A stretch of 58,742 nucleotides of DNA, the filler included, from Jimgerdemannia flammicorona (taxonomy: Eukaryota), in the NCBI GenBank assembly GCA_003990765.1. It is 3 parts of 3 records of this genome, joined end to end, with 100 filler letters (N's around TTAATTAATTAA, not from the genome) between each part and the next. Parts side by side here need not be neighbours in the genome. Positions count along the whole stretch, not along the records: positions 1 to 19,517 come from RBNJ01001921.1; 2 more parts are not named here. The stretch is one strand, 5' to 3'. Each line of letters opens with the position of its first letter. Position 1 is the first letter of the stretch. The notes beneath the pieces are model-generated. The model had not been told where the DNA came from. It did not search any database and saw only the letters and a list, made by a program, of their open reading frames with translations. Positions 1-58,742 of this stretch are shown here, piece after piece. Both the position numbers and the translations under genes were made by a program.

Positions 1-66
<66 letters not shown>
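1..66 (+). repeat. poly(A) tract at contig start
   Basis: 66 consecutive A; possibly a retroelement tail where the assembly broke. Confidence 0.9.
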
Positions 67-68
<2 letters not shown>

Positions 69-344
69 ATATTATATTAATAATAAGTTATAAATTTCTT
101 ATAAATTTAAGAGAGAAAAAGAGAGAAAGCAAAAAAATGGTAAAAAATAAGATAGAAATATATATAATTTTTATTTAAATTTGAAAAATAGAGAAAGAGA
201 GAAAGAGAGAAAGAGAGAAATAGATGAATTAAAATTAAAATTAATTATAAAATAGACAATCCATATTTCAAATATTATTTCTGCTTTTAACTTCATTTTA
301 TATAAATTTAAAAAAATGATTTGTAATTTAAGTACTATTTTTAT

Positions 345-830
345 TATCTGGCTAAATTCTATTTAAACCGGGAGGGAGGGAGGGAGGGAGAAACTGAGAG
401 GAGGAAATGATTCATCAATGCACCCGATTCGGCTACCTGGCTAAATTCCATTTAAGCCACGAGGGAGAGAGAGAGAGAGATTTGGAAATGCGCCGAAATA
501 AAGGTTCCATTTCGGCTGGCCGGCCAAATTCCATTTAGGCTGGGATGAAGGGAAAGAGAGGGAAAGAGACAGAGTCAGAAATGCATGCAACCATTTCGGC
601 CACCTGGCCAAATTCGAGGGAGGAGGGGGAGACAGTGAGTCAAAAATGCGAGCAATGGACAATCGGTAATGTGGGAGCCATTTTGGCTACCTGGATAACC
701 TCTATTTAAAGCGGAGGGAGGGCGTGGGAGACAAGGACAGTCCGAAATGCGTTTGTAAATGTGCCCGAAATCGTTGATCGTTGAAAAAAAAAGATTATCC
801 GTCCCAATATTTATATACACGAATTTCGTG
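345..830. repeat. degenerate ~80-90 bp direct repeats, possibly the subterminal region and right end of a CACTA-like element
   Basis: About 5 copies of a ccatttcggc(t)acctgg(c)taaattccatttaa core followed by GA-rich tracts. The region ends in AATTTCGTG (822-830), the same terminus as at 48085. Confidence 0.5.
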
Positions 831-1112
831 ACAACCTTTGAAAAGACGCGTGAAAGGGCGCATTCACAACAAGCGAACGCTTCATTCAAATCATATTAAT
901 CATATTATTAGTATTGGTCATTGAAAATTTGCGAGGTCCAGATTCTTCGGAACGTAAAACGAGATTTACATCCGTCTCTATTTCTTGGTATTAATATGTT
1001 TGGTTTTCTATTCACAACAAAGAATTTAATGTGCTAGATACAAATTTGAAACCCTAGTGATAGAAATTCCTTCATATCATTGAGGCACTATATGAAGCGT
1101 GCGGGAGGTAAA

Positions 1113-2927
1113 TTATTCTTCAATAATTTCAAGAAGAGAACCCAGGCCTTCTGGTCCTCCCGAGATCGATATCAAATCATCCATATTAAGAAAGTAGTTC
1201 TGCACTAGGTCCATCCGTGTCAGGACTGTTTCCATTCGTGACTCCATTTCCTGCAGCTTCTTCAATACTTTCTTAGGCGATTTTTCAGAGGACTTGACTT
1301 TGCCACGGTATTTTTCAGACGATTTTTTAGCGAACTTGACTTTACTATGGTGTTTTTCAGGTGATTTTTCAGAGACCTTGGCTTTGCCACGGCCTTTTTC
1401 AGGCGATTTTTCAGAGGACTTGACTTTGCTACGGCCTAATCCGATGAATTGGATCAACCCCCTGTGAAGAGGAAGAGGACGAGGGAGTGTGCAGGAAATA
1501 TGAACAAAGGATGAGGCAAACATCAGATACTGCTGGTTCCGAATGCCTACCTGGGTTTTATACGTTTCGCTCCGAAGAGAAATATGTAGATACCAGTAAG
1601 TGCAGCTGGAAGGTACACATTCGGGAGGGTCAGAGTATGTGTCGATGGTGTTTCTCAAATGACATTATCAATTAATTCACTTACAGAATATGCCACCGAT
1701 AGACGACACCACAGTTAACGCAGTCGTGGCACTATCATAGGGAAACCGCGAAAATTCTGTGAAATGAACACGGCTGGAAGAGAATATGAAGATACTATGT
1801 AAACTATGCGAGACAAACTTACTGGAACAGGCTTTTGTACACCTTGCCATCGCCAACTTCAATATGAATAGTGACTTCGATACTTGAAGAATTCCCAATG
1901 ATATTCATATTGGAGGTGTCCAGTGTGGTAATTTGGCGTCGGTAGGCGAAGGGAATGCCCTGTGAGTGATACACGAAGCATAGCAGGGGTTTGTCACACG
2001 ATTTCATCACAAAACTACACTAAAAAAGTAATTGGAAGTATAAACACCTACCAATTTGCCCAACCAACTGTTCTCATGAGTGAAGTAACTCCACACGGTT
2101 TCAGTAAATTTGACTGATATTATACTTTTCGGCCTGATATATATAGAACTGTAAGTATCTTGAATGTACGGGTTTTCTTCGGCTGACTCTTTAGTATTAT
2201 TATTCGTAAAAAAATTCGAGGCTAAGCGCAGGGAAGAAGGTGAGTTAAATTGCGTGACAAACAAACTCAGGTTAAACTGCATTGGGTCCTCCCCAACCTT
2301 ACATTGGTGTAAAATAAATGCCACCGCCACGATGGTCTCGTTCTGGATTACGTTGCCCGTTGCCGTGTCAGTGATATTTATTGCCAAGTAATACGCGGTG
2401 ATGTCGTTGGAGGATTTCTGCTTGCCGTTTGCCGCCAGAGTGACGTTTACAGGGTGGACGACATAGCAGTCCGTGTATCCCGTGTTATTGGAAAGGCGTG
2501 ATACGTATGGGAATCCATTGGTGCTTGAGCTGAACCATTCGATATTGGGTGGCCGAAAGTAGCCGCAACGAAATGTGAAGTGGAAATTGTTGGGTTCATA
2601 CGGACAGATGACGAAATCTGGTACAAACCCAGTAAAATTTTGTTAACACCACGCAAAAGGCACCACATGCAACAGTGCTCCAAATAGAGTACCTGGAGCT
2701 GGAGCGGGCTGGGCTTCCTCTGCAGACTGCTCTACAGTCCACTTATCGGCTACCTCTTCTTCTAATCCGTCAAAGGTTAACCCTATCAATAAAATTAAAA
2801 AGAGCACCGAGATCGCTATGCGGAGATAACCTATCCAGAGGCCTTCACCATCCTTGGGAGGGCCAAAGATTGCCAATGCATTCATGAAACGCTTGGGCCA
2901 GCGGGCGGCGGATTTCTCCTCGCTCAT
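1113..2927 (-). CDS. two-transmembrane protein with DEG/ENaC-like motifs (~435 aa, about 7 exons)
   Basis: GT-AG exons 2927-2693, 2617-2303, 2221-2052, 1959-1823, 1731(or 1773)-1685, 1605-1551 and 1461-1113 join in frame; the 81-nt intron 2 is in frame and could be read through. Product: MSEEKSAARW..TM1 (IAISVLFLILLIGL)..PAPDFVIC..loop with NxS/T sites..TM2 (VVSSIGGIFSALTGIYIFLFG)-AKRIKPRGLIQF..coiled-coil-like LQEMESRMETVLTRMDLVQNYFL. Confidence 0.85.
1270..1432 (-). repeat. in-frame 39-bp (13-aa) tandem repeat x4 in the last exon
   Basis: KVKSSEKSPEKGRG/KAKVSEKSPEKHHS/KVKFAKKSSEKYRG/KVKSSEKSPKK. Confidence 0.85.
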
Positions 2928-3994
2928 CTTTGGTGGAAGGATTTTGAGAACAAGTGTGGTGTTGGCAAATCTCAGTTGTGCAGATATTCTCAATATATAA
3001 AGACATTGTCGAATCCGAAACCATTACGAATGTGTGCGTGTGAGATCGCGGTATTATGAAAGCTTTGCCGGGAACTATGACTCTGGCTTATTCTGGGTAG
3101 GGGTCAACTTGGTTCGAGTTACGGGAACTATTCTAATTACACCGTTAAATTTCCTTTTCGTTCTTTTGCATTGATCTCACGGCTGAATCTTTTGAGCTTG
3201 TGGCACTACGGAAGCTTTGACAGGACGCCGGTCTAGACCTTTGTGCTACGCCACCGTAGCCGAATTAGAACCAACTCTGTGACTAAATTGGGCACGTCAG
3301 GAAATCTAGATCTACGATTGCGGACACCGATAATCATGTGTCAGGTGTTGGATTGTAACACGTTACGCTATAAACATGAATAGAATTAATCGCCTGTGCC
3401 TATTAATTTGGCCCAACGTACATATCTACAACATGAATGAAAGAGTGTAAAGCCGATATATTTCTGTGCTGGCGGGTATATACCGAAATTGTTGATTATG
3501 ACGGTCGTGCTGCGGGTATATGATCAGCATGAATGACACAATACTGATCACATGTCCGTCTGTGTAGTATACTCGGCAAAGAGCCGATTACCAATTACTG
3601 GATTGGAAAGCCCTGTACCAAAATTCAATTCACATTGACACACACCTGTACTACATGGCTACTTGTGCAACCTTGGTTCCGATACTCCCCCTCCAGAAAA
3701 AAGATGGGGAGATCCGAAGCCCATTCAGACCACCCGCTGCTATTGTGACCCCTCAGCCGAACCTCCATTCCCGCAATTTAGCCCACTCTCTCTGCCCTTC
3801 CAAATCACCAAAATTACGCGCATTTTACTATTCTAGCATAACTCTCCACTAGCGTTCTCCTAGGAGCCGAGGCCTCGGCTTCCGCTCTGACGCCAGTCCT
3901 TCACTCACAATCCCGCGTCGCATGACCCGTCTCCCGTGCTACACAAACCCCCCACCTCATGATCCCTGTGCCATTCATACACTTACGGGCATGC

Positions 3995-4455
3995 ACCAGA
4001 TAATTCCCGAGGTCGACTACGCAGCGGCAACGTCATCAGCCTTGTAGAGGCGCTCAACGTCCATGCAAACGACAAGACTGTCATCATGTACTTAGAGGAC
4101 GAGGTGAGTTTCGCCGACTTCAGTAGTTGAGTAGACTTGTCGTGGTGTGTGTGGTTAGGGTGAACCATGCGGTTCTCATTTTGTGCGGGACTTAGTATTA
4201 TTATTTCCTTCCCCTTCTCAATGACTATATCTGAAACTTCTGTCTTAATCTATATTATCCTTTTTCCCTGCCATACTGCAGATCGTCGACTCCGTCAACG
4301 ACATCCTGTGGACAAGCAACTGCGAGGTAGATAGGGAAACGGACATGAAGCACTGGAAGCTATTTCGAACCATGCATGAGGATAGATGATCAATGGTGGA
4401 TTATGAATGAGTTGGGGTGGGATGGTTTCCATGATGTGGCAGCGGAATACTGAGG
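3995..4455 (+). pseudogene. GID4/Vid24-like pseudogene fragment, copy 1
   Basis: Reads ..SLVEALNVHANDKTVIMYLEDE|gtgagt..cag|IVDSVNDILWTSNCEVDRETDMKHWKLF, matching the GID4 MEALNVP..EGEIVD..W..D.HW pattern; has frameshifts and stops. Confidence 0.75.
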
Positions 4456-5324
4456 TGAGTTTCTTGTATGCATGAATCATTGTTTTCTAATTTGTAAATC
4501 TTGGTGAGCATGTAATATGGTATCACCAGCACAGCTGTTGACTGGGTGGTCATCAAGGTTATGTCCAATAGCATCTGTAGCAGTAATAAAACCATCGCAC
4601 ACAAGTATATTACTCTGATTAATTTTGCTATAAATCAAGACTGAATTGATGCTTTGGGACGTTATATGAGCCTGTGAAGGGACTAATCGGCTAGACCAAG
4701 TGGGTGATTGTAGAAGTCCTTTTCTCACATGTGTTTAATAAATGAGTGGGCTGCGTCCCACCAAATCAATTTGGGTTGTCTTACTTCGACCATTTGAATC
4801 GCATGGATTCGGTTGATGATCGTACTTAGAGTTTCCTGTTTGTAAAACACCCGGTTCTGAAACACTTTGCTACTCCAATTGTGCCGAAATAGATGAGGAT
4901 GAAGAGACTTCGTCGCCAGCCACCCAGCCACGTGAACCAACATTTAATTCGACTTTGACGTTATCACGAAGTTGGCAAAACCCACAGAGGACATTGTACA
5001 GGAGCGGTTCGGCTGCAGGCTCTCTCTGAAAACACCGTAGTTAACTTGCACAAGTTTTTACCGCCGCTGGGCTTCCTTAACTGAGATAGGTTTTATTTGT
5101 TATTTATCCATTCGTCAGTAACTTCGTTTTCCCAAACCTTTCTGGACATCGCAGGCGAGGCATGTACACCCCTATTCTAAATATGTAATATATTTCGCAG
5201 GCAGATTTGCCTTCATTAAAGATGGATCCAGAGGGTGTTTTCCAAGGGAGTCGCTTGGGTTGGGGCGACCGCTCAACTCAGCTGTGACATCAATATGGTC
5301 TGATTTTTTATATTAAAAATATGC

Positions 5325-5470
5325 ACATCACGGCGTGGCATTCTCCGACTGTGCCATGTTCATAGTAATGGTAGGGATCGGCGCACTAGCAAACCTCACA
5401 CGTTTTGCAGGTGTCGTCAGTTTATATTTTACGAGCCAAGGACTGAATTGCCAGCTGTGTAGTATTAGTC
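5325..5470 (-). pseudogene. Cys-rich fragment, copy A (homologous to 32340-32530 and 36372-36560)
   Basis: One frame reads DDTCKTCEVC*CADPYHYYEHGTVGECHAV; clear nucleotide homology to the two other copies. Confidence 0.45.
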
Positions 5471-5725
5471 TGGGATAGCTTACTGTGGGCCTCTCCTAGT
5501 TTCACGCATGTTGCAGCTAGCCAACTAGTTCTCCAAACTGGTAGGATATCCGAAATCCGTTTCAGCGGCTAATAGGGTCGACAATGGAGTCGACGAGTAT
5601 CAAGGTGTGACCACGATAAACATGCTCGGGGAATATAGCCGCGGTATTGGCAATCAAACACAACCGTCTTGGTCCTATCTCCTGCTGACTGATCGAGGCG
5701 TTATCGTATGAACTGGAAGGTTCTA

Positions 5726-5818
5726 CTTGCGACAGGAGTCGAACAACCATAAACAAACCCGATGTCATCACATAATTATATCTATTGTAAAACAGGCCAT
5801 TCAACTTGTGTCGCATAG
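5726..5818. mobile_element. MITE (~93 bp) flanked by TA
   Basis: Imperfect TIRs cttgcgacagg.. and ..cttgtgtcgcatag; homologous to 36877-36966 in the same flanking context. Confidence 0.7.
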
Positions 5819-5820
5819 TA

Positions 5821-6830
5821 CAAGTGGGAAGAAATAATGAAAGTCCGTGTGGCGTACCCTGGGGAACAAACGTTCAACCTGACTTACATCATCCCGACAA
5901 CGTCCTACGACCCAAAAATCCCCACACGGAAAATTCAGGTAAGGTTTGAAATTAATCTGGCTTGTCCCACTGTGATGGGTGACCCGTCCCTGGTCGAACT
6001 GGGTAAATGGAACTCGGGAATTTTTTCACTGCTGCTCGGGTATCAATGATTATGTTATCAACCGAGGCGTTTTCTCTGAATACGAGGTAGCATTCTTCGT
6101 CAAATGTATGCAAAGGGAGGATCTTTATGTGGGCGAGAATAATGAAAGTCCGTGTGGCATACTTTGGGTAAAGCTCGACAATGTTTTACCCGACTTAGGT
6201 CAATCCCGACAACGTGCATCCGAGTCCGGAGAAGGTTGTCGGAATGGCCTAAGTCGAGATGAACGACTCAAAGATCGCCACCTGCATCACAGTCAGGCGA
6301 ATCAAATAAAATTTGATCATCGGATGGTGTTCAAGATTTATTTGGCCTGTGCAACTACCCATCCTGGGTTCCGGTTGGAGCCCCCTTGTTCGGTTTATGT
6401 TTCCAATCTCGGCCAAATAAGGATCGACAACTGCGGAAAAATAATGAAGCCCTATGGCAACGATCGTCCCGATGACGTCTAAAATTTATTTAGCTTGTCC
6501 CGGTCGAACACTGTAGATGGGTACATTTCTGCAAATGGATCTCGGGAATTTTTTTCACCGTTGCTCGGTTAGCAATGTTTACGTTACCCCCCGAGGCGTT
6601 GCCTTTGAGTACGAGACATTCAAATAAATGCAAAGGGAAGATCGACATGTAGACGAAAATATTGAAAGCCTGTATGGCGTTCTTTGGGTGGAAACCGAAC
6701 GATGATTTCCAAATTTTATTTGACTTGTCTGACTGTGAACAGTGACCCGATTTGTTTGGAGCAAAGTTGGGCGGTATATTGCTGCAAATGGAGTTCGGAA
6801 AACGTTTCAGCGTACCTCGGTTATGAGGCA
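5821..6830 (+). repeat. internally repeated, CpG-retaining degenerate segment, probably derived from an unidentified gene
   Basis: aataatgaaagtccgtgtggc-like motif at ~5832, ~6138 and ~6658 and aaatggaactcgggaattttttca-like motif at ~6005 and ~6533; further copies at ~32720-32935 and ~36975-37300. Confidence 0.65.
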
Positions 6831-7139
6831 GAGAGTCAGAAATGCGCCTAATAATCATAAAAGATCACCTGTCCGAATATGTCGAATTTCGCGTTATTAC
6901 GTATAAACCTCAGTAAATTTTGATAAATTTTGAAGTTATAGAAGTTTACAAGAAAAAGAAATACTAAAAAAACTAACTCTATAGAAGATTCTCTGATTGA
7001 TTTACTATAATTTTATATTGTCAAATTTTATTTTAAAAAAAAAAAATTATTATGTTGCATCAGATTATGACGCCATCACAAACTTAAAAAGGGAATACCA
7101 TATAAATTTTATAATACTATGTATATAAATTTATAAATG

Positions 7140-7630
7140 ACGTAAATAGACGATTGAGATGGACGCGGACAGATGATTTAGGCGGACGCAGACGGACGAT
7201 TGAGGCATACGCGGACGGCGGACGCAGACGGGTGATTGAGGGAGACGTGGGCAGACGATTATAAATAAATTGATAGTGAGTTTTCCATCCCAATCATCTC
7301 TCTATCTCAATCATCCATCCGCGCCCACCTCAATCATCTGTCTACGTCCACCTCAATCGTCCACCTCAATGTCAGTCTGCGTCCACCTCAATCGTCCGTC
7401 CGCGTCCACCTTAATCGTCCGTCCGCGTCCACCTCAATCGTCCGTCCGTTTTTGAATCGTCCGTCCGCGTCCGCCTCAATCGTCTGTCCGCCTTTGCCTC
7501 AATCGTCCCGCCTCAATCATCCGTCCGCGTCCGCCTCAATCGTCCGTTCGCGTCCGCCTCAATCGTCCGTTCGCGTCCGCCTCAATCGTCCGTCCGCATC
7601 CGTTAGATGACGGAACGACGATTGAGGTGA
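7140..7630. repeat. 23-bp GC-rich minisatellite in inverted (foldback) arrangement
   Basis: gacgattgaggcggacgcggacg-like units at ~7149-7260, then reverse-complement units cgtccgcgtccgcctcaatcgtc at ~7290-7600, then forward again at ~7615. Confidence 0.85.
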
Positions 7631-8599
7631 TGGATTTTTGAAATGGCAATTTTTTAAATACCTCAAATGAGATAATAATAAAAAATTAAAAAAAAAAAAG
7701 CCTGTTAGCTTCTCCTTCAGGATTTTTAACTTGGTTACAATATCTTGAGCAGTATCAACTTCAGCTTCAAAAGGTAAGATCTGGTATAATAAACCTTTCT
7801 TTCAAGAAATATGAATACTATATAAACCCAAACCCCAGTCAAATAGTGTTCAAAAAATAAAATAAAATAAAATGCAGTGGAGTTTCTTGTAGTCTTATAG
7901 GGCAAAATGATAGTTTATTATCAATAGTAGAAGTTAACTTTAGATTTAGGTTTTAGCCAGGTAAATATATATATATGGTCAACTTTTGATATTGCAATAG
8001 ATAATAAAAACAATCCAGGAGAGAGAAACAGAAGACAAAGATTTTGATGATGTTTAGCTCTAAATTTTACATGATGTTATTATGTTGAGAGTCAGATTAT
8101 GGCAGCAGTTACAAAATTGGTCACATGGTTTCATTTATAGATTTGCCAGACTGTATGACTCCAACTTTATTTTACATTATGGAATACTATTCTAATTACA
8201 CTATTTCATTAATTTTACAGCTAAATCTTTTACTAATTGACCTCAAGACCAGGTACAGATGTCCAATTTGAATAGAATCGTATTCTTCTAGATACTGCCT
8301 GGTATTAAGATTGTTCAAAATTCCCTTTATATTGATATTTTAGTTAAATTTTTAAACTTATAGTGTATTTCACAAATAGAGCTAAATTAGATCTGATCTG
8401 AAAATAAAATCTTACTAGAAGCTGGCTCTAAAATAGATTATCTAAATTGAACTAATTAGATATATTTCCTCTTGAAAACTATTCTGAATATCTCTATTAC
8501 ATAGATATACCAGATTATAATATATTGTATATCATATATTGGGTTCTGAACAGATAAAGATTATCTGTCACTTTCTCTGCTATCTTAACAGTCACAATA

Positions 8600-9712
8600 G
8601 TTTGGTAGGCAATCTTCTGAGTCTACTTTCCACAATTATTACTTCCTCTACCTTGGATTGATTTGCTGTACCTATTGCAGAGCAGTGGGAGAGAGGCAAT
8701 GGTGATGAGTTGCCCCTTTATTGGTGTCAGATCAGTGTCTTCTCCACTTTTTTATGGTTTCTAGTACCTTTGGCTGCATCTGGAGTGCATTCATTTTGGT
8801 GCAGTGCCTTCTTTCTTTTGCTATCACCAATAAGGTACTGTCTCAGTATATATATCATGGGCTATATAGGGAGTCAGCCAACCTTGGGCATCAAGTGCTC
8901 AGCATAGGTTACCTATAGGTCCTCAGTACCTATGGTGGGGCTCTCTGGCTTTGGTGAGCTTCTTGGCAAGCATGGTTCTGGCATAGGTGACAGCTTTTTG
9001 GATGTTGTCAGATGGGAGAGGAGATGGCTGTCACAGATAGGAGAAAGGGTGATTATGATGAACCAGTAGAGTGCCAGACTGGGGGTAGTCATTGGGGCTG
9101 GAGTGGGTACTGCTTCAGTGGGGTCTTTTGATTGGTATAGAGTGGTTAGATATGTAGTAGGTATCACTCTTAACTTCTTTTAGTGATTCAGCAGATTGGG
9201 CCCTGGTTATTGGGGGGGGTCAGGGGGCTCAAGGCTACCCATTTCAGGCATCTTGGCTACACTCAACTAGAACTGAGAGCTGACATGACAATGTGATCAA
9301 GGCTCATAGACTTGAGTAGTAGGATATTGGGGGTCTCCTCCCACCTTATATATAAGTTCTTTACTCACCTCAACTGAGAGAACCAGGTTCTATCTACCAT
9401 GCTGTACTTTGATGAGAGTTTTTTCTTTGCCTGTCATTCTTTTTGGAGTAGTAGGGACTATTCTATTCAGCTCAGACATGGTCTTGTATATACATTGGGG
9501 TCTCAGGCATGTACTTTTGGTCATTGGTATATGGCTGGATTCCCCCTGGTGGTAGGGAGAATATGGTATATAGAATGAGGTGCAGGCCAACATAGGCTCT
9601 GCTGTACCTGATATGGTCAAGCTGCTAGACAATAACTAGTCTAGATTAATGGAGGGACAGTGCTTGATGAGTGGTAGGGGAGAGTTTTGGTCTATATAGT
9701 CTAGGTTCCCTT
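8600..9712 (-). mobile_element. CpG-depleted dispersed repeat of unknown class
   Basis: Reverse-complement homolog of ~54044-55200; both begin ..aacctagactatatag.. and share the gatcagtgtcttctc..tttcttttgctatcaccaataag block. Confidence 0.6.
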
Positions 9713-10469
9713 CTAATAAAAATCCATGAGAAATTGAGTTCGTTTAAAAAAAAAAAAAAAAAAAAGATAAAGATTACCTGAGCAGCAAACATAAATAGAT
9801 AATATAATATTAATTGTATGTTCTAGTATATACTTATTATCAAAAGATACTGCCTATATTGACTTTCAATAAACTTCACCCTTTAGTTGGTACTATTTTA
9901 GCTCAATAAAATTCATTTACATATCTGTTAATCTGTAACTAATTTTGATACTATTTCTTCAGAAAATATAATGATTACTCTATCTTACTATTATTCAGAC
10001 TATAATACTAAACCCTCATTTCCACCATTCACCCTGCTCTTAACATTCTGCCAAAATCACCAAAATTGTATATTTTATAATTCTTATATCACTCTTCACT
10101 TGCCTCCTCTTACTTCTTTACTCCAAGACCTCAGCTTCTACTCTCATATCCCAAATAGCTAAAAATGGCCAGTATTTTACTTATAAACTCATGTTGTATA
10201 ACACACCTCTCATATCATATAAGCTATCCATCTTTTATACAATTATAATATTAACTACAAACTAGTATCAACTCTTTAACTATGACCAGAGATGGTTTAT
10301 TTTCAACCAGTATTATATTAGCTAACAATACGTAATATTGGGAATTACTATAGTATTAGTGAAGAAATGGAGATTATTTTTATTAATCCTCTAGTTATAT
10401 AGTTTTTATATATTTTAGAGATTTTTTGATAATATAAGATTAATGATATTACTTTGGTAATATATATAT

Positions 10470-10899
10470 TGTGACAGTTGATCTGAATTATGAATATAAA
10501 TCAGGGGAATTAGATATTTTATCATAGTATCTGAACCCAATTCCTAATATAGTATAGCCATATAAATAGCAGTTATAGAACTTTGCTACTAGTGAAAACC
10601 TTACTACTAGCAAAAACCTTGCTACTAGTAAATACTTTACTATTAGCAAAATGACTCATAACTTAGCCATTTTATAGCTAGCAAACTTGTATAAATAACT
10701 CAGTATCTCAGAGTAAATAAACCTCAGATTCAAATAGTTTAAAATAAAGAAAAGCAAAGGAACTAGTAAGCCTGTAGGCAGATATACTTTGAACTTACCT
10801 ACCTCTGTATCCTGAGGACTCCATGAAGTCAAAGAAGATCAAGTTTTTAAGATACAGAAATCTGACATATTTTCAAGGTTAAGTATCTACTATGTTACA
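10470..10899 (+). repeat. 5' LTR of Gypsy element 1
   Basis: TG...CA ends, TATAAATA and AATAAA inside, followed by a TGG-starting PBS-like site at 10903 and then gag; partial homolog at ~52300-52480. Confidence 0.7.
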
Positions 10900-13065
10900 A
10901 CTTGGTGTCCATTAACTGGTGATTCAAGACAAATCCCTCACTTTCAAGCTAAACAATGAATAACCACTATCTGAATAACCATACTAATCAAACTAAGATA
11001 TCTAGACAAGATAGATATAAGACCATCTATATTTCACAGTTATACTTCAAATAAGTCAATCATTATCTTCATTGATAATTTTGAGCAATATACTGCTGTA
11101 AGGAGCCTGACAGTAATGCAGCAAGTAACCCTCATACTCTTCAGTCTTCAAGGATCAGCAATAGCAGCATTCACTGCTATAACCCATATAGGAAATGATG
11201 ATGATGCTATACTAGTAGCATAGAAGACCTAGCTCTGAGCCATATACTATATAAATGAGATCAAGCAGATACTGAAGAATCAGCTCAACACAATATGTTA
11301 AGGAATAAGTGAGAATCCAAATACATTTTACACCAGAATTCAATATTAGATAATTCTTGCTGATTATGCTGCCACTATCAGGAATCAAGTAGCTGAAGCA
11401 ACCTTTATGAAAGAAATCTATCCAGAGATAGCTCTGGCCATCTACTCATCACCAATAGTCCTAGATCTGATACAAAAGGTCACCTATGCTCAGCAATACT
11501 GGATAGCCAGACACCTACAAGACTATATAATAGAGAGAATTACTGAGGGTCAGAATTGAAGTACTAAAGATAACTAGTATGATCCCTACTATAGTGATCA
11601 ATTAAAATATACCTCAACCAAGAGCTACTGAATAACAGAGAGATAGTGACTCAATAGAGAAACTTACTAAGAAGTTTGCCAAAATGACAGCTCACCTAGG
11701 AGATATAGTAAAGGAAATCAAAGGAAGAGACCACTGCCTAGTTTAGAAATTTACTGCTACCTCAGACAAGAAGAGAGGTACCTACTACACTTGTGGAAAA
11801 GAGAGCCACTACTTATACAAATGTATGAGTGAGACCAAATGCAAGATACAGCCAAACAATGCTACTCTAAATAAGGAACAGACATCATCATCTTCAAAGA
11901 AATTGAAGAGTCTGATAAAGAGAAGTGAGAGGTCTACCCTATACAGACTACCAAGAAAGATGTCTGCAAACAATCCTATAAGAGACCACCAGGGAGATCT
12001 AAGAAGAATCCAGTGGAGAAGCAGATGGAGACTGCTACACTAAGTCAAGGTGAAGAAATAGATCAAGATATGGAGCTAGAACAGACTGTTCAAGATATTA
12101 TCTGAGGAACCACTCCAGCCAGTAAAGGAGAAAAGAAGAAGAAGCTTTACAAAACCAAGACCTTTAAGTATGATATCTTCAAGGACCTCAATCAACAAAA
12201 GGTCAATGCAACCTTTGGCCAGCTAGCAGAAATACCTATATTTAGACAGTAAATGAGATATGGACTTACTGAGACAACTAAGAAATAAGGATGGAAAATA
12301 ACCAAGACCAATAATGTTCAAGAGGATTCAGGAGAAGAAAGTGAAGACAACCATAAGATCTCTATCTATGCAACTTGTCAAATCAAGGATAGAGTCTTTG
12401 AGACTATCATTGATACAGGAGTAGGAGGATGCCTCCTCAGTAAGAAAGCAGCAGACTGTCTAGGTTGGAAAGTTGAAGAAGCAATCAAATTGGTATTCAT
12501 TACAGCAGATGATATAAAGAGCCACATCTCTGGGAAATATCTGAGATGTTCCCATCAAGTTTAGAGGAGCAACCATTTCAGTGGATGTAATTGTAACCAA
12601 TGTCACCAACTATGATATCCTCATCAGCAATCAGTGGCTACAAAAAGCCAAAGTAATAATTGATCTGAATGCCAAGAAGATGCAGATCATCTACTGAGAT
12701 CAGAGGATGTGAATTTCCATTAATGTCAACAAAGGAGTTCTGCCTGAGATAGAGGAAGAAGAAAGCAAGCAAGAAGAAGCCTATATGGTGACTACTCAGA
12801 AAAAGGAGAAGAAAGTCGAATAGATCAATGAAGAAGACTGGTGTAAGAAGATTACAAAGGATATGCACCATATGAAGTTTGCCCTCATGGAATCAAAATG
12901 TACTGCAGCAAGCACATCAATGACTACTACCAATATAGCATTGGCATCAGAAAGATTTATCAGAAAAGAAGACAGAAGACTCTCAAAAAACAGGCAAAAG
13001 AAGAGGAGGAGGAAGAGGATGATGAACCACCAATCCTTCTAGAGGACAGAAATGATGAAGAAGAA

Positions 13066-13485
13066 ATTAAGGTCAAGATTCAGAGAATTCACCCTGATGC
13101 AGTCCTACCAGAATATAAGTCAGAAAATACAGTAGAAATGGATATCACCACAGTAGAAGAAACTATACTGGAGCCCTAGACAACCACCCTACTCATAACT
13201 GGTCTGGAGATAACCATTCTGAAGGACCATATTAGAATCCTCAAGACAAGAAACAGTCTGACCAGAAGTGAAATCACAAATGAAGAAGGAGTCATTGATT
13301 CAGATTACTTTAGAGAAATACTACTTATTGCTAGGAACCACAATCCTATAATTCTATTCCCAATCAAGAAAAAGAACTAACTGGTATAGATATTGATCTT
13401 CTCAATTCTTTAGCTAAGAATCATAGAAGTCAAGAAGTTGGAGAAAATAGAAAGAAGAAAGAAAGGATTCAGATCCATAAGAAGA
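13066..13485 (+). pseudogene. dUTPase domain between protease and RT of Gypsy 1
   Basis: KVKIQRIHPDAVLPEYKSENTVEMDI..TGLEI..KTRNSL..GVIDSDY..KKGFRS: decayed forms of the trimeric dUTPase motifs. Confidence 0.88.
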
Positions 13486-16001
13486 GAAGTATTTGCCAGT
13501 ACCAAGATCACCAAGCTAGAGTACAAGAAGGAGGAAACTACAGACAAGCACAGCTATACTATTGGAAATGAATTCCAACTCATAATGGAGCTCAAAAAAA
13601 ATATGTCACAAATTTGAGGATATCCTTACCACAGACTTTAAGAATATCAAAGAAAAGACTCCACACTACTATTATAGTATAGATACTGCAGATACTGAAC
13701 CAATTTACCAGAAGGCAAGATCTGTTCCACCAGCCTACCAAGAGTGGCTTAGAGAAGAAATCAAGCAAATGAAAGAAGCTGATATTATCAAGGAGGCCAG
13801 TAGCCCCTAGTCTTCACCAGTCATACTAGTCTCAAAGAAAGGAAGCAAGCCTGGAGAATTCACTCCAAGACTCTGTATTAATTATAAAAAGCTCAATGTA
13901 GTTATTAAGAAAGATTACCCACTACTGCCCCTCATTAATAACATCCTTATAACTCTAGGAGATACATAAAGCACAGTACTATAGAACCTTGGATCTATAC
14001 TCAGAATTCTACCAAATCAGACTCACAGAAATAGCAAGTGAGAAATTAGCCTTCATTACTCCAGATGGAACCTATATCTACCTACAAATGCTATTTGGAA
14101 TATATGATGCCCCTGCAAGCTTCTAGTAAATGATAAATAAAATCTTCCACTATGATATAGGAAGATGGATGATAGTTTATATAGATGATGTTATTATCTC
14201 TAGCAAGACAGCCAAAGAACATCTGTAGCATATCCAGCAGATGATGAAAAAGCTAAGACAGTATGGTCTTTACATCAAGCCCAAGAAGTACAAGTTTGCA
14301 GAAATTGAGATCATCTATCTTGGCCATATCATTAATTAAGATAGAATATATATAGACCCCCTCAAGATTCAAGCTGTAGTAGCATACCCAAGGCCCACCA
14401 CAGTTACTGAAGCCCAAGTCTTTATGGGACTTGCCTCATACTACTACAGATTTATCAGAGGATTCTCCAATATTGCAGGCCCAATCTATGAACTCAATAA
14501 GAAGGATACTAAGTTCCAATGGACTGACAGGCAACAAAAAGCATTTGATGAGCTTAAGGTTAGACTGACCCAGATACCTATCCTTAGAAGACCTGATTGG
14601 ACTCAAGAATTCATTCTGCAGACAGATGTAAGCACTCAAAGACTAGGAGTGGTTCTAGCTCAAAGAAAAGACAAAGTAGAGTATGTTATTACATACCTAA
14701 GCCAAGGAACCTGAGGAGCTGAAAAAGAATATGAATTCTACAAGTTGGAATATCTTGCAGTCATCTGAACTGTGGAAAGGTTCCACTACTATCTTGCTGG
14801 AAGATACTTCACTATCCAGACAGACCACTCAGCCCTTACTTGACTACTGACCACTAGGCAATCCAAAGGAATCTATATCAGATATATCATGAAGTTGCAA
14901 GCATATGACATAACCATTATGCACTGGTCAGGAAGAATCAATGTTAATATAGATGCCCTCTTACAGATACTCTGAAGGACTCCCAACCAGTAAATCAATC
15001 ATGAATAAAGAGCTTTACTATAGAATCATCACCTACCTGAGATAGTGAAAGATGTCCCAACATCTGAAAGAATAGACACAAATTATTATCAATAGAACAT
15101 GGAAACAATTCAAAACCAATAGAGAAATATTGAAGAAAGATAAGCTACTAGTCATATTAGAAAACAAGAAAGAGCAAGCAATGAAATCAATATATGAACT
15201 TGGTTATCTAAGAGGAACAAATATATATAATAAAGCAAAAAGAACAATATAGTAGTCAGAAATAGAGGAAGATATCAGACAATTTGTCAAGATCTGTAAC
15301 AAATGCCAGAAACAGAAATAAGATCAATGAAATCAAGCCCCAGGATCAGCATACATAGAATCAGTACCATTTGCCCACATTATAATGGATGTAATTGGCC
15401 CCCTACTCTTGACTTTGACTGGCAACTGATATATCATTGTCATTGTAGACCTTTTTATAAAATGGATAGAGATAGGACCTCTTAAGAAAGCCAATATACA
15501 GTCAATTGCTGATTTCTTTCATAAAGAAATTATCTGCTAGTTCAAGACCCCATCACAAGTAACCACAGACAGAGGAATAGAATTTGTGAACCAGTTCTCT
15601 ATAAGAAGTACAAGATCTAGCATATTCAGACCACAGTATATCATCCTTAAGAAAATAGATAGGTGGAAAGGACCAACAAGACTCTCAAGAATGTTATCAC
15701 CAAGATCTGTGATAACTATGAAAACTGGGATCACTATCTGCCAATAGCATTATCTGCTCCCTAGGATATTTGATCACAAAGCATCCATATTACCTCTTAG
15801 GAAATGCTATTCAGAGAAGAAAGTTTTCAAGAAACCCTATTATCCAATGGAGATACTATATGGAAATATATGGATAGAGAAATATAGAGACTATATCAGA
15901 TCAGGAAGAAGACTGAGGATTACATAACCAAGATACAGATACTATAGTAGAATAATATGAAAAAGATTCACAAGTCTCTGGAGATTATCAAGATAGGAGA
16001 C

Positions 16002-19000
16002 AATGAGGGGGCTCGCTCGAGACTACAGGTCAATGAATGCAGGAAGGTCTTGGGCGTATAGTACCCAAAATGTTTCAACACCGTTGTTTGTCTAAGGCAT
16101 GTCTAAATCAGGCGTAGTCTTTCCTTTTTTGGTACTAGCGTGGTAGGCACATTACTTCTATATGTAATTCTACCATTCACCCAACATTACTTCGTACATG
16201 CTTTATACTTATGCTTTTGCGCTTCCGTACATTCGTACGCATTTCATTACATTACCATGGTCCTCTCTGCAAATTCCTGCCTTTTGTGTCAATACGACCC
16301 TTTCCATATGTCGAAGGGCCAATACGACCTGGGCTCCGCCACCTGCCCTTTCCACTTGGACGTTAATTTCATCGAGCGTATGCTCCGTTTTCTGCAAGAC
16401 GACCTGGAATCTGATAGCAAGAACCCCGATGTTGCTATCCTCATATATTATCTCGCCACCCTCCCTGATCACTCTACTTCCACACCCCGCCGAATCATGC
16501 GTCTATCAGCGCATGCCGCATCCAAGGCTCCCGCTAGCGCTACGGCAGCTGGATCAGCTTTTTTCAGCACACCGGCCTCTGATGTTTCCATCGAATTCAG
16601 CATTGCTCAGCTCCAAGAGCATGCATCTGCGTAAGACCATCGGTTCGATGAACTTTTTCAGCTCTTACGCTCTCGCCCTGACATCGTACATATCTTCGGC
16701 AGCACCGGCTAGTACAGTTCCTGCCGTATCACGCCACTGCCTCTCTTTCGGCAGTTCTCACATCCCCATCCTCATCCCAGCCCTTACCAACTATCCCTTC
16801 GGTTCGGTCCACCGGCATTCACGGCCCTGCCGGTAATCCCCAGGGTGAGTCTATCCCTATACCTCCTTCTGTCGTCTCTGCCCATACTGTTGTCCGAGGC
16901 ATCAATCTCTCTTTAAAATATGCCCATGTTAATCAATGGCTATTGGCCGCGGTCGTCGACAATTCGTTCACCACCGTGTTGCTCGGCCGTTTCTTAGAGC
17001 GAAATGTCGTTTCTATTGGTAGTCTTCCTGACGCTCAATTCATCAAAATGTTTGATGAATCGGGTGCTCAGATCATTCTTTGAAAGCCGCCATCCCTTAT
17101 CAAAGATCTTCCGGACGTCCCTGCTTTCCTCGCCGCTCTGCTTATGTATTTCAGTGTTCTTCATGACGTGTACCTGGGTCTCACCGATCCTACTCCATTC
17201 TTTTCATATGCTGCGGATTTTATTTTACTATCAACGTTGTCATATTGATCCGCGCTTCTCGATTATTATGTCTCCTTTTATATAAAATGACTGGTGGAGA
17301 TCACGAATGATGGTGTTTCTTTAGTATGGTGTGAGCACTGGGCCTGGCACGACCCCGACCTCTTTATGATCCTTAGTCTACATCAACGTCCGTGAACTCC
17401 GACCTCTACATCTAATCTGCTTAAGCCCTTCAAGTCTCATAACGTACAACAGGGGCTATGTTTTACTGATGGCTCCTCTGCTACATCTACTGAGAAAGCC
17501 TCTCAACGGTCTACTTGTTGGGCATACAATGGCGTTCTATTTGATGGATCACCTATGAAGGATCCTGGGTGCAATAGAAAAGGATGCCCTTATGTGCATT
17601 CCTGTTCTCATTGCAATAGTGATCATCCATGGTATCGATGCTCCCACAATCCATCGTCTCGCCCCTAGGAACTCACCCCCATTTATTCTTTATATATACC
17701 CCTGGCCGCTCCAAATACCCTACTCTGTCGCTCATTTACCGCCCCTCTCAACGAAGCTGCTCAAGACATTCTACATCGTTTTCCTCTTCCTTCTTCTGCT
17801 CTTCGCCCTGTTGCGTGGGCACATGAGCTCTAGTTGTATCCTGCCCCGCGGGTAGCTCAGGCTGCTATCGCTGCTATTACTCAAGGTGCTCTTCTCGGCT
17901 TTGATGGGCCTCATTGGCGCCTGCTGTCCTATAATCATTGCTCCACTCTCAACCACCCGGAAGCGATCACATCTGACATTGAGTGGGAAGTTGCCGCCGG
18001 TAGAATTTGTGGCCCATTCTCATTCCCTCCGTTTGAATGCTTTCACTCATCTCCTCTTAGCGCCATCGTGAAGAAGAATTCTAATAGCACATGGCGTCGT
18101 ATTCACGACCTTTCTTGGCCCCATCATGGTAATTCGGTGAATACCGGCATAGATACTGATGCCTTCCAGCTCTCTTACATTAAGTTCGATGAGGCTTTGG
18201 ACTTGGTTCGTTATTTTGGCCAGGGATGTCTTCTATCGAAGGTCGACCTTGCTGATGCATATCATTATATTCTCATCCATCCTACGGATTGGGAGTTGCT
18301 GGGTTTCGAGTGGTCGGGGCAGTTTTATTTCGATCGGTTCGGTCCTTTTGGCACATCCTCGTCACTATTTCTTTTCAATCTTTTCACGGAACTTCTTGCA
18401 TGGATCACCCACTGTCACGACATATGCGTGCTCATCCACTATGTCGACGATTTTCTCCTCATTTCGCCGCTACTCCGGCTGTTTGCCCTCTCCGATCTAC
18501 GTTTACTTCTTGCCATCTGTCATTATCTCGGCTGGTCAATTCAAGAGCGTAAGGTCGAAGGCCTGACAATGTCACTCATCTTTCTGGGTATCGAATTGGA
18601 TACAACAGCTATGGAAGCCCACCTGCCTCTCGGCAAGCTTGACACGTTGCTTACCACCCTTCAGCAGTGGCTATCGCACACATTATATACATGCCCTCAA
18701 CTGCAGTCTCTTATTGGTTCCTTGGCATTTGCCTGTAAAATTATTCTGCTGGGCCGCCCATTCCTGCAGCAGTTTATCGACCTTCTTTCCAGCAACGCCT
18801 CATTTCATATCTCACTGAATGAGGAATTCTATGCTGACATTTGTTGGTGGCTCGAATTCCTACCCCACTGGAATGGTATTTCCATTATACATCTGGTGGC
18901 ATGGTTCCACGAGCCTGATGCACAATTATGGATGGACACCAGCGGGATCCAAGGCTTTGGTGCACATTTCAATAGCAAATGGTTTTCCGCTCTCTGGCCT

Positions 19001-19261
19001 CCCGATATAGCCTCACACGACATTCAGTTCAAGGAACTTTATGCCGTGGTCGCTGCCGCTGCTACCTGGGGCACTCAATGGCATTTTCACCGTATATTGC
19101 TTCATTCTGATAATCAGGTGGTCATCGCAATTATCAACTCGGGCTCTTCACGCAACCCTCTTCTGCTGGAACTTCTCTGCCAGCTCTATTTTCAAATGGC
19201 ACATCATGCTTTTCAACTTCGCGCCATATTCATCTCGACGTCCGATAATGGCATTGCTGAT
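16002..19261 (+). mobile_element. DIRS/Ngaro-type retrotransposon inserted in the Gypsy integrase C-terminal region, 3'-truncated
   Basis: Abrupt switch to CpG-containing sequence at tgagggggctcg; gag-like ORF followed by DIRS-type RT/RNase H; no tyrosine recombinase in the window. Confidence 0.88.
16257..17669 (+). pseudogene. Ngaro-like gag ORF1 with C-terminal zinc finger
   Basis: Ends CWAYN...CNRKGCPYVHSCSHCNSDHPWYRC; interrupted by stops and a frameshift. Confidence 0.7.
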
Positions 19262-19327
19262 GAGGTCATTGGGAAGATCTGGAATCTAGACTTGTGGGAG
19301 GGGTTGGCAATCAGTGGCTTACTGTAG
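17834..19327 (+). pseudogene. DIRS/Ngaro RT-RNase H (ORF open but conserved residues mutated; last ~22 codons are LINE-derived)
   Basis: WRRIHDLSWP, SKVDLADAY, PFG, HYVDDFL, FLGIELDT, KELYAV, SDNQ, DNGIAD. Confidence 0.88.
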
Positions 19328-19517
19328 GTTGGATTGTGGCAGTGTGGGTGGGGTTGGCTGGACATTGGCTCTTTGTTTTTGAGGAGGGGCGACAGATAGG
19401 GATCCGGGAAAAGTTATCAAGATGGGAGGAGTTGGTGGCAGATTTGCTGACAGGGTGGTGGGCTGGGTGGGGACGGCAAGGTGGGCATCGTCGCCGTCTG
19501 GTGGAGGGGATATGTGC
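19262..19517 (+). mobile_element. 3' fragment of an L1/Tx1-like LINE interrupting the DIRS element
   Basis: Reverse-complement homolog of the LINE 3' regions at ~19680-19950, ~41840-42095 and ~47210-47450. Confidence 0.8.
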
Positions 19518-19617
19518 NNNNNNNNNNNNNNNNNNNNNNNNNNNNNNNNNNNNNNNNNNNNTTAATTAATTAANNNNNNNNNNNNNNNNNNNNNNNNNNN
19601 NNNNNNNNNNNNNNNNN
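19518..19617. other. artificial contig linker
   Basis: 44 N + TTAATTAATTAA (stops in all six frames) + 44 N. Confidence 0.97.
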
Positions 19618-22600
19618 CCCCCTCCCTCTCTTTTACACTCTCACACTTGAAAGCCACCCTACCACCCACTACTCCAACTCTCTCCTCACTCTGCCTACAG
19701 ATCTTCTCTATCAAACAGTACTGCCTACCCTCCTGCAGACTCCATCTCAACCACCAGCCTATCAAGACATTCTTCATCATCTCTTTCCATCTTACTAACT
19801 GCTCCCCCAAACTCAAATGCTTTTCTTTCTCAAATACAAACTGTCAGTGATCTGCTAGTCCCATCCATACCACTAATATCGAGCCCAAAGTCAACCACTC
19901 TCTCTCCACTCCTACTCACTAATATATCTCTCAGATCCTTCTATCAATCCTGATCTTCATCCTCTCTGTATACAGCACCTAGCCTATTCTCAACTATTAA
20001 CCAAAAGTCTCTCAGTATCTTGCACTCTTTCAGCCAATATTCTGACATCTATATAAACCCTCCTTCCTTTTTTACATTATAGCACTCCTTATAATCAAAG
20101 TCCCCTCCTTCTATAAGGTGGTCTGAGCAAAAGTTGAGTATAACATTTCTCCACAGTATGTACCACTAAACCATCCAGTACTTGGATAGAAACTATTGAC
20201 TTATTACTACACTCTAGACCCAGAATCCATTCCAGTCCCACTCCTCTAATTCTGGCCATCTGCCAGCTGCTAGGTTATATATTCTGTCCCATCTCCCTCT
20301 GGCACTCTATCTCATCACCAATATCAAAGTCTATGAGGGGAGTGTCCTCTAGCAATACTCAATCTCATCTCTATATTACTAGGCCCCAAGGTACTACTCC
20401 TTCATCCTCCTACCAGTGAATTCCAATATGGTGAGCCCCATTCACTACTCTCTACCAAAAGTCCTTATATCTCATTTATCTCCTATTAGGAAGCCTAACC
20501 AAGGACAGCAAATCTCCAGTTACTCCTCTTAGTGAGCACTACATCTCCCAGACCTTCTTTATCAAGAGAACCCAACTATCTCTCCTCAATTCTACTGCTC
20601 TCTTCAGCCACCATACTCATAGATAATATAGCCTCTTCAGGAAGTCAACTAGCTCCAGGCCCCCTCTAGCCACTGGTAATGTCAAGATTTTCCAGCTAAT
20701 CAGACTCCTCTGCCCAGCCCAGATCTAATATTTTGCCAGCTTTAATAGCCTCTTCACAACCCAGGCTGGAAAGTTCAGATGATACACCAAATACCATAAC
20801 TTCAGTAACCAGTAAACATTCAAAATTGCAATGCACCCTGCTAAAGATATATGGCAGCCTCCCCAATCTCTTAGGATCTTTCTCTAGATGGTCACTCATT
20901 GCTTCTACCAAGCATGTATCAGGACTGACCCATATATAGAGAGATAAATGCCCAAGTATCTCACTATCTCTCCAGCAGAGATAATTGTTCCAATGATATC
21001 CCCTCTTACCAAACTATTACCTAATATTATTGTTTTATACTTATACTAGTTCAGTTTAGCCCCAGAGTATGCCTCATACCACTCCACTGTTTTTCAGAGT
21101 TCCTCAATATCAGCAATTGACCCCAGACCAACTATCATATCATCTATAAAGGCTCCAACCTTCCAAACAATATCAAATATAGAGAGCCCCCTTATCTTCC
21201 ACTGAATCCTATCTATTAATAGCTCTAAGGATAGAGCATACAAAATCAAGGACAGGGAGTCTCTCTGGGGTATGCCTCTCCCTAACTCCTCTATGTCTAT
21301 TGCATATGAGCACCACTCAACTATCTTCCAGTAGGCTGATCATTGCTATCTGAAACTACTGAGAGATATCAATCTTGGCCAGAACCTTTGCCAGCCAGAC
21401 TCACTATACATGATTATAGGTTTTTTTTCTGATCTAAGAAAACCAGCCTTCCATCCAGCCCACAGGCTTAAGCCCCTTCAATAATACCATATACTCAGGC
21501 TATACTATCTCTAATGAGCCACCCCCCTACAAACCCTTACTGCTCTTCACCCAAAATTTGCTGGGCTACCTTCTGCAGCCTCACTACTACCACCTTAGTG
21601 ACCAACTTCCTATCTATGTCCAGAAGTATAATGGGCTGCCAATTCTTCCAGTTCTCTCTTCTACTCTTGTCCTTGTAAAGCAGTACCACTAGTCCCAGAT
21701 CTTGCTCTCCCACTCATCTCTCCAACTATAGTACCAAATCATATATTGCTATCATCTCTCCCAGTACCCTAGGTACTTCCAGCATTCTCTTCCAAAAGTC
21801 TCAGAGCAGCCCATCCTCACTAGGCACTATGCACCAGTAGTCCATCTGAATTCTGAACTCTCTCCCACCTCTGCCTCACCCTCCTTACCTACAAGATCCT
21901 CAAAAGATGTTTAGATGGCCTCTCTCCCTCCTCAAGCCTCTGTCAGCATAATCAGACAGTTCTTCTCTGTCTGCCTACCACCTCTCCCATCTCTCTCTAA
22001 TAAACCCTAGCAGTCCCCTTCAATCTTATATACCAAATACCAATTGTGACACCCTCTTGTATTCAACTCTCTATCCTCTACTGAATGTCCTCTGCCCACT
22101 TGTCCCACAATGCCTTCTCAGTCAACAAAGAGGAATTTAGATACCAATGTCTAGACCTATCCCCAATCCTCCCAAAATGTCCCTGTCCCAACAATCCCCA
22201 ATGATCAGACCATGGACACCACCCAGTCTCTAGTAACTTTCAAACATCCAGCCCCCAACAATTGGCCATTAGCACTCAGTTGATCCTTATCTCCAGGCCA
22301 TTCACTCAGTGTGTATATACTTGTCTGTCTCTCCAGAATCCCCTTCTAGCATCTATCAGAGAACTCAGCCTTTCCACATCTTCTTATATTACCAGGTCTC
22401 TGCTCCTACTCTCAGTATCTCTCCATCAGTCCTATCCACTCATATATCCTGGACTATGTTAAAGTCCCCTCTGAGAATGTTCACTCTAGTCTCTAAAAGG
22501 ACCCCACTTTCTCTGAGACCCTCTACTCACTCTACTTGCTCACTCCATACAGCAGAGCAGTAGTATGAACCCACAGTAACTGGCTCTCAACCAGGTTGAC

Positions 22601-24960
22601 ACTACTCTCTCTACACCAGCCAGTCTCCTCCGCCTTCCACATTCTATATCTCCCCTTTGTCTCTCCAAACCAAGATTCCAACCTTGCCTTTCCATACTGC
22701 CACATCTCTCTATTATCTTATCTACTCCATTCTATCCAAGTCATCCTCACATCTGATATCCTACAATAGAAAGAGATTGGCCTCCAATCTCTTCATCTAT
22801 ATAAAAATGTTCCATCTTCACACTAATCCCCACAATCTATTTACATTCATAGAGAAAATATTTGTTACATATACTATTCATAATAGATAATATTAAGTAT
22901 CATACTCTTTCTCTACAAATCTACATTTATTCTCTTCTGTGCTAAGTCCAAGTTATGTTCTGCAGCCAGTCTCTCCTCTTCAGCCATCTTAGTCTCCAAT
23001 ATAACCAGAAGTTCAGCCATCTCACCATTCTTCTTTTCCTCAAAGTCCTCTCAATACTCCAGACAGGCCTCCTACCAGAGCTGCAATCCATGATACTCTG
23101 CCCAACAGAAGGCAGCCCTCTCACCAGAAACAACTGCCAGCTTAGCCTCCCTCTCCTTATCAACCTCAAACTCTTCCTCCTCCAGATAAATTGTAAGTAT
23201 CTCTGCCTTCAGTGCCTCTACCACTCCATTATCATACAGAATCTATGCTCAATACTCTTCACTCATCACTCTCAGGTCCACCTCTCCAAACTCTTTGGCT
23301 GTGAAGTTGTTCATTATCCAGTACACCCATAGTAGGTTTCCCACTTCCTTTCCCCCTAGAGTTACCAGCCTTCCTGCATCTAGCATTGAGATATCTGCCC
23401 CTATACTCACTGTCTCATCCCATTCTTCCTCTAGAACATCCACCAGTTCATCCTTATCAACCACTACCACCTGTCTCTCTTTCACTATCTCAGAAACTCC
23501 AAAGTGCACTTGCTGGATACTACATATTGATATATCCTCTACTGTCTGGCCCCTCACAGCTGGACTCTGCCTAACAAGAGGAGGAGTATCCTCTTAGACT
23601 TTGAACATATCATCAGTATACAGGTCATTACTCAGCATCTTCTCTATCTCATCTAGACTCTTCTCCACATTCCCTCTATTCTTACTGATCCAAATACTTG
23701 CTTTGGTACCCCCAGCCTCCTCAACTTTAGCAGCATCCTTCTTTACTCTTTCTTCCAGTCTTACTAATAGCTCTCTCTGTCTCTTGTACTCTTGAGATCT
23801 CTTCCATAGTCTCTTATCAATGCAGACCTATTTTCTATCTACTATCTCCAGGTATATCAACTCTACATATATCTTTCAAGCCTTTGTTCTCCACTCTACA
23901 GCCCTACTCATCTCCTCTAATGCCTCTAACAAATCTTCCTCCTCCTTCTCATTTCCCTTCACCCTCATTATCTTGCACATGAAGGCCCTCTATATCATCA
24001 CCATTAATCAATCATGAGTCTTCCCAGTAGCCTCTCTTCCTACCAGCTGAAGCCAAATATCAATATCCTCTATTTTAAATGAGATCTCTTCCCAGACTCA
24101 AAAGCCAATATCAATTACCTCACCATACTCAGCTATGACCTCCTTCACTCTTCTCTTTATCTCTATAGTAGTCATTATAGACACTTCTTTCACCAGAAGT
24201 TATACCATCCTGGGGTCCTACCTCAAGTATCACACCATCAGAACACACACCTCCCCAACAGTCAAACCCACCTTCAGTATAGCTTTCAATAGCTCAGCCT
24301 CCTCAAAGCCCACCTCTACTCCTTTTAAACCCCTCAGGAACTTTACTGACACTGCTCTATCTGTCTACTTCACAATTAGTCCCAAGATTATTTTCACTGT
24401 CACCACTAAGTCCCAGAAGCACAGAGTGACTGCAAACTCTAAGATCAACTTTTTGAGTAATAGTGTTATTGCCAGTTCCATTACACCATCAGCCAGATTA
24501 CTAGACTTCATGTCTTTCCCATAGCTTGGTCTACCATCAGTAGTCCCATCTAGATTTTTTTCCAGATTATCTATCATACTCTCATCAGCAGTTACTCCCT
24601 CAGCTGCTACACTACCAGCCCCACTACTCTGGTCCCCCAGAGCGACTTCTCCTTAAAGCCTCTGCTCAGCAGTCTTTACTATCTCCTTGCCCCTCTTCAG
24701 TCAACTCTCCAGCCCAGCTCCCAGCTGACCTCTCTTCACTTTATCTACAAAGCTTGCCCTCCCTGTCCCATGACCTCTAACACTACTCTCTCCCCTATTA
24801 CATCCTCTCACCAACAGGTCTCTCATACTTCCCCCCAAGTCAGGGTCCCTCTCTATATAATGCCAGTTAAATATATCAGAGCCACTCTATCTAGTATACA
24901 TCTCAGAACACTCATCAGTTGCTATGATACTAGTATCTTTTCTCCAAAAACTGTATTTTA
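19618..24960 (-). mobile_element. near-full-length degenerate L1/Tx1-like LINE
   Basis: Minus strand: AP-endonuclease motifs GDFN (~22460) and PWSDH (~22205), W.LNSSL-like linker, RT RQGDSLS-like (~21260), Y.DD (~21145) and YLGI (~20955); ORF1-like region upstream; almost CpG-free. Confidence 0.85.
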
Positions 24961-24989
24961 AGTATTGCTAGAAGATTGTGTAATCTGAA

Positions 24990-26795
24990 TATTACTAGAG
25001 AAAAATATATAATCTCATATATAAATATATTCTATACTAAAATCTGATATCAGATATATAATTCTTATAGATTATGCTAAGATTAAGTAGTTAAAGCAAT
25101 CTTTATAAAAAGAATTTATCTAAAAATAGTCATGGCTATTTACTCATTATTAGTAGTCTTAGACCTATTATAGAAGATTATCTATACTCAGTAATACTAG
25201 ATAGTCAGATATCTATAAGACTATATAATAGAAAGAGATACTAAAGTTAGGATTGAAGTACTTAAGATAACTAGCATAATCCACACTTTAATAGTCAATT
25301 AAAACATACTATAGCTAAAAGCTATAAAATAATAAAGAAATAGTAATTCCATAGAGGAATTAATTAAGAATTTTGTCAAAATGACTGCTTATCTAGGAGA
25401 TATAGTAAAGGAAATAGAGAAAGAGATTGTTGCCCAGTTCAGAAGTTTGCTGTCACCTTAAACAAAAAGAGATATATGTACTTGCTATATCTACAGAAAA
25501 GAAGACCACTACTTATATAAATATATAAGTGAGACTAAGTACAAGATTTAGCTAAGTAATACTACTTAAAATAAGAAATAGATCAACATTATTAACTTTG
25601 AAGAGATTGGAGAGTCTGATGAAGAAAAATGAGAGACCTACTCTACTTAGATCACTAAGAAGAATGTTTGTAAGAAACTCTATAAGAGGCTGCCAGAGAG
25701 ATCTAAGAAGAACTCAATAGAAAAACAGATAGAGACTACTATAGAAAACTAAGCAAAAGAAATAAATCAGAATGTAGAGTTGAAATAGGCTATTTAAGAT
25801 ATTATTTGAGGAACTACTCTAGCCAGTAAGAGAGAAAAAAAAAAAAAGCTTTATAAGTTTAAGATCTTTATATATAATATCTTCAAGAATCTCAGCTAAT
25901 AAAAGTCAATATAACCTTTGACCAGCTGGTAAAAATTTCTACATTCAGATAGTAAATGAGATTTTGACTTATTAAGATAACCAAGGATCAAGGCTGAAAG
26001 ATAACTAAGGTCAACAATATTCAAGAGAACTCTAAAGAAGAAAATAAAGACAATTATAAGACCTCTATCTATTCAATCTATTAGATTGAAGATAGAGTCT
26101 TTGAAGTTATTATTAACTTAGAGCAGAAGAATGTCTTCTTAGCAAAAAGGCAGCAGACTGCCTAGGTTGGAAGGTTGAAGAAATAACTATATTGGTGTTC
26201 ATTATAGCAGATGATATAAGAGCTATATCTCTGAGAAAGATCTGAGATATTCTTATCAAGTTTAGAGAAGTAATTATATATTCTAATAGATATAATCATA
26301 ATCAATATAGTCAATTATAATATCCTCAACCAATGACTTCATAAAGCTAGAGCAATAATTGACCTAAATGTCCAGAAGATACAGATTATCTACTATAGAT
26401 AGAAGATCTGAATCTTCATCAATATTAATAAAAGAGTTCTATCTAAAATAGAGAAAGAAAAAAGTGAGTAAGAAGAAGCTTACATAGTGACTATTTAGAA
26501 AAAAAAAGAAGAAAATTAGATAGATCAGTAAAAAGAACTAGTATAAGAAGATTATAAAAGAATATATTATAAGGCGTCTGCTTCCATAGAATCAGAATGT
26601 ACTATATAGAGTATGTTAACAATTGCTACTAGTGTACCAGCAGAATCAAAGAGATCTATTATCAAAGAAGATACAAGACTCTCAAGAAATAGGTAAAGAA
26701 GAAGAATGAGGATAATGAACCACCAGCTCTTCTAGAAGATACATAATGATGATGAAGAAGAGATTAAGATCAAGATTTAGAAGATCTATCCTAGG
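24990..26795 (+). mobile_element. second, more decayed copy of Gypsy 1 (gag, protease, start of dUTPase)
   Basis: Colinear with ~11300-13095, e.g. aaaatgactgcttatctaggagatatagtaaaggaaat vs aaaatgacagctcacctaggagatatagtaaaggaaat. Confidence 0.88.
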
Positions 26796-26958
26796 TTGTA
26801 TTATATTGATCCTTTATAGCCTACTTGATTTATCTATATAGTAAATAGTTTACAATCAAGTCTTCTATCTACTAATATTACAGTATTATTGTTTTTAGTA
26901 TAATTCATAGCTATGAATACAGCTCTTGCAGATCTTCTGAGGCTGAATAGTATAAGGG

Positions 26959-27482
26959 TAGTGCTCTGAATAAGTTGATTTAAATCAATTCAAAGTAGCT
27001 TATAGGTGATATAATTTGATATGTATATCAATATTATTATTTTGATTTCCAAATTAGATAATTAAATATTTACATCAATAATTTGATGAAAAATTATCCA
27101 ATTTTGATCATTCAAAAGCCCTTAACATGACCTTTCTAATGATATCAAGAATATTAAAATTGGATGATATGTTACTGAGTTATCAAGAAAAACATCTGAC
27201 TTACCAATTTTGGAAATTTCTTCAAAAGAATGTTTCATTGATAACTTGGTGATACATCATCTAATTTCAGTATTCTTGGTATTATTAGAAAGGTCTCTTT
27301 AGGGACTTTGAATGACACCATAATTATCAAAATTGGATGAGGTTTCATTAAGTTATTGATGTAAACATTTTATTGTTTAATTTGGAAATCAAAACAACAA
27401 TATTGACATGTCAAATTTGGACCACCTATAAGCCACTTTGAATTAATTCGAATCAATCCAAATTGACTTGTTCAGAGCACTA
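26959..27482. mobile_element. non-autonomous hAT-type foldback element (524 bp)
   Basis: Ends TAGTGCTCTGAA...TTCAGAGCACTA; largely self-complementary; 8-bp TSD tataaggg/cataaggg. Confidence 0.88.
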
Positions 27483-27619
27483 CATAAGGGCCACTTGTTG
27501 CAGTGTGTCAGGGTTCTGACAGCAGCATATTGCTTAAAATCATCAAGAAAGGTGATGATTGACTTTGAACAGTTGTCGCGCATTGTAGTGCATATGGTCC
27601 TTCTTTAGGCACAAATCCG

Positions 27620-28260
27620 AATGTATCCTGTCGCTTACAAGCCAAGGAGATGCCATAAATTGTATGTTAGAGCAGATAATGATACCGTCCCATCTTCGAC
27701 GATCTGGGCATCCCTCGGAACCGGCCAAACAGTCAACTCATTATCAGGTGACTGATACAATCAACTAAGCTGTGTAATCCAACCACATTTAAGATAACAT
27801 TCCGGTTTGATCCTGTATGGAATACTATCCCTTGGATTTGGTAATGTCAGCAAAACAGGACTTGGCAGTCATACCCATTAGATGACTGACGCCACCAACT
27901 ACGCCATGTAATCCACGTCCTAGAGTGGATAACCGTCTGGTTCGATCTGGGCACACGAACACGTTTGGCCAAACAGGGTTCGGCAATCAAACTCGCCATC
28001 AGATGATTGGACTTCATAAACTATCCTGTCGATTACAAGCATTAGGGCCCAGTTCTCGACTTCGATGATCTGGGTACGAACAAGTATCCCTCGGATTTGG
28101 CCCAACAGGGCTTGGCAGCCACACTCAACATTAGATGATTGGACGCCATCAACTATGCCGTGTAATCCGGCTGTACCCTGTCGCTTACAAGAATTGAGCC
28201 TGGTTCTCGATGATGGGCACGAACACGTATTTGGTTGGCAGTCACATTCGCATGACGATG
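27620..28260 (+). repeat. degenerate ~110-130 bp tandem units (also at ~35100-35600 and ~37300-37500)
   Basis: Recurrent atccctcggatttggcc-aaacagggcttggcagtcacactc-gacgccatcaactatgccgtgtaatcc blocks. Confidence 0.8.
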
Positions 28261-28300
28261 TGTAATCATAGTTACACAAGTACACATTGTTCAAACTGGA

Positions 28301-28399
28301 CTACGCAACACAATTGAAATAGCCATAAACAACCCTATTTTATAATAGATATATGTGATGACATAGTTTGTTTATGTCTATTTAAATTGTGTTGCATGG
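28301..28399. mobile_element. MITE of the CTATG..CATAG family, reverse orientation
   Basis: ~30-bp TIRs ctacgcaacacaattgaaatagccataaacaa and ttgtttatgtctatttaaattgtgttgcatgg; absent at the paralogous site ~35700. Confidence 0.75.
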
Positions 28400-29844
28400 T
28401 ACCCATATATCTTACGAGTAAAGGAGATGACATATTTAGATCATGGCCTGTACCGTGCTCGACTGAAATTGACTTTGTATTTTAAAGTTGTCGGCTGAAC
28501 GATGATTGTTAGCAGAACGATGATTGCTGCCTGAACGACAGTTTTTGGATGAACCACGATTATTATTGGCGGAACGACTGTTGGATTATTGGCTGAACGA
28601 CAAATATTGGCAGAATAAGGTAGGAGAATTGACGACGCTCGTTGGCAGAAATAGCGTAATCATAGAGAAATGGGACTATGACTTACGAGCACATACTGGT
28701 TATGCTTGTACTTACACTCGTATCAATCAATATTAAAATGTCCCAAAAGCAGTGCTCCCCAAGAGACGACAATCTGTGGGCAAAGTGGGAATCAGTCAAT
28801 GTGCACATTTCAAGTAGTTTATTCCTCATCATAATACAGAAGGTCAACCCCAGTGGTTCGCAAGCCCATGTGGAGGCCGTCAATGTGAATATCGGCGTGG
28901 ACCTGAGACAGTAGGCTGGGGTTTAGAACTCAAGGTTCAAAAATGAGATTAACAACAACAGATCATTGATCGATATAATAGGGTTTCAACTATTAAGAAC
29001 GTATACTACACTTGGTCCTAGTCAATTGGCCTGAGAGGATTGCAAGGTACATCCAGCGCCAACAGCCTCCATTTGTATTCCTAAGGAAACAGCAAGGATT
29101 CCGGAGACAGTAGCAGATATAGATGCAGTCGTCAAGACTTTTTTGGAGGGGGTGAGGAGGGGAGAGGAGGAGACAGTCCACAATATGTCAATAAGATGTT
29201 GTGCGAAATGATGACACCCAAACAAAAAAAAAAAAAAAAAAAAAAAACTAGCTCAGCTATTGCTAAAAACCCGACTCGATATCAACTCGGTATCTATCAC
29301 CATCTTGATGTCATCGTTCTTCACCTCCTCGTCCACATTTATATTCTCAGACGAAAGCGGAGACGATGGCGGCGCCATCAGTTGTGTTGGAATAATCGGT
29401 GGCCGGAGTGGAATTCGCAGTAGAAGCCTGTGAAAATGTAGAGTGATGTTAATTGGACTCTTAATAAACCAATTCTCACGTTAACCAAGTAAAGCTGTGG
29501 TCAGACAAAATACTACCTTTTCCAAACAAGGAGGCGAGGAAATCATCTGCAGCAAAAATAGGTCTAATTATAATAACTGTTAGCAGGACCCAAATCACAT
29601 TCGAGAAGTGATATTGAAACCCCAATAACCATTCTGTCTCAATAACTCTCCAACTTACATTGTTGAACCTTTATTAGATCCGGCGACCAATCCCACACGT
29701 CCGATCACACAACCTGTCTGTCGCATGAAAAAAAAAAAAAAGGTGAACGGTTTTGTGCGGCATGCCTGCAAGGTTTGGACAGGTTCGTAAAGCAGATGGC
29801 ATACCTGTGTTGAGTCGAGTTCCCAAAATCTGGCCAAGCCAAAA

Positions 29845-30043
29845 ATACTCTGCTAGGGCGTGTGCCCCCTCATCGCCAATGCTGTTCCCTGAGAAATGAA
29901 CAACCATGCACACATCGTGAGCTTGATTCTATTGCGCAGCCGCATCAATTGCTTTACACCTTGGAGATTCAGCGAAGTCAAGGTCGTGTTCTGCTTCAAA
30001 CACTCGGCAAAGAAGCGTGCCCCCTTGTGGCCGATGCTGTTCG
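29845..30043 (-). pseudogene. RI-class leucine-rich-repeat gene fragment
   Basis: 84-nt exon 30043-29960 (NSIGHKGARFFAECLKQNTTLTSLNLQ) and a truncated next exon (NSIGDEGAHALAE), with duplicated intron sequence. Confidence 0.8.
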
Positions 30044-30655
30044 CTAAGAAATGAACAGGAGGGAATGAGCGAACATGCACACATCGTGAACTTGATTCCA
30101 TTGCACGGCGTCCAACAATAATTTCGGCCAATCCTCATGGAAATACGATGCGAAATGTCAACTGGCCGAAAAACCCACAGGTGTTTACTGGCCTAATTAG
30201 TTCCATCGGCCATACTGTGTTGTGCCGGCCTTACGGAATTCATTTCACACGCTCGTCGTTGTACGACCTGTGCAACCTTTCGGTATGCTTAGAGAACAGA
30301 AGACCATTCCGACCACGATACCTTGTCGCTATTCTGACCACTCTGCCAACCTCGATATCACTCGAGAGCTCGACAACGGCTTAGACTCCACAGTCCCCTC
30401 CACCTCGCACGACTCTAACAGGGCTCGCTGCCAGACATAATTGCTCCCACCATTTTCTTCCGTTCGAGTCGTGCTTCAATAGCCACAATCAGCATAAACA
30501 TTCCAGTCCCGCATCAAAGCGCGTCCTTACGTACACCTGCCGGAATCCTGCGACACAGTCCTTAGCCTGGCGTGATCCGGCACGGATATTCGACCTGGTG
30601 ACCTCAAGTTCCCGTTCCCGCGCTGGAATCGGGAGAGGGAGGGGAGAGGGAGGAA

Positions 30656-31310
30656 TGGTTGTGTCGGCGACATGGGTTCTCAATTTTTTGAGGCCTGGAA
30701 GAACGTTTTCTGGGAACAAGAATCTCGTGAGCCAGCCGGCAAGGTGGAAGGGGTGGAGGTTTAGGTGGATGTATTGTGTAGTATATGATTGGTTTGCTAT
30801 GTGTTGGGTGAGTTGACAGAACACATCCTCATGACCCCTATGCCATTCAATCGCACATGCGTATGCACAAGATAATTCACGAGGTCGACTACGTAACGGC
30901 ACCGTCATCAGCCTGATGGAGGCGCTCAACGTCCCTACCACCGACAAGACTGTCATCACATACTTGGAGGACGAGTTGAGTTTCGCTGACTTCGGTAGAT
31001 CAGAGTTTGTAGACGTGTTGTGGTGTGTGCGGTTAGGATTGACTATGCGATTTTCACTTTGTGCGGGATTTAGTATTATTTCTTCCTTCCCCTTCTCAAT
31101 TACTACGTCTGCTTCTTCTGTCTTAATCTATATTACCCGTTTTCCCTGCCATGCTGCAGATCGTCGACTCCATCAACCACATCCTGTGGACCAACAACTG
31201 GGAGGGAGATAGAGAGAAGGACATGAAGCACTGGAAACTATTCGAACCATGCGTGAGGACAGATGATCGAGAATGAGTTGCAGTGGAATAGTTTCCATGA
31301 CGTGGTGAGA
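30656..31310 (+). pseudogene. GID4/Vid24-like pseudogene, copy 2
   Basis: LNFLRPGRTFSGNKNL..IIHEVDY..LMEALNVPTTDKTVITYLEDE|(donor mutated to ttgagt)..IVDSINHILWTNNWEGDREKDMKHWKLFEP; homologous to ~3955-4620. Confidence 0.8.
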
Positions 31311-32339
31311 TGACTTTCTTGTATGTGTGAGATATTGTTTTCTTATTTGTAAATCTTGGCGAGTGTGCAATATGACTGGGTAGTCATCATGGTTGCGGCC
31401 AATAGCACTTGTATCAGTAATGAAAACCAAGGCACCCAAGTATTTTTGAGCTTGTTATCCCTTCCAAAACACTTTGCTACTCGGATTGTGTTGAAATGGC
31501 AGAGTCTTCACCGCCAGCTACCAGTCACGTGAACCTCCAATTAAGCGACCTAAAAACATTCCTGTCAATTTACATCCTTTTCTACATAATATTCTGCATT
31601 GAAATGTGGTTGGAAGCCCATGAATAAAGGCTAAGAATGGACCGGCACAAGTTGCTTTGGAATATTGGCCTAACTATGGAGATTTGACACCGATCGACAC
31701 AGATGTTACTTGTTTTGGATTTGGTGTCGTCATCAACCCAGCTAGAGAATTAGTTGCTAACATATAAAGACTGGTCGAAAACGTAGTAAATTAAGACGTC
31801 GCAAGGCAACTGGCCAAGTCTAACAAAGATATCCCCTATGAGAAGAAAAAGAAACGGACTCTTTAGCAGCAATCACGCTAATGGCGACGATAGCTTTGGT
31901 AGACATTTGGGCTTAGCTATGGTAGCAACATTTGGCACACATGGGCTTGGTGGACTCGACGGAAAAAGGCAAGGTGAGGGTGTTATGGCTAGTTTGGCAC
32001 ATGACGGTGGCACGTTGACTTGTGTTGGCTTGTACTTGTCAATCACGTCCACTGATCTTGACTAATAATTGGTGTGAAAGAAATGGCCTTTCCAAAGCAT
32101 TAATAAATATAAAATTAAGAACATGCCATTGTTCATTCTGATGATTGCAAAGGTGTGCGTTGCTCTGTCGCGCATTCGCAACCTCAAAAGCCTTGGTATC
32201 CTTGGCGATTTCGTTTTCTTTGCGCTCTTACGTGCCTTCAAGTTGTGTTTCCACCTTGAACGATCAATATGAGGCGCGCGCATACCACGAGCGATAAAGG
32301 ACTCCAGCAACGGAGCAATCCACGGATGATAAACTGTCC

Positions 32340-32530
32340 TCAGTAATACAGAGCTGGCAATTCGTAAAGATAAATTGGCGGCCCTACGAAACGTGTTACA
32401 ATCTTGAAAGGGCTGTGTGAGACTTACTTCCGAGGCTGGTGCGCATATCCCTACCATTACTATGAACATGGAACAGTCGGAAATTGAATTGATGAGCTGA
32501 GACTGCCACGCCATGTGCTGTGGCATTGTG
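32340..32530 (+). pseudogene. Cys-rich fragment, copy B
   Basis: ..YFRGWCAYPYHYYEHGTVG[insertion]DCHAMCCG. Confidence 0.45.
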
Positions 32531-33113
32531 GATAAAAATCAGGGACTATCTGGGTTGAGGTACTATTAGGGGCCACCGTGTTTTCAGCCTCGTGTAGTCC
32601 GAGATAGCCCACCGCATAGTTTCATGCATGCTGTCAACTGAGCAGCTAGATCCAAACCGGGAGAGTATCCCAAAACTGTTTCATATTCAAAAGGGTGTGA
32701 CCGTGGTAAAGGACGGTTATCAAATTTTTATGTTACCCCCTGAGGCGTTTTCTTGTATGAAAAGGGAGGATCGACAAGTGGGCAAAAATGAAAATGAAAG
32801 TCCGTGTGACGTTCTTTTGATTATTTGACTTGTCCGACTGTGATGGGTGACCCGTCCCGGTTGATCCATTCGGAGCAAAGTTGGGAGGTATATTGCTGAA
32901 AATGGAACTCAGGAATTTTTTCAGCGTTGCTCGAATACATAGGAGGCCTACACGTGGCTAAAGATACCCGCATTATTTGAAAGCTCGTATGGTGTACTTT
33001 ATTAATGTTTTAGGATGGTGTATTTGGAATCCAACGGACAGATGTCCTCATTTATTTGATTTGCCCGACAACAATCATCTCATGAAAAGAATAATACAGC
33101 TTCATTGTACATG

Positions 33114-34332
33114 TTACGCCATTGTTATATCATCTGCTTTTTCCTCGACGGCTTCTACTTTAGTAGTTGTTTCCGTTTCAGATGCTCTTCTGAGATGGTT
33201 TACGACTGCCTTAATAATGAGGCAAACCATGCAAAAGCATAGAATTAAATTGAACCAGAAGAAGCCCACAATCTAAAGGTGAAACGATTTCCACAATATT
33301 AGAAAATGACATTTAGCTGGGGGACGCTTGACACATTGAATCTGATATATAGAATGCACTCACATCAGTCGTACAGGCGCCCGTAGGGACCCCAATTTGT
33401 GCACTTCGTATAGATGTCATTGCGAAGAGCATTGTAGCACCGAGAGAACTGTAACCAATAATCTCTTGAATATCTTTCGGGTGTTCCTGTATGGTATATG
33501 GTTATAATATGTTAATCAAGATCTCAGATTATCACATTACCAGTAAACATGAAAATGGCCGAGAAATTTTACCTCTTTAAAGAATACAAACTTCATTGTC
33601 AAGAAAGTGTACAAGACGATTATAATCCACATTGCTGTCACTAACAATATACTATTCAATAATACACTATTAGCCAACTTGATCAATGATAATTAAAAAC
33701 GGTAACACAATACAAGATGATAACTGGATTGATTGAACCTACCTGAAACCCTTCACCAAATTCGTTCTGTCAAAATCGCAAAAAAAAACAAATCCGTCCG
33801 ATGTCTCGAATAATTGTCCATTACCACGTAGCGACGGATAGTTGCAATATATGGTAATGTTCGTTTTTGGTGCCACCGACGACGTTTGGTTATTGTAAAC
33901 AACAGAGAAGAGTCCATAGACACTCCATGTATCAAATGGATAGAGTTTTGATTGTCCAAACAGATCCGGTGAGCTATCCACCCCTTTCAAAGCATTAAAA
34001 GTGGAATTGACTTTGAATTCCCCTGGCTTATCGCCCATGGTAACGTTGATCGCCTTAGCAAGCTGACCGGCGTCGTTGCGGAAATCATTATAAGGTATAA
34101 AATCGTAATAAATCTGGAAAGTAAAGTCGTCGAAGGAAAGTTTTTGGAAAAATATAGAGAAAGTGAAATCTGTGTTGATATATCCGTCGCTCGACGCAGA
34201 TGCATATTTTTCTTGATCCCAGATATACTTAGAGATAGTCACGGCTGCAATGACGGCAATGAAGATGAAGAAAGGGATGAGGAATTTCTTGAACGAAATG
34301 CGGAACTTGGGTATCTGGCCTAGGGTAAACAT
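33114..34332 (-). CDS. DUF4436-like membrane protein (316 aa, 4 exons)
   Basis: Exons 34332-33743, 33651-33573, 33486-33364 and 33272-33114 total 951 nt with no internal stop. N-terminal TM, LYPFDTW motif, R-T-x-LVKGFS, then 3 TMs with MLFAMTSIRSAQIGVPTGACTTDIVGFFW, matching the DUF4436 pattern. Confidence 0.88.
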
Positions 34333-35099
34333 TTTAAGGGGTCTCGACAAAATTGAAAGTTGACGGTAAACTTCGCAGGTTGTCTCTCTAATTATAGCAG
34401 ATTTCAACAGCAACGATAACCCGTTGCAAACAGAAAGTGGCATGAGAGATCTGCTCCTGGGAAAAACTTTGACTCCGAAAAATTAAAACTGGACCAATCC
34501 TCCGATGGCCTTTGGACACCAGTAACAATGTCAGTCCTCGTGCGCATTAGAGCGGATAACCGTCCGTTTCGATCTGATCCGTCCGGTCCGTCATGTCTGA
34601 GCGTGCATAAATACCAAATTGGGGAGCTTTTCATGCGGCCGTTCGGTTTTACAGAATGCCCACGCCTTGGGGCATTTGGAGAGAGCAATTCTGTGATGCA
34701 TGATTTGTCAGTGGACGGAAAGTCCATACCATTATGGACAGATGTTTTTGTTACGAAATTTTGTAACTAACCAACTGGATGGCTACTTTGGTAATGAGAT
34801 GACAGAAAACTTGGTGATGGTTCTTCCATCCAATGTATGGATGACTTTCCGGTAGGAGATCCTCATTTGACTGCAAGTCAGAAGAACCTTAATGATGGGA
34901 CGCTGATCTGCGGATCCTAGTGCCCGGAGTAGCACAACCCGACCCAGAGGTCAGGATAACGCCATTTACCGATCAAATTGGATTTACGGCAATTGTCGCA
35001 CATCGTTCTGCGCTTTTTCGTGTATATGTTCTTCTTTAGGGCGAGAATCAAGGAAGTTACACAATCCCGTCATGTCATATTTAACCATAAATGTGCATT

Positions 35100-35600
35100 C
35101 GAGCACATAACCGTCCAGTCTCGTCTTCGATGGCCTGGGCACGAACATACCAACTATGCCGTGTAATCCGACAAGGAGGTGCACTAGAGCGATTATCCGT
35201 CCAATCTCGTTTTCGATGGAACCGTATCCCTCGGATTTGGCAATGTCAGTGCCAAACAGGCCCTGGAAGACATCCTCACCGTCAAGTGATTGACGCCATC
35301 AAATACGCTGTGTAATCCGCGCCCAAGGAGCGAAAAACAGTCTGGTTCGATACACATCCCTCGGATTTGGCCAAACAGGGTTGGCAGTCACACTCGCCAT
35401 CAGATGACCGACGCCACCAACTTCTAAGCATGAACACGCATCCCTCGGATTAGGCTAAATCATGAGACGATCAACTATGCCGTGTAATCCGACTGTATCC
35501 TGTCATCCTGTCACGGTTCTCGTCTTCGATGGTCTGGGCCGAACCCGTCAGAGCTTGACAGTCACACTCACCATCTGATGGCGATTGCGTAATCGAGATT
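35100..35600 (+). repeat. second cluster of the ~120-bp degenerate units
   Basis: Same blocks as 27620-28260. Confidence 0.75.
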
Positions 35601-36371
35601 TGCATAGTTACACGAGGACAGACTATGCGTCGGCTTGACCGTGCACATGTCCTTTTTTAGATCGAAGATTGTATAGTTATAGGTACACTGTACATATTGC
35701 ACCCAAATATCTTACGAGTCAAGGAGATGTCATATTTAGCAAAAGAGCAGATCAAATGACGATTGTTGGATTATTAGAATGACACGTCGACTTGAGATAA
35801 ACCGCGGTAAAGTCAGTCATGCCCATTGAAATGCTGTTATTGTGTGCAGAAACTTTCACTGTAAAATTATAACCGCATTAGTATGGATCCAGATCAATCG
35901 AAAATCCGATTATAGTGGCAGCAAACAATATGTATAATAAATGGTCTTTCCAAAACATTAATAAATATAAAAAAAAAAATAAGAACGTGGCATTGTTCAT
36001 TCTATCGATTGCAAAGGCGTACGTTGCTCTATTGCACATTCACAACCTTAAAGGCCTTGGCATCTTCTACAATTTCGATCTTGGCGTTATCGCAAGGCTG
36101 GCGAAATACACAGAGGACATGGTACAGGAACCGGTTCGGCTGCAGGCTCTCTCTGAAAATATCATGACTAACATGCGTAGGTTTTTACCGCCGCCATCGC
36201 TTCGTTTACGCAAACATATCTGTACACAGTGTACGAGGCGCGTACATCCCATACTATAGATATGTAAAATATTTCGCAGGCAGTTTTGCCTGCATTAAAG
36301 ATGAATCCAGAGAGCACTCTCCTAGGGAGCAGTTTGGGGCGCGACATGCCCTGATTTTAAATTTAAAATAC

Positions 36372-36560
36372 ACATAATGCCACAGCACACGGCGTGGCAG
36401 TCTCCGACTGTGCCGTGTTCATAGTAATGGTAAGGATTCGCGCACCAGCCTCGGAAGCAAATCTCACAGCCCTTTCAGGATTGTACCACGTTTCCGCAGG
36501 TGCCACCAATTTAAACTTTACCAATTGCCAGCTTTGTAGTACTAGTCCGCCGCATTGTTT
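36372..36560 (-). pseudogene. Cys-rich fragment, copy C
   Basis: IGGTCGNVVQS*KGCEICFRGWCANPYHYYEHGTVGDCHAVCCG. Confidence 0.45.
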
Positions 36561-36666
36561 CCACAATTGTGTTATCTGATCGGCAGATACCATGACCTAA
36601 TAGGGTCGACATGTGACGCCAATGGGGTCTTCTTGCTAGAGTTTTCTCTGAATACGGGAGGTTCTA

Positions 36667-36966
36667 CTATGGGTCCCAATTCAAATAGACGTAAACAAAA
36701 CTTTAATTAGAATAAAAACGTCACATATTTCAACCTCTTGTTTACACCTATTTGAATTGGGGCCCATAGTACTATGGGTCCCAATTCAAATAGACGTAAA
36801 CAAAACTTTAATTATAATAAAAACGCCACATATTTCAACCTCTTGTTTACACCTATTTTAATTGGGGCCCATAGTACTATGCGACACAAGTCTAACAGCC
36901 ATAAACAAACCCGATATCATCACATATATCTATTGTAAAATAGACCATTCGACCTGTGTCGCATAG
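36667..36966. mobile_element. three tandem MITEs separated by single TA dinucleotides
   Basis: 36667-36769 and 36772-36874 (103 bp each, near-identical, ~32-bp TIR CTATGGG[T/C]CCCAATTCAAATAG..) and 36877-36966 (90 bp, TIR CTATGCGACACA[A/G]GTC). Confidence 0.9.
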
Positions 36967-37299
36967 TACAAGTAGGAAAAAATAATGAAAGTCCGTGTGG
37001 TGTATTCTGGGTGGAACTCAACGACGTTCAACCCGACTTTGGTCATCCCGACAACGTGCATCCGGGTCCGGGAAACGTTTTCAGGATGAGCTACTTAAGT
37101 CGGGATGAACGACCCAAAAATCGCTACACGCATCAGTCTGACAAGTCAAAAAATTTATTTGACTGACGGGTGACCTGTTCTGGGTCGATCCGTTCCGTCC
37201 GGAGCACTAGAGTTGGGAGGTATCGCTGCAAATGGAGTTCCCTTGCTCGGTTATCAAAGTGTATGTTACCCACGGGCGTTTTTTCTGAATACAGAACAT

Positions 37300-39100
37300 T
37301 CCAAGGGGCGGATAACCGTCCGATAGTCTAAACATGAACACGTAACCCTCGGATTAGGTAATGTCAGTGCTAAACCATCAGACTATTGGACGCCATCAAT
37401 ATGTCGTGTAATCCTGTCGCGGTTCTCGTCGATGGTCTGGGCCGACTCGGATTTGGCCAAACAGGGCTTGGCAGTCACACTCACCACATGACGAGATTTG
37501 CAATACACATGGTACCATTTGAGGCGGCCACTTTTAAAATGTTTACTTTGGTGGCTTAGTATGTCGAAAAAAAAACGGGAAGAAAGTAACCTTTTAAAAG
37601 TGGTCTAATCTGGAAACCTTGTGCCTCAAGATTGTTTGCTGAACAGCGATTGTTGGTAGCGGGCCAAGCAACAATTATCAGCTAAACCACGATTGCTAGC
37701 AGAACGACGATTGTTGGCCGAACGACGATTGTCGGCAAAACGATTATTGGCAGAATGGCGATTGTTGGACTATTGGCAGAATAAAGCAGGAGAATCGACG
37801 ACACGTCACAACCAGTATCAGTATTTGTGACTCATATCCGAAACAAGTAGCTCCAGTGTCGATCGGCCAGGCAAAAAAAAAAAAATGAAAATCAGCAAAT
37901 GCGACTTTTTTCGTAAATTACCAAATAGTAAACCTTGACTATATCCACGGCCGAAATATGGTACGGTGATAGGGGCTGATGGACAATGACGAAAGAGCGA
38001 GAATATTCGCGTGAAGGAATGAATAATAAACCCGAAGGGAGAGAACGAACGGCGAGTCGAAAGAACCATATGCTAGATAGGTAAGAGAGACGATAAATCA
38101 GATAAGGTGAAGATATGTAAAATGCCGAATGGTATACTTAAATATAAAATATAATATATATCTCTCTTTCAGAGAATATATGAGATGAAATTTTTCAAAA
38201 AATTACCAATCCAGATAGGCCATGAGGTACTGTTTAATCAATTTCACCTCATGAATATATTGAGTTATTCATTTATGCCTTTGTTGGATTTATATAATAT
38301 AAAAATGATTATTACATGCTGAATGAATGAATTAAATTAGGCCACGACAAAACGTCATTCGGGTTGCCTTCTGGTCTGGCCCATCAGGAGCACTAATTGA
38401 AAGCATAATATCTTTTTGGCAAACTTTCCGAGCGTCAGGGTCTCCGTACCCCTCCGGTCAATGGTCCCGGCAATCCTCCGCAGAAATATCGTGAGCAGAG
38501 AGATGTCATTCTACGGGCAAAGTGGGAATCTGTCAATGTGCATATCTCAGGTAGTTTATTCGTCATCATAATACTGAAGGTCAACTTCAGCGATTCTAGT
38601 TGCATCCCATCCCATCATGGCCGCGAGCCCTTGTGGAGTGAATGTGAAGATCGGCTACGACCTATTGTTTCGCCCACCGCCTTGAAGTGAGACAACAGCA
38701 GACGAACCACGTTGTTGAGCCAATAGACTTGACTCCCAATAGTTTGCATTAGTTTTTTTTTGATTAATTAAAAAAAAAAAAAACCACTATTAGGGTTGGC
38801 GTCACGCGGAGATAGTGCGCTAGGAGACGGTAGGCCGGAGCTCAGGACCCAAGGTTCAAAAATAAGATAAATAACAATGGATCATGGTCTATATAATAGT
38901 TCTTAAACTATTAAGAACAGATACTACACTTGATTTAGCCAATTGACCTGAGAGGATTGAAAGGTTCATCCACCGCCAACCGCCTCCTTTTATATTCCTC
39001 GGTGGCGAAACCGTGGGATTGCGGAGACAGTAGCGGCTATAGTTGCAGTCGTCGAGACCGTGGTGATGTGGTGATGGCCGATGGGTCATCCGTGGACTCC
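37300..39100 (+). repeat. diverged segmental paralog of ~27900-29200
   Basis: Same order of blocks: ~120-bp unit, gaacgacgattg short repeats, gggcaaagtgggaatc..gtcaatgtgca, caattg.cctgagaggattg. Confidence 0.8.
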
Positions 39101-39101
39101 G

Positions 39102-39132
<31 letters not shown>

Positions 39133-39133
39133 T

Positions 39134-39233
39134 NNNNNNNNNNNNNNNNNNNNNNNNNNNNNNNNNNNNNNNNNNNNTTAATTAATTAANNNNNNNNNNN
39201 NNNNNNNNNNNNNNNNNNNNNNNNNNNNNNNNN
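39134..39233. other. artificial contig linker
   Basis: 44 N + TTAATTAATTAA + 44 N. Confidence 0.97.
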
Positions 39234-41045
39234 AAAAAAAAAAAAAAAAGAGACATTCATGCATTTTTTTTGGTTTCATCAAGGAATGGGATACAATGCA
39301 TGGGAGTATTGATTGATATTCTCAACATCACGAAATTTGAAAAAGAAGGTTCTGCTCTGCAGAGGTTCTGATAACTCCTGGCCTAGGTGGTTCTGCTCTC
39401 CAGAGGTTCTGACAACTTCTGGTCCAGAATTGGTTCTGGTTCAGAATTAGTTCTGGAACAGAATCTGGGCAAAAATTTATTTTGCAAAAAATGGCTAGAA
39501 GCTGGAAAAAAGTCATATAATTCCAGGCACTATGTAATAATTTCACAGTTATATTCTAGTCTTAGTACTTTTTTGCACTTTTTTCTCTAGTCTTTTCTCA
39601 TCTTTTCTTGAATATTCTACCATGTTCCAGTATCTTCTGAATATCTAGAAATCATCTCTTGGCACCAAGACTTCACTAGAACATTTTTGTCTTTTCTCAG
39701 TACCAAGTCTCACATCTTAGCTAGTTATAGAACCTTTTGGAACATTGTAGAATATTATTAGTTATTTTTGCTGAGAATCTATTTCTTTGCTTTTCTCTTC
39801 TTTTCTAAGATCTTTCCAGATCTTTCTTTCATATCCTGTATAAATATTCTTATTCTCTATTTGAATAAAGCTCAGAATATTTCTCCCAGAATTTTCAAGA
39901 ATATTTGAATCTATAAGTATCTCTTTGAGCTACTTTAGACCTACCAGAATCAGTCACTTTCTCTTAAACTATTATACTTAGTAGCAGCAGAAGATTATAT
40001 CTTACCTTATTAAGAAACCTTATATAAATTTGAAAATTAGTTACAAACTAGTCATTTAAGTCCAAATGAGCTACAGAGAATCAGTCTACTGTCCAGACCC
40101 CTCTGCTACAGAAGAAGCAGATAGTGCAAAACTATAAGTCAATCTGGAGGATATGATTACTACTATAGTTCATCAGATCTGATAACTTAAAGTACAACCA
40201 GAATATCAGAAGACTAAGACAATAGCTATATCATATTCTACTACTGTATTAGTCTGTTTCAAGTTACTAAAGTTAGATATCTTTAATGACTATCAAGGAG
40301 TACTAGTAGATATATAGATCTTTCAATTAGATCAATACTTTAAACTCACAAGAATAGAAGAAGACATATAAGTCCAATTTGCCACTATACTTCTCTAAGG
40401 GAATATAGCTATTTGGTAGTAAAATCATATTATGACTATTACTTTCTACTCAAATACAAGAATTTAAGATTAAAAATCCTTTGAAGAGGCCCTCCATCAG
40501 TAGTTTAAGTCTGCTAATACTACTAAGCTAGCCTGAGATAAACTAGTAAATATCAAGTAACTTAAGTCTATATAAAGTTATAATATACAATTTCTGTCAA
40601 TCCTACTTAAGCTACTAATAATAGCAGAAGACAAAAAGATAAACTATTACATCTAAAGTCTAAAAGAAAACACATAAGTTAAGGTTGAGCTAGAAGAGCC
40701 ACAGATCCTCAATAAAGTTATGAGAATTGCTAATATATAGGTTTAATATCATTATCTTTAGCAATCACTTCAAACTAAAATACTGTAAGAAAAATCACTT
40801 TGAGAACTATTATAAGAACTAATCCAAAGCAGTTGATCCAGTACTAATAGATTTAGATACTATGAATAAAAAGAATACCAAGCTTACTATAGAAGAAAAA
40901 GATTATATAAAGAAATCTAGAGCTTATTTCTTCTATTATCAGATAGGATATATTGCAACTAAATGTTCTAAGAAGATCAGCAAATCATTAAGACTAGTCA
41001 CTATATTATTCAAAGATATATCTATCAATCTCACTATCAGTCAAC

Positions 41046-41465
41046 TTAAATTTAAGATTAAAAAGCTTTATCTGAAGGCCTAGATCTCTCAATATCAATC
41101 AGAAGGAGTCATTGGTCTTAACCTGTACTCTGTCAAGCAAGTCACTATTCCAGTCAGAAGCTGAATACTAATATCTACTGGAATTGTAGTCTAATGTTTT
41201 AAAGGATATTATGCTAAAATTGTACTATATATGATCTGGACTTAATATTAAATATTATTTAGATATTAGTACTAATATTATTGATTTAGACTATTGAGAA
41301 CAAGTTTAAGTTTTACTTATCAATTAGAAGGATCAAAACTACACAGTTAAGAAAGGAGACCAAGTTGCACAAATGATCCTAAAAAAAGCCAGTCAACCTA
41401 AGATTATAGAAGTCCAACAACTATCTAAAACTAAGTAAGATTAGAAAGATTTTAGTAGTACTGAT
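41046..41465 (+). pseudogene. dUTPase domain between gag and protease of Gypsy 2
   Basis: KFKIKKL..YQSEGVIGLNL..ISTGIVV..SGL..IIDLDY..KKGDQVAQMIL..DFSSTD. Confidence 0.85.
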
Positions 41466-41603
41466 CAAGTAGTATGTTTTACTGAAAATTAAGTATAAGC
41501 CATACTTATTTTTAAAGATTTAGTCAAAGAAAAAAAAGTTCAAATACTTATAGATAGTAGAACTATAGAAAACTTCATTAATCAGAACTTTGTCAAAAAT
41601 CTC

Positions 41604-41607
<4 letters not shown>

Positions 41608-41681
<74 letters not shown>

Positions 41682-42352
41682 GTCTCTTAGACTGCATCCT
41701 TTATTAATATACCCATCTATCCTATATATAATACACTAATCCCATCCCTATCCAATCCCCCTAGAGGGCTCTTCTCCCATATTCTTATAATTAAAGACCA
41801 CTAGATTATTACTTATCTCTACTTTCTCACTACTCTGCTTATAGGTCTCCTCTACCAACTGATACCTATGCCCACTCTAGAGACCCCACCCAACCCACCA
41901 TCCTGTCAGTATATCTTCCATCAACCCCTTCTATCTTGATATTCTCTCCTGTACACTCAACTATTACTCCTTCTCAAAAACATAAAACCAATGTCTAGCT
42001 ATTCCCACCTATATAGCTAATATCTACCTGACCATGAGTTACTCATTGCCCATACCCCCTACCAACCTAGTTCTCAAATCTTCCCAATGACCTCTCTCCA
42101 CATCTGGTTATCTCTTAACACTCAGCCAATCCTCTATAGCTATTCAAAAATTCCCTAGAACCTCACACTCTCTCAGCCAATATTCTGGTGTCTGTACTAT
42201 CCCTCCAATCTGTCCTATATTATAACACTCCTCACATTTGAGAAGTCCACCCTTCACCAAATATCCAGAGTAGAAATTCAACATAATGTTCTTCTGCAGC
42301 AACTACCGTCATACTACTCAAAACTTGGGAGGAAGCTACCTCTGTATCTCAG
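41608..42352 (-). mobile_element. 5'-truncated LINE with poly(A) tail inserted in the Gypsy 2 protease
   Basis: ~70-nt poly(T); TSD aaatctcaaga at 41597-41607 and 42353-42363; homologous to ~19618-20200. Confidence 0.9.
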
Positions 42353-42600
42353 AAATCTCAAGATCCTCACTAAGTCTATACTCAAGAATGATGGCATAGT
42401 TACTGTAAATAATATACTATATCCTGTCAAGTCAATTGTAGTCAAACTATCTATCAAGATTCAGAAATATTGGGAATGAGTAGACTTTAAGATTGCACTA
42501 CTAGGAGATTATAATTTGATTCTAGAAAAGCTCTGACTTATGAAACACAATCTGAATATTGATTGATACAAGAATGAAATTACTCTACTTTAAGAAGGAG

Positions 42601-43128
42601 TAGTGCTCCTAATAAGTTAATTTAATCCAGATTGGATTTGGATTGATTCAGATTGAATCCCATCCAGATCAACTCAGATGAGATTTGAATCAATGATTGT
42701 TTTGATTTCCAAATTAGACAATTAAATATTTATATCAATAATTCAATAAATAATCATCCAAATTTGATTACTTTAATGTCATTTGAAGCCCTTAACAAGG
42801 TCTTTCTAATGATACTAAGAATATTGAAATTGGATCATATGTTGCTGAGTTATTAAGGAAAATGTCTGAATCACTGATTTAGAAAATTATTTGATTTGCT
42901 GATTTTGGAAATTTCATCAAATAGAACATTTTCCTTAATATCTCAGCCACACATAATCCAATTTTAATATTCTTAGTATCATTAGAAAGGCCTTATTAAG
43001 GGCTTTCAATTGACACTAAGATTATCAAATATGGAAGATTATTCATCAGGATATTGATGTAAACATTAAACAATCATTGATTTGAATCCCATCCAAATCC
43101 CATCTGGATTGACTCATTCAGAGCACTA
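42601..43128. mobile_element. hAT-type foldback element, copy 2 (528 bp)
   Basis: TAGTGCTC...GAGCACTA with perfect 8-bp TSD agaaggag; homologous to 26959-27482. Confidence 0.9.
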
Positions 43129-43589
43129 AGAAGGAGTCAACATCACTATTAAGACAGACAAGCCTGTGAACAAAACTAATATTGTAATACTGTCAGCAAT
43201 AAAGTATAAGAAAGTACTTAAGAAGATGGTATATACTTTTATTGTAATAGTCTATCTCAAGAAGTAAGATAAGAAGCTGTCAATTAATGAAAAGATTAAG
43301 TTATTACTTAAAGAATCAAGAATATCTTTCCAGACAAGCTACCTGATATACCACCTATATGAGAAGTCAATTATGAAATTGAACTGACTCCAAGAGCTAT
43401 ATTATCTAAGAAATATATACTATATATCACCTCTTGAAATTAAAGCAGTTAAGAAGGAACTAGAAGAACTACTTATATAAGGAGCCATTCAACTAAGCAA
43501 ATTCCCCTATGACTCATCAGTTCTATTTGTCAAGAAAAAGAATAATACTCTACAAATATATATAGACTACTAAGTACTCAATATATATA

Positions 43590-46500
43590 TTTCTTATTAG
43601 TAAAGAGCAAAGCCTTAGATAAATTTTAAAGAATTCAAAGTAATTACCAAGAATGAGACAGGACATAGAGTATATATGATATAATCAGATAATAGATATG
43701 AATATATCAATGATATATTTAAGCAGTTCTTGAAAAACAATAACATACATTATCAAATAATAGCTCCTTATATACCTCAGCAGAATAGTATAATCAAGTG
43801 ATTCAACTATATAGCTATAGATATAGTATATACAATAATCAATACTACTGGATTAAGATATTCATACTGGGACAAAGTGATCAATACTATAGTATATATA
43901 TAATTGATATATATAACAAGTGCTAAGTAAGAATTTCAGCAATAATAAGTATAGAGATGATAATCTTATCTCTGAGAAATTATAGAGCAGAACTAAGCCC
44001 AATATATCACATATATATATATTCAGTTATAAGGTATATATCCTTGATAAGAGTAATACCAATCAGTATAAATTCAAGCCAAAACCCAGCAAGCATATAT
44101 TTCTTAAGTATTCTAGTAAGGTATATTAACTCTAAAATCTACAAAAGCAGTATATAGTCATTTTACATAATATATAGTTTCAAGAAAAGAGAGAAAACAG
44201 TTTGGAGATCTGCATAGATATATCTATCAGGATTTTTACATCTTAGCAACTATTACAACCTCTTTAGTAGTCAATTAAAATTATTTTCAACAGCTATATA
44301 TTTAAGTCTGAGCCAGAGTTATCTGAGCCAAAAATAATAGAGATCAAAGATAAAGATAATAGCAAAACCTCCAATAATAAGAGATCCTCTACCTCTATGA
44401 AGAATAAGTAAAAGTGCCTCAACATTCACTAAGAAACTTATTTGAAATTAGAAAGTTATTAGAATATACTAGTAAGTTCTAGATAGCAGTAATATATAGA
44501 CTATATAAGCTATACTAAAGTATACAAATATATATATATTACAATATCTTCTAATAAGCCAAATATATATAATAAAGCTATAATTAGCTCTGATAGTAAG
44601 AAATGGAAATAAGCTATAGATGAAGAATATAATTTACTTATTTAGAACAATATATGAGATTTAGGATCTCTTCTGTCAAATCACCAAATGATTAGATTAA
44701 ATTGAGTCTATAAAATCAAATATAAGAGTGATTAAAGCATAAAGTGATATAAAGCTCATTTTATTACTAAAAGTTATTTATAATATTATAATATAGATTA
44801 TAATGAAATATTTTTACCAATATTTAAGCTTACTTTCACTTAAAATACTTCTTGTAATTAGAGTAATATATGATCTCAAAATCCATCAAATAGATATTAA
44901 GATAACATTTCTAAATAGTGATATAGATACTAAACTATATATCCATTAACTATAAGGATATAAAAACAGTGAACTTATATATAAATTATATAAGAGACTA
45001 TATGGTATTAAGTAAGTAGTATAATTATGGAATAAAAGGATTGATAAATATCTCTTTAATAATAGATTTACATATTGTAGCAGACAATTATATATATGTC
45101 TAGCATTATAATGATAGAAGTATAGTTTTTATCAGTATTTAGATTGATGATATAATTATTATTAGAAATAAGAACAGACTTAATAGAGTTAAAGAAGTCC
45201 TATACTAAGAATTCAAAATAATAGATATTAGTAATATATTCTTTCTTTTAGAGATATCTATTATATATGATAGAAATATATATACTATATATCTCTTACA
45301 AGCAATATATGCTCTGAATATTTCAATATAAGTAGATGCAAGCTTATTGACACTCCAATGGATACTTCTGTGAAGTTAAGAAAATTAGATATTATATCTG
45401 AGGATGATGACAATATATCTGCCAAAAATATTCTCTATCAGTAAGTAGTCAGTTCTCTTATATATCTCATACTAGAAATGAGGCCCAATATATTATATAT
45501 AGTAAATAAGATAATATAGTATTCTTCTTACTACAATAATTTATATTGGAGTACTGTCAAGAGAATTTTTAGATATTTAAAGAGATTAGTATACTATATA
45601 CTTACATATATTGGATAGTAGTGATATTAAATTAAGTAGAAGTAATAATAACAATACTATATAGCTATCTGGTATATATAATACTGATTAAGCAGATAAT
45701 CTATATGACTATCAATCTATAACTAAGTATCTCTTCTACATCAGTAACCAAGAGTCTATCATTTTAAGATAAATATATAAGTAATTATTTATAATAATTC
45801 ATCAATACAAATGAAGTATCAAGTATTGTCAAGTATAATAAAGAAAGCTATTTAACTTTACAAACTGTTAAAAGAACTCAGATTCACTCAAAAACAGAGT
45901 ACTATACTATATCAGAATAACTAGTCTATAATAGTACTTACTAAGAATCTAATATATTATAATAGAATGAAACATATCAATATATAGCATTATTTTATAT
46001 GGAAATATATAAAAAACAATACTATATACTAAAGTTCTTTCAAAGCCAAAGTTCATACAATGTATTAAAAGAATAGGTCTTATGAGTAGTATACTAATAT
46101 TTGGATACTTTTCAGATTATCAAATATCTTTTATATTATATATATATTGACATCTCTCATCTATGAGTAGATTATATATATATATTATATTTATATAGAT
46201 ATTTCAGATATTACAGGTATTTTGAAATACTTTTCAACCTATAAGAATTTCTTAGATATAGAATTTTATTTAAGTTTTTAGATTATATATAGTTTTAGTT
46301 TTTGCATATATTATATTACTTTTTACTCTGGTTTGCATTCTTTTGGAGTTATATATCTCATTGAGCAGGAGTATTAGAATAGCAACTTGATATATCAGTA
46401 TATAACTTATACTATCTCATTAATTTTATATTATTTATCAGTAATATATAAAATATATAACTTATATAACTTTAATAAAATTATCTCTCTTTTATAATAC
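43590..46500 (+). mobile_element. heavily mutated Ty1/Copia IN-RT-RH plus 3' LTR
   Basis: Decayed SDN..EY and APY.PQQN (integrase); W..AIDEEY..L..N and YKA..GY (RT); R.KHI.I..HFI (RNase H); purine-rich tract gagcaggag before the LTR at ~46372. Confidence 0.82.
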
Positions 46501-46743
46501 TATTAGTCATCTTTGCCAAAAACTTATTTCTTGACTTTTCTCTTCTTTTCTAAGATTGTTCCAGATCTTTTTTTCAGATCTTATATAAATATCCTTATTC
46601 TTTGCTTAAATAAAGCTCAGAATATTTTCTCTTAGAATTTCTTTAAGAATACTCAAATCTATAAGTATCTCTTTAAGCTACTTTAGATCTATTAGAATTA
46701 TCAGTCTTAGCTACTTCCTCTTAAAGAAACTAGAACCATTACA
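46500..46743 (+). repeat. partial LTR of the Gypsy 2 family
   Basis: Homologous to ~39755-39975; ends in ...attaca. Confidence 0.8.
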
Positions 46744-47002
46744 TTAAATATTATTTATTATTATTTATCACTTAGTCATTCATCACTTAGTACTTAGTTG
46801 TTATTTATTACTATTGTATCATAGCTCTAAATTTTATAGAAGAGTATAGAAACCAAAAATATAATTAATCAATATATATATTACTCTTTTAGAAAATATA
46901 TTTTCAAACTAGAAATAGTTCTAGAAACTGAAGAATAATATACTGAGATATAGAAATATCTTCTGGTAATACTTCAGATAATACTTCAGATAATACTTCT
47001 AG

Positions 47003-47848
47003 TTTTTTTGTTTTTTGTTTTTGTTTTTTTTTATAATCTCTTGGACTTCACCATTTATTACTAGTCTATCAAAATATAATTACAGTATCTCAACTCACTA
47101 CTCAATCCTCCTAGAGGGACCTCTTCTTATACTCTTATAATTGAAGGCCACTTTACTATCTACTATTACAACTCTCCCCACTCTATCTATATATATATCT
47201 TCTCTACTAAGTATTACTGATGACCTCTCTATAGACCTCATATCAGCCACCAATCCATCAAGACATCCACCATCAACTCTTCTCATCTTGTCAATTACTC
47301 TCCTAAACTCAACTGCCTCCCCTCCTCAAAAATAGATAACCAGTATCCAGCCAATCTCACCTATATAGCCAAAACCCACCCAATAGTTAGCTACTCATTT
47401 CTAACCTCACTCACCAATCTTGTCCTCAAATCCTCCCATTGATCTCTCTCATCATCTCTCCTCTTCACAATATCCAATCTATCTCCAACTGCTAACCAAA
47501 AGTCTCTAAGTAACTTATACTCTTCCAGCCAATATTCTGGTATTTGTATAAATCCCCCTTTCTGTCCTACATTATAATACTCCTCACAATCAAATTGTCC
47601 ACCCTCTATAAGATGGCTTAAACAAAAGTTGAGCATGATGTTTCTCCTCAGTAAGTGCCACCATACTACCCAGAACTTAGGTAGCAGTCAGCACCATACC
47701 TCAGCACTCTAGGTCCAGATGCTCTCCCAGTCCTACTCTTCACCAATGTCTACCATCTGTCAGCCACTAGGCTATATATCCTATCCTAACCCTCTCTGGC
47801 ACTCCACCCCAGCACCAATATCAAAGTCAATTAGTGGAGTACCCCTGG
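47003..47848 (-). mobile_element. 5'-truncated LINE
   Basis: T-rich tail; TSD taatacttctag at 46991-47002 and 47849-47860; homologous to ~19640-20350. Confidence 0.88.
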
Positions 47849-49077
47849 TAATACTTCTAGCTTCTAACTTCTAACTTCTGACTTCTAACTTCTGGGGTAC
47901 TTCTAGCTTCTAACTTCTGGCTTCTAACTTCTAATTTCTAGCTTATAACTTCTGGGGTACTTCTGGCTTCTAACCATTGGTTCTGCACCTCGCAACTTCT
48001 GTTCTGGCGCCTATGAACTTTTGTGATGTTCTGGAAGCTTAGTAGAACCTCTCAAAAACCCGTCAGAACCACCAAAAATTTCGTGATGAAGCCTTGCGTG
48101 ATTCGCGAAAGAAATTTTTACTGCCTACTGTCGCCGGTCGATTTTGGTCTGAGTTGGCCCGACAGCGTTTGGGAGTGACAAATACGAAACTCACCTCGTC
48201 CCCCTGCAAGCCGTTGAACCTTTCCGTCCGTCCACCCACGTGGCCGACCTTTAACGTGGGGGTAAGCATCTTAAGATGAGTGCATTGACTTGTGATTTTA
48301 ATGCTTGTTCCACGAAAGGTATATAAGTCTTCCGAAATCCCTGCTCCACACGTTTCTTCCACATCCCTCTATTTGGGTGACAAGGACGAACCATGGCACA
48401 ACTACGCAAACAATAATCGATGAAAGTATTCCACAGTCGAAAGATAGTAATTAGATCCTGGAGATGCCAAACTCGCCGCAACCTTGTTAACCAGGTTCCG
48501 GGACGGAGGATCCCCGGTCGTTGTTCTCGTCAGGTGTAGTGATAGCATCTCTACAATTTACACTCGTCTGCCTTTTCCCTATAAATTAATCTTTTCCATC
48601 CACATATTCGTGCGTTTGCAAACAGGACGCGATCCCGATATGCAGACGCAAAAGTTAATCCAAGCATTGCACAATCTATTAATATTTTTTTTTTTAAAAA
48701 TAAAATAAAATAAAATAAAAGGTGGGAGGGGGGGAGAAGAGATAACAAAGAATGTGAATAGGTAGAATGTCTCTTGCCTGCAAGCTTTTTAACGTGCCGT
48801 TGGACTACGGGCCTCCCCTCGCTTCAGCACACCGCGTGGTCTTTGAGAAGCGAATGAACCACACGCAATTAATTCGTTCTCTCTCCTTTTTTTTTTTTTT
48901 TTTAAATAAAAAAAAAAAAAAACGTGTACATACTTTCTTTGCCGGCCAATTTGCAAAAACAAGATTTGAAGCAAATATTATACCACAACAGAGGGTTTAT
49001 TGCTTCGATATTGAAGGGCAAGGTAATGCACTCTGCGTAGAGCTTAAGATCTTGCTTGCTACGTTGAATCCAAATTA

Positions 49078-50202
49078 TCAGGCCTTGAGCGGCTTCAACC
49101 CATACCCGATAGTCCAAATGCCATATGTTTTAAATTTACCATACTGTTCAGCCAGCCTATGTGTCAACTCCTCGTACTCTTCGCGACTGACACCCATGGC
49201 CGGCAGAATAATTGGCCTCAACGCATCCATCATGAAACCAACATTTTTTAGCCTCATGTCGCCGACAACACCGTCCCAGCCGATTGGACAAGTGACACGG
49301 TTACATTGCACGTTGGTGAACCCGTGGTTGGCGAAGAAGGTCTCGAGCTTCTTGACAAGCTCGATATCCACGCCGCGGGAGAGGGTCGCAGTACGGACTG
49401 TGCATAGTAAATTGCATCGTGGTAAGTGTGTTATTGTTGGCAGTAACGGATATAGCGGGATAATAAACTATTCAAATACATACGTGCATTGTAAATACGT
49501 TCGTAACCCGGAGGCGCGTCTTTATAGTCACAACTACCCTCTATGAGCTCCAGGTATCCCCCGGGCTTGGTGACACGTGTGAGCTCACGCATGGCGATCT
49601 CCCAGTCCGCCGGCGAAAAAGCGAGAAATAGGAACCTTTGCATAACATAATCAAACTGGCCGTCTTGGAACGGAAGTCTCTCTAGTGTGTTTGCCTTGCG
49701 GAATGTGACGTTCGGCGAGATGTTTGTTGCCGGGAAGACGCCGGCGACGTCTATGCCGGTGAATGTAGAGTTCGGATACGCAGCTGCCAGATCCAAACTC
49801 CAGCGGCCGCTCCCGCAACCGACGTCGAGGACGTTGATACCACTTTTTAGGAGCTCCTCGACAGGGGCCGTGAAATTTCTTTGTAGGCGTTCGCTGATTA
49901 AAAAAAGTATAAAGTGGTCAGATAGTAGCAAGGTAACTAGAAATATCATTTTGACGGAATACGTCGTGATTTCAACGCCCGTGCTCATCACACACAAGGT
50001 ACGATTTGGCTTCACGAGGTAGCAATATAATCATTTCATAGGAAAAAAAAAAAAAAAAAAATACTCACCGAACAAGATTATGCTGGAAGTCAAGGCGAGA
50101 TATTTCGTCCTCGTCGCATGGCAAAACATAGCGAACGTTCCCGCCGGTAAACTTACGATTTTCAATAACCCTATATTCTTCAGGGGCTTCGTTGCTCGAC
50201 AT
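49078..50202 (-). CDS. class I SAM-dependent methyltransferase (LaeA-like superfamily, 287 aa, 3 exons)
   Basis: Exons 50202-50069, 49893-49484 and 49397-49078 total 864 nt in frame; YVLPCDEDEISRLDFQH, VLDVGCGSGRW, LPFQDGQFDYV, RVTKPGGYLELIE. Confidence 0.93.
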
Positions 50203-50599
50203 TGAATGTTGTTGTCACAGGAAAAAGGATGTAGCTATCGGGGGATAAGCGGAATATGTGAGGTATTTATACTCGCTAATGGCAAGCAAAAAGGGTATTC
50301 AGTAGTGTTTTGATTGGCTCGCACAACTGGAAGAACCCTTTTACAAAGTACATACGTTATCCATCCTCTTTTGTGCTCCTGCCGATCTTTGACAATGATT
50401 CCCCATATGACGTACTCAATTGCATTCCAAATCCTTTTTAATATAGTTATGAACGTAGTTCAAACTTTAGTCATTCCCCTGGCGTCTGAATCTACCTTTC
50501 GCCTGAATCGATTTAGTTGGACTGGTTCCTCTATGTCTGAGTCAACTTAGTAAAAACCATTTTGTCTCTGAATATACTCATCTTGAAATATCTACAGAA

Positions 50600-51360
50600 G
50601 GATGCCATTCTGATACCGAGAAAGAAGAGAACAGAGCTCCAAGGATTTATCAGTTATCAGTTTATCTAAGAACTAGAGGATATTACCAAAGATAATTTGC
50701 TAAAATATTATTCTCTTATCTCTAGACTAGTACTTCTATTTTTTGAAGAACAGTTAGATAAAGTCACAGATCTTAGTATCACACTCTCTATTTGATGAAG
50801 GATATTATACTAATTAAGAATTAATTTATATTTATTTAGTCAATAGTTTGTCTTTAAATTTACTAAGTATAATAATTTATCTAATATAGTTTAGCTTTTG
50901 ACAATATTGTTTATTAAATATAATATTTAACCTAGCTTAATTGCAATCTTATACTTATCATACTTATCTAATTAGCTAGTATTTTTAATTAATTTTCACC
51001 TTTATTAATTTATCATTATTGAATTAGTTAGTCTATCTTAATAATTCTCTTATATTATAGCTTAGTATAATTTGTATAAATAACTCTAATATTCTAATAT
51101 AACAAACCACAGTTAGTAAGTAAAAAAATACTACTTTCAAGAGACTGAAAGATTCTAGAGAATAAAATAACTTTTTTGTACATAAAACTCAAAGTTTAAG
51201 TTAACAAACTTCTCTTATCACTATAGAAGTTAAGAATAAAATCAAAGAAACTAGACTTAGAAATAATATTATAGACTAGAGCTCCAATTAGACCAGTTTA
51301 GACCAACTCAAAACTTTTGAACTGATTTGGACCAGACATATGATCTCAATTATGTGATAT
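50600..51360 (-). mobile_element. very decayed AT-rich repeat, possibly a Tc1-like transposase remnant
   Basis: CpG-free and TpA-rich; only a weak HTH-like reading (IAIKLG..INNIVK). Confidence 0.25.
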
Positions 51361-51505
51361 TTAATACAAATAAAATCTAATCTCTTTATTAAACTATTCT
51401 TCACCCATCATCCATCATTGCTTGATTCTGATGTCAAGTGACTTTTGCCATCAAGACCCTCTCTTCTCCCTCCATTTTTCAAGACCCTTAGAATGACCTT
51501 TGCTA

Positions 51506-52021
51506 CTGTATTCCAGCTCCTGTCTGCATTCCAGCTCGCCGCATTCCAGCTCCTGTCTGCATTCCAGCTCGCCGCATTCCAGCTCCTGTCTGCATTCCAG
51601 CTCGCCGCATTCCAGCTGGCCATATTCGCCGTATTCCAGCTCGCCGTATTCACCGCATTTCAGCTCGCCGTATTCGCCGCATTCCAGCTCGCCGTATTCG
51701 CCGCATTCCAGCTCGCCGTATTCGATGCATTCCAGCTCGCCGTATTCGCCGCATTCCAGCTCGCCATATTCGCCAGCTCGCCGTATTCGCCGCATTAAGC
51801 TCGACGTATTCACCGGATTCCAGCTCGCCGTATTCACCGGATTACAGCTCGCCGTATTCGCCGCATTCGAGCTCGCTGTATTCGCCACATTCCAGCTCGC
51901 CGTATTCGCCACATTCCAGCTTGCCGCATTCCAGCTTGCCGCATTCCAGCTTGCCACATTCCAGCTTGCCACATTCCAGCTTGCCACATTCCAGCTTGCC
52001 ACATTCCAGCCAGCTGCATTC
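51506..52021. repeat. GC-rich compound minisatellite (15, 24 and 33-bp units)
   Basis: gcattccagctcgcc core with gtattcgcc or ctgtct inserts; unit lengths are multiples of 3, which creates long ORFs in several frames. Confidence 0.92.
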
Positions 52022-52299
52022 CTGTTATCTATTCTCTGTCATTGACCACATCATCACCTTCAAGTCTTCATTCATAGTCTGTCATTGTAAGTATTGCTGT
52101 CCTGCACCCGTTATTATTCTGGAATAAGGAATTCACTCTACAATTGCCAAATTATTCCATTGTCATTCATTGTTGTTCTGCACTTAGTCTGTCATTATCA
52201 TTCGGGGTCATTATTTGGAATTATCACTATTCAGAATTATTGTCCAACACTCTTATCTCAAATCTCATCATAAACAATATCAACTCTGTCTGGTATATA

Positions 52300-52480
52300 T
52301 ATAACTGCCATTATATAGCTGGCAAACTTATATAAATAATCTCAATATCTAGAGTGAATAAACCTCAGTTTGAAATAGTTTAAAATAAAGAGGTAAGAGA
52401 ACTAGTAAGCTTGCAGACAGATATACTTCTAACTCATCCACTCTATATTCTGAGAATTTTAAGAAATCTAAGAAGATTAT
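52300..52480 (+). repeat. LTR fragment of the Gypsy 1 family
   Basis: Matches ~10665-10840 (gcaaactt.tataaataa..aataaacctcag..aactagtaagc). Confidence 0.78.
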
Positions 52481-53969
52481 TATAGAATACTTGAGAAGAG
52501 TGGAGAGAAGAAGCAGTGATTGTTTATTGATACTAGTTTATGTACTTTTATATATATTGATGACATTTTCAGTGATAATGAAGTTAGGCTATACCACTAT
52601 ATATCAAGTTGCTATAACTAAGATATTTCAATATTTCAATACTTCTGCTCAATGAGATATGTCTTAGAATATACAAATAAAGAACTGATTGAGTAAATTA
52701 AATATGACTAATAGGGTGCTATTTAGATGACTGAAAAAGAGTGAAATTTCTTGCTTATAAGTATGAAAATAGATCAAGAATATAGTAGAAGACTAGTAAT
52801 ATAGATCCAGATCTATTCATAAAAGAAGAAATGTAAGCAATATTGATAAATATATATAAGATATAGTGAGAGACTTTTAGTACTCTAAAAAACTTCCTAT
52901 TATCACTATATTGTTATTATTATTTACTACTTGCTAGTATATAGTTCTTATTGATATAAAGTTATCTATAAGTCCTGTTTCTTATATACATAAGTCAAAC
53001 TTTGTCTTTGGAAGGACTTTAGTTAATAAATTTGTCATTATATATTCTATTGGAGTATATTCAAGATATATAGTACTGTTTTTCACATATTCTTATATGA
53101 AATAATATTATATATTAATATGTTTAGTTTTTGTAAAATGTATAGAGTTCTTTGCCATAGCAATCATAGATTGATTGTCTTGTTGGAGTAGTATAGAGTA
53201 CTATTCCTAAGAAAATCTCAATTCTTTTAGTAGTTTCCAAAGTTATAAAACTTTTTTTTATCACTATAGATAATACTTGATACTTCACTTATATAGATGA
53301 TATTATTACTAAAGATTGCTTATATGTTTGTTATGAAATAACTCTATTTTTACTAATTTTAAAGAGATATCTAGTTATAGACTATCTGTTATTTAGATTG
53401 CTGATCCAATTAGTATCATATATACTAGATAGTCATATCATACTACTCTCACTTTATTCTTTATCATCACTATCTCTAAAGTTGAGTACATAATGCACTA
53501 TATCTTTAATATATTTAAAAATATACTTAATTACAATCTAATACAAATTATTATAGCAGGATGAGTACCGTATCACTTTGTTGACTATATATGATATATT
53601 GGGCCTTATCTTGAGTATAAGATATATGAGAGATCCCACAGTTTACCAATAGGAGATATTATTGAATTCTTTGGGTATATCATCACTGAACTTCTTTAAC
53701 CTCATAGATGTCTCTATAAGAGTTCTAACATATTTATATTCACTCATATTAAACCATTTAAATATAGTCTGAATATATATAACTTGTAATAGATATATAA
53801 CATACTAATACCTGTTATATATAATCAATATTTCAAGAAAATAGGACATATTACTCATATTCATCATCTTGAATTCCTGGTATAGTATTATCTTTATATC
53901 ATTAATCTTGCTCACTATCTTGACCAGAATAATATTATCTATCCAAATTTCTAGATATACTATTTCTGA

Positions 53970-53970
<1 letters not shown>
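52481..53970 (-). mobile_element. Copia RT-RNase H-LTR fragment, related to 43590-46500
   Basis: Reverse complement of ..tctcattgagcag.agtatt..agcaacttgatat and of the RNase H region. Confidence 0.78.
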
Positions 53971-54007
<37 letters not shown>

Positions 54008-54043
54008 TTAATAGACTTATAGTTTTACAGATTTTTATTGAAA

Positions 54044-55200
54044 GAAAACCTAGACTATATAGGTCAAAACCCTCTTCCACTACTTACCAAACATTATCCC
54101 CCCATTAATCTAGGCTACTAAATTGTCCAGCAGTCCCACTGCTCTAGCTATACCTATTAAATACTAACTACACTGACCCCCATAATATAGACCAGACTTG
54201 TCTGCTCACCAGAGCTAGATCATTATGACTATATGTGAGAGTACATCTATATATCAGATCTAGTAGCACTAGGACTGAATAAAGAATAGCCCCCTGAATT
54301 CCAAAAGAAAGCCTGAGGCAAAGAAAAACTTCTAACCAACTAATAGAAAGCAAAGTAGATTTAAAGTAAATGAGTAAAGAACTTATATATAGAACTCTCT
54401 TCAAAAGGACTTATATATGGACTAGAGCTAGAAAAGATTCCATTCTCACTCCTCAAGCTTGCAGGCCTTGATCATATTTCTATATCAGCTCTTAGTTCCA
54501 GTCAGGTACTGCCAAATGAGGAAGGTCTCACTCTCCAAGCTTGTGGGCTTTGATTGTATTACTATGTTAGCTTCTAGTTCTAGTTGGATATAGTCAGAAT
54601 ACCAGCCCCTATACTATCCCACCCCCTACCAGTCAATCAGAAGGCTCTACCAAGATAATATCTGCCTCAACCCTAATGACTACCCCTAGTCTAGCACTCT
54701 ACTAATTCACTATAATGACCCTTTCTCTTATCTGTGACAGCTATCTCTCCTCCCATCCTGACAATACCTGAAAAACAGTCACCTACACTAGTACTGTACT
54801 TGCTAAAAAGCTTGCCAAAGCTCAGAGGGCTCTACTATAGGTACTAAATAACCTGTAGGTAACCTATACTGGTACTTGACACTCAAGGTCAGCCAATATC
54901 CTATATAGTCCATGATACACTGAGATGATATCTTATTGGTGACAGTAAAAGAAAGAAGGTACTGTACCAAAATAAGTATACCCCAGATGTAGCCAGAGGC
55001 ATCAGAAACTGTAAAAAAGTAGAGAAGACACTGATCAGACACTACTAAAAGGGCAACTTATTACCATTGCCCTCTTTCCACTGCACTCATACAAGTATAG
55101 CAAACTACACTGAAGTAGAGAGTAAGAAGTTAGGGGAAAGGAGATCCAGATGATTGTCTGCTAAAACTGTATAACTAGTATAGTAGTAGAGAAAGAGGCT
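54044..55200 (+). mobile_element. second copy of the unclassified dispersed repeat at 8600-9712
   Basis: Inverted homology to 8600-9712 at both ends. Confidence 0.6.
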
Positions 55201-55639
55201 ACTGATTTCTGAAGATATATATTAAATATATATATATATATCAGCTTTGCAATACTTAATCTGTTATCTAAGAGATATTTGTCAATTTTTTAGTTTCATA
55301 GTATTATTACTTGTTTGACACTATAGAGATCTTTATGTAACTTATATATATATAAGTGTGTTTTGCTTATTATCATATAGTTCATATCTCTGTAGTTGAT
55401 GAATATATAGCTCTATATCTATATCACTGTTCAAGGAGGCTGTCTTAATGTCTATTTGGTAGATTTTATAGTTATATTTAGCTCTGATTACAAGAAATAT
55501 TCTATATAAAGTAAGCTTAAATATTAGGAAGAATGTCTTATCATAGTCTATACTATATCTTTATAAATACTTCTTTGCTATAAATTGGGCCTTATATTAC
55601 TCTAAATTACCATTATTATTGTATTTGACTTTATATACT

Positions 55640-57115
55640 ATAACAGTGATCTCAGAATGATGACATCAGTACAAGAGACAGTCTTCCTTACAAGTCACCA
55701 GATCAGAGCACAAGAAGATCATATGGTATAACTCACCTAGACTATGAGATGAGTAATGATGACTAATTGTGAGTTATTATGACTACAGTACAGACATCTT
55801 GAGGAATATAAAAGAAAGATCAAGGAACTACAGTAGTAGCAACTCAACAAGATCCATCAATCCCAAAATAGCTCAAAGACTTACCATAAATGAAATGTCT
55901 ACTGCTTGTCAAACCTCAAGATCAAGAAATCACCAAGGTACCTCAGTTGAAGAAAGAATATTCCAAGACATCTGAAGAGCCATAAGGACCTATACTACAA
56001 GGACTCCTAGTATCAACCTGGGTACTGGTGACTCTTATCATTATATCCTCTACTGCTATAATGGAGACAAGAATCACTATTACTACCAAATGTCTCCAGA
56101 TATGGTAAGAATATGAAATAGGAAACCTTCTCTACCAGGAGTTCCCACAGGCTAGCTCTCAAGAGTTACAAGATACTACTCCCATAGATATATGTGAAAT
56201 AAGGACAGCTAAGAAGATTCATCAGATCTTCAGGTATATACTATGGTTTATCTCCAACTTAGAGTATGTTAGAGTCTCAGACTTCAGAGATCTGTCAGCC
56301 CACCATATCAATATACTAGAAGCCAGAGTGGCTATAGAAGCCTAGTCCACTATCACCCTCAATAGTGATGAAGTAGAAGACTTCTGACATTCCATCCTCC
56401 AGGACAACCCAGATCAATTCCTACAAGGATTGATCTCAGTATTCCAAGGCCCAAGCATCCAAGGTAGATCTCCCAAAACCCCACATTTGTCTCTTATTTT
56501 GTAGAAGAGAACCTCATAGACTAGAGAGCCCCAGATCTTCTTGCTCTCCCTGCTGCTACCAAACATGATAATATTATTGATAATAATATCATTCTACATA
56601 ATATATATAAAATGCATAATGAAATGTTTGCAGATCTCATCTCCTTCAGTGATGATGAGGATGAAGTCTCCATGGTCCTGAACATTCTGCTTTAAAGTTC
56701 TTAGTAATACTGAATTCTGCCAGCATCCTTTTTCTATGTAACAGCTATTTCTCAACTAATATTCTGATCTTGTGTGACTCAGAATTATTTCAGCACCCTT
56801 TTTCTATATTACCAAAATTATACCAGTATTCTGAACCTATGTAACTATCTGTGCTAATACTGGAACTTGGTAGTTTTCTGTATTCCAGTATTTTATTTGG
56901 TTATTGGAATTTATATTTAGCTTTATATCTTAGCAAACATTGAATTATATTTTGTATAAATACCCCTCTTATTTCCTTTGAAATAAAGTCAGTCAAGTTT
57001 ACTTATATATAATTCCTTGCAAGTAATCTAAAGAGATAACAAGACAGTTTAAAGATAAGAATTTTGAGGACTATAAGACCTTGAGAAGGCACTCCAATAA
57101 GAACTTACCTATAAC
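55640..57115 (+). mobile_element. degenerate ORF followed by LTR-like sequence
   Basis: CpG-depleted; stop-riddled coiled-coil-like frame from 55658; TATAAATA/AATAAA and a TAACA end downstream; class not determined. Confidence 0.35.
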
Positions 57116-57189
57116 AAACTTGTGGTTAAGTCTAAGAGATATATCTTGAAGAGAATCTAATATATTTGAAGGACTCAGTGACCACTACA

Positions 57190-58409
57190 TGACAATACTT
57201 AGTGAAATTCTATTACTTATTGATTTACTGAAAGAGAGACTAGATCTCATATATCATTCTCAATAAGTAAATCATATTCTCTGTCTATGGTCTTTTATCA
57301 CTCTTTTTTATTATCTGAATATATAGCTTTATTATAGTTTGCTAGCTTATCAGTCATTACTATATAGGTGTACTTATAGATATAGTTTACATAATATTAT
57401 TTACTATTATAATAGGATATCTTAGGCTGGTTTCAATAACCTCTTAAATTTACTTTAACTTTATTTTGTGATCTAGATTTATATTTTTTTTTTTGCCTTT
57501 TAGAGAGATATCCTTATTATCATTCTTGTCTATAATTTTAGTAATTCTTAGCTCTGATAGTCTCATTAGTATATGTATAAATTACACTAACACTAGTATA
57601 GATACTGTTCTACTTATCTTTGAAGTTAGTATAGATATTACTGACTATACTATTGAGTTAAATATAGAGAAAGAAATTTTCATGTGAATTTTCTGTTTTT
57701 TAATCTCCTTGAACTAAATGTTATAAGAGTTGACTATATAATATTTCTGTGGATTCCATAATCTATATACTGCTCTATTATATCTAAAGAGTATATACTT
57801 ATCTACTTTAGACTCAAATTTATCTCTATTACAACTTTTATCTAAAATATAAGTGTCACTCTCAAATATTCATAAGTATATAATATTAAACTTAAATCTA
57901 CTCTACAATTTCTCAGAGATAAGATTACCATTATTTCTGGATTATTGATTATTGCTAGATTCACTAGAATCCTTACTTAGAGCTCAAGAAATACAACAAT
58001 TTCAGATATATATATACTACTATATTTACTACTTTAGTCCAAAAGAAGTATAGTAAGCTAATTGTATTTATTATTATTTGAGACATCTCTACTACTATTC
58101 AATTAAAGCATTCTGCTATACCATTCTATTTAGATATATATAGAGCTATTATAAAGTATTAGATATCATACTTCTTCAAGAAGTATTTAAAGACTTTATT
58201 GATATATTCTATACTATTATCTGACTATAGGATCTATATCTTATATTCTATTTTGTTTTCTATAATTATCTTGAATTCTTAGAATTTTCTGAGTATCTTA
58301 TTCTTTACTATAAGAAAGTATATATAGGCTTTATAAATATAATTGTCAATAAAGATGATAAAGTATCTCTTTTGAGAGTATGTTGAAGTTTATATAGAGC
58401 TGTAGATAT
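57190..58409 (-). mobile_element. Copia integrase fragment
   Basis: Decayed YFIIFID..YFL..K...F.EF..SDN..EY..NGIAE.FN motifs. Confidence 0.75.
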
Positions 58410-58742
58410 TGTAATGGACCAGAACATACTACCCGAATTATAACTTAGCCAGATGACACGAACAATTAGCATACTTACTCAGCATGATGTGACTTCCAGT
58501 GTATCATAGTTACTCATGCCCGCCACACTTATAATTAGCCAAGACACCAGATCAGGATTGTTTACCTGTGTCCTGCGGACACACTCATGTCCTGCGGACA
58601 CACTCATGTCCTGCAGACACACTCATGTCCTGCGGACACACTCATGTCCTGTGGACACACCTGTACCCAGAGGACACACCCAAACATTACCAAAGATAGC
58701 AAATGTATAATTAGCCACATAGCAACCAGATAGCAACCAACT
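58410..58742 (+). repeat. probable LTR start containing a 19-bp tandem repeat
   Basis: Starts TGTAATGG and interrupts the Copia fragment; tgtcctgcggacacactca x~4.7 at 58568-58660. Confidence 0.55.

Follow-up and report, generated by a model that had tools for sequence, protein, structure and literature searches.

An intact seven-exon gene of Jimgerdemannia flammicorona and its Mucoromycota family: likely channel-type subunits with a predicted ENaC/ASIC/PAC fold

We found that the window, i.e., the whole stretch of 58,742 nucleotides of Jimgerdemannia flammicorona DNA analyzed here, carries on its minus strand a real, intact gene of seven exons. It likely encodes a channel-type subunit that is new to descriptions of fungi and lacks the known ion-filter residues of ASIC/ENaC and PAC; we consider this likely because relatives of its product are predicted to fold and trimerize like ASIC/ENaC and PAC. 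With a probability of roughly 0.55, the product serves as one subunit of a trimeric ion channel that is gated from outside, has the ENaC/ASIC/PAC fold and uses an ion filter of its own. We infer conduction, stimulus and location, and put channel activity no higher than this because the non-channel Erv41/Erv46 proteins share the fold, if more weakly.

Gene structure, paralogs and transcripts

By combining a three-frame reading with a splice-site list, we placed the start codon of the window gene at 2927 and the end of its stop codon at 1113, with 1308 nt of coding sequence (435 aa) free of internal stops and six introns of 75, 81, 92, 91, 79 and 89 nt, all six bounded by GT..AG (Table 1). The position of the ATG in exon 1 is identical in the paralogs L004 and L005. 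A first splice model, with the acceptor of intron 4 at 1774 (449 aa), was dropped for the acceptor of exon 5 at 1732, because the corresponding stretch of L005 contains a stop and this second acceptor is conserved in the paralogs. The window itself joins separate pieces, since contig G000:C1921 covers only positions 1-19517 and N-run pairs (44 bases) lie at 19518-19617 and 39134-39233.

Table 1. Features of the window gene and of other elements in the window
Feature	Position	Strand	Content
Exon 1	2693-2927	-	Start codon; short N-terminus in the cytosol; TM1; first strand of the ectodomain; PAP of PAPDFVIC
TM1 (within exon 1)	about 2837-2775	-	Residues ~31-51, from hydropathy
Exon 2	2303-2617	-	DFVIC strand and bulk of the beta-rich ectodomain; Cys83, Cys96, Cys129; four NxS/T sites
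Exon 3	2052-2221	-	Long ectodomain strand and beginning of a short Cys-free loop (W..K.G) at the DEG/ENaC thumb position
Exon 4	1823-1959	-	Final three ectodomain strands before TM2
Exon 5	1685-1731	-	TM2, first half; its invariant GG (residues 298-299, 1697-1692) is predicted to point to the trimer axis
Exon 6	1551-1605	-	Second half of TM2 (G-I-Y at the DEG/ENaC G-x-S position), invariant FG, basic stretch; P-R of the family PWG motif (Arg for Trp, residue 320)
Exon 7	1113-1461	-	Cytosolic tail, Lys/Ser-rich insert, stop codon
Family-conserved cytosolic helix (exon 7)	about 1265-1173	-	
42-bp tandem repeat	1275-1434		3.8 copies, in frame; not present in five paralogs
Decayed retroelement fragments	12289-14714	+	Weak aspartyl-protease and RT_RNaseH matches in separate short frames
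497-aa open frame	17834-19327	+	Reverse transcriptase match (RVT_1, E 1.3e-9); the frame is one we take to be DIRS-like

An earlier note had described an intact, spliced two-TM gene here, and its outline held up well: the seven-exon pattern was recovered at all six loci supplied to a splice search (see below), and the two motifs that it had picked out, PAPDFVIC after TM1 and VVSSIGGIFSALTG at TM2, were found at residues 76-83 and 293-306, spanning introns 1 and 5, respectively. Of 10,000 shuffled versions of the protein, 2 contained relaxed forms of both motifs (45 the first alone, 436 the second alone). The outside loop bears NxS/T sites as claimed (six, along with three Cys), but at about 230 aa it is longer than the ~200 aa given for it. 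The proposed cytosolic tail is there too, and holds a family-wide helix as well as the copy-specific 42-bp repeat. By hydropathy, the signal of TM2 is weaker than that of TM1; TM2 is followed by a basic stretch (8 K/R and 1 D/E in residues 314-340), and the protein's C-terminal end is acidic, lies about 120 aa past TM2 and lacks a dilysine. The 191-aa open frame that runs through exon 2, intron 2 and exon 3 was homologous to none of 567 candidates when compared with longer proteins, so no annotated product of the window copy was found; an Atlas search with the same frame returned no usable match, and Pfam on seven pieces of the window gave no relevant match, ASC included.

Searching the genome with exon 2 returned nine matches at eight places. 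The splice search took the window gene, L002-L005 and L008, and left aside L006 and L007 because both carry stops. All six loci resolved into seven stop-free exons of the same phases, and the six introns of the window gene match those of the five paralogs in position and phase. Exons at the six loci differ in length by whole codons throughout, and intron lengths vary freely. The splice model of L003 is contained letter for letter in an NCBI-annotated hypothetical protein (P0001) of Jimgerdemannia flammicorona, a fungus that we take to belong to the Endogonales, Mucoromycota. Similarly, an unnamed JGI/IMG protein (P0005) is reproduced exactly by part of the L005 model, spanning four junctions; we infer its origin from a spliced transcript, and go no further because its 951-nt contig could just hold the 935-nt unspliced span. 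The public annotations P0002 and P0004 depart in their splicing from the conserved seven-exon pattern of L002 and L008 and thereby lose TM segments or the post-TM1 motif; they are probably mis-annotated. The excluded paralogs L006 (G000:C431) and L007 (G000:C7360), with their in-frame stops, are likely pseudogenes, and the subfamily shows birth and death of copies. In RNA run X1 (share 0.06), one 174-nt contig matches 1087-1260 (last exon) and crosses no intron; it is not counted as expression because DNA contamination of the library is possible. The X1 contigs included none on paralog L005 and no junction of the window copy.

The Mucoromycota family and its profile-level link to DEG/ENaC channels

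Judged by sequence comparison, the window gene is a member of a widespread, unnamed two-TM family of Mucoromycota. P0001 and the window model share 38% identity over 426 aa (E 2e-92), and searching 1.84 billion representatives with a profile built from three paralogs yielded 37 proteins at E<=0.001. Named sources among the 20 members looked up are Jimgerdemannia, Endogone, Funneliformis, Gigaspora, Ambispora, Rhizophagus, Entrophospora, Mortierella and Circinella, to which a separate homolog search adds Mucor; the Atlas neighbours of P0001 are unnamed Mucoromycota clusters of 59-111 members (scores 0.94-0.96). The family alignments used have 24-29 rows, a limit set by the last homolog search, which gave 6 proteins from 7996 candidates; a 36-row alignment (A7) looked worse and went unused. 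With a profile of 17 distant rows, i.e., the 24 rows minus the 7 closest to the window gene's clade, the window model is matched over its full length (E 1.7e-24). Across the 24 rows, G329 and G330 (the TM2 Gly-Gly), F343 and G344 (a later Phe-Gly) and G352 (the last Gly of PWG) are invariant (24/24). An EP before TM1, a Pro before the second strand, a Gly in the short loop and the cytosolic helix are common; the ectodomains are highly variable, and the pore-facing positions vary save for the two TM2 glycines.

Some members depart from the simple two-TM layout: P0010 and P0013 are tandem doubles of the unit, P0037 has an N-terminal kelch propeller, and kelch fusions and doubles also occur in the Atlas rows. 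A distant member searched against this genome gave ten further weak matches on nine contigs (G000:C28888:257-1147, C21997, C209, C869, C2663, C108, C12169, C2758 and C4396), some in long open frames, which suggests by similarity that the genome holds other subfamilies.

At the level of profiles, the family is linked to DEG/ENaC channels. When profile A6 was run against all PDB sequences, 15 of the 17 matches at E<=10 were DEG/ENaC-type chains, led by BRTNaC1 (4.3e-7), ENaC-beta (5.1e-4) and FaNaC1 (4.7e-3), and the other two were beta-sarcoglycan; we take BRTNaC1 and PDPNaC1 to be DEG/ENaCs. Profile A8 gave 7 of 12 matches of this type (best E 2.2e-6), with weak rows that include four G-alpha chains and a lectin, and an attempt with a four-sequence profile returned only a chance G-alpha match. 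The aligned segments pair the post-TM1 strand with FPAVTIC of ENaC-beta and the strand-12/TM2 start with LLSDIGG/LLSNLGG, i.e., the family profile aligns both motif likenesses to DEG/ENaC that had been proposed from the window sequence. The Pfam ASC model touches 4 of 24 members weakly (best E 0.0021), all below the curated cut-off of 23.6 bits (P0001 10.9, best member seen 19.2), and finds no match in this genome.

Predicted fold, trimer and distance from the known channel families

We modeled two relatives of the window protein; the latter aligns end to end with the modeled family, and the fold and trimer models are of the relatives only. The AF2 model of P0001 (pLDDT 74, pTM 0.62) matches PAC best in Foldseek (E 8e-12), followed by BRTNaC1 (1.7e-10), PDPNaC1 and ASIC (about 1e-8). 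In VIA-align over 48,161 chains its top 11 rows are all DEG/ENaC or PAC (Z 13.3-10.9), with near ties between ASIC1 (Z 13.3, rmsd 3.8, 240 aligned), PDPNaC1 (13.2), FaNaC (12.5) and PAC (12.3). A second model, of the Rhizophagus protein P0020 (~18% identity; pLDDT 80), gave the same outcome (Z 14.3-11.0; PAC in Foldseek at E 8e-13), and P2X chains are absent among the fold-search matches listed for the two models. The Atlas model of P0001 has neighbours in ASC (TM 0.45/0.53) and TMEM206 (TM 0.34/0.43) clusters, and also in the ciliate Y80K_N family (PF27811; TM 0.48-0.49 by query, feature match 0.86), which serves as a lead only. We predict from these models that the family folds as a beta-sandwich ectodomain of ENaC/ASIC/PAC topology set between two TM helices.

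A three-copy model of P0001 45-362 scored 0.39 against 0.03 for the best control, with contact agreement of at least 69% and pLDDT of at least 65 across the runs; contacts are tightest at TM2 residues 326, 329, 330 and 333 and where strand segments 237-240 and 246-250 pair. In calibration, the tool's threshold was passed by 21 of 30 solved pairs and none of 23 single chains (17 of 29 and none of 30 in eukaryotes), and by 1 of 7 where no older relative existed. Because ASIC and PAC trimers are solved, the pass may stem from structures that the predictor already knew and speaks for likeness rather than binding. The model thus supports a trimer with TM2 on the axis. Both the ENaC/PAC fold and the trimer put forward in the earlier note find backing in these relatives; the DEG/ENaC likeness that it pointed out holds for fold and motifs and does not extend to the gate and filter, where HG, G-x-S and the PAC lysine are all absent.

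Membership in either established family is accordingly hard to sustain. We regard true amiloride-sensitive, Na-selective DEG/ENaCs as the least probable identity of all, even though the sequence-level links to solved channels lead only to DEG/ENaCs, take in both named motifs and are accompanied by the weak Pfam ASC matches. With DEG/ENaC/ASIC channels (PF00858; BRTNaC1 8ymr, PDPNaC1 9jf7, ASIC1 6ave, ENaC, FaNaC) the family shares two TM segments and a beta-sandwich ectodomain, the post-TM1 P-x-x-x-x-C strand and strand-12/TM2 xIGG that are alignable by profile (E 4.3e-7), Z scores of up to 13.3-14.3 and, by prediction, a trimer with TM2 on the axis. Characteristic DEG/ENaC features given in PMC10148893 are a pre-TM1 HG motif and a G-x-S (GAS) belt in TM2. 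None of the 15 N-termini compared, that of the window protein among them, has HG within 30 residues ahead of TM1, and none of 25 rows has G-x-S in TM2; the window protein reads G-I-Y, and the third position is Y in 18, F in 5 and C in 1 of 24, but G-x-S is not universal among solved members because BRTNaC1 itself reads G-I-C there. The DEG/ENaC thumb between strands 9 and 10 is helical and Cys-rich, as is visible in the BRTNaC1 alignment row; in contrast, all 25 family rows have 0-17 residues without Cys there (one short helix in the model). Further differences are the ectodomain of ~230 aa with ~17 Cys-free residues at the thumb, a structural identity of 7-15%, the lack of the lower-pore acidic pair (no acidic residues at these positions in the family rows examined) and the added LFG...PWG and cytosolic helix. 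Nearly as improbable in our view is a fungal PAC, i.e., a proton-activated chloride channel. PAC/ASOR/TMEM206 (PF15122) occupies the top Foldseek ranks with both models, shares the TM2 crossing at a glycine and, according to PMC7904269, a compact ectodomain without a Cys-rich thumb, and the models likewise lack the peripheral domains of ASIC; the basic residues after TM2 and an Atlas feature match to TMEM206 (0.82, a lead only) point the same way. Against this, VIA-align ties PAC with ASIC, no PAC chain appeared at E<=10 in the PDB searches with A6 or A8, and PF15122 matched none of 24 members at E<=1. The PAC filter lysine, placed seven residues after the TM2 crossing glycine in the same source (PMC7904269), has no K or R counterpart in any of 24 rows or in the window protein, in a register inferred from the trimer axis contacts. 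The family also has a long cytosolic tail and multiple paralogs, unlike PAC, which is one gene. Judged by fold and predicted assembly, the window protein probably works like ENaC/ASIC/PAC, but with HG, G-x-S, the thumb, the PAC lysine and a PAC match all absent it belongs to neither family.

Possible function, rapid evolution and biological meaning

As a channel, which is the reading we prefer, three subunits would pack through their palm strands and their TM2 helices would cross on the axis at the invariant Gly-Gly, as predicted for the relatives. Protons or a small ligand, acting as stimulus from the outside or in the lumen of an organelle, may move the palm sheet and open the TM2 gate, by analogy to ASIC/PAC. 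A weakly selective or anion-leaning pore would be more likely than a Na-selective one because TM2 is uncharged and has no G-x-S belt, and a basic stretch lies just after it. The conserved Y..LFG...PWG segment and the cytosolic helix may give the family a lower pore or assembly element of its own, and the window copy, itself changing fast, may depend on other paralogs as partners.

The chief competitor, unlikely but deserving some weight, is a non-conducting receptor or scaffold on the same fold, comparable to Erv41/Erv46, in which the ectodomain would bind ligand or cargo and the PWG segment and helix would signal or recruit a coat. Erv41-Erv46 is described in PMC7001479 as a two-TM, pH-dependent retrograde cargo receptor and proposed trimer, and a non-channel role therefore keeps some probability. 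The lumenal domain of Erv41p (PDB 3zlc), a related beta-sandwich, matches both models, ranking twelfth for P0001 (Z 8.4, rmsd 4.6, 163 aligned; unrelated helical pairs reach at most 7.0) and scoring Z 8.5 (165 aligned) for P0020, but ENaC chains consisting of the ectodomain only outscore it clearly at similar length (Z 12.2 with 175 aligned, 10.9 with 156). The Erv46-like exon of this genome carries IVGGIF in TM2, with GG at its start, so that the TM2 motif alone is not channel-specific; yet the family profile gives this exon 0.6 bits, against 23.5 for the same region of BRTNaC1. The lack of known filter residues, the kelch-propeller fusions and the very variable ectodomains would also suit a receptor, whereas this genome has separate ERV genes (two ERV-family matches over the cut-off), Pfam ERGIC_N touches 1 of 24 members at E 0.57, and the traits of Erv41/Erv46 (ERGIC2/3; PF07970, PF13850), namely an ERGIC profile match and a short tail with a COPI dilysine or COPII signal, were not found in a protein whose tail runs to ~120 aa. 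Our literature search, which covered titles and the starts of abstracts, found no paper joining Erv41/Erv46 to ASIC or ENaC.

Less probable still is that the family comprises channels but the window copy is degenerate or serves as a purely modulatory subunit, with most constraint lost. In a custom codon model (six sequences, 323 of 340 columns, tail excluded), its branch has a dN/dS of 1.40 against 0.67 elsewhere (p=0.004), not significantly different from 1 (p=0.15). Pairwise core values are 0.70-0.97 between the window copy and the five paralogs and 0.49-0.67 among L002-L005, and tests of positive selection by site models across the six paralogs fell short of significance (M2a vs M1a, p=0.088). 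Introns are still 68-85% alike (54-59% when shuffled). Moreover, its PWG Trp position is Arg (W in 21 of 24, F in 2 and L in 1), an ectodomain Cys common to all five paralogs is lost, a low-complexity repeat is inserted, and two other paralogs carry stops. Against degeneration, there is no stop or frameshift, the splice sites are intact, GG, Y, FG and the final G of PWG are kept, and in neutral simulations of equal change 4 and 1 of 2000 runs kept an open frame, with 5-7 stops on average. The frame appears to be kept while the protein changes fast, because such neutral runs seldom stay open and exon lengths shift by threes. The data here fit retuning and relaxation alike as causes of this fast change.

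A search of titles and abstract starts, mostly from non-subscription journals, found no description of a DEG/ENaC- or PAC-like family of fungi; TMEM206 did not occur together with fungi among the matches listed, nor did Mucoromycota among those listed in a related search. Earlier surveys agree, with no ASIC homologs found in pathogenic fungi (PMC3410928) and DEG/ENaC candidates only in holozoans, alveolates and stramenopiles, though Fungi were searched (PMC10507113). In PMC7904269, PAC and DEG/ENaC are said to have no relationship in sequence, in a section headed structural convergence. A broader and more tentative proposal, possible but doubtful as it stands, is that the Mucoromycota family would form a third branch of trimeric two-TM channels that joins DEG/ENaC (by sequence) and PAC (by compact architecture) through common descent. 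It would have expanded in root-associated fungi as fast-diversifying, partly kelch-fused, ligand- or pH-gated sensors, with the window copy recently retuned by positive selection. As the family is DEG/ENaC-like by profile and PAC-like by shape, it makes the question of convergence versus descent testable, and it offers small natural constructs with which to ask how one fold selects cations or anions. For mycorrhizal and mucoralean fungi, its members are candidate sensors of pH or of signals from soil and roots.
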